Source: Streptomyces sp. (GTDB taxonomy: Bacteria; Actinomycetota; Actinomycetes; Streptomycetales; Streptomycetaceae). From it: a stretch of 64,000 nucleotides of DNA. Positions 1-64,000 of this stretch are shown piece by piece; position 1 is the first letter of the stretch; every line of letters begins with the position of its first letter. The DNA is taken from NCBI GenBank assembly GCA_013362785.1, contig JABFVM010000222.1:19-64018 (forward strand), in the 5' to 3' direction. Made by a program: the position numbers and the translations under genes. Under the pieces are notes generated by a model, which made no database searches, was not told the DNA's origin, and saw only the letters and a program-made list of their open reading frames with translations.

Positions 1-1062
1 CTTGGAGACGATGTTGGAGGAGGTGTTCGGCGCCATGTGGACCATCTTGGAGCCGGCGTCCTGGTGCTGCCCCTCGCCCGCGAAGGCGATGGACAGGGTC
101 TCGCCCTTGGCGTGCTCGCCCATCAGGTAGACGGCCGGGTACTTCATCGTCACCTTGGAGCCGATGTTGCCGTCGATCCACTCCATGGTCGCGCCCTCGT
201 AGGCGACGGCGCGCTTGGTGACCAGGTTGTAGACGTTGTTCGACCAGTTCTGGATGGTCGTGTAGCGGCAGCGGGCGTTCTTCTTGACGATGATCTCGAC
301 CACGGCGCTGTGCAGCGAGTCCGACTTGTAGATCGGGGCCGTACAACCCTCGACGTAGTGCACGTAGGCGCCCTCGTCGACGATGATCAGGGTCCGCTCG
401 AACTGGCCCATGTTCTCGGTGTTGATCCGGAAGTAGGCCTGGAGCGGGATCTCCACGTGCACGCCCTTCGGCACGTAGATGAAGGAGCCGCCCGACCACA
501 CGGCGGTGTTCAGGGAGGCGAACTTGTTGTCACCGACCGGGATGACGGTCCCGAAGTACTCCTTGAAGAGCTCCGGGTGCTCCTTCAGGGCGGTGTCGGT
601 GTCCAGGAAGATGACGCCCTGCTCCTCCAGGTCCTCGCGGATCTGGTGGTAGACGACCTCGGACTCGTACTGGGCCGCGACACCGGCGACGAGGCGCTGC
701 TTCTCCGCCTCGGGGATGCCGAGCTTGTCGTACGTGTTCTTGATGTCCTCGGGCAGGTCCTCCCAGGACTCCGCCTGCTTCTCCGTGGAGCGCACGAAGT
801 ACTTGATGTTGTCGAAGTCGATGCCGGAGAGGTCGGAGCCCCAGTTCGGCATGGGCTTCTTGTCGAACAGCCGCAGACCCTTGAGACGGAGCTTGGTCAT
901 CCACTCCGGCTCGCTCTTCTTCGCGGAGATGTCACGGACGACGTCCTCGCTCAGACCGCGCTTCGCAGAGGCGCCGGCTTCGTCGGAGTCGGCCCAGCCG
1001 TATTCGTACTTGCCCAGGCCCTCGAGCTCAGGGTGGGCAGTCTCCTCGATGGGGAGAGTCAT
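1..1062 (-). CDS. sufB: Fe-S cluster assembly protein SufB (5' part; runs off the left end of the window)
   Basis: Minus frame from ATG at 1062 reads [27 protein letters not shown]...[14 protein letters not shown]...YVEGCTAP...[16 protein letters not shown], which are SufB motifs. ATGA overlap with the sufR stop. Missing from the ORF track because it is open-ended. Confidence 0.95.
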
Positions 1063-1811
1063 GCGGGGTTCCTCCCGGCCGTGCTTGCAGATGCGTTATG
1101 TGAGGTGTGGGAAATCTTGGGGATGAACGTCGTGCAGACGCCGTCGCCGTGCGCGATGGTCGCCAGTCGCTGGACGTGCGTTCCGAGCAGCTCGGCGAAG
1201 ATCTCCGTCTCCGCCTCGCACAGCTGGGGGAACTGCTCCGCGACATGGGCGACCGGGCAGTGGTGCTGGCAGAGCTGCTCGCCTTTTTGAGGGAGGGGTG
1301 CGCTGCGCGCCGTTGCAGCGTACCCGTCTGCGCTCAGGGCCTTGGCCAGGGCTTCGGTCCGCTCGTCCGGGCTGACGGCCTCGATCGCCTTGCGGTACGC
1401 GCTCGCCTGTGCGGCGATCCGGGCCCGGGCGAAGGCGGCGACCGCCTCGCTCCCGCCCTCGCGCTCGGCGATCCACTTCAGGGCGTCCGCGGCGAGCTTG
1501 TCGTACGACTGGTCGAAGGCGTCGCGGCCGCAGTCGGTGAGCGCGAAGACCTTGGCGGGACGGCCACGCGTGCGCGTGCCGTACACCCGCTGCTCCCGGG
1601 CCTCCACGACATCGTCCGCGACCAGCGCGTCCAGATGCCTGCGTACGGCCGCCTGGGTGAGACCCAGCCGGCCGGCCAGCTCGGCGACGGTCGACGGCCC
1701 GTGGTCCAGGATGGACCGCGCGACCCGGTTGCGCGTCGAGCGCTCTCCGGTCGCGAGCTCCTCCTGAGGGGCCCCCGTGGGGGTCTCCCGAGCCTCGCCG
1801 ACGTTTTTCAC
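1059..1811 (-). CDS. sufR: SufR, Fe-S-sensing HTH transcriptional regulator
   Basis: HTH ([21 protein letters not shown]), RGRP motif, Cys motif CQHHCP...CEAE...C. Translationally coupled to sufB. GTG start at 1811 chosen. Confidence 0.9.
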
Positions 1812-1824
1812 AACGCCATTGTTG
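1811..1824. promoter_or_regulatory. Probable SufR operator CAAC-N6-GTTG
   Basis: CAACGCCATTGTTG sits at the sufR start codon and matches the palindrome I recall being reported for Streptomyces SufR. Confidence 0.7.
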
Positions 1825-1878
1825 CGTAATTCCTCAAAGCCAGGCAAGCCGCGTCCGGGGACCTCGATGGTGCCCTGC

Positions 1879-1897
1879 GTCACTTAGGCATACCTAA
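1879..1897. promoter_or_regulatory. IdeR/DmdR-like iron box upstream of sufR
   Basis: GTCACTTAGGCATACCTAA matches 13/19 positions of TTAGGTTAGGCTAACCTAA and contains a TTAGG-N4-CCTAA inverted repeat. Confidence 0.55.
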
Positions 1898-1984
1898 TCT
1901 GACCTGCGGAAATGATCTTTGATCGATCAAAAGCGGGGGCAATTCGCTGGCGCCGTCCCGCCCCGTCCGGGACACTCCCGAACC

Positions 1985-2782
1985 ATGTCGACACCCCCTC
2001 CGACCGGCCCTCTTGTCACTCGGGGCACCCTCGCAGCACAAATGCGCGAGCTGGGCATCCAAAGCGGTGAAACGCTTCTCGTGCACTCCTCGCTCAGCTC
2101 CCTCGGCTGGGTGTGCGGCGGCGCCGTCGCGGCCGTCCAGGGACTCCTCGACGTACTCGGCCCGGACGGCACACTGGTGGTGCCCACACAGTCCGGCGAT
2201 CTGTCGGACCCGGCCGACTGGGGCAGGCCGCCAGTGCCCGAGGAGTGGTGGGAGACGATCCGGGCCACGATGCCCGCCTACGACCCGCGCGTCACACCCA
2301 CGCGCGGGATGGGCGTGATCCCGGAGACCGTACGCACCTGGCCGGGCGCCCTGCGCAGCGCGCACCCCCAGTGCTCGTTCGCCGCCGTCGGCCCCCGTGC
2401 GCGGAGGGTGACCGCCGGGCACGCCCCCGACTGCAGCCTCGGCGAGCACAGCCCGCTGGCCCGACTGGAGGAGCTCCACGCGCGCGTGCTCCTGCTGGGC
2501 GCGGGCTGGGACTCGTGCACCAGCTTCCACCTGGCCGAATACCGGATCCCGGCACCGCGCGTGAAGCGGGGCCGGCCGGGCCCGGCCGGCTGGGAGGTGG
2601 TCACCGAGGTGTCGATCACCTCGGAGCGGTTCGACGAGCTGGGGCACGACTTCGAACGGGACCGTCCCGTCGTACGCGGGAAGGTGGGCGCGGCCGACGC
2701 ACGGCTGTTCCCGGTGGCCGACGCCGTGGCGTACGCGGAGCGCTGGCTGGAGACACACCGCCCCCGTACGGAGGAGATGTGA
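1985..2782 (+). CDS. AAC(3)/YokD-family N-acetyltransferase
   Basis: [38 protein letters not shown] motifs of the Antibiotic_NAT family. Confidence 0.85.
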
Positions 2783-2827
2783 ACCCGGCCGTATGGGGGA
2801 CGAGCCGCCTACCTAGACTCTGGAGCC

Positions 2828-3751
2828 ATGCGAACTGAGCCCGTGGTCCAGGTCCAGGCCCTGGTGAAGCGGTACGGCACGAAGACCGCGGTGAACGGCC
2901 TAGACCTGGTGGCCCGGGCGGGTGTGACCGCCGTGCTCGGACCCAACGGCGCGGGCAAGACGACGACCGTCGAGACCTGCGAGGGATACCGCAGGCCGGA
3001 CTCCGGCACGGTGCGTGTCCTGGGCCTCGACCCGCTGAAACAGTCCCGTGAGCTGCGGCCGCGCATCGGCGTGATGCTGCAGTCCGGCGGCGTCTACTCC
3101 GGCGCGCGGGCGGACGAGATGCTGCGGCACGTGGCGAAACTGCACGCGCATCCCCTCGACGTCGACGCCCTCATCGAGCGGCTCGGCCTCGACAGCTGCG
3201 GCCGGACCACCTATCGGCGTCTCTCCGGCGGCCAGCAGCAGCGACTCGCGCTCGCCATGGCGGTTGTCGGCCGCCCCGAGCTGGTGTTCCTGGACGAGCC
3301 GACCGCCGGGCTCGACCCGCAGGCCCGCCGGTCCACCTGGGAGCTGATCCGGGAGCTGCGCGCCGACGGTGTCTCCGTGATCCTCACGACCCACTACATG
3401 GACGAGGCCGAGCAGCTCGCCGACGACGTCGCGATCATCGACGCCGGCCGGGTCATCGCCCAGGGCTCCCCCGAGGAGCTGTGCCGCGGCGGCGCCGAGA
3501 ACACCCTGCGCTTCCTCGGCCGCCCCGGCCTGGACGTGGGGTCCCTGCTGAAGGCCCTGCCCGCCGACTGCACGGCCGCGGAGCTGACGCCGGGCTCGTA
3601 CCGGGTCGTCGGCAAGGTCGACCCCCAGCTGCTCGCGACGGTGACGTCGTGGTGTGCGCAGCACGGGGTGATGCCGGAGAAGATCTCGGTCGAGCGGCAC
3701 ACCCTGGAGGACGTCTTCCTGGAACTGACCGGCAAGGAGCTGCGTTCGTGA
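2828..3751 (+). CDS. ABC-2 type exporter ATP-binding subunit
   Basis: Walker A GPNGAGKT, signature LSGGQQQR, Walker B VFLDEPT. Confidence 0.92.
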   Translation: MRTEPVVQVQALVKRYGTKTAVNGLDLVARAGVTAVLGPNGAGKTTTVETCEGYRRPDSGTVRVLGLDPLKQSRELRPRIGVMLQSGGVYSGARADEMLRHVAKLHAHPLDVDALIERLGLDSCGRTTYRRLSGGQQQRLALAMAVVGRPELVFLDEPTAGLDPQARRSTWELIRELRADGVSVILTTHYMDEAEQLADDVAIIDAGRVIAQGSPEELCRGGAENTLRFLGRPGLDVGSLLKALPADCTAAELTPGSYRVVGKVDPQLLATVTSWCAQHGVMPEKISVERHTLEDVFLELTGKELRS

Positions 3752-4524
3752 CCACCGTCGGTACGGGTACGTACACCCCCCAGCCTGGAGCCGCCCCCCT
3801 CGCCCGCATGATCGCGGCCCAGGCGGCACTTGAGACCAAGATGCTGCTGCGCAACGGCGAGCAGCTGCTCCTGACCGTCGTGATCCCCACCCTGCTGCTG
3901 GTCCTCTTCAGCTCGGTGGACATCGTCGACACGGGCGCCGGCGAGGCCGTCGACTTCCTCGCCCCCGGCATCCTCGCGCTCGCGGTGATGTCGACGGCGT
4001 TCACGGGCCAGGCCATCGCCACGGGCTTCGAGCGCCGGTACGGCGTGCTCAAGCGGCTGGCCTCCTCGCCGCTCCCCCGCTGGGCCCTGATGACGGCGAA
4101 GACGGCGTCGGTGCTGGTCACCGAGGTGCTCCAGATCGCCCTGCTGACGGTGATCGCGTTCGCGCTGGGCTGGTCGCCGCACGGCAACCCGGCCGCCGTG
4201 GTGCTCCTCCTCGTCCTCGGTACGGCGGCCTTCTCCGGGCTCGGCCTGCTGATGGCCGGCACGCTCAAGGCGGAGGCGACACTGGCCGCCGCCAATCTCG
4301 TCTTCCTGCTGCTGCTCGTCGGCGGTGGCGTCATCGTGCCGCTGGACAAGTTCCCGCCGGGCGCCCAGGACGTGCTCGGTCTGCTGCCCATCTCCGCGCT
4401 CTCCGACGGACTGCGCGACGTGCTCCAGCACGGGGCCGGGATGCCCTGGGGCGACCTGGGGATCCTGGCCGTGTGGGCGGTCGTGGGGCTCGCCGCGGCG
4501 GGGAAGTTCTTCCGCTGGGAGTAG
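3748..4524 (+). CDS. ABC-2 type exporter permease
   Basis: GTGA overlap with the ATPase stop, ~6 TM segments, FERRYGVLKRL motif. Confidence 0.88.
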   Translation: MTTVGTGTYTPQPGAAPLARMIAAQAALETKMLLRNGEQLLLTVVIPTLLLVLFSSVDIVDTGAGEAVDFLAPGILALAVMSTAFTGQAIATGFERRYGVLKRLASSPLPRWALMTAKTASVLVTEVLQIALLTVIAFALGWSPHGNPAAVVLLLVLGTAAFSGLGLLMAGTLKAEATLAAANLVFLLLLVGGGVIVPLDKFPPGAQDVLGLLPISALSDGLRDVLQHGAGMPWGDLGILAVWAVVGLAAAGKFFRWE

Positions 4525-4531
4525 GTCCGTA

Positions 4532-4571
4532 AGTCCTCTCCCGGGACCCTCAGTCCTCTCCCGGGACCCTC
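4532..4571. repeat. Perfect 20-bp tandem duplication AGTCCTCTCCCGGGACCCTC x2
   Basis: Read directly at 4532-4551 and 4552-4571. Confidence 0.95.
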
Positions 4572-4609
4572 GTGAAAGCGTGCACAAGCGGCCGCCTACG
4601 ATAGGGCGC

Positions 4610-5614
4610 GTGCCAAACGTGACCCGCGCCGACGCCATGGCTGCCGTGCGCAACCCGCTCGCCTTCATCGCCGCACGCTGGACCCCGACCCCGAGAACGG
4701 TCCAACGGGCGGCTCTCGCCGCGCTCGTGATGTCGGTGGTCATCGTGGTCACCGGCGGCGCGGTGCGCCTCACCGGGTCCGGGCTCGGCTGCCCGACCTG
4801 GCCCAAGTGCACCGACGACTCGCTCACCGCCACCAGCGAGATGGGCGTCCACGGTGTGATCGAGTTCGGCAACCGGATGCTGACGTACGTGCTGTGCGCG
4901 GCCGTCGGCTGGGCGATCATCGCCGCACGCTCCGAGAAGCCGTACCGGCGCAGCCTGACCCGGCTGGGCTGGGCGCAGTTCTGGATCGTGATGAGCAACG
5001 CGGTGCTCGGCGGCATCGTCGTGCTGGTCGGCCTCAACCCGTACACGGTCGCGGCGCACTTCCTGCTCTCCTCCGCGCTGATCGCCGTCGCCACGGTGAT
5101 GTGGCAGCGCACCCGGGAGGGTGACTCGGCGCCGCGTCCGCTGGTCGGCAAGGCAGTGCAGCAGCTCGTGTGGTTCCTGGTCACGGCCTCCGCGCTGCTG
5201 ATCGCGGTCGGCACGGTCGTCACCGGCGCGGGTCCGCACGCGGGCGACTCCAGCGAGGTCGAGCGGATGCCGCTCGACTGGGAGAACGTCACCAAGCTGC
5301 ACGCCGTGCTGGCCTGGATCGTGGTCACGCTGACGTTCGCCCTGTGGTTCGTCCTCAAGGCGGTCGACGCCCCGAAGGGCCCCCTGAACCGCACCCGCGA
5401 CCTCTTCCTGATCCTCCTCGCCCAGGGCGTCATCGGCTACGTCCAGTACTTCACGGACCTCCCGGAGATCCTGGTCGGCCTGCACATGCTCGGCTCGGCC
5501 GTGACATGGATCGCGGTGCTGCGAGTGCTGTTGGCGCTGCGGGAGCGGTCCGCGGAGGACGTGGAGGTCCCCGGTTCCGCGCAGTCGGGGTCAGCCGTGG
5601 GCGCCGGGGTCTGA
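4610..5614 (+). CDS. ctaA: Heme A synthase (COX15/CtaA family)
   Basis: TGGAVRLTGSGLGCPTWPKC, IEFGNR, conserved His in TM helices (AAHF, KLHA, GLHM). Probable leaderless GTG start 7 nt after TACGAT. Confidence 0.85.
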   Translation: MPNVTRADAMAAVRNPLAFIAARWTPTPRTVQRAALAALVMSVVIVVTGGAVRLTGSGLGCPTWPKCTDDSLTATSEMGVHGVIEFGNRMLTYVLCAAVGWAIIAARSEKPYRRSLTRLGWAQFWIVMSNAVLGGIVVLVGLNPYTVAAHFLLSSALIAVATVMWQRTREGDSAPRPLVGKAVQQLVWFLVTASALLIAVGTVVTGAGPHAGDSSEVERMPLDWENVTKLHAVLAWIVVTLTFALWFVLKAVDAPKGPLNRTRDLFLILLAQGVIGYVQYFTDLPEILVGLHMLGSAVTWIAVLRVLLALRERSAEDVEVPGSAQSGSAVGAGV

Positions 5615-6274
5615 CGCGCCGTCGGCCCGGCCCGCACGGTCCTCAGAATCCCTCGGTGACCTGCCGTTCCCGGGCGTGCTCGGCGTCAGTCCTTCTCCCG
5701 GGCTGTCCTGCGGTGCCGTCAGGAGTGTGTTGAACACGGCGCGCAGCTTGTCCACGGTCTGCCGGGAGAACATCCCCACCAAGGCCGCCACGGCCGCCAC
5801 GCCGTACGGATTGATCACCTCCGACGACGCCACGCTGGTCGTGAGCCCACCGCGCAGCACGCAGTAGACGACGAGGGCCAACGCCGCCCCGACGAACGGC
5901 TCCAGCAGGTACATCGTCATCCAGCTGCGGCGCAGCCGCCGGTTGCCGACGTACTCGTACACCGAGCGCAGTACATGGATCAGGGCGCCCAGTCCGCCTG
6001 CCGACACCACGACCAGGAAGAGCAGCGTGTCGCGCGACAGGCCGGTCGTCCAGATCAGGATCCGGGTGCTGGTCTCCTTCACGGTGCCGCCGTCCGGTGC
6101 GGCGGGCGGCGGCCATGCCTGGAGCAGGACCGTGATGAGCGCGGCGGTGAGGAACAGCAGTACCCCGACCAGGACGACGACGTCCCATACCGTCGCGAAC
6201 CGGCTGCCCACGTCCATCCGCTGCGGCTGCCGCCCGACCGGCCGGTCCGGCTGCGCCGTTCCCCCTTCCGCCAT
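5591..6274 (-). CDS. Uncharacterised ~4-TM membrane protein
   Basis: Four hydrophobic segments; GGLGALIH...YVGNR...SW...PFVGA.LA...LRGG...NPYG...GMFS pattern; GC3-rich frame; starts 10 bp after the ROK gene stop. Confidence 0.75.
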   Translation of the reverse strand: MAEGGTAQPDRPVGRQPQRMDVGSRFATVWDVVVLVGVLLFLTAALITVLLQAWPPPAAPDGGTVKETSTRILIWTTGLSRDTLLFLVVVSAGGLGALIHVLRSVYEYVGNRRLRRSWMTMYLLEPFVGAALALVVYCVLRGGLTTSVASSEVINPYGVAAVAALVGMFSRQTVDKLRAVFNTLLTAPQDSPGEGLTPSTPGNGRSPRDSEDRAGRADGASDPGAHG

Positions 6275-6283
6275 CGTGCACCC

Positions 6284-7813
6284 CTAGTCCCGGCCGAGCC
6301 TGTCCCGGGCGACCGCGGCTGCGGCGCGGGCTCCCAGTTCGTCCTCGTAGGGGCGGGTCACCAGCCGTGCTTCGCCCGCCGTGGAGAACGCGTGCTCGGT
6401 GCAGGTGTTTCGGACCGCGTTCATGAAGACCTGCGCGGCGGGAAACTCCTCCCGTCCCTCCGTCACCAGTGCCTCGGGGCCGTACAGCACGACGTGTTCC
6501 GGATTGGTGAGGTTGAGCAGATCGGCGAGGCCGAGGCCCAGTGCGCGGCCGGCCTCCTCCAGGGAATCGTTGACGGCCTTGCTCTCCTTGCCGAGCAGGG
6601 CGAGCGCCGCACTCAGATCCGGTACGCCGTGCCCGGTCAGCTCGTCGACCCGGCGGGCGATGGCGTCGGTGCCCGCGACGCTCTCCAGGCAGCCGCTGTT
6701 CCCGCAGCTGCATGCGTGGCCGCAATAGCTCTCGACGACGACGTGTCCGATCTCGCCCGCGGCCCCCGACGCCCCGTGCAGAATCCGGCCGTCGACCATC
6801 AGTCCGGCGCCGATGCCCTTGTCGAGCAGCACCACGGCGAAGTCGTCGCTGTCCCCGGCGTCGCCCAGTGTCCGGGCCAGTTGGGCCAGGGCGTTGGCGT
6901 CGTTCTCCAGGACTGTCGGCAGACCGGTCGCCTCCTGCAGCGCCGCCGCCCATGAGAAGCCCGGCCAATCGGCGTCCGACGCGTAGTTGGGCGCGTTGAC
7001 GACATCGCCGCGTCCGCTCGCCACATGGCCACCGATCTCCACACCCAGGGCGGTCCGGCCTGCCTGTGCGGCGTCGGCGGCCGCCGGTACCTCGTCCAGG
7101 AGACGGTGCACGAGCTCGGTGAAGGCGGCGGTCAGCTCCTCCTGTCCACCGAGGCGCTCATCGCTGCTCGCCGTGGCCAGGACCTCTCCCTGCGGATCGG
7201 TCACCACGCCGGTCAGCGAGGAGGGCCGCACCTTGACGCCCACGCAGTAGTCGAGGCGTGTGGGCTCCGGGGCGAGCAGCCCGGCCTGCTCCAGGTACTG
7301 CGCGCCGCGCGGGGTGATTCCCCAGGAGTTGCGGCGCCACTGCCGGCTCTTCCACGCCACGCCGGCGCCGAGCATCTTCCGCCCGATGCGGCTGACCTCG
7401 GTGATGTCCACGTCCAGCAGCTTCGCGAGCTGCTCGTTGCTCAGACCGGGCTCGCGGGCGACCGCGGTCAGGAAGCGGGCCGCGTGCCCCTGCGGGTCGA
7501 GGGCCAGCTGCAGGCCCGAGGGGAGTCGGCGCAGCGCCCAGTAGGTCATGTCGATCAGTCCGAGCAGGCGGCCGTGCTGCTGTGCGCGTGTCCCCTTGTC
7601 CCGGTCGGCGCGCAGATGGCTGCCGTACAGCCTGCGCAGCCCGTCATGGGCGGCCCGGAGCGCCGGTTCGTCGGCGGTCAGTGATGCGTCGGTGACGATC
7701 ATGGCCAGGGAACTGAACTTCCCCGACGGTATCTCGTCCAGCGACCGCATCTCCTCCAACATGGCCCTCACTTCGGTTAACCGATCACGCTCGGGCTCCT
7801 TCGACTCACTCAT
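6284..7813 (-). CDS. Fusion of an N-terminal helical domain, a MarR-like winged HTH and a ROK domain (regulator)
   Basis: wHTH PGLSNEQLAKLLDVDITEVSRIGRKM...WGITPRG. ROK motifs ENDANALA, GIGAGL, GAAGEIGH and Zn motif CSCGNSGCLE. RBS AGGAAGGAG before ATG 7813. TTA at codon 12. Confidence 0.85.
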   Translation of the reverse strand: MSESKEPERDRLTEVRAMLEEMRSLDEIPSGKFSSLAMIVTDASLTADEPALRAAHDGLRRLYGSHLRADRDKGTRAQQHGRLLGLIDMTYWALRRLPSGLQLALDPQGHAARFLTAVAREPGLSNEQLAKLLDVDITEVSRIGRKMLGAGVAWKSRQWRRNSWGITPRGAQYLEQAGLLAPEPTRLDYCVGVKVRPSSLTGVVTDPQGEVLATASSDERLGGQEELTAAFTELVHRLLDEVPAAADAAQAGRTALGVEIGGHVASGRGDVVNAPNYASDADWPGFSWAAALQEATGLPTVLENDANALAQLARTLGDAGDSDDFAVVLLDKGIGAGLMVDGRILHGASGAAGEIGHVVVESYCGHACSCGNSGCLESVAGTDAIARRVDELTGHGVPDLSAALALLGKESKAVNDSLEEAGRALGLGLADLLNLTNPEHVVLYGPEALVTEGREEFPAAQVFMNAVRNTCTEHAFSTAGEARLVTRPYEDELGARAAAAVARDRLGRD

Positions 7814-7867
7814 GTCACTCTCCTTCCTCGCCCCCGTTTTTGGGTTGCTCCCCCACCATGAGGGCGC

Positions 7868-7898
7868 TGTCAAGTGAGTGTCAAGTGAGGATTCTTGA
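7868..7898. promoter_or_regulatory. Candidate promoter/operator of the ROK-nitrilase divergon
   Basis: TGTCAAGTGAG x2 (7868-7889), giving two TTGACA hexamers on the minus strand, overlapped by the inverted repeat TCAAG-N8-CTTGA (7881-7898). Confidence 0.55.
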
Positions 7899-8045
7899 TC
7901 CTTTCCGAGTCTTTACGGAGGACCGGCGAATGATCGAGCAAGGTACACCGCAGCGCATTTGTGACCTGTTTTTCGAAGAATCCGGTACGACCGCGTGTAG
8001 GGCTCCACTAATATCCGGCTACGCGCTCACGCTTCGGGGGGAAAG

Positions 8046-9539
8046 ATGGACACAATAGAGCCGCAAGATCATGCCCATTCGATCAGCGAGATCGAATTAC
8101 CGGCCGACCCGGCCGATCTCTTCGTCGTCCTCTATGACGAGCTGCCGGACGAACACTTCAGCGGGCGCCAGGCACTCACCTGGTACGACGACCCGGACCT
8201 GCAGGCCCTCACCGACTCGGTGTGCGAGGACGTCATCCAGCACGGCCGGGCCACCCTCACCCTGGTCCACGGGATCATCCACGAGTACGGCGACGCGGGG
8301 AGGTTCGCCGTACTGATCGGCCTCGACCAGGCATTCCGCCACGCCGGGGTGCACCCGGGGTGCATACCCGTGGCGAAGCTGGAATGGCTCAGCGTGCGCT
8401 ACAACGAAACACACAGCCTCAACAGCAACACAAAGCACACCGGGCTTTTACTGCCCCGCTTCACCCGTCCGGCCAGGCTGCTCGCCGAACCGGCCGACAA
8501 ACCCGATTTCTTCGGAGTGCACCGGGTGACTCCATCCCAGTGCGCAGGAATACACCACACGGGGATCGAGCCCGATATAGATCCCGGATTCCATCCCGAG
8601 AAAACGATTTCCATCGGGTCGGTGCCGATGTTGGAAACCCACCACGATCTGAAGTTCGATTACTCCGCGGCCAATGGCGCCGGTCTTTACCGGATCACTC
8701 CGAAGGAAGGAGTCCTGGGCCCGCGGATCGACACCGTGATCCGTGACCTGGAGAATTCGGGTGCTGTGATCGGAGTCCTGCCCGAGTGCACGCTCTCCAA
8801 CGACCTGCTGGAGCACTGGGAGGGTCTGCTGGACGCCGACCCGCCACCGGCCAGCAGCCTGGAATGGATCCTCCTCGGCACAGGTCCGCTCGGCTGCATG
8901 AATCCGCCGCCGAACCGGGCCGTTCTGGTGGACCGAGTCACCGGGCAGCAGCTGCTGAAGCAGGACAAGCGGGCCGGCTTCACGTTCGGCGTCGGTCAGG
9001 CGGCCGAGTGGGGGTTGCCCGGCCACCCCGTGCGCGAACCCATGGCCGAGGACATCACCAGGGGTCAGCAGGTCACCGTCCTGGAGACCACCATGGGGCG
9101 CATCGCCGTCCTCATCTGCGAGGACGTCAAACAGAACGCCGCCTGGATCGGCAAGTGCCAGGCCTTCGGCGTCTCCCACATCTTCGTCCCGCTGTTCGCC
9201 GCACCGATCAGCTGGGAGCTGAAGAAGTGGGAGCGGATCGCCGCGGAGCACTGTGTCGACGAACTCGGCGCCTGGGTCGTGCTGGCCAACAGCCTCGCCG
9301 TGGGGGAGGCGCTGGATCTGGAGCCGCGGATCAAGCAGGAGGACTTCTTCAACTGCCTGGTGATCGGCCCGCGGATTCCCAGGCCGAAGGGGTACGGCAA
9401 GCATCCCGCCCAGTTCTGCCGTTCCGACAGCGGCACAGAGCTCGCCCGGGTCATCTGCGACGAGAACGGCGACAAGCCCGCGGTCGAGGTGGGTACGCCG
9501 CCGCCCCTGCCCTCGATCCAGTGCGGGCGAGGGGACTGA
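8046..9539 (+). CDS. Carbon-nitrogen hydrolase (nitrilase-fold) protein with a long uncharacterised N-terminal region
   Basis: Candidate catalytic triad in nitrilase order and context: VLPE (E247), QDK (K308), LICED (C358), plus a VLANS motif. RBS GGGGGA. TTA at codons 18 and 135. Confidence 0.72.
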   Translation: MDTIEPQDHAHSISEIELPADPADLFVVLYDELPDEHFSGRQALTWYDDPDLQALTDSVCEDVIQHGRATLTLVHGIIHEYGDAGRFAVLIGLDQAFRHAGVHPGCIPVAKLEWLSVRYNETHSLNSNTKHTGLLLPRFTRPARLLAEPADKPDFFGVHRVTPSQCAGIHHTGIEPDIDPGFHPEKTISIGSVPMLETHHDLKFDYSAANGAGLYRITPKEGVLGPRIDTVIRDLENSGAVIGVLPECTLSNDLLEHWEGLLDADPPPASSLEWILLGTGPLGCMNPPPNRAVLVDRVTGQQLLKQDKRAGFTFGVGQAAEWGLPGHPVREPMAEDITRGQQVTVLETTMGRIAVLICEDVKQNAAWIGKCQAFGVSHIFVPLFAAPISWELKKWERIAAEHCVDELGAWVVLANSLAVGEALDLEPRIKQEDFFNCLVIGPRIPRPKGYGKHPAQFCRSDSGTELARVICDENGDKPAVEVGTPPPLPSIQCGRGD

Positions 9540-9582
9540 ACGGGACTGACAAGGGGGTGAGCCCGAGGGGACGGCCGCCCGC

Positions 9583-10689
9583 TTACTCCAGCCCGTACAC
9601 CCGCCTCGCGTTCCCCGCCGCCACCATCTCCGCCACCCGCTGTGCGTCCACCAAGGACCACGCCCCCTCGGCCACCCAGCCGCCGAGCACCCTGGCGAGG
9701 GCCTCGCGGAAGAGGCCCGCGCCCACCACATGGAGTTCGGGCAGGCCCTGGGCGCCGCTGGAGAAGAGGATCTTCCCGAAGGGGGCCAGTTCCAGGATCT
9801 CGGCGAGGATGGTGGCCGCCCGGGCGCCCGTGCGGATGAGGGCGGCGCCCGAGTCGGTGTAGACGTGTGGGAAGACGCCGGCCAGATGGGCGGCGTGGCG
9901 GTGGTACGGGTAGCCGTGCAGCAGGATCAGGTCGGTGCCGAGGCCGGCCGTGGCACGGACGAAGTCGGTGAGCAGGACCGGGTCCGTACGGTCGATGCGC
10001 ACACCCGGCTCCCCCATCCCCGCGTGCAGTTGGAGCGGCAGCCCCGACGCGATCGCGATCCACAGCAGATGCCGTAGCAGCACCGGGTCGGTCAGCTCCC
10101 CGCCCACCCTGCGCCCCGCCAGCCAGCGGCCCGCCGCGCCCCGTACCTCTCCCGGCCCCGGGGGCTCGGGGGCGAGCGCCAGTCCGTGCCGGGCTCCGGC
10201 GACGGAGGTGAAGGCGACAGCGCCGGCCGCGGCGCCGTGCACCGATTCGGCGAGGTTGGCGAGGAAGGACTCGACGGTGCCGGAGGTGTCGGCGACCTGT
10301 TCGGCGAGCAGCTCCAGGCGCACGATCTCGCGGGCCCCGGCGGAGGCGGCGGAGGCGAGTTCGTCGGGGCCGGTGAGGTCGCCGGGCACGCCGGTGTCGA
10401 TCAGATAGGTCGTGATGCCGCTGCCGCGCAGCAGGCGCCGGCCCGACTCCAGTACGCCCAGTTCACGGCGCCTGGCCAGATAGCGGGCGGGTGAGCAGTG
10501 CGGTTCCAGGCCGAGTAACGGGGGGCACCAACGTCGTACGGCGAAACCCGTCTGGGTGTCGAAGAGTGTGGTCCCGGGGGCGGGCGGGCCCTCCGTGCGG
10601 GCCAACTGGGCCTCGAAGGTGCCGAGGCCCAGCTCCGTCCGCAGTACGCCGTGGCAGTACTGGTCCACGAGGGACGGCGTTTCGATCAT
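9583..10689 (-). CDS. Amidohydrolase-family (FluG N-terminal-like) protein
   Basis: VDQYCHG, LQLHAGMG, LLHGYPY, KILFSSGA, GNARRVY. TTA at codon 58. Confidence 0.8.
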   Translation of the reverse strand: MIETPSLVDQYCHGVLRTELGLGTFEAQLARTEGPPAPGTTLFDTQTGFAVRRWCPPLLGLEPHCSPARYLARRRELGVLESGRRLLRGSGITTYLIDTGVPGDLTGPDELASAASAGAREIVRLELLAEQVADTSGTVESFLANLAESVHGAAAGAVAFTSVAGARHGLALAPEPPGPGEVRGAAGRWLAGRRVGGELTDPVLLRHLLWIAIASGLPLQLHAGMGEPGVRIDRTDPVLLTDFVRATAGLGTDLILLHGYPYHRHAAHLAGVFPHVYTDSGAALIRTGARAATILAEILELAPFGKILFSSGAQGLPELHVVGAGLFREALARVLGGWVAEGAWSLVDAQRVAEMVAAGNARRVYGLE

Positions 10690-10766
10690 CCTGGCTCCCC
10701 GTGGGTGGACTGCGCTTGCTACAGGTCCTAACGGGTGAACCGGTGACTTGGTGTTGCGGAAGTGGA

Positions 10767-10814
10767 AGGGTCGCTCAGGAAAAGAGGGTGGCCCAGGAAG
10801 AGAGGGTCGCTCAG
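10767..10814. repeat. Imperfect 18-bp tandem repeat (about 2.7 copies) including the stop codon of the 96-aa gene
   Basis: AGGGTCGCTCAGGAAAAG / AGGGTGGCCCAGGAAGAG / AGGGTCGCTCAG. Confidence 0.8.
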
Positions 10815-11101
10815 CCGCCGAGCTGAATGCCCGCCATCCGCTTCCACTCGTACTTGCCCGTCGTCACCTTCGCCGCGAACTCGCCGTCGAACGACTCGTG
10901 GCGCGTGACACCGGCCTTCTCCACGGCCTGCTCGGCGATCTCGTACGACGGTGCCACCAGGTCTCCCCAGCCGCCGTCCTCGCCGACGAGCACGATGCGG
11001 GCGCCGCGCTGTCCGATGTACGCGACCTGCGCCTCGGCGCCGCCGTGGGACTTCGCGAAGGTGTTGATCTGCTTGGCCAGCTTGGCCACCTTGTCTGCCA
11101 T
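10811..11101 (-). CDS. Small hypothetical protein
   Basis: Coding-like codon bias; TAGCAT -10 lies 7 nt before the ATG. Confidence 0.8.
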   Translation of the reverse strand: MADKVAKLAKQINTFAKSHGGAEAQVAYIGQRGARIVLVGEDGGWGDLVAPSYEIAEQAVEKAGVTRHESFDGEFAAKVTTGKYEWKRMAGIQLGG

Positions 11102-11182
11102 GGCCAGGATGCTACTCGCGGGTAGATCGGCTGGCGAGAGCAGGGCCCTGTGACCTACGTCAGTGCGGGAAGGTGACCTGCG

Positions 11183-12130
11183 TCAGCGCAGGAACGGGTC
11201 CACGGCCACGGCCACGAAGAGCAGCGAGACATAGGTGATGGACCAGTGGAACAGCCGCATCTCCTTCAGCTTCCCGCCCGTCACCTCGGCCTTCGCGCGG
11301 TTCTGCAGCGCGTGCGCCTCCCACAGCCACCAGCCGCCCGCGGCGAGCGCGACCGCGGTGTAGAACCAGCCCGTGTAGCCGAGCGGCGTCAGCAGGAGCG
11401 AGACCGCGACCATCACCCAGCTGTAGATGACGATCTGCTTGGCGACGACCTTGTTGGAGGCGACGACGGGGAGCATCGGCACGCCCACGCGCGCGTAGTC
11501 GTCCTTCACCTTCATGGACAGCGGCCAGTAGTGCGGCGGCGTCCAGAAGAAGATCACCATGAAGAGGATGAGCGGGGCCCAGGACAGCGAGTTCGTGACC
11601 GCGGACCAGCCGATCAGTACCGGCATGCAGCCCGCGATGCCGCCCCACACGATGTTCTGCGCCGTGCGGCGCTTGAGGATCATCGTGTAGACGACGACGT
11701 AGAAGAGGAGCGCGCCGAGGGAGAGCCAGGCCGAGAGCCAGTTGACGGTGAGGCCGAAGAGCAGCGTGGAGACGACCGCCAGGGTGATGCCGAAGGCCAG
11801 GCACTCACGCGGCGACACCATGCCGGTGACCAGCGGGCGCTGCGAGGTGCGGTCCATGAGCGCGTCGATGTCACGGTCGATGTACATGTTCAGCGCGTTG
11901 GCGCCACCCGCGGAGAGGTAGCCGCCGATGCAGGTGAGCAGCACCAGACCGAGGTCCGGCACACCCTGCTCGGCCAGGAACATCACCGGAACGGTGGTGA
12001 TGAGCAGCAGCTCGATGATCCGCGGCTTGGTAAGCGCCACGAACGCCTTGACCCGGGCCCCGATCGGCCGCCGGCTCGGGCTCTGGCTCGTCCCGATAAT
12101 CCCCGCTGGACGGGATTCAACGGCCGTCAC
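11183..12130 (-). CDS. ctaB: Protoheme IX farnesyltransferase (heme O synthase)
   Basis: [54 protein letters not shown]. Start position approximate. Confidence 0.93.
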
Positions 12131-12527
12131 GCACACCCCTGACAGAGACATCCCAGCAAGCCTCCCCGTGTGAAGTCCCGGTAAAGGCTCGCGCGTACCA
12201 CGCCACTGTAGACGTTGCCCAGACCCGGACATTCGCGGGGGTGGGGTCGTGTTGGAGGGGGTGGTCCGGAGGGTCGTCCGACGGGCGCGCCGAAGCTCGA
12301 TTGAGCACCCGGATGAGCGGCTCCGTATTCACTTGCCGAATGCGGAACGACCCGGTCGGGAGGCACATCCCGGCGACTCCCGGCAGTCTGGAATGAGGCG
12401 AAAAAACGCACGTACTTCCGGGGGTAGGCTCGACAACGGCCGGCCGACGCCGAGTACGCCGGCAGCCGGTGGGCGTGTGTGCCCGTGACACCGGCAACCG
12501 ACATGTGGAGAGGAGCCCTGACCCAGG

Positions 12528-14615
12528 GTGAGCACCAAGCCGACCACCACAGACCTCGACTGGACCGAGTTGGACCAGCGGGCCGTCGACACCGCCCGCG
12601 TCCTGGCCGCCGACGCCGTACAGAAGGTCGGCAACGGCCATCCGGGTACGGCGATGAGCCTGGCACCTGCCGCCTACACCCTCTTCCAGAAGGTGATGCG
12701 GCACGACCCCGCGGACCCCGAGTGGGTCGGGCGCGACCGCTTCGTGCTGTCCGCCGGCCACTCGTCCCTGACCCTTTACACCCAGCTCTACCTGGCCGGT
12801 TTCGGTCTGGAGCTGGATGACCTGAAGGCGTTCCGGACGTGGGGTTCGAAGACCCCCGGCCACCCGGAGTACGGCCACACCGTGGGCGTGGAGACCACCA
12901 CAGGGCCGCTGGGCCAGGGTGTCGCCAACGCCGTCGGCATGGCGATGGCCGCCCGCTACGAGCGAGGTCTGTTCGACCCGGAGGCCGCCGAGGGCACCTC
13001 CCCCTTCGACCACTTCGTCTACGCCATCGCCGGTGACGGCTGCCTCCAGGAGGGCATCTCCGCGGAGGCGTCCTCGCTGGCCGGTCACCAGAAGCTCGGC
13101 AACCTGGTCCTGCTGTGGGACGACAACCACATCTCGATCGAGGGCGACACCGAGACGGCCGTCTCCGAGGACGTCTGCAAGCGGTACGAGGCGTACGGCT
13201 GGCATGTGCAGCGGATCGCCCCGAAGCCGGACGGCGACCTGGACCCGCACGCCATCTACAACGCGATCGAGGCCGCGAAGAAGGTGACGGACAAGCCGTC
13301 CTTCATCGCGATGCGCTCGATCATCGCCTGGCCCGCCCCGAACGCGCAGAACACCGAGGCCGCCCACGGCTCGGCGCTCGGCGACGACGAGGTCGCGGCC
13401 ACCAAGCGCGTCCTCGGCTTCGACCCGGAGCAGTCCTTCGAGGTCGCCGACGAGGTCATCACCCACAGCCGCCAGGCCCTGGAGCGGGGTGCCCTGGCGA
13501 AGGCGGAGTGGGAGAAGTCCTTCCAGCTCTGGCGGGACAACAACCCCGAGCGCGCCGCCGAGTTCGACCGGATCAGCAAGGGCGAGCTGCCCACCGGCTG
13601 GGAGGAGAAGCTCCCGGTCTTCGAGCCCGGCAAGGGCGTCGCGACGCGTGCCGCGTCCGGCAAGGTGCTGCAGGCCCTCGGCGCCGTCATCCCCGAGCTG
13701 TGGGGCGGCTCGGCCGACCTGGCCGGCTCCAACAACACCACCATCGACAAGACGTCGTCGTTCCTCCCGGCGGACAACCCGCTCCCGGAGGCCGACCCGT
13801 ACGGCCGCACGATCCACTTCGGCATCCGCGAGCACTCCATGGCCGCGGAGATGAACGGCATCGCGCTGCACGGCAACACCCGTATCTACGGCGGCACCTT
13901 CCTGGTGTTCTCCGACTACATGCGCAACGCCGTGCGTCTGTCGGCGCTGATGCATCTGCCGGTGACGTACGTCTGGACGCACGACTCCATCGGTCTGGGT
14001 GAGGACGGCCCCACGCACCAGCCGATCGAGCACCTCGCGTCCCTGCGCGCCATCCCCGGCCTCAACGTCGTCCGCCCGGCCGACGCCAACGAGACCGCGA
14101 TCGCCTGGCGCGAGATCCTCAAGCGCTACACGAAGGAGTTCGGCAAGGGCGCCCCGCACGGGCTCGCGCTGACCCGTCAGGGCGTACCGGTGTACGAGGC
14201 CAACGAGGACGCCGCGCGCGGTGGCTACGTGCTGTTCGAGGCCGACGGCGGCGAGCCGCAGATCGTCCTCATCGCGACCGGTTCCGAGGTGCACGTCGCC
14301 GTCGAGGCGCGTGAGCGGCTCCAGGCCGACGGTGTGCCGACCCGGGTCGTGTCCATGCCCTCGGTGGAGTGGTTCGAGGAGCAGGACCAGGGGTACCGGG
14401 ACAGCGTTCTGCCGCCGGCCGTCAAGGCGCGGGTGGCGGTCGAGGCCGGCATCGGTCTGACCTGGCACAAGTACGTCGGGGACGCGGGCCGCATCGTTTC
14501 CCTGGAGCACTTCGGTGCTTCGGCCGACGGCAAGGTCCTTTTCCGGGAGTACGGCTTCACTGCCGAGAACGTGGCGGCCGTCGCGCGGGAATCCCTCGCC
14601 GCGGCCCAGCGCTGA
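12528..14615 (+). CDS. tkt: Transketolase
   Basis: GHPG, RDRFVLSAGH, TTGPLGQG, GDGCLQEG TPP motif, HFGIREH, THDSIGLGEDGPTHQP. Confidence 0.97.
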   Translation: MSTKPTTTDLDWTELDQRAVDTARVLAADAVQKVGNGHPGTAMSLAPAAYTLFQKVMRHDPADPEWVGRDRFVLSAGHSSLTLYTQLYLAGFGLELDDLKAFRTWGSKTPGHPEYGHTVGVETTTGPLGQGVANAVGMAMAARYERGLFDPEAAEGTSPFDHFVYAIAGDGCLQEGISAEASSLAGHQKLGNLVLLWDDNHISIEGDTETAVSEDVCKRYEAYGWHVQRIAPKPDGDLDPHAIYNAIEAAKKVTDKPSFIAMRSIIAWPAPNAQNTEAAHGSALGDDEVAATKRVLGFDPEQSFEVADEVITHSRQALERGALAKAEWEKSFQLWRDNNPERAAEFDRISKGELPTGWEEKLPVFEPGKGVATRAASGKVLQALGAVIPELWGGSADLAGSNNTTIDKTSSFLPADNPLPEADPYGRTIHFGIREHSMAAEMNGIALHGNTRIYGGTFLVFSDYMRNAVRLSALMHLPVTYVWTHDSIGLGEDGPTHQPIEHLASLRAIPGLNVVRPADANETAIAWREILKRYTKEFGKGAPHGLALTRQGVPVYEANEDAARGGYVLFEADGGEPQIVLIATGSEVHVAVEARERLQADGVPTRVVSMPSVEWFEEQDQGYRDSVLPPAVKARVAVEAGIGLTWHKYVGDAGRIVSLEHFGASADGKVLFREYGFTAENVAAVARESLAAAQR

Positions 14616-14649
14616 CGCTCATATACGAGACGTAGGAGTTTGATTTTCC

Positions 14650-15768
14650 ATGACAGACGCACTCAAGCGCCTCTCCGAGGAGGGCGTCGCGATCTGGCTG
14701 GACGACCTGTCGCGCCAGCGCATCACGTCCGGCAACCTCGCCGAGCTGATCGACCAGCAGCATGTCGTCGGTGTCACCACCAACCCGACGATCTTCCAGA
14801 AGGCGATCAGCAGCGGTGACGGCTACGACCAGCAGCTCGCCGACCTCGCCGCCCGCAAGGTGACGGTCGAAGAGGCGATCCGCATGATCACCACGGCGGA
14901 CGTCCGTGACGCCGCCGACATCCTGCGCCCGGTCTTCGACGCCACCGGCGGTCAGGACGGCCGGGTCTCCATCGAGGTCGACCCGCGGCTCGCGCACAAC
15001 ACCCGCGCGACCGTCGCCGAGGCCAAGCAGCTGGCCTGGCTGGTCGACCGTCCCAACACCCTGATCAAGATCCCGGCCACCAAGGCGGGCCTTCCGGCGA
15101 TCACCGAGGTCATCGGCCTCGGCATCAGCGTCAACGTCACGCTGATCTTCTCGCTGGAGCGCTACCGCGAGGTCATGAACGCCTACCTGGCCGGTCTGGA
15201 GAAGGCCAAGGAGCGCGGGCTCGACCTGTCGCTGATCCGCTCGGTCGCCTCCTTCTTCGTGTCCCGTGTGGACACCGAGATCGACAAGCGCATCGACGCG
15301 CTCGGCACCGACGAGGCCAAGGCCGCGCGCGGCAAGGCGGGCGTGGCCAACGCGCGCCTCGCCTACCAGGCGTACGAGGAGGTCTTCTCCTCGGACCGCT
15401 GGAGCGCGCTGGAGAACGCGGGCGCCAACAAGCAGCGTCCGCTGTGGGCCTCCACCGGTGTGAAGGACCCGGCCTACAAGGCGACCCTGTACGTCGACGA
15501 CCTGGTGGCGCCGAACACGGTCAACACCATGCCGGAGGCCACCCTGCACGCCACGGAGGAGAAGGGCGAGATCACCGGCAACACCATCGCCGGCAGCTAC
15601 GCCCAGGCCCGCGCCGACCTTGAAGCCGTCGAGAAGCTCGGCATCTCGTACGACGACGTGGTGCAGCTGCTGGAGGACGAGGGCGTCGAGAAGTTCGAGG
15701 CGTCCTGGAACGACCTGCTCAAGTCGACCGAGGCGGAGCTGGAGCGCCTCGCCCCCTCGGAGGGCTGA
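14650..15768 (+). CDS. tal: Transaldolase
   Basis: [38 protein letters not shown]. Confidence 0.97.
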
Positions 15769-15772
15769 TCCC

Positions 15773-17311
15773 TTGCCACCCTTCAACGTCACTGAAGCGA
15801 ACCCGCTTCGTGACGCCGCCGACCGACGGCTCCCGCGTATCGCGGGGCCGTCGGGCCTGGTGATCTTCGGCGTTACGGGCGATTTGTCACGTAAAAAGCT
15901 GATGCCCGCGGTGTACGACCTCGCCAACCGGGGTCTGCTGCCGCCGGGCTTCTCGCTGGTCGGCTTCGCCCGTCGCGAGTGGGCCCACGAGGACTTCGCC
16001 GCGGAGGTCCACGACGCGGTCAAGGAGCACGCCCGCACCCCCTTCCGCGAGGAGGTCTGGCAGCAGCTCATCCAGGGCATGCGCTTCGTGCAGGGCACCT
16101 TCGACGACGACGATGCCTTCGAGCGGCTGCGCGGCACCATCGAGGAGCTGGACAAGGCCCAGGGCACGGGCGGCAACTTCGCCTTCTACCTGTCGGTGCC
16201 GCCGCGCTCCTTCCCGGTGGTCATCCAGCAGCTGAAGAAGCACGGCCTCGCCGACCAGACGTCCGGCTCCTGGCGCCGCGCGGTCATCGAGAAGCCCTTC
16301 GGTCACGACCTGAAGTCGGCCGAGGAGCTCAACAAGGTCGTCCACGAGGTCTTCGGCTCGGACCAGGTCTTCCGGATCGACCACTACCTGGGCAAGGAGA
16401 CCGTCCAGAACATCCTGGCGCTGCGCTTCGCCAACACGATGTTCGAGCCGATCTGGAACCGGTCCTTCGTGGACCATGTGCAGATCACCATGGCCGAGGA
16501 CATCGGCATCGGCGGCCGGGCCGGCTACTACGACGGCATCGGCGCCGCCCGTGACGTCATCCAGAACCACCTCCTCCAGCTGATGGCCCTGACGGCCATG
16601 GAGGAGCCCGCCTCCTTCGACGCGGACGCGCTGGCCGCGGAGAAGACCAAGGTGCTCGGGGCGGTCAGACTCCCCAAGGACCTGGGTCGCGACACGGTGT
16701 TCGCGCAGTACGCGGCCGGCTGGCAGGGCGGCGAGAAGGCCGTCGGGTACCTCCAGGAGGAGGGCACCGACGCCAAGTCGAAGACCGACACCTACGCCGC
16801 GATCAAGCTGGGGATCGACAACCGCCGCTGGGCGGGCGTCCCCTTCTATCTGCGCACCGGCAAGCGGCTCGGCCGCCGGGTCACCGAGATCGCGGTGGTC
16901 TTCCAGCGGGCGCCGCACTCCCCGTTCGACACGACGGCCACCGAGGAACTGGGCCAGAACGCGATCGTGATCCGCGTCCAGCCCGACGAGGGCGTCACGG
17001 TCCGCTTCGGTTCGAAGGTGCCCGGCACCTCGATGGAGATCCGGGACGTGTCGATGGACTTCGCCTACGGCGAGTCCTTCACGGAGTCCTCGCCCGAGGC
17101 GTACGAGCGCCTGATCCTCGACGTCCTGCTCGGCGACTCCAACCTCTTCCCGCGCACCGAGGAGGTCGAGCTGTCCTGGAAGATCCTCGACCCGATCGAG
17201 GAGTACTGGGACACGCACGGCAGGCCCGCCCAGTACCCGTCCGGTACCTGGGGTCCCGTCGAGGCGGACGACATGCTGGAGCGAGACGGACGGAGCTGGC
17301 GCCGGCCATGA
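15773..17311 (+). CDS. zwf: Glucose-6-phosphate 1-dehydrogenase
   Basis: FGVTGDL, IEKPFG, RIDHYLGKE, DVIQNH. Start uncertain (TTG at 15773). Confidence 0.96.
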   Translation: MPPFNVTEANPLRDAADRRLPRIAGPSGLVIFGVTGDLSRKKLMPAVYDLANRGLLPPGFSLVGFARREWAHEDFAAEVHDAVKEHARTPFREEVWQQLIQGMRFVQGTFDDDDAFERLRGTIEELDKAQGTGGNFAFYLSVPPRSFPVVIQQLKKHGLADQTSGSWRRAVIEKPFGHDLKSAEELNKVVHEVFGSDQVFRIDHYLGKETVQNILALRFANTMFEPIWNRSFVDHVQITMAEDIGIGGRAGYYDGIGAARDVIQNHLLQLMALTAMEEPASFDADALAAEKTKVLGAVRLPKDLGRDTVFAQYAAGWQGGEKAVGYLQEEGTDAKSKTDTYAAIKLGIDNRRWAGVPFYLRTGKRLGRRVTEIAVVFQRAPHSPFDTTATEELGQNAIVIRVQPDEGVTVRFGSKVPGTSMEIRDVSMDFAYGESFTESSPEAYERLILDVLLGDSNLFPRTEEVELSWKILDPIEEYWDTHGRPAQYPSGTWGPVEADDMLERDGRSWRRP

Positions 17312-18522
17312 AGATAGACCTCACGGACACCACCGCCAGCAAGATCAACAAAGCGCTGGTGCAGGGCCGCCGGGCCATCGGCACGCCGGCCGTCGGCATG
17401 GTGCTCACGCTGGTCATCGTGACGGACGAGGAGAACGCGTACGACGCGCTCCGGGCCGCGAACGACGCCTCGCACGAGCACCCCTCGCGCACCCTGCTGG
17501 TCATCAAGCGCGTCTCGCGCTCGCCCCGCGACCGTACGACGTCCCGGCTGGACGCCGAGGTGCGGGTGGGCGCGGACGCGGGCAGCGGGGAGACGGTCGT
17601 CCTGCGCCTGTACGGCGAGGTGTCCGACCACGCCCAGTCCGTCGTCCTTCCGCTGCTGCTGCCGGACGCCCCGGTGGTGGTCTGGTGGCCGGTGAACGCG
17701 CCGCTCGACCCGGCCAGCGACCCGCTGGGCGCGCTGGCCCAGCGCCGGGTGACCGACACCTACGCCTCGGAGCAGCCGGTGCGGGAGCTGACGGCCCGCG
17801 CCGACACCTACACGCCGGGCGACACCGACCTGTCCTGGACCCGGATCACGCCGTGGCGCTCGATGCTGGCGGCGGCTCTGGACCAGGTGGTCTGCGATGT
17901 GCAGGCCGTCGAGGTGGAGGGCGAGGAGTTCAACCCGAGCTGTGAGCTGCTGGCGATGTGGCTCGCGGACCGGCTGGACGTCCCCGTGAAGCGGTCGCTG
18001 TCGTCGGGCCCCGGTCTGACGGCGGTCCGGATGGACACCGACTGCGGCCCGATCGTGCTCGACCGGGCGGACGGCTCCCTGGCGACCCTCTCCATCCAGG
18101 GCCAGCCGGACCGTGCGGTGGCGCTGAAGCGGCGGGAGACGGCCGAGCTGATCGCGGAGGAACTGCGGCGGCTCGACCCGGACGACACCTACGCGTCGGC
18201 GCTGCGGTTCGGCGTGGAGCGGCTGAGCTCGGTGCCGGCCCCCGCGGGGCGGGGCGCTGGAGCCGCGGAAGCAGCGGAGGCGGCCGTGGCCAAGGCGGTG
18301 CAGGCCGTGGCGCTGGCGGAGGCCGCCGTGGCGAAGGCGGAGGAGTCACCGGCCGAGGAGTCCGAAGGGGCACCTGCGGACTCTCCGGGCTCTCCGGGCT
18401 CTCCGGGCTCTCCGGGCTCTCCGGGCTCTCCGGCCAAAGGAGCAGCGTCCGAGTCTTCCGGCGAAGCCGATGCGCAGGAAGCGGCGACGCAGGAACCGTT
18501 GAAGAAGGCGGCGGCGAAGTGA
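17308..18522 (+). CDS. opcA: G6PDH assembly protein OpcA with a low-complexity C-terminal tail
   Basis: EHPSR, PLLLPDAPVVVWWP, YTPGDTDLSWTR; located between zwf and pgl. Confidence 0.93.
   Translation: MKIDLTDTTASKINKALVQGRRAIGTPAVGMVLTLVIVTDEENAYDALRAANDASHEHPSRTLLVIKRVSRSPRDRTTSRLDAEVRVGADAGSGETVVLRLYGEVSDHAQSVVLPLLLPDAPVVVWWPVNAPLDPASDPLGALAQRRVTDTYASEQPVRELTARADTYTPGDTDLSWTRITPWRSMLAAALDQVVCDVQAVEVEGEEFNPSCELLAMWLADRLDVPVKRSLSSGPGLTAVRMDTDCGPIVLDRADGSLATLSIQGQPDRAVALKRRETAELIAEELRRLDPDDTYASALRFGVERLSSVPAPAGRGAGAAEAAEAAVAKAVQAVALAEAAVAKAEESPAEESEGAPADSPGSPGSPGSPGSPGSPAKGAASESSGEADAQEAATQEPLKKAAAK
18381..18433 (+). repeat. In-frame 9-bp tandem repeat (CTCTCCGGG) x ~6 encoding (SPG)n in the OpcA tail
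   Basis: Units start at 18381, 18390, 18399, 18408, 18417 and 18426. Confidence 0.95.
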
Positions 18523-19301
18523 GTACTCCACAGCTCGTCGTGCACCACGACAAGGAGCTGATGGCGCAGGCCGCGGCGGCCCGGCTGATCACGAAGATCG
18601 TGGACGCGCAGGCCTCCCGGGGCTCGGCGTCCGTGGTCCTCACGGGCGGCCGCAACGGCAACGGCCTGCTGGCCGCGCTGTCGGCGGCCCCCGCGCGGGA
18701 CGCGATCGACTGGGGCCGGCTGGACCTGTGGTGGGGCGACGAGCGTTTCCTCCCCGAGGGCGACCCCGACCGCAATGTCACGCAGGCCCGTGCGGCCCTG
18801 CTGGACACGGTGCCGCTGGATCCGAAGCGGGTGCACGCCATGCCGGCGTCGGACGGCCCGTTCGGCACGGACGTGGAGGCCGCGGCCGCCGCGTACGCGG
18901 AGGAACTGGCCAGGGCGGCGGGCCCCGAGAACCACGGCTCGGTCCCCACCTTCGACGTCCTGATGCTGGGCGTGGGCCCCGACACCCACGTCGCCTCCCT
19001 GTTCCCGGAACTCCCGGCGGTACGGGAGACGGAGCGCACGGTCGTCGGAGTCCACGGCGCCCCGAAGCCGCCCCCGACCCGCGTCACCCTCACGCTCCCC
19101 GCGATCCGGGCGGCGCGTGAGGTGTGGCTGCTGGCAGCGGGCGAGGACAAGGCCCAGGCCGCGGCGATCGCCCTCTCGGGCGCGGGCGAGATCCAGGCGC
19201 CGGCGGCGGGGGCCCGCGGCCGTTCCAGGACCCTGTGGCTCCTGGACTCGGCGGCGGCGTCACAGTTGCCGCGGTCGTTGTATCCGCCTGCGTCCGCCTG
19301 A
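18519..19301 (+). CDS. pgl: 6-phosphogluconolactonase
   Basis: LTGG, WWGDERF, LGVGPDTHVASLFP, PKPPPTRVTLT. GTGA overlap with opcA. Confidence 0.95.
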   Translation: MSTPQLVVHHDKELMAQAAAARLITKIVDAQASRGSASVVLTGGRNGNGLLAALSAAPARDAIDWGRLDLWWGDERFLPEGDPDRNVTQARAALLDTVPLDPKRVHAMPASDGPFGTDVEAAAAAYAEELARAAGPENHGSVPTFDVLMLGVGPDTHVASLFPELPAVRETERTVVGVHGAPKPPPTRVTLTLPAIRAAREVWLLAAGEDKAQAAAIALSGAGEIQAPAAGARGRSRTLWLLDSAAASQLPRSLYPPASA

Positions 19302-19308
19302 CGGAACG

Positions 19309-19354
19309 GCATGAGAACGCCGGGCCCGGTGAACGGGGCCCGGCGTTCTCATGC
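19309..19354. terminator. 19-bp perfect stem-loop between convergent pgl and dsbA-like genes
   Basis: GCATGAGAACGCCGGGCCC-N8-GGGCCCGGCGTTCTCATGC. Confidence 0.85.
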
Positions 19355-19355
19355 T

Positions 19356-20090
19356 TCACGCTGTCTTGGGGAACACGTACTCCTGCCACTCATCGGGCTC
19401 TTCCTGAATCCGCTTCAGAAGGTCCGCGAAGGCCTCGTCCTCGAAGAGCAGTCCGTTGTAGTCGACCGGGATACGCACGTCATTGATGACCGCGGTGGGC
19501 GTGCCCGGCCCCTCGGGCTCCTCCGTGCCTCCCGCGCGTTCGTAGGCCTTCTCGGAGGCCGTGACGAAGGCGCGGTACTTCATGCTCTTGACGGCGGAGT
19601 CGAACGCCGGACCACGCAGCCCGTCGACCTGGCCGGCCAGTTCGAGCAGGTAGGCGTCGGTGAAGCCGTCGACGGCCTCCTCGGGCTGGTTGTCGTACAG
19701 CACCTGGTGGTACTCCGTGAACCTGCCCTCTTCCAGCGCGGCCCGCAGGGCGTTGACCGCCTTCTTGGAGCCACTGCCGCCGACCCGGTCGTCGAGGAAC
19801 GAGGCCAGCGTGTACTGGGCGTATGCCTTCCGCTGCACCACCGCCTCTTGCAACTCCGGTGCGGCGCCGGTGGTCTCGAACTCCTCGCAGACGGGGCACC
19901 GCGGATCCTCGTAGAGATGCACGGCGACGGCGGCCGACGGATCGCCCACCACGATGGTCGTGCCGTCCGCCGCCAGCTTCTCCGACACCTCGTCCAGGCC
20001 CTCGTAGGGCACCCTGCGTTCACCGCAGCCCGCGATCGACATTCCCAACATGATCACCGTGGCCGCCACAGCGGTCGCCCGATGTCTCAT
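19356..20090 (-). CDS. DsbA-family thioredoxin-fold lipoprotein
   Basis: Lipobox IAGC, YEDPRCPVC (CxxC), GTPT cis-Pro loop. Confidence 0.85.
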   Translation of the reverse strand: MRHRATAVAATVIMLGMSIAGCGERRVPYEGLDEVSEKLAADGTTIVVGDPSAAVAVHLYEDPRCPVCEEFETTGAAPELQEAVVQRKAYAQYTLASFLDDRVGGSGSKKAVNALRAALEEGRFTEYHQVLYDNQPEEAVDGFTDAYLLELAGQVDGLRGPAFDSAVKSMKYRAFVTASEKAYERAGGTEEPEGPGTPTAVINDVRIPVDYNGLLFEDEAFADLLKRIQEEPDEWQEYVFPKTA

Positions 20091-20160
20091 CCCCACCCCT
20101 GACCTCCCCTTGAGTCAGCGAGAGGATAAGGCAGCCTGTGCGGGAATCGCGCAGCAGGGC

Positions 20161-21048
20161 CTACTTCACCGAACCCGCCATCACCCCCTGCACGAAGTGC
20201 CGCTGGAACGCGAAGAACACCACGACCGGCACCACCAGCGACACGAACGCGCCGGGTGCCAGCACATCGATGTTGCTGCCGAACTGCCGTATCTGTGACT
20301 GGAGTTCAACGGTCAGCGGCTGGGACGCACTGTCGGCGAACAGCAGGGCCACCAGCATGTCGTTCCACACCCACAGGAACTGGAAGATGGCGAGCGAGGC
20401 GATCGCCGGCCGCCCCACCGGAAGCACCAGCCGGGTGAAGATCCGCCACTCGGTGCCGCCGTCCATCCGCGCCGCCTCCAGCATCTCCTTCGGCATCTCG
20501 GCGAAGTAGTTGCGCAGCAGGAACACCGCGAACGGCAGCCCGTACGCCACATGGAAGAGGACGACGCCGGGGATCGTGCCGAACAGCCCGAGCTGGCCGA
20601 AGAGTTTGGCGACCGGGAGCAGGCCGATCTGCACGGGCACCACCAGCAGGGCCACCACGACCAGGAAGATCGCCTCGCGGCCGGGGAAGTCCAGCCACGC
20701 GAAGGCGTACCCGGCGAGGGCCGCGATGACCACCACCAGTACGGTCGCCGGCACCGAGATCAGCACGGTGTTCCAGAAGGCCTGGGTGATCCCGGAGTTG
20801 CCCAGCAGCTGCGAGTAGTTGTCGAAGGACAGCTGGCCGGGACTGGCGAGCACCGTCCACCAGCCGCCCTTCGCGGTGTCCTCGGCGGACCGCAGCGAGG
20901 AGAGGAACAGCCCGGCCAGCGGGGTCATCCACACCAGCCCGACCACCACCAGAAACGCCTGGACCAGGCTGTTGCCCAGCCCGCGCCGGACCGCGTTCAT
21001 CGTTCCGCTCTTGGTTCCGCTCCTGGTTCCGCTCATCGTTCCGCTCAT
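20161..21048 (-). CDS. Carbohydrate ABC transporter permease (AglG/MalG-like)
   Basis: EAA motif EMLEAARMDGG, WVWNDM, FVQGVMAGSVK. ATGA-coupled to the upstream permease. Confidence 0.92.
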   Translation of the reverse strand: MSGTMSGTRSGTKSGTMNAVRRGLGNSLVQAFLVVVGLVWMTPLAGLFLSSLRSAEDTAKGGWWTVLASPGQLSFDNYSQLLGNSGITQAFWNTVLISVPATVLVVVIAALAGYAFAWLDFPGREAIFLVVVALLVVPVQIGLLPVAKLFGQLGLFGTIPGVVLFHVAYGLPFAVFLLRNYFAEMPKEMLEAARMDGGTEWRIFTRLVLPVGRPAIASLAIFQFLWVWNDMLVALLFADSASQPLTVELQSQIRQFGSNIDVLAPGAFVSLVVPVVVFFAFQRHFVQGVMAGSVK

Positions 21049-21050
21049 CG
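20998..21050. repeat. 12-bp tandem repeat x4 at the permease N-terminus (MSGT-MSGT-RSGT-KSGT)
   Basis: GTTCCGCTC recurs with a 12-bp period. Confidence 0.85.
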
Positions 21051-22409
21051 CTGACTCCCTCGGAAACGACGGACGTTGAAGACCATGGCGGGGATGACCA
21101 GCAGCAGAAGCAGGACGCCCAGCGCGCTGCCCAGGCCCTGGTTGTTGCCGCCGCCGAACGACACCAGCCACATCTGGGTCGCGAGCACGGTCGCGTCCTC
21201 CTGCACCGGACCCGGCGCGATGATGTAGACGAGGTCGAAGACCTTCATCACGTTGATGACGAGGGTGACGAACACGACCGTCAGCACCGGCGCCAGCAGC
21301 GGCACCGTGATCCGCCGGAAGATCTGCCACTCGTTCGCGCCGTCCATCCGCGCCGCCTCCAGCGCGTCCCGCGGCAGGGCCGAGAGGCCCGCGCCGATCA
21401 GGACCATCGCGAAGCCCGCCCAGATCCACAGGTACGCCCCGATGATCGCCGGGGTCACGAGCGTGGGCCCGAGCCAGGAGATGCCCTCGTAGGGGGCGGC
21501 GAAGTTCGACGCCGGCAGCTTCACCGTGTACGAGCCCTCGTCGAGCCCCTCGAAGCGGAAGGAGCCGTCGGACGCCGTGGTCGCCGTGGCGACCGTCTTC
21601 CCGGCCCGCACCGCCTCGACCGTCATCTCCGGCAGCCCGCTCTCCCGCCGGTCGACCTTGCCCTGTGTCCCTCCCCCACCGGGAGTGAAGTCGAGGTACA
21701 CGACGCCGCGCAGCTCGTCAGCGCCCGCCTTCTGCCCCGCCGCCTTGTAGGCCGGCTCGGCACCGCCGGGCAGGTCGTCCGGCAGTACACCGACCAGGCC
21801 CAGCGTCAGCGCCTCGCCCGGCGACGCGCTCGCGGTCGCCCGGTAGGAGCCATCCGCCGCCTTCGTCAGCCCCTGCCCGTCACGTGCCCGGGCCGTCGGG
21901 TAGGTCGACGTGCCCTGGAAGGCGTCGTGCACGGAGACGACGGCGGCGTTCAGCACGCCCTTGTCGGGGTCCTCGTCGTAGGCGAGCCGGAAGATGATGC
22001 CGGCCGCGAGGAAGGACACCGCCATCGGCATGAACAGCAGCAGCTTGAAGGCGGTCGCCCAGCGGACCTTCTCCACCAGCACGGCCAGGATCAGGCCGAG
22101 GCCGGTGAGCAGGGCCGGGGCCACGACGACCCAGATCGTGGTGTTGCGGATGGCCTTGAGGGTGGCCGGGTCGCGGAACATCTCGGTGTAGTTCTCGCCG
22201 CCCACGAAACGGGTGCCGGAGGCGTCGAAGAAGCTGCGCCCGACGGAGAACAGCACGGGATAGACGACCAGCGCGCCCAGCAGGAGCAGCGCGGGGAAGA
22301 CGAAGAGCAGGGCGATGATCCGGGCGCGCCGCCGCGAGCGCCGGGCACGTTCCCTGCCCGGGCTCACGGCGGCCCCCCGGCTCGCCTCATTCACGAGAGT
22401 GGCGGTCAT
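21045..22409 (-). CDS. Carbohydrate ABC permease (AglF/MalF-like) with an inserted extracytoplasmic beta-sandwich
   Basis: EAA motif LEAARMDGA, KVFDLV. A ~140-aa hydrophilic insert (GVVYLD...ATT.SDGSFRFEGL..GSYTV). Confidence 0.9.
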   Translation of the reverse strand: MTATLVNEASRGAAVSPGRERARRSRRRARIIALLFVFPALLLLGALVVYPVLFSVGRSFFDASGTRFVGGENYTEMFRDPATLKAIRNTTIWVVVAPALLTGLGLILAVLVEKVRWATAFKLLLFMPMAVSFLAAGIIFRLAYDEDPDKGVLNAAVVSVHDAFQGTSTYPTARARDGQGLTKAADGSYRATASASPGEALTLGLVGVLPDDLPGGAEPAYKAAGQKAGADELRGVVYLDFTPGGGGTQGKVDRRESGLPEMTVEAVRAGKTVATATTASDGSFRFEGLDEGSYTVKLPASNFAAPYEGISWLGPTLVTPAIIGAYLWIWAGFAMVLIGAGLSALPRDALEAARMDGANEWQIFRRITVPLLAPVLTVVFVTLVINVMKVFDLVYIIAPGPVQEDATVLATQMWLVSFGGGNNQGLGSALGVLLLLLVIPAMVFNVRRFRGSQR

Positions 22410-22415
22410 GTCTGG

Positions 22416-23750
22416 TCAGCCCTGGTCCTTGTACGCCTTGGCCGCCGCGGCCTCCAGCTTCGCCGCGGTCCCCGTCGGGTCCGACGGGTCGCGCAGGAAG
22501 TCCTGCAGGAGCTTCCACTCGCCCGCGCCCTTGGTGCCGCCGAACGCCGCCGGGGCCTGGTCGGACATGTCGAAGCGGACCGAATCGCCCGCGGAGACGA
22601 GGGACTTGGCGGTCGCGCGGGTGACGTCGTCGCCGTACGACGCGAGGTCGACGTTCTTGTTCGGAGACAGGAAGCCACCGGCCTCGGCCCACACCGCGGC
22701 GGCCTCCGGAGTGGCCAGGTACTCCAGGAGTGCCATACCGGCCTTCTGGTTCTTGCCGTCCTTCAGGACGACGGCCGCGTCACCACCGCTGACCACCGGC
22801 TCCTTGCCGCCGCCGACCGCCGGGAACGGGAAGAAGTTCGCGTCCTCGCCGATCTTCTTGCCGAACTGGTCCTTGGCGACGCCCGCGACGAAGTCGCCCT
22901 CGTAGACCATGCCCGCCTCGGGCTTCGGCCCGAACACCTTCTCCACCGAGCCCGGGAAGTCGGTGTTGAGGGCGCCCTTCTGGCCGCCCGCGATCAGTTG
23001 CTTGTCCTTGAACAGCTTGCCGAGGGTGGTGAGCGCCTCGACCACCGACGCGTCGGTCCACTTCAGCTTGTGCGTGGCGAGGGCGTCGTACTTCTCGGGT
23101 CCGGCCTGGGAGAGGTAGACGTTCTCGAACCAGTCGGTGAGCGTCCAGCCGTCCTGCCCGGCGACCGAGAAGGCGGCGAGGCCCGAGTCGGAGACCGTCC
23201 GGCCGGCCTTCAGCAGGTCGTCGTACGACTTCGGCGGCTCGACGCCGGCCTGGGCGAGGGCGTCGGGGCTGTACCAGACGGTCGACTTGTGGGCGGCCTT
23301 GAAGTAGAGGCCGTAGAGGCTGCCGTCGACGCTGCCGTAGTTCTTCCACACGGGGGCGAAGTTGGCGTCCACGGACTTCTGGGCGGCACCGGACAGGGGC
23401 TTGAGCCAGTCGCTCTTGGCGAACTGCTGGAGCACGCCGACCTGCGGGACCATCACCACGTCGGGGGCGTTGCCGCCCTCGATCTTGCTGCCGACGACGG
23501 TGGAGACGTTGTCCCCGGTGGACGTGAACTGGGTCTTGGCGCCGGTCTTCTCGGTGAACGCGTCCAGCACCTTCTGGAAGTTCTTCTGCTCGGTGCCGGA
23601 CCAGACACCGGCCACGGTGACCGTCTGGCCGTCGAGCGCCTTGTCGCCGCCGCCCGCGGAGACGGGACCGCCGCCACAGGCGGTCGCGCCGAGCGCGAGG
23701 ACGAGGGAGGTACAGCCGGTGAGCAGGGTGGTACGTCGTCGCATCATCAT
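22416..23750 (-). CDS. Sugar ABC substrate-binding lipoprotein (alpha-glucoside AglE-like)
   Basis: Lipobox ATAC, KSTVWY, GWTLTDWFEN, RFDMSDQAP. Confidence 0.88.
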   Translation of the reverse strand: MMMRRRTTLLTGCTSLVLALGATACGGGPVSAGGGDKALDGQTVTVAGVWSGTEQKNFQKVLDAFTEKTGAKTQFTSTGDNVSTVVGSKIEGGNAPDVVMVPQVGVLQQFAKSDWLKPLSGAAQKSVDANFAPVWKNYGSVDGSLYGLYFKAAHKSTVWYSPDALAQAGVEPPKSYDDLLKAGRTVSDSGLAAFSVAGQDGWTLTDWFENVYLSQAGPEKYDALATHKLKWTDASVVEALTTLGKLFKDKQLIAGGQKGALNTDFPGSVEKVFGPKPEAGMVYEGDFVAGVAKDQFGKKIGEDANFFPFPAVGGGKEPVVSGGDAAVVLKDGKNQKAGMALLEYLATPEAAAVWAEAGGFLSPNKNVDLASYGDDVTRATAKSLVSAGDSVRFDMSDQAPAAFGGTKGAGEWKLLQDFLRDPSDPTGTAAKLEAAAAKAYKDQG

Positions 23751-23794
23751 CGATGTCCCTTCGGGGATGGGAGAACTGACGGTGGAGCAGGCCT

Positions 23795-23875
23795 TTTCGA
23801 ACGGAGGGTCAGCGGGCTTCGGGCCGGGGGATCAGCGGACTTCCGGCCGGTATCAGGGGGCTTTCGAACGGGGGA

Positions 23876-23883
<8 letters not shown>
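23795..23883. repeat. Degenerate ~22-bp repeats between the GH13 and SBP genes
   Basis: TTTCGAACGGAGGGTCAGCGGG (~23795) and TTTCGAACGGGGGATCAGCGGG (~23862), with two more diverged ..ATCAG.GG units between them. Confidence 0.65.
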
Positions 23884-25519
<1,636 letters not shown>

Positions 25520-25638
25520 GCATGCATGTTAAGTAGGCGTGTCAGGAGGGTGTCAATGAACTGGCCGTAAGCTACCGAGCAGTTGACCTGCCAATTTCGG
25601 ACACAATGCGACAAAACCTGGAGGGATGAGATGTCGCC

Positions 25639-25655
25639 GTTACCTAACAGGTAAC
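25639..25655. promoter_or_regulatory. Palindromic operator candidate GTTACCT-AAC-AGGTAAC
   Basis: Its 13-bp core is the exact reverse complement of the core at 26994-27006. Confidence 0.6.
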
Positions 25656-25658
25656 TAT

Positions 25659-26936
25659 TCAGCGCGCGACGGCGTCCAGTTCCCGCGCCAGCCGGCGCAC
25701 CGCCGCCTCGGGCGTCTCCCGCCCGCTCATCGCGTCGCGCACAACCGCCTGCACCACCAGGCTCACCTGGTCGTAGCGCGGGCTCTTGGGGCGCGGCGCC
25801 GCCCTGAGCACGCTCTCGCGCAGGGTCGGCAGATACGGGAACTCCCGCACCAGTTCGGGATCTTCGTATACGTCGGCCCGTACGGGCGGCAGCGCGCCCC
25901 GCGTCAGGACCTGGCGCTGGACGCGCTCACTGGTCAGATAGGTGATCAGCCGGGCGGCCGAGTCGGGGTGCCGGGCGTGTGTGCTGACGGCGAGGTTGGA
26001 GCCGCCGAGGACGCTCATCCCCGGTCCGCCCGGCCCCGGCAGCGGTACGGCGCCGACCTTCCCGGCGACCGGCGAGCCCTTGGCCGACGCGGCGACATAG
26101 GCGTACGGCCAATTGCGGAGGAAGAGCAGGCGGCCGTCCTGGAAGGCCTGCTTGGACTCCTCCTCCTTGTACGTCAGCGCCCGTTTCGGGATCCAGCCCT
26201 CGCGTACGCCCCGGGAGAGGAAGTCGATGCCCTCGCGGGCGGCCGTCGAGTCGACGGTGACCCGCTCGCCCTCGTCGCCGAGGATCGAGCCGCCCGCCGA
26301 GTAGACGGCCTCGGCCGCGTTGACGGTGAGGCCCTCGTAGGGCAGGAACTGCCCCGCGTAGCCGTCGAGACCGTACTTCGGGGCGATGGTCTTCGCCTGC
26401 TGCTCCAGCTCGGCCCAGGTGCGCGGCGGGTCGACGCCCTCCTTGGCGAGGATGTCCTTGCGATAGAGGAGCAGGCCGGCGTTGGTGACGTACGGGACCG
26501 CGTACAGCTGTCCGTCGTAGGTTGCCGTGTCCACGACCGGCTGCAGGAAGGTGTCGAGCGGGAAGCGGTCGCGGGGCAGTGGGCGGATCCAGCCGTGTGC
26601 CGCGAACTCCGAGGTCCAGCTGACGTCGATGTTGAGCAGGTCGAAACGGCCGCCGTCGTCGCCGTTGCCCTCGCGCAGGTCGGTGATCATCTGCGCACGG
26701 GTCTCGTCGGCGGAGTCCGGCAGCTCGACGAGGGTGACCTTCTCGTCCGGGTGGGTGCGGTTCCAGCCCTCCAGGAGGGGGCCGAGATAACCGGTGAGGT
26801 CTCCGGCGGTGGCGAGGGTCAGCGGCCCTCGGCCGCTTCCCGCACCCTCGTCCGCGTGGACACCGGAGGCGAAATAGCCGGTCATGACCACGACCAGAAC
26901 AAGAAGGCCCCTACCCGCGGCATGGATCCACCGCAT
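25659..26936 (-). CDS. Sugar-binding protein, trehalose/maltose-type, with no lipobox
   Basis: DVSWTSEFA, LLYRKD, YEGLTVN and FLRNWPY motifs. The hydrophobic N-terminus lacks Cys. Confidence 0.85.
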   Translation of the reverse strand: MRWIHAAGRGLLVLVVVMTGYFASGVHADEGAGSGRGPLTLATAGDLTGYLGPLLEGWNRTHPDEKVTLVELPDSADETRAQMITDLREGNGDDGGRFDLLNIDVSWTSEFAAHGWIRPLPRDRFPLDTFLQPVVDTATYDGQLYAVPYVTNAGLLLYRKDILAKEGVDPPRTWAELEQQAKTIAPKYGLDGYAGQFLPYEGLTVNAAEAVYSAGGSILGDEGERVTVDSTAAREGIDFLSRGVREGWIPKRALTYKEEESKQAFQDGRLLFLRNWPYAYVAASAKGSPVAGKVGAVPLPGPGGPGMSVLGGSNLAVSTHARHPDSAARLITYLTSERVQRQVLTRGALPPVRADVYEDPELVREFPYLPTLRESVLRAAPRPKSPRYDQVSLVVQAVVRDAMSGRETPEAAVRRLARELDAVAR

Positions 26937-26992
26937 AGGTTCCTCCCTGTACACCTGGCACCGGGCTTCGTCGTCCGGGTCAGAGGCCATGT

Positions 26993-27007
26993 ATACCTGT
27001 TAGGTAT
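26993..27007. promoter_or_regulatory. Palindromic operator candidate ATACCT-GTT-AGGTAT in the SBP/padR divergent region
   Basis: Perfect 6-bp inverted repeat ~55 bp before the padR start. Confidence 0.65.
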
Positions 27008-27061
27008 GGGCGATACTAGGGCCTGCGGCACATTAACTCGGGATGCGGGAGGAGAGCACGA

Positions 27062-27577
27062 GTGCGGCTGCCCCTCCTGGCCCTGCTGGCGCGTGGCTCG
27101 GCGCACGGCTACGAGCTGAAGCAGGACCTTGAGCAGATGCTGGGCTCCGCGTACCCTCAGCCGAACGTGGGCCAGATCTATGTCACCCTCGGCCGCCTGG
27201 AGAAATCGGGGCTGATCGAGGGCGAGGACGTCGAGCAGTCGAGCCGGCCCAACAAGAAGGTCTACCACCTCACCGACGCCGGGCGTGAGGCGCTGCGCGC
27301 CTGGTTCGAGGACACCGAGGACGAGCCTCGGGTGCGGGACGAGTTCTTCATGAAGCTGGCTCTCGCCCCGCAGACCGGCCTCGCCGACCAGGTGGCCCTC
27401 ATCAACAAGCAGCGGCGCCAGTACTTGAACACCATGCGTCAACTGTCGAAACTGGCCGCCGCCGAGAACCGGGACAACCGCATCGCCCACCTGCTGATAG
27501 AGGGCGCGATGCTGCATCTGCAGGCCGACCTGGACTGGCTGGAGCGGTGCCAGGAAGAGCTGGAGGAGTTGGAGTGA
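27062..27577 (+). CDS. PadR-family transcriptional regulator
   Basis: HGYELK, GQIYVTLGRLEKSGLI, KKVYHLTDAGR, C-terminal LQADLDWL. Confidence 0.92.
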   Translation: MRLPLLALLARGSAHGYELKQDLEQMLGSAYPQPNVGQIYVTLGRLEKSGLIEGEDVEQSSRPNKKVYHLTDAGREALRAWFEDTEDEPRVRDEFFMKLALAPQTGLADQVALINKQRRQYLNTMRQLSKLAAAENRDNRIAHLLIEGAMLHLQADLDWLERCQEELEELE

Positions 27578-28371
27578 GCGACGATTCCACTCCTGGACCG
27601 ACCGCCGAGAGCACTGTGCTGCGTGCCGAGAGCCCTGTGCTGCGTGCCGAGGCCCTGGTCAAGACGCATTACGGCGAGGGCGCTCCGGCGCATGCCGTGC
27701 GGGGCGTTGATCTTTCCGTCCGGCAGGGCGAGTTCGTGGCCGTCACCGGGCCGTCCGGTGCCGGTAAGTCGACTTTGCTGCATCTGCTGGGCGGACTGCA
27801 GCGACCCGACAGCGGGAGCATCTGGCTGGACGGCGAATGCGCGGACCGGTGGAGCGAGGCCCGCTGGGCGGTGGAGCGCAGGAAGCGCATCGGGATCGTC
27901 TTCCAGTTCTTCAACCTGGTCTCGGATCTGTCCGTCGCCGACAATGTCGAGCTGCCCGCCCTGCTGGCCGGCGTCCCGCCGAAGCGGGCCCGCGCCGAGC
28001 GGACCGAGCTGCTGACCGAGCTGGGCCTGGCGGGCAAGGAGCGGAGCATGCCGGGCGAGCTGTCCGGCGGCGAGCAGCAGCGCGTCGCGCTGGCCCGGGC
28101 CCTGGTCAACCGTCCGCCGCTGCTGCTGGCCGACGAACCCGCGGGCAGCCTGGACAGCAAGGGCACCCGCGAGGTGATGCGGCTGCTGTCCCGCTTCCAC
28201 CAGCGCGGCCAGACGATCGTGCTGGTCACGCATGACGCCCGGCTGGCGAGCGCCGCGGACCGGGTGATCAGCTTCTTCGACGGCCGGATCGCCGACGACG
28301 CCGAACTGGACGGCGGCACCACCCCGCCGCGCCGGTCCGGGATATCGGGCGTCCTGGAGCTGAAGGACTGA
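27574..28371 (+). CDS. MacB/LolD-type ABC ATP-binding protein
   Basis: GPSGAGKS, IGIVFQFFNL, LSGGEQQR, LLADEP, VTHD. The N-terminus has a 21-bp duplication (AESTVLR-AESPVLR). Confidence 0.92.
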   Translation: MSDDSTPGPTAESTVLRAESPVLRAEALVKTHYGEGAPAHAVRGVDLSVRQGEFVAVTGPSGAGKSTLLHLLGGLQRPDSGSIWLDGECADRWSEARWAVERRKRIGIVFQFFNLVSDLSVADNVELPALLAGVPPKRARAERTELLTELGLAGKERSMPGELSGGEQQRVALARALVNRPPLLLADEPAGSLDSKGTREVMRLLSRFHQRGQTIVLVTHDARLASAADRVISFFDGRIADDAELDGGTTPPRRSGISGVLELKD

Positions 28372-28403
28372 CATGCGGCGCTACGACGATCCCTGTGCCC
28401 GGC

Positions 28404-28438
28404 GCGGTCACTCCCCCAGGTGCGGTCACTCCCCCAGG
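28404..28438. repeat. 17-bp direct repeat GCGGTCACTCCCCCAGG x2 (18-bp period)
   Basis: 28404-28420 and 28422-28438. Confidence 0.9.
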
Positions 28439-28476
28439 CACCGGCCTCCCGGTCGCGAGCGGCGAGGCTGACGCCC

Positions 28477-30822
28477 ATGCGAGCCACCCTGCGCTGGGCG
28501 CACTCCGATCTGCGTACGCACCGCGGCGAGGCGCTGTTCCTCGTGCTGGCCACGGCCGGGATCGTCGTCTCGCTACTGCTGGCCACGGCGCTCTTCGGCT
28601 ACGCCACCAACCCCTGGCAGCGCGTCTTCACCCAGGCGCACGGCGCGCACGTCTGGCTGCACACCGGTTCCTCGGCCGACACCGGCAAGCTGGCCGACCT
28701 CGATGGCGTCCAGTCCGTCGCGGGCCCCTACCCCACCTCCTCCACGACCCTGGCCTCCCGGGGCACCCGAGCCTCCGTCGAACTGCGCGGCACGCCCGAG
28801 CGGCCCGCCATCGGCCGCCCGCTGCTGACCTCCGGCCACTGGCTGGACCCGGCGAACCCCGACGGCGTGGTCCTGGAGACCCACCTGGCCCGTGCCCTGC
28901 TGGCCGCCCCCGGCGACACCCTCACCCTGCCCGGCACCGGCCGCACCCTGACCGTCCTCGGCATCGCCGACAACGCCGAGCCCCGCTACCGGCCGGGTGA
29001 GCAGCCGGGCCTCGTCTGGGCGCCACCGGCCGCCGTACGCAATCCGGGCGGCCAGGTGATCGGGCTGCGTCTGACCGACCCCGACGACACGGACTACGCC
29101 GTCCAGCGCGCCGTGACCGTACTGGGCGCCGGTGCGGTCAGCGAGGTCTCCACCTGGAAGCAGGCCCGGGCCGAGGCGCAGGGCGACAACCGACTGCTCG
29201 GACAGGTGCTGGGGCTGTTCGGGCTGGGCGCGCTGATCGCCGCCGGGCTGGCCGTGCACGGGGCGATCGGCACCCGGATCCGCGGTCATCTGCGGGACAT
29301 CTCGGTACTGAAGGCGATCGGCTTCACGCCGGGGCAGGTGGTCCGCGTCTTCCTCCTCCAGCACCTCGCCTACGCGCTGCTCGGCGCCGTGGCCGCGGCC
29401 TCCGTCATCCAGGCCCTGGGCAACCACATCCCCGGCCGGCTCGGGGACGCGGTCGGCGTGTGGCAGGGGCTGCCCGGGCATACGATCGCGCTGTTCACGG
29501 TGCCGGTCGGTGCGGTGCTGCTCATCGGCGCGACCACCTGGCTCGCGGCGTGGCGGGCGGGGCGGGTGCCGCCGGTTCCGGTGCCCCGGCCCGCGGCGCC
29601 GATCGCCGGGGGCCTGTCCGGTGGGGCGGGCCGTGCCCCCGGGCCGCGGTCTGCCGCTGCTTCGCCGGCCGGGCGGCTGTCCGGTCTGTCCCGCCGCGCC
29701 CTCGGGCTACGGCTGCCGCCCGCGCTGGTGCTGGGCTGGCACCGGGCGTTCTCCCGCCGCCCCCGGTCGCTGGCCACGGTCGCCCGGCTGGCGTTGCCGC
29801 TGCTGCTGATCGTGGTCGCGATGAGCGCCTGGACCACCATCGACCGCTTCGACAGCAGCCCCGACCGCATCGGCCTGCCGACCGCCCTGACCGCCCGTGC
29901 CGACTCCGGCCTGACCGACCCGGACGCCCGCGCCCTGCTGGAACGCGACCCGCAGGTCGCCGCCGCCTACCCGGGCGTCGAGGTGGCCGCCCTGGTCCCG
30001 GGGCAGACGGCGACCATCGCCCTGCGCGGCCTCGGCACCGGCCAGGACCCCTACCCGTACGCGCTGGCCGAGGGCCGCCCCGCTCAGGGCCGCGACGAGG
30101 CGGTGGCCGGGCAGGGGCTGCTCGATCTGCTGGACGTGGCGGTCGGCGACTGGGTCCGGGTGACCGTCGGCGACCAGCCGCAGATCCTGCACATCGTGGG
30201 CCGCAGCATCGAGCCGGACAACGCCGGCCGGGTCATCTCCACCTCCCTCGACACCCTCCGCGAGAACGGCACCGGCCTCGGCCCCACCCTCTACGAGCTA
30301 CGGCTCCGCCCGGGCGCCGACCCCGCCGAGGTCGCCGACCGGCTGGCCGAGGCGGGGCAGGGCCGCCTGGACATCCACGCCGTGCCCAATCCCGCCGACG
30401 GGCTCTCGCCGCTGCGGGGAGTCGTCGTGGGCCTGATCGCCGTGCTGGCCCTCATCGGACTGATCGAACTGCTCACCGCGATCGGCGGCACGGTGCGCGA
30501 GGGCGAGCGTGATCTGCTGGCCCTCAAGGCCATCGGCCTCTCCCCACGGCAGATCACCGCGATCACGGTCACGTCCACCGCCTGCACGGCCCTGGCCGCG
30601 GTCGTCGTCGGCACGGCCCTGGGCACACCCCTCGCGCACTGGCTGATCGACGCCCAGGGCAGGTCGAGCGGCATCGGCGCCGGGATCGCCCAGGGCCCGT
30701 CCGTCCCACTCCTGCTCCTGTTCGGCGCCGCCGCGGTCACCGGCGCGGCCGCCCTGGCCGCCGTCCCCGCCTCCCGCGCGGCCCGCCGCCGACTGGCGGA
30801 CACCCTGAGCGCGGTCGCCTGA
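28477..30822 (+). CDS. FtsX/MacB-like ABC permease (two FtsX repeats)
   Basis: RDISVLKAIGFTP and RDLLALKAIGLSP motifs, each preceded by a large extracytoplasmic domain. Confidence 0.88.
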   Translation: MRATLRWAHSDLRTHRGEALFLVLATAGIVVSLLLATALFGYATNPWQRVFTQAHGAHVWLHTGSSADTGKLADLDGVQSVAGPYPTSSTTLASRGTRASVELRGTPERPAIGRPLLTSGHWLDPANPDGVVLETHLARALLAAPGDTLTLPGTGRTLTVLGIADNAEPRYRPGEQPGLVWAPPAAVRNPGGQVIGLRLTDPDDTDYAVQRAVTVLGAGAVSEVSTWKQARAEAQGDNRLLGQVLGLFGLGALIAAGLAVHGAIGTRIRGHLRDISVLKAIGFTPGQVVRVFLLQHLAYALLGAVAAASVIQALGNHIPGRLGDAVGVWQGLPGHTIALFTVPVGAVLLIGATTWLAAWRAGRVPPVPVPRPAAPIAGGLSGGAGRAPGPRSAAASPAGRLSGLSRRALGLRLPPALVLGWHRAFSRRPRSLATVARLALPLLLIVVAMSAWTTIDRFDSSPDRIGLPTALTARADSGLTDPDARALLERDPQVAAAYPGVEVAALVPGQTATIALRGLGTGQDPYPYALAEGRPAQGRDEAVAGQGLLDLLDVAVGDWVRVTVGDQPQILHIVGRSIEPDNAGRVISTSLDTLRENGTGLGPTLYELRLRPGADPAEVADRLAEAGQGRLDIHAVPNPADGLSPLRGVVVGLIAVLALIGLIELLTAIGGTVREGERDLLALKAIGLSPRQITAITVTSTACTALAAVVVGTALGTPLAHWLIDAQGRSSGIGAGIAQGPSVPLLLLFGAAAVTGAAALAAVPASRAARRRLADTLSAVA

Positions 30823-30854
30823 CCTGCGGCCGGGACACGACGGGTTTCCCGAGG

Positions 30855-31817
30855 TCAGCGGCCGTAGGGGCCGTTGCCGTGGGGGTGCTGCGGGTTGTAC
30901 GGGGGCGGCGGGCTGTGCGGGTGCGGCGGCCGTGGGGCGTACGGATTCTGCGGGCCCGGTGCGTAGGGGTTCCCGGGTGGTGCGTACGGGTTGCCCTGCG
31001 GCGGCACGAAACCGTTCGGTGCGTACGACGGCGGGGGCGGGGGCGGTGTCGGAGTGGGCGTCGGCAGCGGCGGCACGGCGGCCGGGTGGTCCGCCAGCCG
31101 GATGCCGTACCGGCTCTTGAGGCGGCCCATCTCCAGCAGGGCGATGGCCGTGACCGTCACGGGGGCACCCAGGATGAAGACGAAGCCCATGGCGAGGCCG
31201 AGGCCGTGCAGATCACCCGTGATGAGGTCGGGGATGGCCATCAGCCATGTCGTCACCGTGGCGAGCAGCGGCGGCAGACAGCGATGCACGACGGCCGTGC
31301 CGAAGAAGTTCCCCGAGATCCGGTAGGCACCGGCGATCACGAAGAAGGCCATCCACAGCCCCACAAAGCTGAACAGCAGGTTCCCGAGCGTCCCGAGGGC
31401 ACCTCCCAACCGGAAGATCAACACCGTCCCGAGCGCCGAGCCGATGAACAGCAGCAGCAACTTCAACGACCTGACCAGCGGCTCCCGCAGCTGCGCCACC
31501 GTACCGGCGCCGGAACGCCGCCAGAGGTAGAGCATCACGCCCACCGTGAGCGGCGTGATGAACAGCAGGACCACACAGGCGGTCGCCGCGTTGTCCAGCA
31601 TCTCGTCGAAGGCGAAGCCGCCCTCGACGAAGGTGTAGACACCGAACGCCGCGACCGCCCCGGCGATGACCCGCACCCGCTTGAGGGCGTCCACCGACGG
31701 ATCCAGCGACTGGGGGATCCAGGTCGGATGGAACATCGCCCGCGCCACATGATGGGGCTTCAGGAACGACCGCGCGGTCAGCGTGCCGCCGGTCCAACTC
31801 CCCTGTGGATATGTCAA
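30855..31817 (-). CDS. Hypothetical membrane protein with a Pro-rich C-terminal tail
   Basis: About 6 TM segments, a (G/Q)NPYAP-repeat tail, RBS GGGGAG before a TTG start. Confidence 0.75.
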   Translation of the reverse strand: MTYPQGSWTGGTLTARSFLKPHHVARAMFHPTWIPQSLDPSVDALKRVRVIAGAVAAFGVYTFVEGGFAFDEMLDNAATACVVLLFITPLTVGVMLYLWRRSGAGTVAQLREPLVRSLKLLLLFIGSALGTVLIFRLGGALGTLGNLLFSFVGLWMAFFVIAGAYRISGNFFGTAVVHRCLPPLLATVTTWLMAIPDLITGDLHGLGLAMGFVFILGAPVTVTAIALLEMGRLKSRYGIRLADHPAAVPPLPTPTPTPPPPPPSYAPNGFVPPQGNPYAPPGNPYAPGPQNPYAPRPPHPHSPPPPYNPQHPHGNGPYGR

Positions 31818-31884
31818 GTTGCACTCCCCCGAGTGATCGTTTTCATGATCACCGAGGGAGTTTACGGCAAGCGGACGGCCACGG

Positions 31885-33540
31885 TCACTGCCGGCCGCGC
31901 AGCTCCCGGTACTTGGCGACGAGCGCCTTCGTCGACGCGTCCAGCCCCGGCACGTCCGCGCCCTCGGTCAGCGCGGGCTCGACCCGCTTGGCGAGGACCT
32001 TGCCGAGTTCGACGCCCCACTGGTCGAAGGAGTCGATGTTCCACACCGCGCCCTGTACGAACACCTTGTGCTCGTACAGCGCGATCAACTGGCCCAGCAC
32101 CGACGGGGTCAGCTCACGGGCGAGGATCGTGGTCGTCGGATGGTCGCCCTTGAACGTCTTGTGGGTCACCAACTCCTCCGGCACCCCCTCGGCCCGCACC
32201 TCCTCCGGCGTCTTGCCGAACGCCAGCGCCTGCGTCTGCGCGAAGAAGTTCGCCATCAGCAGGTCGTGCTGCGCCTTGAGTCCGTCGCTCATCTCGGCGA
32301 CCGGCTCGGCGAAGCCGATGAAGTCCGCCGGGATCAGCTTGGTGCCCTGGTGGATCAGCTGGTAGTAGGCGTGCTGCCCGTTGGTCCCCGGCGTGCCCCA
32401 CACGACCGGCCCGGTCTGCCAGTCGACCTCCTGCCCGTCCCGGCCGACGTACTTGCCGTTGGACTCCATGTCCAACTGCTGCAGATACGCCGTGAACTTG
32501 GACAGGTAGTGGCTGTACGGCAGCACGGCGTGCGACTGGGCGTCGTGGAAGTTGCCGTACCAGATGCCCAACAGGCCCAGCAGCAGCGGCACGTTGGCCT
32601 CGGCGGGCGCGGTGCGGAAGTGCTCGTCGACGATCCGGAAGCCGTCGAGCATCTCCCGGAAACGGTCCGGCCCGATGGCGATCATCAGCGACAGCCCGAT
32701 CGCCGAGTCGTACGAGTACCGCCCGCCGACCCAGTCCCAGAACTCGAACATGTTGACCGTGTCGATGCCGAAGTCCGCGACCTTCTCGGCGTTCGTCGAC
32801 AAAGCGACGAAGTGCTTCGCGACGGCTTCCGGCCCGGCCTTCAACTCGCCCAGCAGCCAGTTGCGCGCGGACGTGGCGTTGGTGATCGTCTCGATCGTGG
32901 TGAAGGTCTTGGACGCGATGATGAACAGCGTCTCGGCCGCGTCCAGGTCTCGGACGGCCTCGTGCAGATCGGCGCCGTCGACGTTCGACACGAAACGAAC
33001 CGTGAGATCGCGGTCGGTGAAGCTGCGCAGCACCTCGTACGCCATCGCCGGGCCGAGGTCGGAGCCGCCGATACCGACGTTGACGACGTTCCTGATGCGC
33101 TTGCCGGTGTGGCCGGTCCAGGCGCCGGAGCGGACCCGCTCGGCGAAGTCGGCCATCTTGTCGAGGACGGCGTGCACACCGGGGACGACGTTCTCCCCGT
33201 CGACCTCGACCACCGCGTCGCGCGGCGCCCGCAGCGCGGTGTGCAGCACGGCCCGGTTCTCGGTGGTGTTGATCTTCTCGCCGCGGAACATGGCGTCCCG
33301 CAGCCCGAACACATCCGTGGCGGCGGCCAGCTCGCGCAGCAGCCGCAGCGTCTCGTCGGTGACCAGGTGCTTGGAGTAGTCGATGTGCAGGTCGCCCACC
33401 TGCAGTGTGTACCCCGCGCCGCGGCCCGGGGCGGCGGCGAACAGCTCCCGCAGCCGCACCTCGCCCAGCTCCTCGCGGTGCTTGGCCAGCGCGGTCCACT
33501 CGGGCGTCCGGTTGAGCCTGGTACGGCCGTCTGCGTTCAT
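31885..33540 (-). CDS. pgi: Glucose-6-phosphate isomerase
   Basis: [43 protein letters not shown]. Confidence 0.97.
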
Positions 33541-33592
33541 GTCCGACTTCAGCCTTCTTTCGTGCCTGTCCCAGCTGTTCCAACCTAATTGA

Positions 33593-34861
33593 TCAGCGCG
33601 TGGCGTGACCCGTCGTGGCGGCGTCGTCCGGCGCAACAACAGATACGTCCGCCTTGCGCGCGGGTATCAGCGCGGCGAGGGCCAGTACGAAGAAGGCGGC
33701 CGTGAGCAGGGGCGGGGTGTTCAGCCCCCAGGCGGTGGCGACGGCACCGCCGAGCAGGGCGCCCAGCGGCACCCCGGCGAAGGCCAGCGTCCGGAAGGCC
33801 GAGGCCACCCGGCCCAGCAGTTCGGCGGGGCTGCGCTGCTGCATGAGCGTCGTCGTGTTGACGTTCCACACCATGCCCATGAGCCCGAAGACGGCCAGGG
33901 CCGCCACCAACACGGCCAGGCTGCGCACGGTGCCCATGACGACGAGGGCCGCGGTCTGCACCGTACCGGCGAGCAGCACGGCCGGAATCCGGCCCAGGTG
34001 CCGCACGGTCCGTCCGTTCACCACTCCCCCGGCGAGCCCGCCGACGGTGACCGCGGCACCCGCCGCCGCGTACCCCGCGGGGCCGGCGTCCAGCCATCCG
34101 GTCACCAGGACGACCAGGGTGGCGAGCTGGGCGCCCATCCCGATGTTGCACAGGGCGGTCGCGGCACACAGACCCCGCAGGGGCCCGTCGTGCCACAGGG
34201 TGCGCAGGCCCTCCGCGATCTCCCGGCGCAGGGTGCTACCCGCCGCGGCCGGCTTCCGCTCGGGCGCCTCGACGCGCAGCGAGGCCACCAGCGCGGCCGC
34301 GATGAGGAAGGTGGCGGCGTCGGCGGCGAAGGGGACGGCGGCGCCCGCCGCGAGCAGCAATGGCACCACCGGTCCGCCGACCAGTCCGCCCGCGATGCGC
34401 TGCCCGGTCATCAGCCGGGCGTTCGCGCTGCCGAGGGCGTCATGGTCCACCAGGGCGGGGAGCAGAGCCGTGGACGCGTTGTCGAACAGGGTCTGGAGCG
34501 CGGTCAGGGTGAAGGCCAGTGCGATGAGCAGGCCGATCGAGGCATGCCCGAGCGCCACGCCCACCGCGAACCCGGCGACCAGCAGGCCGCGTAACGCGTC
34601 CACCGTCCACATCGCGCGCCGCTGGTCCACCCGGTCGGCGACGGCGCCGCCGAGCAGCCCGAAGACGATCCACGGCAGATAGCCGCAGGCGGTGACCGCG
34701 GCGATCAGCAGCGGCCGGTCCGTCAGCGTCACGGCGAGGAGCGGCAGGGCTGCCGTACGCAGGGAGTCGCCGAAGCTGGAGAGCACGGCGGCGCTCCACA
34801 GCCGTCCGAATCCGCCGCGCCACGCGGGCGCGCACAGGCCAGCCATCTCAGCCGTCGCCAC
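33593..34861 (-). CDS. MFS transporter (DHA3/macrolide-efflux-like)
   Basis: About 12 TM segments, [11 protein letters not shown] motif [12 protein letters not shown] at codon 90. Confidence 0.88.
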
Positions 34862-34904
34862 AACTCCCCCTCACGGTCCTTCGATACGGAAGATCGATAC
34901 ACAA

Positions 34905-34926
34905 ACCGTAGAGGGCACCACTGACA
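34905..34926 (-). promoter_or_regulatory. RecA-NDp/PafBC-type DNA-damage promoter upstream of the MFS gene
   Basis: Minus strand reads (T)TGTCAG-TGGTGCCCTC-TACGGT. Confidence 0.65.
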
Positions 34927-35006
34927 ATCGGTCCGCGAGCAGCTCGGGGCCGTGGGTCGAACAGGTCCGGCCAGGCGCCCGTGGGCACCCGGCCGGTCCT
35001 CAATTC

Positions 35007-35342
35007 CTAGATCTCGCCCCGCAGTTTGGCGAGTGCCTCGGCGAGGATCGCCTCGCCGTCTGCGTCGCTGCGTCGTTCCCGTACATACGCGAGGTGCGTC
35101 TTGTAGGGCTCGGTGCGCGGCGGGTCCGGCGGGTTGTCCCGGTCCTGCCCGGCGGGAAAGCCGCAGCGCGGGCAGTCCCAGGTGTCGGGAACCTGCGCGT
35201 CGCTGGCGAAGCTGGGCTGCGTCTCATGCCCGTTGGAGCACCAGAAGGAGATGCGCAGCCGGGGCGCGGACTCGCCCCGCTCGGCCTCGCCCATCGGCCC
35301 CGCCCCGACCCGGCTTCCTCGGATCGCGTTGCCACTTGCCAC
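35007..35342 (-). CDS. RbpA-family RNA polymerase-binding protein (paralogue next to secG)
   Basis: AIRGSRVG, C..GH...F...A.VP..W.CPRCG, KTHLAYVRERRS. Confidence 0.85.
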   Translation of the reverse strand: MASGNAIRGSRVGAGPMGEAERGESAPRLRISFWCSNGHETQPSFASDAQVPDTWDCPRCGFPAGQDRDNPPDPPRTEPYKTHLAYVRERRSDADGEAILAEALAKLRGEI

Positions 35343-35575
35343 GGTCGTAACTCCCTGCGTGATGGTGCCGCAAAGCGAGTCGGCGTTTCGCTTCGCTGCG
35401 AGCGCCTCAGTCTACGTAAGGCCCAACGCGCGTCCAGTGATTGGAGTTACAGAGCCCTCACACCAAGACGCAAGCCCCATGATAGGCCGCGCTCAGCTGC
35501 GCGTACCCAACATGGGGCCTTACGTGTGGAATGCGGGCGGAATGGGCCCGCCGGTCTGCTTCCGACCTGGTCAGG

Positions 35576-35812
35576 TCAGTTGTTGACCTTCATCAGGATG
35601 CCGAGTACGACAATGCACGCGAACCACAGCAGACCGACAACGATGGTGATCCGGTCGAGGTTGCGCTCTGCGACCGAGGAGCCACCGACGGACGACTGCA
35701 TGCCGCCACCGAACATGTCGGAGAGGCCGCCGCCCTTCCCCTTGTGCATCAGCACCAGCAGCATCATCAGCCCGCTGAAGACGATCAGGGCGATCGAGAA
35801 CCCCATAACCAC
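35576..35812 (-). CDS. secG: Preprotein translocase subunit SecG
   Basis: LMHKGKGGGLSDMFGGG...ERNLDRIT; downstream of tpiA. Confidence 0.95.
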   Translation of the reverse strand: MVMGFSIALIVFSGLMMLLVLMHKGKGGGLSDMFGGGMQSSVGGSSVAERNLDRITIVVGLLWFACIVVLGILMKVNN

Positions 35813-35848
35813 GGCTGGACCAACTTCCTCGGATCTGGATGGACGACA

Positions 35849-35874
35849 GGGGCACAGCCTCAGGGCTGTGCCCC
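35849..35874. terminator. Stem-loop downstream of tpiA
   Basis: GGGGCACAGCC-TCAG-GGCTGTGCCCC. Confidence 0.6.
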
Positions 35875-35908
35875 CGCAAGGGTACGACGTATCGCCGCTA
35901 CCGCATAC

Positions 35909-36685
35909 TCACTGGTCGCGGAAGCGCACGATCTTGACGAACTCGTCGGCGTCCAGTGAGGCACCGCCGACCAGGGCGCCGTCGATGTCGGCCTGCGCCA
36001 TGATCTCGGCGACGTTGCCCGACTTCACGGAGCCGCCGTACTGGATGCGGATCTTGTCGGCCACGTCCTGCGAGTACAGCTCGGCCAGCTTGCCGCGGAT
36101 GGCGGCGCAGACCTCCTGGGCGTCCTCGGCGCCGCAGACCTTGCCGGTGCCGATGGCCCAGACGGGCTCGTAGGCGATCACGACGGTCTCGGCCTGCTCG
36201 GCCGGGAGGCCCTTCAGACCGCCCTCGACCTGGGCGAGCGTGTGCGGGACGGCGTTGCCGGCCTCGCGGATCTCCAGCTCCTCGCCGACGCACATGATCG
36301 GCGTCAGGCCGTGCTTGTAGGCGGCCTTGACCTTGGCGTTGACGATCTCGTCGGTCTCGGCGTGGTACTGGCGGCGCTCGGAGTGGCCGATCGCCACGTA
36401 CGTGCACTTCAGCTTGGCCAGCATCGGGCCGGAGATCTCGCCCGTGTAGGCACCGGAGTCCTGTGCCGAGATGTCCTGGGCGCCGTACTTGATCTTCAGC
36501 TTGTCGCCGTCGACCAGGGTCTGTACGGAGCGCAGGTCGGTGAAGGGCGGCAGGACGGCGACCTCGACGGCCTCGTAGTCCTTGTCGGCCAGGGCGAAGG
36601 CGAGCTTCTGGACGTGGGCGATGGCCTCAAGGTGGTTGAGGTTCATCTTCCAGTTGCCCGCCATCAGCGGCGTGCGCGTGCTCAT
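35909..36685 (-). CDS. tpiA: Triosephosphate isomerase
   Basis: [29 protein letters not shown]. Confidence 0.98.
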
Positions 36686-36691
36686 AAAGGG

Positions 36692-37903
36692 TCAGTCCTC
36701 CAGTGCGGCGAGGCCGGGGAGCGTCTTGCCCTCAAGGTATTCGAGGGAGGCGCCGCCACCGGTCGAGATGTGGCCGAATGCCGTCTCGTCGAAGCCCAGG
36801 GTGCGGACGGCCGCGGCGGAGTCTCCGCCACCGACCACGGTGAAGCCCTTGGAGTCGACGAGGGCCTGGGCGACCGCCTTGGTGCCCTCGGCGTAGTCGG
36901 GGTGCTCGAAGACGCCCATGGGGCCGTTCCAGAAGACGGTGGCGGCGTCGGCGAGCTTCGAGGCGTACAGCTTGCGGGTCTCCGGACCGATGTCCAGGCC
37001 CTCCTGGTCGGCGGGGATGGCGTCCGCGGCGACGGTCGTGGGGTTGGCCGGGGCCTTGGTCTTCAGGTCCGGGAACTCGGTGGAGACCAGGACGTCGACC
37101 GGCAGGACGATCTCGACGCCGTTCTTCTCGGCGCGCTCCAGGTACTCGGTGACGGCCGGGATCTGGTCCGCCTGGAGCAGGGAGATGCCGACCTCGTGAC
37201 CCTTGGCCTTGAGGAAGGTGTACGCCATGCCGCCGCCGATGAGCAGCCGGTCGGCCTTGCCGAGCAGCTGGTCGATGACGGCGAGCTTGTCGGACACCTT
37301 GGCGCCGCCGAGGGCGACGACGTAGGGCCGCTTGACGTCGGCGGTGAGCTTCTTCAGGACGCCGACCTCGGTGGCGATGAGGTGGCCGGCGTAGTGCGGC
37401 AGCCGGGCCGGAAGGTCGTACACCGAGGCGTGCTTGCGGTGCACGGCGCCGAAGCCGTCACCGACGTAGACGTCCACGAGGGCCGCGAGCCGGTCGGCGA
37501 AGGCGGCGCGCTCGGCGTCGTCCTTGCTGGTCTCGCCGGCGTTGAAGCGGAGGTTCTCGACGACCGCGACCTGGCCGTCGGCGAGGCCGGCGACCGTGGC
37601 CTGAGCGGACTCGCCGACCGTGTCGGTCGCGAAGGCCACGTCGGCGCCGAGGAGTTCACCGAGGCGCGCGGCGGCGGGCGCCAGGGAGAAGGCCGGGTCC
37701 GGGGCGCCCTTGGGGCGGCCCAGGTGGGAGGCGACGACCACGCGGGCGCCCGCCTCGGCCAGCGCCTTGACGGTGGGCAGGACTGCGCGGATACGGCCGT
37801 CGTCGGTGATCGTGGTGCCGTCCAGCGGCACGTTCAGGTCGGCGCGGACGAAGACCCGCTTGCCTGCGACGCCTTCGGAGAGAAGTTCGTCGATCGTCTT
37901 CAT
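36692..37903 (-). CDS. pgk: Phosphoglycerate kinase
   Basis: [38 protein letters not shown]. Confidence 0.98.
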
Positions 37904-37986
37904 GAAGGGGACTCCTGAGGAGGGCTCGTGATCGCTCTTGATCGCTCGAAAGCGCTCGTGATCCAACAGGTCTGTTCTGCACGCGC

Positions 37987-38030
37987 GTCAGGGCTCGGAC
38001 GGCGCGTCCCTGCGCCGCCCGAGCCCTGAC
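37987..38030. terminator. Stem-loop between gap and pgk (partial terminator or mRNA stabiliser)
   Basis: GTCAGGGCTCGG...CCGAGCCCTGAC. Confidence 0.65.
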
Positions 38031-38056
38031 TCACATCAATGCGCCTGCTCTGGATA

Positions 38057-39145
<1,089 letters not shown>

Positions 39146-39196
39146 CTACCTCTCTGTGGCCGCCGTGGTGACATCCAGATGCCTCATACACGGCAC

Positions 39197-39232
39197 GGCG
39201 GTCCGTACCCGCCAGTAGGGGTACGGACCGCC
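39197..39232. promoter_or_regulatory. 14-bp inverted repeat upstream of gap (operator or terminator)
   Basis: GGCGGTCCGTACCC-N8-GGGTACGGACCGCC. Confidence 0.55.
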
Positions 39233-39296
39233 CGGCCCGGAAGCCTGGATCACTCGATTTGGTCACGCTGTGTCACGCGTCGTTGACCTCGGCGTG

Positions 39297-42251
39297 TCAG
39301 TCCTCAAGTGAGGACAGGGCCTTTCCGATGAGCGCCGTACGGTCGGCCGCCGCGGTGACGTGTTCCAGGCCGAAGCCCAGCAGCACGGTGTCGTCCGTGG
39401 TGATCGCTCCGTAGGTCTGGAACAGCGTTCCGGTGCGTGCCCAGTCCTTGAGGACGGCCGGGCTGCCCGCGGGCGGTCCGGTCACCTTCCAGGCGCCGAG
39501 CGACGTCTCGAAGCCCTCGGTCTCGGTGGCCGTGCCGCCGACGACGAGTGCGGCCTGGTCGGCGAGAACGCCGCGCCCGCCGAAGCCCGGGTCGGAGACA
39601 TAGCTGATCGAGATCTCCACCGACCTGCCCGCGTACGGGCTCAGGTCGAACTCGACCTGCTTCCAGCCCGCGGAGGCGCCGGTGAGGGCGTTCCACTGAC
39701 CGCTGGTGCCGGACGCGGTGCAGCCCGCGGCCGACTGGGTCAGGTAGTGCTTGAGCCAGGGGTGTTCGGCCATGTAGAAGCCGGCCTCGCACTCCGCCGG
39801 CACGGCGTTGGAGCTGGCGCCGTTCTTCTCCGGGAGTGTCGTCCAGTCCTCGGCCCCGGTGCCGTGGGCCTCGATCAGGACGTTGTCGTAGCCGGGCTCG
39901 ACGTCCCACAGCAGCTGGGTGCGCAGGGTCGGCTGCTGAGCGGCGGTCACACCGGTGAGGTCGACGGTCCTGGTGAGCCGCTTGTAGGCGTCGTCGGTGT
40001 GCACGGCGGCCACCATCCACGAACCCGCGTAGGGACCGTACGGGTTGACCGTTCCGGCGAACTGTCCCGCGCCCGCGCTGGCGAACTGCGGGTACTTGTC
40101 GGCGGCCAGCTGGTCCGAGGTGACGCTGTAACTCCCGGCCTTGTCGAGCGGGTTGCCTGTGGCGTCACCGAGCGCTCCGGTGAAGCCGCCGAGCTTGCCG
40201 GAGCCGGTGAAGCCGGTGGCGCCGGGCAGCGACGTACGGGAGTAGGCGCCCAGGTAATACTGGCTGAAGTCGTTCGACAGGGTGCCGCCGCCGAGGTCCA
40301 CGTTGCCACCGGCCTGCTCGCCCGCCTCCATCAGCTTGCCGCCCTCGTTGAGGTAGGCGCGCAGCTGGAGCTGGGTGGCGTTGCCCGGGACGTTCGCGCC
40401 CGTGTAGTGGACGACGGTGTCGAAGTGGCTCAGCACGCCGAGCGCGTCGGGCGCGCCCTGAGCGGCGACGTCCCAGACGATCGCCCTGCGGCCGTTGGCC
40501 TTGAGCGCGTCGACGTACTTCTGCGCGTGCGTGGCGGTGGCGCCTTCCTCGGCGACCACGAGGACGTCCGCGCGCGGACGCTCGGCCACGGTGTAGGTGA
40601 AGTGCTCGCTGGAGACGGGCTTTCCGCTCCTCGTCTCGCCGGTGAACCACACCTCGACCTTGTCGCCGGGGCCGCCGTCGGTGACCTTGGCGCGGTACTG
40701 GTCGAAGTGGAGGTTGTCCGCACCGCCGTACGTCTCGCCGCCCTTCCAGGGCCGGAGCGTCCTGTCCTCGGTACGGCCGCCGTTGACGCGGTACTTGAGC
40801 TCCTTGTCGCGCACGGACTTGCGTACGACGACGGAGACCTCCTGGTCATGGCCGCGGGAGTAGGACGTGGTGAACGGCGCCGGGGTGAAGTCGGCGGCCT
40901 TCAGACCGACCGACGACGACGGCTGGTCCGGGTGCGCGGCGGTCTCGGCCACGGAGAGCGCGAACGGGACGTTCTTGGCGAACTCCTGCTGGATCAGCTT
41001 CTCGTCGTCCGGGAAGTTGAACACCGACTGGCAGTCGGCCGCGTTCCACTGGTCGTTCGGGTCGATGTTCGACGCGGTCTGGCAGGTCGACATCTCGGGC
41101 GTGAACATCGCGATGCCGTTGACGTTGCCCGCGTGTCCGTCGGCCTCGCCGTTGGTGGTGTACAGCTCCGAGGAGACCTGCGGGTGGTATCCCGGGATCG
41201 CGGGCTTGTCCGGCGTGCCGGCGAGCGCCTTGTAGAGCACGTCGTCCGGGGTGTCGGTGGCGACCTGCCAGCCGACGCCGTAGAGGATGAGCTCGGCCGC
41301 GGAGTGGTAGTTGATGCCGTAGTCGAATCCGATACGGCGCTCGAAGGCGTCCAGCGCCTTGGTCTCGGGCTCGGAGGCCGGGGACGCGCCGCGGTAGGTC
41401 TCGCTGGTGGGGTTGGGCGAGGAACCCTCGTCGTCGTAACCCCACTTGTAGGTGAAGTTGCGGTTGAGGTCGACGCCGTCACCGGTGCTGATGGCACCGT
41501 CGCCGTTGATGTCGCGCAGGTTCTTGCGCCACAGGCGGGTGCTGGAGTCCTTGAAGGTGTAGTCGTAGCCGTCGGGGTTGGCCGACAGGACGAACCACAG
41601 TTCGGTGGAGTCGACGATCTTCTTGACGCGCTTGTCCGTCTTGTAGTTGTCCAGGTAGTAGTGCATCAGACGCCGGGTCATCTCCGGCGTGATCCACTCG
41701 CGCGCGTGCTGGTTGGAGGCGTACAGGACGGAACGCTTGGCGCCGTCCTTGGTCTTCTTGGCGTTCTTGGTGAGCTTGAGGGCCAGGATGTCCTGGCCGT
41801 TGACGGTCTTGCCGATGGAGACGACCTTGGTGAGGTCCGGGTTCTGCTGCCCGGTCCGGACGATCTCCTCCTTGAGCCCCCCGCTTCCGCTGTACGGGCG
41901 GTACACGCCCTCCGCGGCCTTATCCGTACGGGCCTCCGCCTTTGCGGAGAGATCGTGCTCGGTGAGCTGGACGCCCTGCTTCTGAAGCCTCTCGGCCTGT
42001 TTGTCCGTGAGGTAGACCTCGACGGTGGCCTTGCCCTTCTCGGGCGCCTGCTCACTGAGTTCATGGCCGTCCTGGCCGGCCGCCAGCAGCAGGGGTACCT
42101 GCTTCTTGGTGACCTCGGCGCGGAAGACCTTGACTTCGTTCGGGTCGGTTCCTTGTGAACTTCCCGGTTGTGCCTGGGCGATGGGTGCAATACTCGCTCC
42201 GCCTATCAGGAGCGCACCGGCAGCGAGGATCGATCTCGCTCTAGGTCTCAT
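39297..42251 (-). CDS. Secreted M14 zinc carboxypeptidase with C-terminal accessory domains
   Basis: Signal peptide (AQA), HARE Zn motif, WRKN, DLNRNF, NYHS. Confidence 0.9.
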   Translation of the reverse strand: MRPRARSILAAGALLIGGASIAPIAQAQPGSSQGTDPNEVKVFRAEVTKKQVPLLLAAGQDGHELSEQAPEKGKATVEVYLTDKQAERLQKQGVQLTEHDLSAKAEARTDKAAEGVYRPYSGSGGLKEEIVRTGQQNPDLTKVVSIGKTVNGQDILALKLTKNAKKTKDGAKRSVLYASNQHAREWITPEMTRRLMHYYLDNYKTDKRVKKIVDSTELWFVLSANPDGYDYTFKDSSTRLWRKNLRDINGDGAISTGDGVDLNRNFTYKWGYDDEGSSPNPTSETYRGASPASEPETKALDAFERRIGFDYGINYHSAAELILYGVGWQVATDTPDDVLYKALAGTPDKPAIPGYHPQVSSELYTTNGEADGHAGNVNGIAMFTPEMSTCQTASNIDPNDQWNAADCQSVFNFPDDEKLIQQEFAKNVPFALSVAETAAHPDQPSSSVGLKAADFTPAPFTTSYSRGHDQEVSVVVRKSVRDKELKYRVNGGRTEDRTLRPWKGGETYGGADNLHFDQYRAKVTDGGPGDKVEVWFTGETRSGKPVSSEHFTYTVAERPRADVLVVAEEGATATHAQKYVDALKANGRRAIVWDVAAQGAPDALGVLSHFDTVVHYTGANVPGNATQLQLRAYLNEGGKLMEAGEQAGGNVDLGGGTLSNDFSQYYLGAYSRTSLPGATGFTGSGKLGGFTGALGDATGNPLDKAGSYSVTSDQLAADKYPQFASAGAGQFAGTVNPYGPYAGSWMVAAVHTDDAYKRLTRTVDLTGVTAAQQPTLRTQLLWDVEPGYDNVLIEAHGTGAEDWTTLPEKNGASSNAVPAECEAGFYMAEHPWLKHYLTQSAAGCTASGTSGQWNALTGASAGWKQVEFDLSPYAGRSVEISISYVSDPGFGGRGVLADQAALVVGGTATETEGFETSLGAWKVTGPPAGSPAVLKDWARTGTLFQTYGAITTDDTVLLGFGLEHVTAAADRTALIGKALSSLED

Positions 42252-42346
42252 GTACCCCCCTAGCAGTGTTTCGCCACAGCGGCGAATGACTGCCAGGCTC
42301 ATGCCACTTCACTGCCCAGTCAAGAGTGTCGCAAAGACCCACAAAG

Positions 42347-42385
42347 CCGGTGCCGAATGAATCCCAAGTGGACATCGGCACCGGC
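42347..42385. terminator. Stem-loop downstream of whiA
   Basis: GCCGGTGCCGA...TCGGCACCGGC. Confidence 0.55.
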
Positions 42386-42404
42386 GTGTTGGTGATCCGT
42401 CACC

Positions 42405-43394
42405 TCATCCCACGAGGTTGTCCGCCAGTTCCTCGCTGAGGTTGGCCTCCGTGCCCGGGATGCCGAGGTCCTGGGCCCGCTTGTCGGCCATGGCCAGCAG
42501 CCTGCGGATACGGCCGGCGACGGCGTCCTTGGTCAGCGGCGGGTCGGCGAGCGCGCCCAGCTCTTCGAGGGAGGCCTGCTTGTGCTCCATGCGCAGGCGT
42601 CCGGCGGCCGCGAGGTGCTCGGGGACCTCCTCGCCGAGGATCTCCAGGGCACGCTGGACCCGGGCGCCGGCGGCGACGGCCGCGCGGGCCGAGCGGCGCA
42701 GATTGGCGTCGTCGAAGTTGGCCAGCCGGTTCGCCGTGGCACGCACCTCGCGGCGCATCCGGCGCTCCTCCCAGGCCAGCACGGACTCGTGCGCGCCGAG
42801 CCGGGTGAGCAGGGCGCCGATCGCGTCGCCGTCCCGGACGACCACGCGGTCCACGCCCCGTACCTCACGCGCCTTGGCGGCGATCGACAGCCGACGGGCG
42901 GCGCCGACCAGGGCGAGCGCTGCCTCGGGGCCCGGGCAGGTCACCTCCAGGGAGGACGAGCGGCCGGGCTCGGTGAGCGAACCGTGCGCCAGGAAGGCAC
43001 CGCGCCAGGCGGCCTCGGCGTCGCAGGTGGCCCCCGAGACCACCTGCGGGGGCAGGCCGCGGATCGGGCGGCCCCGCCCGTCGACCAGACCGGTCTGGCG
43101 GGCCAGCTGGTCACCGCCCGCGACCACGCGCACGACGTAGCGCGAGCCGCGACGCAGCCCGCCCGGCGCCATCACGATCAGCTCGGAGCTGTGGCCGAAG
43201 ATCTCCAGGATGTCCCGCTTGAGCCGACGGGCCGCCATCGCGGTGTCCAGCTCCGCCTCGATCACGATCCGTCCGCTGACCAGGTGGAGGCCGCCGGCGA
43301 ACCGCAGAATGGCGGAGACCTCCGCCTTTCTGCAGCAGGTCCGGGTGACGGGGAGCCGGGAGATCTCATCCTTCACCGCTGCCGTCATCGCCAT
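42405..43394 (-). CDS. whiA: Sporulation regulator WhiA
   Basis: [39 protein letters not shown]; rapZ-yvcK-whiA order. Confidence 0.97.
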
Positions 43395-44452
43395 GGGCCG
43401 ATCCTTCCATGCATCCGAAAAATACGGTCGTACGCGGCGGCGAGGAGCTCCGGGTCGTGCCGGGGCGTCCCGTCCGTCCGGGCCACCGGGGCCAGCTCGA
43501 CCGCGGCACCGAGCCGCTTGGCGGCCTCGGTGAGCACATCCCGGTCGGGCACGGCGGCCTCGTCGGCCAGCACCACGTCCAGGGCGAGTTTAGGGGCGTG
43601 TCGTCCCAAAACCTCCAAATGACGCTGCGGAGAGAAGCCTTCGGTTTCTCCGGGCTGCGGCGCGAGGTTCAGCGAGAGTACCCGGCGCGCCTTCGTCTCG
43701 GTGAGGGCGTCCAGGAGATCCGGCACCAGCAGGTGCGGGATGACCGAGGAGAACCAGGAGCCCGGGCCGAGCACCACCCAGTCCGCGTCCCGGACGGCGG
43801 CGACGGCCTCCGGCACGGCCGGCGGGTCGTGCGGTACGACGTGCACCGACTGCACCTCACCTGGGGTGAGGGCGACGGTGGCCTGGCCGCGGACGGTGTC
43901 GACGTCCTCGGGCCGGTCCGGATCGTGCCCCTTGACCAGGGCCTGCAGCTCCAGCGGTACGGCGGACATGGGTAGTACCCGCCCGTGCGCGCCGAGGAGC
44001 TTGCCGACCAGGTCGAGGGCCTGGACATGGTCGCCGAGCTGCTCCCACAGGGCGACGATCAGCAGGTTGCCGACCGCGTGGTCGTGCAGGTCACCCTTGG
44101 AGTGGAAGCGGTGCTGGATGACGCGGGACCAGGTCTGGCCCCAGTCGTCGTCGCCGCACAGCGCGGCCAGCGCCTTGCGCAGGTCGCCGGGCGGCAGCAC
44201 ACCCAGCTCGTCACGCAGGCGCCCGCTGGAGCCGCCGTCGTCTGCCACGGTGACTACGGCGGTGAGGTCGCCGGTGATCCGGCGCAGCGCGGCGAGCGAG
44301 GCGGACAGGCCCATACCGCCGCCGAGGGCGACGACCTTGGGCTGAGTGCCCCGGCGGCGCGGTCTGGCACCGCGGGCCTCGGTGGGCCGGGCGGCGCGCG
44401 ACTCGGGCACCGCGCGGCGCAGCCTGCTCAGCCGCGGAGTACGTCCCGTCAT
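43385..44452 (-). CDS. yvcK: YvcK/CuvA/GlmR-family UDP-GlcNAc-binding protein
   Basis: [36 protein letters not shown]. Confidence 0.92.
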
Positions 44453-45465
44453 TCCCGTCCCATGTCCCGGTGTACGACCACCGTCTCCACGCCCTGGGAG
44501 GCAAGGCGCGCCGCGAGCTTCTCGGATGTGGCGACCGAGCGGTGCTTGCCGCCGGTGCAGCCGACCGCGATCGTCACGTACCGCTTGCCCTCCCGACGGT
44601 ATCCGGCCGCGATCAGCTGGAGCAGCTCGGAGTAGCGGTCGATGAACTCCTTCGCGCCGGGCTGGTTGAAGACGTACGCCGAGACCTCTTCGTTCAGGCC
44701 GGTGAAGGGGCGCAGCTCCGGGACCCAGTGCGGGTTGGGCAGGAAGCGCATGTCCACGACCAGGTCGGCGTCGACCGGGAGGCCGTACTTGAAGCCGAAG
44801 GACATGACGGTGGCCCGCAGCTCGGGCTCCTCCTCGCCGGCGAACTGGGCGTCCATCTTGGCCCGCAGCTCGTGCACGTTCAGGCTGGAGGTGTCGATCA
44901 CCAGGTCGGCGTCCCCGCGCAGCTCACGCAGCAGCTCGCGCTCGGCCGCGATGCCGTCGACGATACGGCCGTCGCCCTGGAGGGGGTGCGGGCGGCGCAC
45001 CGACTCGAAGCGGCGCACCAGGGCGTCGTCGGAGGACTCCAGGAACACGACCCGGCGGGTCACGCCCCGGGTGTCGAGGTCGGAGAGGGACTCGCGGAGG
45101 TTGTCGAAGAAGCGCCGGCCGCGGACGTCGACGACCACCGCGATCCGCGCCACATTGCCCTGGGAGCGGGCGCCGAGCTCCACCATGGTGGGGATCAGCG
45201 CGGGCGGCAGGTTGTCGACCACGAACCAGCCGAGGTCCTCCAGACACTTGGCCGCCGTGGAGCGGCCGGCCCCGGACATGCCGGAGATGATCACCAGCTC
45301 GGGGATGGCCGCCTCGGGGACCCCGGCTGTCTCGATACCCGTACTCACCTGTTCTCCGTCTTTCTGGAGTGCGTCCTGCTGGGTGAGATCCTCGCCGTTG
45401 TTGTTGTGCGTTTCCTGGGCTTGCTGATCTCGCTCGGCTGTGGGCTCTGTCTCGTGCTCGTTCAT
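44449..45465 (-). CDS. rapZ: RNase adapter RapZ (YvcJ) P-loop protein
   Basis: [39 protein letters not shown]. Confidence 0.95.
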
Positions 45466-47579
45466 CTCTCCTGCCCCCGTCGTTCGTCCGGGGCGCCCGC
45501 GGACACGGGCTCCCCCGAGGTCTCCGCCGTCGTCTCGGATTCCTCGTCTTCCATGATCTCTCCAGTCGCCGTGTTCACGGCCGGTGCGGCCGGGGCCGCC
45601 TGGGCGAAGGCCGCGGCGATCGTCTCGGCCGTCTTGCGACCTATGCCCTGCACCTCGCAGATCTGGTCGATGGTCGCCGATCGGAGCTTCTTCACCGAAC
45701 CGAAGTGCTTGATCAGCGCCTGCTTGCGAGTCTCACCGAGGCCGGGGACGTCGTCCAACGGGCTCGACCGGAAACGCTTGGCGCGCTTGGTGCGCTGGTA
45801 GGTGATCGCGAAGCGGTGGGCCTCGTCCCGCACGCGCTGGAGCAGGTAGAGGCCCTCGCTGGTGCGGGGCAGGACGACCGGATCGTCCTCACCGGGCAGC
45901 CAGACCTCCTCCAGGCGCTTGGCCAGGCCACAGACGGCGATGTCGTCGATGCCGAGCTCGTCCAGAGCCCGCTGGGCGGCCGCGACCTGCGGCTGGCCGC
46001 CGTCGACGACGACGAGCTGCGGGGGGTAGGCGAAGCGCTTGGGGCGGCCCTCGTCGTCCTTGAGGCCGTTCGCGAGGGGGGCGGAGGCGGTGTCGGTCAG
46101 GGGGTCGGCGGAGGTGAGGGCGCTGTCGCCGCCGGAGGGCTCAAGGCCGTTCTCGCCGTCGGCCCACTCGCCCGTCTTCTCCTTCTCGGCGAGGTAGCGC
46201 CTGAAGCGGCGGGTGATCACCTCGTGCATGGAGCGGACGTCGTCCTGGCCCTCGAAGCCCTTGATCTGGAAGCGGCGGTACTCGCTCTTGCGCTGCAGCC
46301 CGTCCTCGAAGACGACCATGGAGGCCACGACGTCGTCGCCCTGGAGGTGTGAGATGTCGTAGCACTCGATCCGGAGCGGGGCGCTGTCCAGGTCGAGGGC
46401 GTCGGCGATCTCCTCCAGGGCACGCGAGCGCGTGGTCAGGTCGGAGGCGCGCTTGGTCTTGTGCAGGACGAGCGCCTGCTGGGCGTTGCGCTCGACGGTC
46501 TCCATGAGGGCGCGCTTGTCGCCGCGCTGGGGGATGCGCAGCGAGACATGGGAGCCGCGGCGCCCCGACAGCCACTCCTGCACGGGCTCCAGCGGGTCGG
46601 GCAGGGCCGGGACGAGGACCTCCTTGGGCACGGCGTCCCCGGTCTCCTCGCCGTAGAGCTGCTGCAGGGCGTGCTCGACGAGGGCGCCGGTGGTGATCTC
46701 CTCGACCTTGTCGGTGACCCAGCCGCGCTGGCCGCGCACCCGGCCGCCGCGGACGTGGAAGATCTGCACGGCCGCCTCCAGCTCGTCCTCGGCGACCGCG
46801 ACGAGATCGGCGTCGGTGGCGTCGGCCAGCACGACCGCGTTCTTCTCCATGGCCTTCTTCAGGGCCTCGATGTCGTCGCGCAGGCGGGCGGCCCGCTCGT
46901 ACTCCATCTCCTCGGCCGCCTCCATCATCTGCTGCTCCAGGCGGCGCAGATAGGTGCCCGTGCGGCCGGTCATGAAGTCGCAGAACTCCTCGGCCAGTTC
47001 ACGGTGCTCCTCGGCGGAGACACGGTCCACGCAGGGGGCGGAGCACTTGCCGATGTAGCCGAGCAGGCAGGGGCGGCCGGTGCGGGAGGCGTTCTTGAAG
47101 ACGCCGGCCGAGCAGGTGCGGACGGGGAAGACGCGCAGGAGGAGGTCGACGGTGTCACGGATGGCCCACGCGTGCGCGTACGGCCCGAAATACCTGACGC
47201 CCTTCTTCTTGTGACCGCGCATCACCTGCACGCGCGGGTACTCCTCGTTCATGGTCACCGCGAGGTACGGGTAGCTCTTGTCGTCGCGGTACTTGACGTT
47301 GAACCGGGGGTCGTACTCCTTGATCCAGGAGTACTCCAGCTGCAGGGCCTCGACCTCCGTGGACACCACGGTCCACTCCACGGACGCGGCCGTGGTGACC
47401 ATCGTGCGGGTGCGCGGGTGGAGGCCCGCCAGGTCCTGGAAGTAGTTCGCCAGGCGCTGGCGCAGGCTCTTCGCCTTTCCGACGTAGATCACCCGGCGGT
47501 GCTCGTCACGGAACCTGTACACCCCGGGAGAGTCCGGGATCTGTCCCGGCTTGGGGCGGTAGCTGGAGGGGTCGGCCAT
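45462..47579 (-). CDS. uvrC: Excinuclease ABC subunit C
   Basis: GIY-YIG (PGVY...IYVGKAK), [21 protein letters not shown], HhH. Confidence 0.98.
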
Positions 47580-47586
47580 GTCTCAC

Positions 47587-47608
47587 ACCCTACTGGCGCC
47601 CGCTGACA
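47587..47608 (-). promoter_or_regulatory. RecA-NDp/PafBC-type promoter of uvrC (likely leaderless)
   Basis: Minus strand reads TGTCAG-CGGGCGCCAG-TAGGGT, 7 nt before the ATG. Confidence 0.75.
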
Positions 47609-47620
47609 GTCCGGCGAGGC

Positions 47621-47629
47621 TGTGGACAA
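47621..47629 (-). promoter_or_regulatory. DnaA box TTGTCCACA
   Basis: Exact Streptomyces consensus 9-mer just upstream of the uvrC promoter; single copy. Confidence 0.45.
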
Positions 47630-47709
47630 CGCGCGTCCACGGTCAGCATGCCTCGTGGAATCCGAGAACGGCCAGGACACGGCCGTGATCGCTGTGGCCT
47701 GCGGCTCCG

Positions 47710-47858
47710 GGAGGCGGCGTTCGGCGAGCCGGAGGCGGCGTTCGGCCAGGCTGCGAGGCCGGTGCCGCGCGCCGGGGTGTCGGCCGCCAGTGTGAGCGGG
47801 TTCCCGCCCCTCCCATCGGGTTCCCGCCCCTCCCATCGGGTTCCTCCTCCCCTCCCGT
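47710..47858. repeat. Two sets of short direct repeats in the uvrC upstream region
   Basis: GGAGGCGGCGTTCGGC x2 (47710, 47731). CGGGTTCCCGCCCCTCCCAT x2 plus a degenerate third copy (47797-47858). Confidence 0.85.
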
Positions 47859-48245
47859 CGGGCTCCTTCTCCCCTCCGCGTCGGTGATCACTCCGGCCTC
47901 CGTGAAGATCGCGGGTCATGGCCCGGCGAGCCTGGCGTCGTCATGGCTCCGGCCTTGATCCACGCGAGCCACCAGGGAAGTGCTGCGCCTCAGGGGCAAC
48001 ACCGTGGTGGGCCTGGTGACTTGAGGCAGCCCGGCGTTCGACGCATCGTGACTCGGCCAGGCCGCGCCACTGTTGGGCATCAGGTGTTGTCGGGACTTGG
48101 TCAACACGCTTCAATGCGGGGGAACTCGGGGCCGTGAACGACGGCGTACGCATGTGAAGACCCCTGCCCTGCCGACGGGGTGGCCCCGACGAGCCGCGCG
48201 AACGGTCCGACCAACCGTTGTGAACAACCACAGAAAGGCCCCTGC

Positions 48246-49202
48246 ATGCCGCACGCCACTCAGCACGCGGACATCCCTGCCGTCGCCACCGCGGAACTGG
48301 ACACGGCCCTGCGAGGCGGCCCCTTCCACGTCGCCCTGCGCGCCGCGATAGCCGCCCGGGGCCTGCCGCTGCAGCGGGTGCAGCACCATCTGTCCCGTCG
48401 TGGCGTGAAGGTCGGTGTCACCAGCCTGAGCTACTGGCAGCAGGGAGCGCGGCGGCCGCAGCGCCCCGAGTCGCTGCGTGCGGTACGGGCGCTGGAGGAG
48501 ATACTCCAGCTGCCGGAGGAGTCCCTGATCCGGCTGCTCGCCGAGGCCGACGGCCACTCCGCCCTCCAGCGGCCCGCGGCCCGCTCCTACCGTTCCCTGG
48601 TCGAGGCCTCGGGCGTACTGGAACACCTGCTGTACGAGCTGGGCTGTCCCATCGACGGCGGCGTGCACACGCTGGCCCATCACGAGCGGGTACGGATCGG
48701 GGCGCGCCGTGAGCTGGCGGGACGCGAGTCGCACCACATCGTGCGCGCCCACAAGGACGGCGTGGACCGTTTCGTGGCCGTCCATCACGGCGACCCGGGG
48801 TGCGCACCGGAACGCATGACCGTGCAGGCCCTGGAGAACTGCCGCACGGGGCGGGTCCGTTGGCACCAGGACACCGGTGTCCTCGTGGCCGAGCTGCTCT
48901 TCGGCACACGCCTGCGGGCCGGCGACACCTATCTCTTCCGGTACGGCGTCGAGGACGGCACGGCCGAAGTGTCCCGCGAGTACGCCCGGGGCTTCCCGCT
49001 CGCGGGCGGCCAGTACGCCCTCCAGGTCCACTTCGCCGAGAACTCCCTCCCGGTCCGCTGCCACCGGTTCGCCCAGCACTCGGCGGCAGCGCCCCGCAGC
49101 GGCCGGCAGGGGCTGGCCCTCAGCGGGCTGCACCGCTCGGTCCACCTCGTCGAGCCCCGGGTGCGGACGGGGATCGTGGGCATCGGGTGGGAGTGGGAGT
49201 GA
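48246..49202 (+). CDS. XRE-like HTH protein with an uncharacterised beta-rich C-terminal domain
   Basis: FHVALRAAIAARGL.L......L...G....TSLSYWQQGARRP...ALEEIL; RBS GAAAGG. Confidence 0.75.
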   Translation: MPHATQHADIPAVATAELDTALRGGPFHVALRAAIAARGLPLQRVQHHLSRRGVKVGVTSLSYWQQGARRPQRPESLRAVRALEEILQLPEESLIRLLAEADGHSALQRPAARSYRSLVEASGVLEHLLYELGCPIDGGVHTLAHHERVRIGARRELAGRESHHIVRAHKDGVDRFVAVHHGDPGCAPERMTVQALENCRTGRVRWHQDTGVLVAELLFGTRLRAGDTYLFRYGVEDGTAEVSREYARGFPLAGGQYALQVHFAENSLPVRCHRFAQHSAAAPRSGRQGLALSGLHRSVHLVEPRVRTGIVGIGWEWE

Positions 49203-49220
49203 GGGGCCCCTCCTGGCTGG

Positions 49221-49382
49221 CCTCGGCCCTGCTGGCCAACGCCCACCCCTCGGCCCGGCGGATCAGCGCCCTGTCCTCGACTCTGCCGGCCACCGTCCTG
49301 AGCTCCACTCTGCCGACCACCACCCTGACCTCGGCCCTGCCGGCCAACGTCCTGTCCTCGGCCCTGCCGACCACCACGTTCT
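49221..49382. repeat. 27-bp minisatellite, 6 diverged copies
   Basis: Consensus approximately CCTCGGCCCTGCCGGCCACCGTCCTGT; units at 49221, 49248, 49275, 49302, 49329 and 49356. Confidence 0.9.
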
Positions 49383-49481
49383 GATCTCGGTACGGCTTGA
49401 CGCGCTTGACGCGCCCCTCGGCAGGTTCACGCACCTCGTGACAGGTCTCGTTGACGCACCCGGTGGCGGGCCGTGACAGCG

Positions 49482-49507
49482 CGTAAACGCTTGCGCAAAC
49501 GTTTACG
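49482..49507. promoter_or_regulatory. Tandem LacI-type operator
   Basis: CGTAAACGCTTGCGCAAACGTTTACG contains two AAACG(C/T)TT LacI-style sites. It lies downstream of TTGACG (49451) and upstream of a LacI gene. Confidence 0.75.
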
Positions 49508-49596
49508 TCCGACTCCGAATGGGATACGTTCCCGGCCGGAAGACCCGCCGCACCCCGGGGAGGGACGCGGCGCAGCCAGAACAGGGAGGGGTCCCG

Positions 49597-50805
49597 ATGG
49601 CGACCATGGCCGACGTCGCGCGGAGTGCCGGCGTGTCCGTGGCGACCGTCTCGCATGTGCTGAACGGCACCCGGCCTGTGCTGCCCCACACCCGCCAGGC
49701 AGTGCTGGATGCCGTGGACGAGCTCGGCTACACGCCCAACACACTCGCCCGTTCCCTGGTGACCTCCCGCACCCGGTCGATAGGGCTCGCGGTGTCGGCG
49801 ATCAGCAACCCCTACTTCACGGAGATCCTCCAGGGCGTCGAGGCCGCGGCCCTGGAACACGGCTACAGCCTGCTCATCGCCGACCCGCACGACGATCCGG
49901 CGCATGAACGCAAGGTCGTCCAGCTGCTGCACGAACGCCGGGTGGACGGCATGATCGTCGCGCCCTCCGCCGACCCGCGTGACCTGATCGCCTACCTCGG
50001 GCGCCACGACGTACCGACCGTCCTCCTCGATCGCGTGGTCGACACCTCGACGGACGGCTCGCCACGCTTCGACCAGGTCTGCGCCGACAGTGCCGAACCC
50101 GTGGCCCGGTTGGTCACCCATCTCGCCGGACTCGGCCACCGTCGGATCGCCCTGGTCGCCGGCCTGCCAGGACTCAGCACCACCGGCGAGCGGCTTGCGG
50201 GATACCGGGACGGCCTGGCTGCCGCCGGGCTCGCCCACGACGATCACCTCGTGGTGCATGGCGACTCCGAGTCGGCCGGCGCCGAACAGGTCACCGCCGC
50301 TCTGCTAGGCCTCGCCGCACCGCCTACCGCCCTCGTCACCGCCAACAACACGATGACGATCGGCGCTCTGCGCGCCCTGCGGGACCGAGGTATGTCGGTG
50401 CCCGACGACATCGCGCTGTGCTGCTTCGACGACTTCGCCTGGGCCGATCTGTTCTCTCCCCGGCTCACCGCGATAGCCCAGCCCAGCAGGGACATCGGCG
50501 CTCAGGCGGTCCGTGTGCTGCTGGACCGTCTCGCGGCGCCGGACCGGCCCGCCCGCACGGTGCGTCTCCCCTGCACGTTCGTGCATCGCACGTCGTGCGG
50601 CTGCCCGGAACAGCCACGGCGTGGGACAGCGGAACAGCCGCGGCCGTCAGGAAGATCCGAGAACGGCCGGACACCCACGAGCCCGGACGCACTCGCGAGC
50701 CCGCAGACACTCGCGACGTCCCAGAAGCCCGAGGGCACTGCGAAGCCCCTGCAATCCGACAGCCCCGAACAGCCCCTGTCCTCCGTGAAAGGAACCGTCT
50801 CGTGA
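49597..50805 (+). CDS. LacI-family transcriptional regulator with an extended C-tail
   Basis: ATMADVARSAGVSVATVSHVLN, YTPNTLARSL, VPDDIALCCFDD, HRTSCGC. Confidence 0.95.
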   Translation: MATMADVARSAGVSVATVSHVLNGTRPVLPHTRQAVLDAVDELGYTPNTLARSLVTSRTRSIGLAVSAISNPYFTEILQGVEAAALEHGYSLLIADPHDDPAHERKVVQLLHERRVDGMIVAPSADPRDLIAYLGRHDVPTVLLDRVVDTSTDGSPRFDQVCADSAEPVARLVTHLAGLGHRRIALVAGLPGLSTTGERLAGYRDGLAAAGLAHDDHLVVHGDSESAGAEQVTAALLGLAAPPTALVTANNTMTIGALRALRDRGMSVPDDIALCCFDDFAWADLFSPRLTAIAQPSRDIGAQAVRVLLDRLAAPDRPARTVRLPCTFVHRTSCGCPEQPRRGTAEQPRPSGRSENGRTPTSPDALASPQTLATSQKPEGTAKPLQSDSPEQPLSSVKGTVS

Positions 50806-51713
50806 TCGTCGTCGCCGGTGAGGCCCTGATCGACCTGGTACCGCAGGGCACGGGTGCCCTTGCGGGCCTGAAGCCCGCGCTCGGCGGCGGCCCGTACAAC
50901 ACCGCCGTGGCCCTCGGCCGGCTCGGCTCCCCCACCGCCTTCTGCTCCCGCGTCTCCTACGACGCCTTCGGTGAGGCCCTTCTCGACGGGCTGCGGGAGG
51001 CCAAGGTGGACCTATCGGCCGTGCAGCGCGGCATGGAGCCGACCACCCTCGCGGTGGCCACCATCGACCAGGGTGGCTCGGCCGCCTACTCCTTCTACGT
51101 CGACGGCACCGCCGACCGGCTCTTCGCGGCACCTCCGGAGCTGCCGGCGGCGGCCCGCGCGGTGTCCTTCGGTACCTGCTCGCTCGTCCTGGAACCGGGG
51201 GCGAGCGCCTACGAGGAGCTGATGCGGAGCGCGGCCGCGCAAGGCGTGTTCACCGCACTCGACCCGAACATCCGGGCCGGCCTGATCCCCGACCCGGACG
51301 GCTACCGGGCGCGGTTCAAGAGCTGGCTTCCGTCGGTGTCGCTGCTGAAGCTGTCCGAGGAGGACGCGCTGTGGCTGGGCGGCACCCCGCGCGAGTGGCT
51401 GGCCGCTGGACCTGCGGCCGTCGTGATCACTCAGGGCGGTGACGGGCTGACCGCCTTCACACGGGACGGCGCGGTGCATGCCGTCCCGGGCGAGGAGGTC
51501 GACGTCGTGGACACGATCGGTGCGGGCGACACCGTGAACGCGGCCCTGTTGCACGGGCTGGCGGCCCAGGACGCCCTGTCCGCCGAGGCGCTCGTGGGAC
51601 TGGGCGCCAAGGGCTGGACACGGCTGCTGCGGTTCGCGGCGCGGGCTGCCGCGATCACCTGCTCCCGGGCGGGCGCGGAGCCGCCGTACGCCTCCGAACT
51701 GGGGGACTTCTAG
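50802..51713 (+). CDS. PfkB-family carbohydrate kinase (fructokinase-like)
   Basis: GEALID, GGGPYN.A, DPNIR, VDTIGAGD. GTGA overlap with the LacI gene. Confidence 0.93.
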   Translation: MIVVAGEALIDLVPQGTGALAGLKPALGGGPYNTAVALGRLGSPTAFCSRVSYDAFGEALLDGLREAKVDLSAVQRGMEPTTLAVATIDQGGSAAYSFYVDGTADRLFAAPPELPAAARAVSFGTCSLVLEPGASAYEELMRSAAAQGVFTALDPNIRAGLIPDPDGYRARFKSWLPSVSLLKLSEEDALWLGGTPREWLAAGPAAVVITQGGDGLTAFTRDGAVHAVPGEEVDVVDTIGAGDTVNAALLHGLAAQDALSAEALVGLGAKGWTRLLRFAARAAAITCSRAGAEPPYASELGDF

Positions 51714-51790
51714 GAGGCGTTGCCTTTTCCATTCCACTGTTGAGGAGTCAAGGTCCGTCAGGGCCGCCTGGATCGGGCAGCTGATGATCC

Positions 51791-51835
51791 AACGTGCGGC
51801 GCCCCACGGGGAGTTCCCGTGGGGCGCCGCACGTT
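51791..51835. terminator. 20-bp perfect stem-loop between convergent pfkB and uvrA
   Basis: AACGTGCGGCGCCCCACGGG-GAGTT-CCCGTGGGGCGCCGCACGTT. Confidence 0.88.
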
Positions 51836-51869
51836 TCAGGATTTGTTCGGACCTGGTGTCCGCCGGGCC

Positions 51870-54959
<3,090 letters not shown>

Positions 54960-55041
54960 GCCGGTCCGCACCTTTCTTGAGAGAAGTGACAGGGGGCGAG
55001 GCCCCCGTGTGTTCTCGGCTTCGAGGCCCCCGTGCTTCCTC

Positions 55042-55063
55042 AGACTAGGGGGAGCCACTGACA
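55042..55063 (-). promoter_or_regulatory. RecA-NDp/PafBC-type promoter of uvrA
   Basis: Minus strand reads (T)TGTCAG-TGGCTCCCCC-TAGTCT. Confidence 0.8.
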
Positions 55064-55135
55064 ACGCCGGTCGGATTCCCGGATGCGACAACAATCCCGG
55101 GGCTTCCAGCATGCCCGACGTCACGACCGACCCTA

Positions 55136-55151
55136 TAGCACGCGCATTCGA
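55136..55151. promoter_or_regulatory. Possible degenerate LexA (SOS) box
   Basis: Minus strand TCGAAT-GCGC-GTGCTA against TCGAAC-N4-GTTCGA (3 mismatches). Confidence 0.35.
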
Positions 55152-55209
55152 TTTACGGCACCCGTTCACCACCTTCACCCAAAGGTGTGGCGGGGATAGT
55201 GTCAGCACC

Positions 55210-55896
55210 ATGATTGATCACGCTCGTGACCTGGTGTCTGTACGTGAAGCGACCGATCGGCTGCTCACCGCAGCGGCCAAGCTGGACAACGCGTCGGTGA
55301 CCGAGCCGTCACGGCTCCCCGGCTGGAGCCGCGGTCATGTCCTCGCGCACATCGCCCGCAACGCGGACGCCCTCGTGAACGTCCTCGAAGGGCGCCCCAT
55401 GTATCCCTCCGCCACCGCCCGGGACGCCGACATCGAGCGCGATGCCCCGCGCCCTCTCGACGTCCAGCTCACCGACGTACGCGAGAGCGGCGCCCGCTTC
55501 CAGGAGACCGGAGCGGTACCCGCGGACTGGTCGCGCACGGTCGAGCTGCGCAACGGGGTCACCGATGCCGCGGCCCGGGTGCCGTTCCGGCGGTGGGTCG
55601 AGGTGGAGCTGCACCACGTGGATCTCGGGATCGGGTACGAGCTGGAGGATCTGCCGGCGGAGTTCGTGGAGCGGGAGATCGACTTCCTCGCGGAGCGGTT
55701 CACCGGGCACCCGGATGTGCCGCCGACCCGTCTCACGGACGGCACGCACGCGTGGAGCACGGGCCGGGAGGCGGACGCGCCCGAGGTCACCGTCACCGGC
55801 TCCGCACCCGACCTGCTCGGCTGGCTCGCCGGGCGGCGCGACGGAGCCGGGCTGGCCGTGGCGGGCGGCACGCTTCCGTCGCTTCCCCCGCTGTAG
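55210..55896 (+). CDS. Mycothiol-dependent maleylpyruvate isomerase (MDMPI/DinB) family protein
   Basis: [32 protein letters not shown]. Confidence 0.9.
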
Positions 55897-55941
55897 CGCC
55901 GGCTAGGGCCGCCGACCGCCCTGCCGCTATAGGCTGCCGCC

Positions 55942-56598
55942 ATGACGTACAGCGGACAGGTGACGGTCGGTGGCCCCGCCGACGTGCACGAGCTCAAGGA
56001 CCTGATGATCACCAAGATCGCGGTCGGCCCGATGGACAACAACGCCTATCTGCTGCGCTGCCGGGCCACGGACGAGCAGCTGCTGATCGACGCCGCCAAC
56101 GACGCGGACGCGCTGCTCGGCATGATCGGTGACGACGGCATCGCATCCGTCGTCACCACGCACCAGCACGGCGACCACTGGCAGGCGCTCGCCGCGGTCG
56201 TCGACGCCACCGGCGCGCGCACTTACGCCGGCCGGGACGACGCCGACGGCATCCCGGTGCCGACCGACGTACTGGTCGACGACGGCGACACCATCCGAGT
56301 GGGGCGCGTGGAGCTCACCGCGCGCCATCTGGTCGGACACACGCCGGGCTCGATCGCCCTCGTCTACGACGACCCGCACGGGCATCCCCATGTGTTCACC
56401 GGGGACTGCCTGTTCCCGGGTGGTGTGGGCAACACCCGTAAGGATCCGAAGGCGTTCGCCAGCCTGATCCATGACGTCGAGACGAAGATCTTCGACGTGC
56501 TGCCGGACGAGACCTGGGTCTACCCGGGACACGGCAACGACACGACGCTGGGCGCGGAACGGCCGCAACTGCCGGAGTGGCACGCGCGGGGCTGGTGA
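55942..56598 (+). CDS. Metallo-beta-lactamase-fold hydrolase (glyoxalase II-like)
   Basis: THQHGDH, GHTPGS, FTGD, YPGHG. Confidence 0.92.
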   Translation: MTYSGQVTVGGPADVHELKDLMITKIAVGPMDNNAYLLRCRATDEQLLIDAANDADALLGMIGDDGIASVVTTHQHGDHWQALAAVVDATGARTYAGRDDADGIPVPTDVLVDDGDTIRVGRVELTARHLVGHTPGSIALVYDDPHGHPHVFTGDCLFPGGVGNTRKDPKAFASLIHDVETKIFDVLPDETWVYPGHGNDTTLGAERPQLPEWHARGW

Positions 56599-56884
56599 GC
56601 GCGGGTCGTTGGGCGGGGGCGTGGCCAGGTGATCGCAGGCTGTCGGTGGGCGAGCGCCGGGCGCGCACGCCCTCCCCGCACCGCGTACTCCCCGCGCACG
56701 CGCCCCGTGTGAACCATTCACACGCGCTGGTGCCATGCGCGCGCTCCCGGCGCGCGTTGTTGCGCAGTCAACTGGAAGCAGCCCCGCGCAGGATGACGGC
56801 TCCTGAGCGGTAAGGGCCGCCGGTCTTTCAACCCCGCCCTCGACCGGCGGCCCCGGCGATCTCTGTGTCCCTCACCAGTCAGGG

Positions 56885-57358
56885 TCACGTGTCCGCGTGT
56901 CCCGCTCCCGCCAGTGCCGCGACCCGCTCCACCCCGAACACGTACCCCTGCACACCGCACCCCGCGATCACGCCTTCGGCGCGCAGGGAGACGTACGAGT
57001 GGTGGCGGAAGGACTCGCGCTTGTGGATGTTGGAGATGTGGACCTCCAACACCGGAAGGCCGTCACAGGTGTTGAGCGCATCCAGGATCGCCACCGAGGT
57101 GTGCGAGTAGGCGCCGGGATTGATCACGATCCCGCAGTGGTTCAGCCGTGCCTCATGGATCCAGTCGACGAGCTCGCCCTCGTGGTTGGACTGCCGGAAG
57201 TCGATCGTGCCGCCGTGCGCGGCCGCCGCCTTGGCGCACAGGGCCTCGACGTCGGCCAGGGTCTCGGAGCCGTAGATCTCCGGCTGACGCTGGCCGAGCA
57301 GGTTCAGGTTGGGGCCGTTGAGGATCATGATCGGGGCGTTGGCCAGGGTGCGGGGCAC
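56885..57358 (-). CDS. aroQ: Type II 3-dehydroquinate dehydratase
   Basis: [40 protein letters not shown]. Confidence 0.97.
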
Positions 57359-57643
57359 GGTTCCTCCGGTCCGTTCGGGGTGGGGCGGTCCGTCAGAGAC
57401 CGCTGCTCGGACCCCGGTCTATCACGGTGCGTGGATCACGCCGTGATCTCGGCCGGTTGGAGATCGTCTGCCGGATGCTTTCGAAGTGGACTTCTGCCAC
57501 ACCGATCCTCAACTCGTCATCCTGTACGGCGGCCTCGTCCGTGTCGACCAACCTGCCCGGCGCATCACGGTCACGTACTGGCGAAGCCCCGGCACGCCCA
57601 TACGCCCCCGTAACTCGCGGTCACCGTGGGTAGTTGACGCAGC

Positions 57644-58948
57644 ATGCACGACGTACGCACCGTAAGGGCGCCCTCCATGCTGCGGCTCGCGGCCGCCTCG
57701 CTCGCCGGCACGGCCATCGAGTTCTACGACTTCTTCGTCTACGGGACCGCTGCGGCGCTGGTCCTGGGGCCGCTGTTCTTCCCGACGTTCTCACCGGTGG
57801 CGGGGACCCTGGCCGCCTTCGCCACGTTCGGCGTGGGTTTTGTGGCGCGGCCACTGGGGTCGGTGCTGTTCGGGCACATCGGGGACCGGCACGGACGCCG
57901 CCCGGTCCTCGTCGCCTCGCTGCTGCTGACCGGCGCCTCCACGGTCGCGGTCGGCTGTGTCCCGACGTACGACACCATCGGTGTGCTCGCTCCCCTGCTG
58001 CTGCTCCTGCTGCGTTTTCTGCAGGGGCTCGGTCTCGGCGGCGAGTGGGGCGGGGCCGTGCTGCTGACCGTGGAGCACGCGCCGGTCGAGCGCCGCGGTC
58101 TGTGGTCGAGCTTCCCGCAGGTCGGGCCCGCGCTCGGCTTCCTGCTCGCCAACGGGGTGGTGCTGGCGCTGTCGGCGACGCTGTCCGAGGCGCAGTTCGC
58201 CGCGTGGGGCTGGCGCGTGCCGTTCTGGGCGGCTGGGGTGCTGGCCGCGGTGGGGCTGTGGCTGCGGTCGTCGCTCGCGGAGAGCCCCCGGTTCCTCGAA
58301 ATCGACGATCACGCGCGCGTGCCGCTCGCCGAGGTCGTCCGCGACCACTGGCGGCTCGTGCTGCTGACGGCCGGGGCGCTGTCGATCGGATACGCGATCT
58401 TCTACGCAGTGACGACCTGGTCGCTCGCATACGGCACGGAACGGCTCGGTGTGAGCCGCGACGTCATGCTGATCTGCATCATGGGCGCGGTGGTGGTGAA
58501 GGGCGCGCTCACCCCGCCGGTGGCGATGCTCGGCGACCGGTACGGGAGGCGGCCCCTGTGCCTGATCGGATGCGCTGCCTCTGCGCTGTGGATGTTCCCG
58601 ATGGTCGCGCTTCTCTCGACGGGCGCGCCGCTGCCGATGTTCCTGGGCTTCGTGGGGGCGATGCTCTCGTTCATCACGATGTTCGCCGTCATCGCCGCGT
58701 ATCTGCCGGAGCTGTACGAGCCCCGGGTGCGCTGCACGGGTGCCGCGGTGGGCTACAACCTCGGCGGTGTCCTCGGGGGCGCGGTTACGCCCATCGCGGC
58801 GACGGCACTCGCCGAGCAGGGCGGTCGGGTGCCCTGGGCCGTGGGGGCGTACATGACAGGGGTGGCGCTGCTCAGCCTGGGTTGCTTCGCGCTGCTGCCC
58901 GAGACGCGTCCGGCGCCCGCGGTGGCGGCGGAGCCCGCCACTGGGTGA
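57644..58948 (+). CDS. MFS metabolite:H+ symporter (ShiA/ProP-like)
   Basis: GTAIEFYDF, FVARPLG, GDRHGRR, GGEWGGA, ESPRF. Confidence 0.92.
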   Translation: MHDVRTVRAPSMLRLAAASLAGTAIEFYDFFVYGTAAALVLGPLFFPTFSPVAGTLAAFATFGVGFVARPLGSVLFGHIGDRHGRRPVLVASLLLTGASTVAVGCVPTYDTIGVLAPLLLLLLRFLQGLGLGGEWGGAVLLTVEHAPVERRGLWSSFPQVGPALGFLLANGVVLALSATLSEAQFAAWGWRVPFWAAGVLAAVGLWLRSSLAESPRFLEIDDHARVPLAEVVRDHWRLVLLTAGALSIGYAIFYAVTTWSLAYGTERLGVSRDVMLICIMGAVVVKGALTPPVAMLGDRYGRRPLCLIGCAASALWMFPMVALLSTGAPLPMFLGFVGAMLSFITMFAVIAAYLPELYEPRVRCTGAAVGYNLGGVLGGAVTPIAATALAEQGGRVPWAVGAYMTGVALLSLGCFALLPETRPAPAVAAEPATG

Positions 58949-59015
58949 CGGGCTCCGGCACACTGCAGCGCGAAGGACCTTCGCCTACGGGCGACTACGG
59001 GACACGGCGGGCGGG

Positions 59016-60116
59016 CTACGGGTTGATCGCGAGCTCCAGATACGCCGCGAACAGCACCAGATGGACGCCGCCCTGCAGCGGCGTCGCCCGCCCCGGCACC
59101 ACCGTCAGCGAACTCACCACCACCGTCAGGGCCAGCAGCACCATGTGGGTGGGGCCGAGACCGAGGACCAGCGGGCCCGAGAGCCAGATGGAGGCCAGGG
59201 CGACGGCGGGGATGGTCAGGCCGATGCTGGCCATCGCCGAGCCGAGCGCGAGATTGAGGCTGGTCTGCACGCGGTCGCGGCGGGCGGAGCGCAGCGCGGC
59301 GATCGTCTCGGGGAGCAGCACCAGCAGGGCGATGACCACGCCGACGACGGCGTGGTGCAGGCCGGCGGCCTCCACACCGGTCTCGATGGTGGGCGACACC
59401 CCCTTGGCCAGACCGACCACGCCGATCAGGGCCAGGCTCAGCAGCCCCAGGCTGATCCATGCGGTGCGGGCGGTGGGCGCGTCGGCGTGGTCGTCCGCGG
59501 TGATCACATCGCCCTGCCGGGTGATGGGGAGGAAGTAGTCACGGTGGCGTACGGTCTGCGTCGCCACGAACAAGCCGTACAGGATCAGCGAGGAGAGCGC
59601 GGCGAACGTCAGCTGCACGCTGGAGAACTCCGGGCCGGGCTTGCTCGTGGTGAACGTCGGCAGCACCAGGCTGAGCGTGGCGAGGGTGGCGACGGTCGCG
59701 AGCGCGGCTCCGGTGCCCTCGGGGTTGAAGACCGCCGTGCGGTGCCGCAGCGAGGCGACCAGCAGGCACAGGCCGACGATGCCGTTGCAGGTGATCATCA
59801 CCGCCGCGAAGACGGTGTCCCGGGCGAGGGTGGAGCTCTTGTCGCCGCCGTCGACCATCAGGGTCACGATCAGGGCGACCTCGATGATCGTGACGGCGAT
59901 GGCGAGGACGAGTGAGCCGAAGGGTTCGCCGACCCGGTGCGCGACCACTTCGGCGTGGTGCACGGCGGCCAGGACGGCACCGGCGAGGATCAGCGTCACC
60001 AGCGCGACGAGCGCGCCGGGCAGGTCCCGTCCCCAGGTGAAGGCCAGGAGGACGACCGCGAGCACCGGCACGAGGTACGTCCACCCGGTTGTGAGCGACC
60101 TGAGCCGATCGATCAT
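59016..60116 (-). CDS. Ca2+/H+ antiporter, ChaA-like
   Basis: HHAEVVAHRVGEPFG, LARDTVFA, LLPE, NLALGSAMASIGLTIP. Confidence 0.9.
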   Translation of the reverse strand: MIDRLRSLTTGWTYLVPVLAVVLLAFTWGRDLPGALVALVTLILAGAVLAAVHHAEVVAHRVGEPFGSLVLAIAVTIIEVALIVTLMVDGGDKSSTLARDTVFAAVMITCNGIVGLCLLVASLRHRTAVFNPEGTGAALATVATLATLSLVLPTFTTSKPGPEFSSVQLTFAALSSLILYGLFVATQTVRHRDYFLPITRQGDVITADDHADAPTARTAWISLGLLSLALIGVVGLAKGVSPTIETGVEAAGLHHAVVGVVIALLVLLPETIAALRSARRDRVQTSLNLALGSAMASIGLTIPAVALASIWLSGPLVLGLGPTHMVLLALTVVVSSLTVVPGRATPLQGGVHLVLFAAYLELAINP

Positions 60117-60231
60117 GGAGCGATCGTCGCAGAGGCCTTGCGGGTTCGCATTCCGGTCCGTGGGGTGGTCAGGGCGGTTGTCAGGCGGCCCCGCACCCTG
60201 CGGATGCGGGGCCCCTGCGGGTTGTATGTCG

Positions 60232-60534
60232 CTACGCGAAATCGGTTGTCTCCTGTACGTCGCAGTCCGTGAAGGACGGCGGCCTGGTGCACAGCGCGGC
60301 CATCTGCTCCGCGAACTTGGTCGTCTCGGGGTCTTCGCTGTTGCGCATGGCGTCCTCGTAGGAGTCGAACTCGATCACTACGAGGTAGCGGTTGGCCTCG
60401 CCCCGGTCCTTGAGGACGAGACGGCGCCTGGGGCCGCCACTGCGGCCCGCCAGGCTCTGTTCGGTCTCGTGGGCCAGTTCCCGCATCTCGTCGATGCGCT
60501 CGGTCTCGAAGTCGATGATCTGCACGAACTTCAT
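60232..60534 (-). CDS. Small hypothetical protein (possible dimeric alpha/beta barrel)
   Basis: MKFVQIIDFET...RYLVVIEFDSYEDAMRNS; coding-like codon bias. Confidence 0.75.
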   Translation of the reverse strand: MKFVQIIDFETERIDEMRELAHETEQSLAGRSGGPRRRLVLKDRGEANRYLVVIEFDSYEDAMRNSEDPETTKFAEQMAALCTRPPSFTDCDVQETTDFA

Positions 60535-60675
60535 GGGTGCGTCCACAGGTGCCTCCACCCCCGGCCGTGGTGTCCCCGGCCGGGGACACCCAGCACCCAA
60601 CGAAGCACCGGGGGCGGTGCTCGGCAATCAGCTGGGCACCACCCCCGGTGTTGGTTCTTCCTACGTCCGACGTGG

Positions 60676-61677
60676 TCAGACGTCGATGCTGTCCTTCGGA
60701 GCGCTTTCGCTGCCCTCCTGCGCCGCCTCGGCCGCCGCCTGCTTCTTGGAGGCCCGCAGACTGGTGATCGTGGTGATGATCAGGACCGAGCAGATCACGC
60801 CGAGCGAGACCGGAATGCTGATCTCGGGGACGTGGACGCCGGACTCGTGCAGCGCGTGCAGCACCAGCTTGACGCCGATGAAGCCGAGGATGATCGACAG
60901 GCCGTAGCTGAGGTGGACCAGCTTCTTCAGCAGGCCACCGATCAGGAAGTACAGCTGCCGCAGACCCATCAGCGCGAAGGCGTTGGCCGTGAAGACGATG
61001 TACGGGTCCTGCGTCAGGCCGAAGATCGCCGGGATGGAGTCCAGGGCGAAGAGCACGTCCGTCGTGCCGATCGCGAGCATCACGACCAGCATCGGGGTCA
61101 TGACCCGCTTGCCGTTCTCCTGGATCCACAGCTTGGTGCCGTGGTAGCGGTCGGCCACACCGAAGCGGCGCTCGGCCGCCTTCAGCAGCTTGTTCTCCTC
61201 GAACTCCTCGTCGTCCTGGTCGGCGCGGGCCTCCTGGATGAGCTTCCAGGCGGTCCAGATCAGGAAGGCGCCGAAGAGGTAGAACACCCACGAGAAACTG
61301 GCAAGGATCGCGGCACCCGCGGCGATGAAGATGGCCCGCAGGACCAGGGCTATGAGGACACCTACCAGCAGCACGCGCTGCTGGTACTGGCTCGGCACCG
61401 CGAACTTCGCCATGATCAGGACGAAGACGAAGAGGTTGTCGACGCTCAGTGACTTCTCGGTGATGAAGCCCGCGAAGAACTCGCCGGCGGGCTGTCCGCC
61501 GCCGAAGATCAGCAGGCCGAATCCGAACAGGGCGGCCAGGGCGATCCAGACGACCGTCCAGATTCCGGCTTCCTTGATCGACACGTCATGCGGCTTGCGG
61601 CCGATGAAGAAGTCGACGGCGATCAGGGCGGCAAGGCCCACGATGGTCAGGACCCATAGGGTCGTGGAAACTTCCAC
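60676..61677 (-). CDS. TerC/Alx-family membrane protein (Mn homeostasis)
   Basis: EKSLSVDNLFVF, QQRVL, DVLFALDSIPA, NAFALMGLRQLYF. Confidence 0.93.
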   Translation of the reverse strand: MEVSTTLWVLTIVGLAALIAVDFFIGRKPHDVSIKEAGIWTVVWIALAALFGFGLLIFGGGQPAGEFFAGFITEKSLSVDNLFVFVLIMAKFAVPSQYQQRVLLVGVLIALVLRAIFIAAGAAILASFSWVFYLFGAFLIWTAWKLIQEARADQDDEEFEENKLLKAAERRFGVADRYHGTKLWIQENGKRVMTPMLVVMLAIGTTDVLFALDSIPAIFGLTQDPYIVFTANAFALMGLRQLYFLIGGLLKKLVHLSYGLSIILGFIGVKLVLHALHESGVHVPEISIPVSLGVICSVLIITTITSLRASKKQAAAEAAQEGSESAPKDSIDV

Positions 61678-61723
61678 TGCGCCTCCGGCAGTCGTAACGG
61701 CAAATGTCAGCGTCGTCGCGCGC

Positions 61724-61821
61724 CGGAGGTCTCTTCCACCCAGGATGGGCCGACGCCCCGGGATCTGGCCTGATCCGTATTGACGGGTACGCCGCAGCAG
61801 ACAGGGAGTACTCCCCTCCGT
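61724..61821 (-). ncRNA. yybP-ykoY manganese riboswitch
   Basis: Minus strand CGGAGGGGAGTA...CGTCAATAC...GAGACCTCCG, with P1 formed by CGGAGG/CCTCCG. Lies directly upstream of a TerC/Alx gene, the canonical context. Confidence 0.85.
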
Positions 61822-61900
61822 GGGAAGAAGACTACCCAATCACCAAGGAAAGGTAAAGCGCTTGGCAAAATAAACGCCAAGTGTGCAGGTCAGAGGCTCT

Positions 61901-63898
61901 TTACCAGTACTTGGCCCGAGCCTCGGCGACCTGTGCGAGCACCTGCTGGAGCACCTGGCTGCCGGGCGGCACGAGCGGCGGCTCGTAGGTCCAGGCGTGC
62001 CCCACCCAGGGGTCGGCGAGATGGTCGTCCGGCACCGGTGTCAGTCGCATCAGCGAACGCCACAGCGGGTCGAGCAACGGGCCGTAACCGGCGGCCTCCT
62101 CACGGTCCGCGACCATCATCAGGTGGACACCGACGACAGGTCCCTCGTCCGCCAGGTAGCGCAGCTGGTTCACGGCGCGGTCGTCGAAGCCATGCGGGAA
62201 GTCGTTGACGATCAGCAGTTGCTGGGAGGTGTCGAAGCCGGGCGGCAGGGAGTCGGGCGCACCGGCGCGCAGCGCCATCTGCACCAGGTCGACGCGCTGG
62301 GTGAGCTGTGCGAGGACGTCCGCGACACCGGCGGCGCCCACGGCCGGCGGGGCCGCGAGCACACCGGTCTGTACCAGGGGTGCGAGGGACTGTGCGCCCG
62401 AACCGGCCGGATCGATGACGTGCACGGTGAACTCGCCCGCCGGGTAGACGGCGAGCAGCCTTGCCGCGTGCGCCACCGCGGTATCCATGGCGAGACGCCG
62501 CAGGTCATGGGCGTCCGTGAACGAGCCGTCGAGCGACCCGTCTCGTCCGCTGTCGATCCACAGGCCGCGCTCCAGGGGCAGCCGGACCAGCATCGGAATG
62601 CGCAGATCGGCGCTCTCGGGCAGATGGAGGTCGCCCAGGCGCAGGGCCATGGGGATCTCCATCGGTACGCGGTAGCCGTGCCAGGCCGGGTTGTCCCAGC
62701 GCGCGTACGCGGGCGGCAGCGCGGGTTCGACGACGTCGGACTCCGCGGTGAGCTGGGCGATGTCCCGGTCGAGCGCGGCCCTGGCCTGATTGACGAGCTG
62801 GGAGTGCTTGGTCTGGGCCGCCTCGCGTGCGGCGTCGCCCTGTCCGCCGATCCGGCTGCGCGGGTCCGACAGGACCTGGTCGAGCTCCTTGTCCATGCGT
62901 GAGTCGGCGAAGTCGACCGCGCTGCGGTAGGCGGCGGCCGTACGGGCCAGGTCCTCGAACATGCCCCACACCTGGTTGTAGAGCCGCTCGTCCATGGACC
63001 AGCCGGTGGCGTCGCCCGCGACGGGCTGCGCGGGCTGTCCGGGCTGGGCCGGGGGCGCGGTCGGCGGGGGTGGCGGCGGAGCGGCGCTCTGACGGCGCGG
63101 GTGGCTGTAGTCGATCGGCCCGCCGGACGTGGAGGTGGAGGGCTGGGCGGGGTCTCCGGCACCGGTTCCGCCCTGGTACGGCGGCTGCGGCGCGGGCTGA
63201 CCGTAGGGCGATGTCGGCTGGGGCGGTACCGGGCCGGGGGCGCCCTGGGATGCGGGGCCGCCCTGGTCCGGGCCGAGCGCGGGGGCGGCCGCCTGCCGGG
63301 AGCGGTCGCCGTCCGTCCGTGGCGGGGGTGCCGGCACGGAGCGGGCCACGCCCTGGGCCACCGCCTCGTTGATGCCGCCCGCGAGTTGGTGGGCCTGGGG
63401 CAGGCCCTGGTCGGTGAAGAGGTCGGCGAGGCCACCGGCATAGCCCTGGCCGATCGCGCGCACCTTCCAGGCGCCCTGTCGCCGGTAGAGCTCCAGGGCG
63501 ACCACGGCGGACTCGGCCTCCAGGCCGGTGACGGTGTAGCTGGCGATCTCGACGCCGTCGAGACCGGTGACCGCGACGAAGGGGGTCGGGACGGCGCCGA
63601 AACGGCTCGGGCCGCCGACGCCGACCGGCAGGGCGAGCAGCACACTGACGCGGTGGACGGCTTCCGGCATGGCGTCCAGGTCCACCGCGAGGCGATGGTC
63701 GGAGGCCGCCTGCCGGGAGACCTCAAGGCCGGGCAGGGTGGGGGCGCCGGGGTGGGCCACCCATTCGACGCCGTGGATCTTTCCCTGCTCGTCGCCGAGC
63801 GTGGCCGCAGCCACGATCGGTGTGCCGGCCGAGACCCGGATCTCCAGACGGGCCTGGGAGAGCGGGTGATTCTGTCCCCGCACCAGCTCGGCCGTCAT
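61901..63898 (-). CDS. TerD-domain protein with a Pro-rich linker and a degenerate FtsK/P-loop-like C-terminal domain
   Basis: TerD-like N-terminus (LVRGQN, ELYRRQGAWKVRAIGQGY.GGL), C-terminal HVIDP and LLIVNDFP. Confidence 0.85.
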   Translation of the reverse strand: MTAELVRGQNHPLSQARLEIRVSAGTPIVAAATLGDEQGKIHGVEWVAHPGAPTLPGLEVSRQAASDHRLAVDLDAMPEAVHRVSVLLALPVGVGGPSRFGAVPTPFVAVTGLDGVEIASYTVTGLEAESAVVALELYRRQGAWKVRAIGQGYAGGLADLFTDQGLPQAHQLAGGINEAVAQGVARSVPAPPPRTDGDRSRQAAAPALGPDQGGPASQGAPGPVPPQPTSPYGQPAPQPPYQGGTGAGDPAQPSTSTSGGPIDYSHPRRQSAAPPPPPPTAPPAQPGQPAQPVAGDATGWSMDERLYNQVWGMFEDLARTAAAYRSAVDFADSRMDKELDQVLSDPRSRIGGQGDAAREAAQTKHSQLVNQARAALDRDIAQLTAESDVVEPALPPAYARWDNPAWHGYRVPMEIPMALRLGDLHLPESADLRIPMLVRLPLERGLWIDSGRDGSLDGSFTDAHDLRRLAMDTAVAHAARLLAVYPAGEFTVHVIDPAGSGAQSLAPLVQTGVLAAPPAVGAAGVADVLAQLTQRVDLVQMALRAGAPDSLPPGFDTSQQLLIVNDFPHGFDDRAVNQLRYLADEGPVVGVHLMMVADREEAAGYGPLLDPLWRSLMRLTPVPDDHLADPWVGHAWTYEPPLVPPGSQVLQQVLAQVAEARAKYW

Positions 63899-63961
63899 GC
63901 CTTCGTCCCCCTGTTGTCGCTTGTCGAGTTGTGTACCGCTCGCCGGGCGGCCTGGCAGGTC

Positions 63962-64000
63962 CTACAGGTGCGGCAGGATCGACGGCATCAGGTCCTGGAA
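63962..64000 (-). CDS. 3' end of a probable TerD-family gene (continues beyond the window)
   Basis: Reads FQDLMPSILPHL-stop, resembling the C-terminus of Streptomyces TerD/TerZ proteins. Only 13 codons are visible. Confidence 0.55.
   Translation of the reverse strand, partial: FQDLMPSILPHL

Follow-up and report, generated by a model that had tools for sequence, protein, structure and literature searches.

A divergent C-N hydrolase/wHTH gene pair with a four-segment membrane protein partner, inserted in Streptomyces and recurrent across actinobacteria

Three adjacent genes lying between ctaA and an amidohydrolase gene in Streptomyces sp. form a real, strictly co-inherited unit that recurs across actinobacteria. 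The genes encode a predicted C-N hydrolase of the nitrilase superfamily, a divergently transcribed regulator with a wHTH domain, and a small membrane protein with four hydrophobic segments (4-TM). The interpretation offered here, held tentatively at a probability of roughly 0.4, is that the module is a self-contained, autoregulated, toxin-antitoxin-like effector built on the wHTH/C-N hydrolase pair, with the 4-TM protein as its dedicated partner. This reading competes closely with that of a ligand-regulated amidase module. The module was analyzed in a window of 64,000 nucleotides (the whole stretch of DNA under study), to which all coordinates refer.

Layout, composition, and insertion of the locus

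The sequence details given for this divergon in the first-pass annotation, including the intergenic region between the divergent genes, are all present (Table 1). The 4-TM gene overlaps the 3' end of ctaA (stop at 5614) by 24 bp and is separated by 9 bp from the regulator gene; at the right end of the module, 43 bp separate the hydrolase gene from the amidohydrolase gene (9583-10689, minus strand), which converges on it. The composition is atypical, as had been noted: GC accounts for 32 of the 60 nucleotides at 8401-8460, three TTA codons occur, and the GC content of the hydrolase gene is 65.4% versus 69.9% for the window. The regulator is assigned to an ATG with a GGAAGGAG ribosome-binding site; a longer form starting from TTG at 7873 is unlikely because homologues start at ATG.

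Table 1. Coordinates of the three genes and their main features in the window
Feature	Position	Strand	Details
4-TM membrane protein gene	5591-6274	-	227 aa
Regulator gene, wHTH-ROK	6284-7813	-	509 aa from ATG at 7813
Helical and wHTH part of regulator	7283-7786	-	Residues 30-197 of P0002
ROK domain of regulator (accessory fusion)	6302-7219	-	Pfam ROK, residues 219-524
Divergent promoter region	7814-8045		232 bp, 56.5% GC
Tandem direct repeat (predicted operator)	7868-7889		TGTCAAGTGAG x2, 11-bp period
C-N hydrolase gene (nitrilase superfamily)	8046-9539	+	497 aa
Predicted catalytic residues of hydrolase, span	8784-9119	+	E247, K308, E335, C358
E247	8784-8786	+	27-homologue alignment
K308	8967-8969	+	27-homologue alignment
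E335	9048-9050	+	27-homologue alignment
C358	9117-9119	+	Motif I-C-E-D; 27-homologue alignment
TTA, hydrolase codon 18	8097-8099	+	
TTA, hydrolase codon 135	8448-8450	+	
TTA, regulator codon 12	7778-7780	-	

Eight related Streptomyces genomes without the module have ctaA and the amidohydrolase gene side by side in convergent orientation, 0-900 bp apart; compared with them, the 3.9-kb block is therefore inserted. The proposal that the block is accessory and inserted thus stands for Streptomyces, in which the slot is variable and about 1% of species (4/400) carry the module. It does not extend to all actinobacteria: the hydrolase is present in 75 of 104 species (72%) of an Actinomadura-type genus, as a single copy with conserved metabolic neighbors.

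The three proteins and the predicted operator

In the hydrolase, an N-terminal domain specific to the family (residues 14-190 or so) precedes the nitrilase fold (about residues 191-480). The AlphaFold2 model of the protein (pLDDT 89.4, pTM 0.90) matched 191 PDB chains at a Foldseek E-value of 0.001 or less; the best 50 of the 191 were all nitrilase-superfamily enzymes at probability 1.0, and the probability was 1.0 for D-carbamoylase, Nit2, beta-ureidopropionase, and AmiF. The model has the alpha-beta-beta-alpha sandwich of the superfamily, and E247, K308, E335, and C358 are invariant among 27 diverse homologues. Sequence conservation and the modeled fold strongly support the prediction of an intact Glu-Lys-Glu-Cys enzyme, C358 included, as first proposed. 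The hydrolase shares fold and predicted Glu-Lys-Cys chemistry with the small-molecule amidases of the superfamily (the four enzymes above and the glutaminase domain of NAD+ synthetase), yet is only 12-16% identical to them and has an extra N-terminal domain of about 175 aa. A profile comparison with Mycobacterium tuberculosis NAD+ synthetase (3dla) found PE...L-S and I-C-E-D in common, at a weak E-value of 0.099. In a Pfam search the window's hydrolase (P0003) did not reach the PF00795 (CN_hydrolase) cut-off; precomputed matches to PF00795 exist for one homologue and for 11% of the ESM Atlas cluster. Judged by sequence, the family is a divergent branch of the nitrilase superfamily, and its N-terminal domain, found only within this family, is by the same measure novel. 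All three genes of the module are under purifying selection, and the module evolves faster than its flanking genes (dN/dS of 0.16-0.60 for the hydrolase versus 0.01-0.11 for the amidohydrolase).

The regulator has an N-terminal four-helix domain followed by a MarR-like wHTH and then a ROK domain. The helical and wHTH part, modeled with AlphaFold2 at pLDDT 83.5 (helices 31-116, wHTH 130-196), has a wHTH fold that Foldseek matched to SlyA, MarR, and MepR; Pfam MarR was matched weakly, with scores below the gathering cut-off, by 19/19 members of the wHTH family. The ROK part (Pfam E-value 9.5e-38) retains the sugar-binding GEIGH motif and the zinc motif C-G-H-A-C-S-C-G-N-S-G-C-L-E (CGHACSCGNSGCLE). 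The kinase motif DxGGT is lost and replaced by VGVKVRPSS, which we take to be the repressor-type form. The wHTH is MarR-like by both profile and fold, and the regulator resembles ROK repressors such as NagC and Mlc in its order of wHTH and sugar-binding domain, its zinc motif, and its lack of the kinase ATP motif. It differs from them in having the additional N-terminal four-helix domain and a wHTH orthologous to the stand-alone hydrolase partner. Scores against NCBIfam are far below all equivalog cut-offs.

The fusion as a whole had been put forward as the partner of the hydrolase. This is correct for the helical-wHTH part, which is 45-65% identical between Streptomyces and Thermomonosporaceae in the alignment, but not for the ROK domain, which is present in some lineages only. 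Among the Streptomyces and Thermomonosporaceae loci, the ROK fusion is confined to seven (L003, L004, L008, L009, L014, L034, and L041), and it appears again in three distant relatives (L066, L128, and L131). The constant partner is a helical and MarR-like wHTH protein of about 200 aa; the ROK domain is an optional addition that reappears in at least three deep lineages.

A tandem 11-bp direct repeat, TGYCAAGTGA-N-TGTCAAGTGA, overlies the regulator's own promoter (minus strand; TTGACA, 18 nt, CATGGT), covering the -35 hexamer and spacer. Of the 78 loci, 64, from two actinobacterial orders, have one single occurrence each of the pattern CAAGTGA-N4-CAAGTGA, always within the divergent intergenic region, and the window's site is unique in the 8-Mb genome with up to two mismatches allowed. 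The repeat is the predicted operator of the wHTH protein. Because this conserved, genome-unique site overlies the regulator promoter, the wHTH/hydrolase pair is probably autoregulated, with which the arrangement fits. As in MarR repressors with divergent targets, a wHTH fold is combined with a divergent gene and a predicted operator overlapping the repressor's own promoter. In contrast to MarR repressors, the site is a tandem direct repeat rather than a palindrome, and a long N-terminal helical domain takes the place of the usual dimerization helices. A conserved direct-repeat operator is unusual for a MarR-like protein.

The small membrane protein has the four hydrophobic segments originally noted (about residues 22-56, 82-105, 119-146, and 153-169). 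Three elements of its alignment do not vary: a cytoplasmic loop (H-x-L-R-S-x-Y-x-Y-V-G-N-R-x-L-R-R-S-W), the motif RGGL, and the motif NPYG. In Streptomyces the tail of the protein is short and disordered; in the Thermomonosporaceae form, a C-terminal stretch of about 80 aa is read as a putative IPT/TIG domain. This reading draws on the alignment and on an ESM Atlas structural neighbor of 275 aa (TM 0.75) named "putative IPT/TIG domain-containing protein". Structural relatives bear IPT/TIG or PASTA domains. Searches of Pfam, NCBIfam, and PADLOC with the 4-TM protein gave no match.

Co-occurrence, distant relatives, and known systems

Co-occurrence was assessed at 78 actinobacterial genome loci, in 400 Streptomyces species, and in the 104 species of the Actinomadura-type genus. 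The wHTH partner is present at 78/78 loci (77 detected by tblastn, and L077 by profile) and the 4-TM gene at 68/78; of the 16 metagenome relatives whose sequence includes an upstream flank, 15 have a divergent wHTH gene. Among the 400 Streptomyces species, the same four genomes and no others have the hydrolase, have its wHTH partner, and have a 4-TM protein of the close form, and strong 4-TM matches are found only where the hydrolase is present. These counts strongly support the helical-wHTH protein and the hydrolase as an obligate gene pair. That three unrelated genes are adjacent by chance or through an annotation artifact is extremely improbable; strict co-occurrence, the conserved layout, and a predicted operator conserved across families refute chance adjacency.

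No family other than these three is conserved from genus to genus. Consistent with the lack of a metabolic partner observed in the module, the 78 neighborhoods contain no conserved one: no transporter, kinase, or second enzyme is kept with the trio, so that no pathway is visible. Likewise, sugar transport or catabolic genes are found neither within the module nor conserved beside it.

The hydrolase family is concentrated in mycelial Actinomycetota but is found too in non-mycelial Proteobacteria and in a phage. One viral contig among 2.9 million has a divergent hydrolase/wHTH pair, of lower GC, between terminase and portal genes; the pair is absent from the 50,697 phage genomes searched. The pair is divergent at the actinobacterial loci, whereas in Azospirillum a hydrolase of the same family is followed by a co-directional MarR-like gene with a 4-bp overlap. 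On a Rhizobium plasmid (L108), genes for a MarR-like wHTH protein, a ParA-like NTPase with a weak C-terminal repeat match, and the hydrolase (hhalign probability 99.35 and E-value 6.5e-21 against the family profile, covering part of the N-terminal domain) follow one another in that order. The operon lies in a plasmid defense island, next to genes for SIR2, nucleoside deoxyribosyltransferase, P-loop NTPase, and FRG proteins. The wHTH partners of the proteobacterial hydrolases have no detectable orthology to the actinobacterial one.

Pairs of a C-N hydrolase toxin and an HTH antitoxin within ParA-based immune systems have been described by Li, Burroughs and Aravind, as a computational prediction only (bioRxiv 10.64898/2026.10.19.760177). 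The Rhizobium locus, by its predicted gene content, fits their TA-ParA subtype, and since its hydrolase is of the present family, the earlier view that no named system has this composition no longer quite holds. The hydrolase family, including part of the N-terminal domain, and its coupling to a MarR-like wHTH gene are common to both systems; the coupling was found at all loci examined, with hydrolases homologous to that of L108. However, TA-ParA loci are co-directional and include a ParA-sensor gene, whereas the window's module is divergent with a 4-TM protein as third gene, and a ParA-like NTPase with sensor, present in L108, was not found within 8 kb at any of the 78 actinobacterial loci. 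The module differs further in the specific four-helix domain and ROK domain of its regulator, its conserved tandem-repeat predicted operator, and its near-core status in one actinobacterial genus.

In Class 3 UG/Abi RT systems (DRT1; UG5-large, "RT-nitrilase + TM"; DRT11), a nitrilase fold with an intact catalytic set is likewise present, often with a small TM protein. The composition of nitrilase and TM protein is known from validated UG5/DRT defense systems, and the DRT1 nitrilase domain has been described as an effector of unknown substrate. The present module has a different hydrolase N-terminal domain and a wHTH regulator; neither the module nor its conserved neighborhood contains a reverse transcriptase, and no PADLOC DRT model was matched. 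The suggested association with defense islands was not borne out at the window's locus, where the neighbors are housekeeping genes, and the sole match to PADLOC-DB 2.0 is a weak one of the hydrolase to CARF_nitrilase (E-value 0.0038), with none for the other two proteins. A role in conflict or defense is inferred.

Functional interpretation and significance

In the toxin-antitoxin-like reading, the wHTH protein would repress both divergent promoters, and its four-helix domain may also keep the hydrolase inactive. Upon a signal that removes the wHTH protein, the hydrolase would cleave a C-N bond, other than a peptide bond, of some small molecule that is abundant or essential, resulting in growth arrest (e.g., abortive infection, addiction, or programmed death). 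In ROK-fused forms, including that of the window, the signal would be a sugar or amino sugar bound by ROK; the 4-TM protein may serve as a membrane sensor or co-effector via its invariant cytoplasmic loop. In Streptomyces, translation of the hydrolase may additionally be gated by the bldA tRNA, as a TTA codon is kept in every copy. Obligate pairing, the conserved predicted operator, and the intact predicted enzyme favor this reading, as do the links to predicted conflict systems on the Rhizobium plasmid, the Azospirillum pair, the phage contig, the resemblance to UG5/DRT composition, and the rarity, variable slot, and rapid evolution in Streptomyces. Against it, that C-N hydrolase/HTH pairs are toxin-antitoxin systems is in turn only a computational prediction, type II toxin-antitoxin operons are not typically transcribed divergently, and the proteobacterial wHTH partners are not detectably orthologous. 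The single viral contig, the housekeeping neighbors, and the lack of a firm PADLOC match also weigh against it, as does the usual association of ROK domains with sugar metabolism; single-copy presence beside conserved neighbors in most species of the Actinomadura-type genus looks like a resident physiological function.

That last distribution is in keeping with a ligand-responsive physiological module, a reading only somewhat less probable. Here a MarR-like repressor (ROK-fused in the window) would control a divergent cytoplasmic amidase or acyl-transferase acting on a sugar-linked or envelope-derived amide (e.g., an N-acylated amino sugar or a muropeptide-type compound), which the 4-TM protein would import, export, or sense and which would free the repressor from the tandem repeat. 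MarR-type control typically involves a regulator gene and an enzyme gene that are divergently arranged, and the recurrent ROK fusion with intact sugar and zinc motifs and a lost kinase motif, purifying selection on all three genes, the IPT/TIG or PASTA domains of 4-TM relatives, and the lack of firm defense-model matches are in keeping with it. The missing pathway genes, the carriage of the pair as phage cargo and inside a ParA-type system of a plasmid defense island, the sporadic occurrence in Streptomyces, and a hydrolase evolving much faster than neighboring metabolic genes are not. An unlikely alternative is developmental or secondary-metabolism signaling, in which the hydrolase would make or destroy an amide signal or precursor at the onset of differentiation, under bldA gating in Streptomyces and beside AfsR-like SARP regulators in Thermomonosporaceae. 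All 17 Streptomyces hydrolase copies have at least one TTA codon each (2.76 per 1000 codons versus 0.54 in flanking genes), and in 12 of the 17 and the window it lies at the same place, just before a conserved [PST]-A/V-D motif, despite about 50% protein divergence. In 27 Thermomonosporaceae loci the fetched flanks encode large regulators with Trans_reg_C, BTAD, NB-ARC, and TPR domains, and the mycelial bias of the family points the same way. However, the TTA-bearing copies have a common ancestry, which makes the counts non-independent; acquired genes in general often contain TTA codons, SARP adjacency may be plain synteny, and the family extends to non-mycelial Proteobacteria and to a phage.

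An extension of the toxin-antitoxin-like reading, improbable in its full form, would make the trio a hitherto unrecognized system of mycelial actinomycetes that has three components and serves death or immunity. The C-N hydrolase would act as a toxin, held off by a wHTH antitoxin-repressor on the tandem-repeat operator and armed by a 4-TM sensor (with an IPT/TIG-like ectodomain in Thermomonosporaceae), together with ROK sugar sensing in some lineages; bldA gating in Streptomyces would let it fire only in differentiating hyphae. If true, an effector of toxin-antitoxin type would be connected with programmed cell death during development or with abortive infection.

In validated anti-phage systems, DRT1 and UG5 among them, nitrilase-fold domains serve as effectors, but we know of no substrate for any of these domains. 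The module is a small, RT-free version, with one enzyme having an obvious predicted catalytic cysteine and one membrane protein, and it offers a DNA-binding partner with a sharply defined 22-bp predicted operator as well as natural variants with and without the ROK sensor. The substrate and restraint of a conflict-type C-N hydrolase are therefore directly testable. If the module is physiological, its regulator and enzyme make up a new pair, near-core in Actinomadura.

The obligate gene pair and its frequent third member

The module consists of three genes situated between ctaA and a convergent Amidohydro_2 gene, in a window with a GC content of 69.9%. Every local detail described in the first-pass annotation is borne out on recounting: ctaA is overlapped by 24 bp, the hydrolase and amidohydrolase genes are 43 bp apart, 32 of the 60 positions at 8401-8460 are G or C, and three TTA codons are present. 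The flanking amidohydrolase gene also has a TTA, at codon 58. The regulator most likely starts at the ATG at 7813, because a GGAAGGAG site precedes this codon and homologues begin there. The source assembly (8.0 Mb, 626 contigs) is about 80% complete. DNA nearly identical to the window is present in several soil metagenome runs; among the public runs with such DNA, no RNA runs are listed.

Features of the module and its boundaries (window positions)
Feature	Position	Strand	Description
ctaA	stop 5614		left boundary
4-TM protein gene	5591-6274	-	227 aa; four hydrophobic segments
wHTH-ROK regulator gene	6284-7813	-	9 bp upstream of the 4-TM gene
Direct repeat	7868-7889		11-bp repeat; predicted operator
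C-N hydrolase gene	8046-9539	+	497 aa; across 232 bp from the regulator, on the opposite strand
Amidohydro_2 gene	9583-10689	-	right boundary; convergent

The comparison covers 78 genome loci from Streptomyces, Actinomadura/Spirillospora, Amycolatopsis, Umezawaea, and Mycobacterium. All 78 have a divergent homologue of regulator residues ~20-205 immediately upstream of the hydrolase, and 68 have the 4-TM gene, which lies downstream of the regulator in Streptomyces and convergent to the hydrolase in the Thermomonosporaceae. When all neighboring genes are clustered, the hydrolase, the wHTH protein, and the 4-TM protein are the only families conserved across genera. A sample of 400 Streptomyces species contains four genomes with the hydrolase, and these are also exactly the four that have the wHTH protein and the close form of the 4-TM protein. 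The divergent wHTH gene is also kept in 15 of 16 metagenome relatives with an upstream flank (26-33% identity). The wHTH-hydrolase pair is thus obligate, and the 4-TM protein is a frequent third member. Of the “helical-wHTH-ROK fusion” originally proposed, the helical-wHTH part (~200 aa) stands as the constant partner, whereas ROK is an addition that is not constant. ROK is fused in three basal Streptomyces lineages (including that of the window) and in one Actinomadura, and once more in distant relatives (L066, L128, and L131); because the fusion reappears at that distance, the ROK association is recurrent and probably meaningful.

Domain composition of the three proteins

Clustered at 50%, the hydrolase family comprises 370 representatives. 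The window hydrolase has no match in Pfam; NCBIfam gives one match (E 0.094), far under the cut-off, and PADLOC a single weak one. The PADLOC DRT models match none of the window proteins. Its predicted structure is confident (pLDDT 89, pTM 0.90), with an N-terminal region of helices (residues 22-122) and then short strands and helices up to ~190, ahead of a nitrilase-type sandwich. Foldseek places this model with D-carbamoylase, Nit2, beta-ureidopropionase, and AmiF (probability 1.0). E247, K308, E335, and C358 (in the motif I-C-E-D) are invariant in 27 homologues with identities down to 31%, and the motifs of the family profile align, weakly, with those of the glutaminase domain of M. tuberculosis NAD+ synthetase (E 0.099). 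Judged by this conservation and the fold, the catalytic set is intact. The N-terminal domain has no relatives beyond its own family in the ESM Atlas, and no homology was found between it and the helical domain of the wHTH protein. Longer, fused hydrolases were looked for without success, and three apparent fusions (P0087, P0222, and P0169) yielded no informative domains. In one species of the Actinomadura-type genus, a second hydrolase copy lies inside a 1016-aa open frame (G154:C1:961030-962436), where a fused form is possible.

The ROK assignment of the regulator is firm (E 9.5e-38). The domain retains intact sugar-binding and zinc motifs and has lost the kinase motif, and we take it to be of the repressor type. 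The part N-terminal to ROK comprises a four-helix domain and a wHTH similar to MarR, SlyA, and MepR in both profile and fold.

The 4-TM protein has no match in Pfam, NCBIfam, or PADLOC. Members of its family share an invariant, arginine-rich cytoplasmic loop. In the Thermomonosporaceae form, we read the C-terminal ~80 aa as an IPT/TIG domain, based on an ESM Atlas structural neighbor and alignment, and more distant structural relatives contain PASTA domains. A stand-alone 4-TM paralogue (E ~1e-35 to the profile; loci L115-L118, e.g., L115:4890-5564) is encoded by six of the sampled Streptomyces genomes, and five of these six are without the module. Its neighbors in the fetched loci are genes for xanthine dehydrogenase, XdhC, and a permease and, once, a SIR2-STAND gene; these purine-catabolism surroundings give no functional clue.

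The predicted operator and the evolution of the locus

The 11-bp direct repeat at 7868-7889 is conserved well beyond the window. In 64 of the 78 loci (~17 kb each), spanning the Streptomycetaceae and Thermomonosporaceae, CAAGTGA-N4-CAAGTGA is found exactly once, and its place is invariably the divergent intergenic region; the full consensus is TG[C/T]CAAGTGA-N-TGTCAAGTGA. With up to two mismatches allowed, it is the sole such site in the 8-Mb genome. Read on the regulator strand, the repeat includes TTGACA, with a CATGGT/CAYYCT hexamer 17-18 nt on, which were assigned by eye as -35 and -10; a simple promoter scan of the intergenic region called no promoters. The repeat overlaps the regulator -35 and spacer and therefore has the signature of an autoregulatory site, a predicted operator covering the regulator promoter. 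A direct repeat, with no palindrome, is unusual for MarR-like proteins. In two Actinomadura species, IS605-type elements are inserted in this intergenic region (L069:6113-7678 and L073:6501-7661), one encoding an IscB-like RRXRR+HNH protein and the other TnpB (OrfB_IS605 plus a Cas12f-like TNB); after insertion, the repeat is beside the hydrolase in L069 and beside the regulator in L073.

The module occupies the same ctaA/amidohydrolase slot in 15 of 17 Streptomyces-clade loci. This slot behaves like a variable hotspot, since in eight related module-free Streptomyces the two flanking genes are convergent and 0-900 bp apart, with an unrelated insert of ~730 bp in three. No module remnants were found in the “empty” slots. 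The ~730-bp inserts (L095:7483-8228, L096:1171-1904, and L098:7356-8277) are 75-79% identical to one another.

In a quick tree, hydrolases form clades by family, with SH-aLRT support of 97 for Streptomyces and 96 for the Thermomonosporaceae, and those of the Pseudonocardiaceae form a separate, long-branched clade. The module is accessory in Streptomyces (4/400 species) and near-core in Actinomadura (75/104 species of the Actinomadura-type genus), where the hydrolase is always intact, single-copy in 74 of 75 species, and often has the same neighbors. In Pseudonocardiaceae and Mycobacterium loci the neighbors are unrelated and variable, and the loci are not prophages. Hydrolase identity is 47-59% versus 83-95% for the flanks, and its dN/dS is 0.16-0.60 versus 0.01-0.11 for the amidohydrolase; the hydrolase evolves faster than its flanks, yet under purifying selection. 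Its GC content is slightly reduced in Streptomyces and normal for Actinomadura. Every Streptomyces hydrolase copy has at least one TTA, about five times the local background, with an identical position in 12 copies and the window, although the copies are related by descent and do not count as independent cases. This enrichment is absent in Thermomonosporaceae copies. Large AfsR-like SARP regulators (Trans_reg_C + BTAD + NB-ARC + TPR) are encoded in the fetched flanks of 27 Thermomonosporaceae loci, up to three consecutively (e.g., L035:3102-6107, L044:3337-6501, and L067:9477-16409); their proximity may reflect synteny or a regulatory link.

Mobile relatives and possible functions

One IMG/VR phage contig has a divergent wHTH-hydrolase pair (62% GC versus 69% around it) with the large terminase gene on one side and the portal gene on the other, a typical site for cargo genes. 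This contig (L106:164-12571) also encodes a DAM-like methylase/GNAT fusion and a capsid protein, and its wHTH protein has an additional C-terminal tail of ~150 aa with no recognized domain. Scans of viral contigs with the wHTH and 4-TM profiles gave no matches, nor did tblastn against 50,697 phage genomes. On Azospirillum chromids, a hydrolase of the same family (hhalign probability 99.9) is followed by a MarR-like gene with a 4-bp overlap. A Rhizobium plasmid carries, in order, a MarR-like wHTH, a protein of 737 aa whose N-terminal part is a ParA/MinD-type NTPase, and a same-family hydrolase (probability 99.35, with part of the N-domain covered), neighbored by SIR2, nucleoside deoxyribosyltransferase, P-loop NTPase, and FRG genes. 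In this island (L108:627-12537), the FRG-domain gene comes before the operon, which ends with a small HMA-like protein, and the nucleoside 2-deoxyribosyltransferase, SIR2, and P-loop NTPase genes come after it. The validated RT-nitrilase defence systems DRT1 and UG5-large likewise combine a nitrilase effector with a small TM protein.

We rank first, with a tentative probability of about 0.4, a toxin-antitoxin-like conflict module, because the hydrolase family is linked to ParA systems, instances occur in a phage and on a plasmid, the composition is self-contained, and the hydrolase evolves fast. A ligand-regulated physiological amidase module, itself rather doubtful, is a close second because of the high prevalence in Actinomadura, the ROK fusions, the divergent layout of MarR type, and the missing defence context at the window locus. 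A role in developmental signaling is ranked third and is improbable.

Mechanistically, the wHTH protein would repress the divergon and perhaps neutralize the hydrolase, which may cut a non-peptide C-N bond of a small molecule. Sugar sensing would be contributed by ROK, the 4-TM protein might sense or act at the membrane, and translation in Streptomyces would be gated by bldA.

The pairing of a C-N hydrolase with an HTH protein has been predicted once before, inside ParA systems only (bioRxiv 10.64898/2026.10.19.760177). The present analysis adds the actinobacterial three-gene form including the 4-TM protein, the recurrence of the ROK fusion, the conserved tandem repeat as a predicted operator, the retained TTA codons, and the prevalence contrast of about 1% versus 72%. 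We class the trio as a variant of this predicted C-N hydrolase/HTH pairing.
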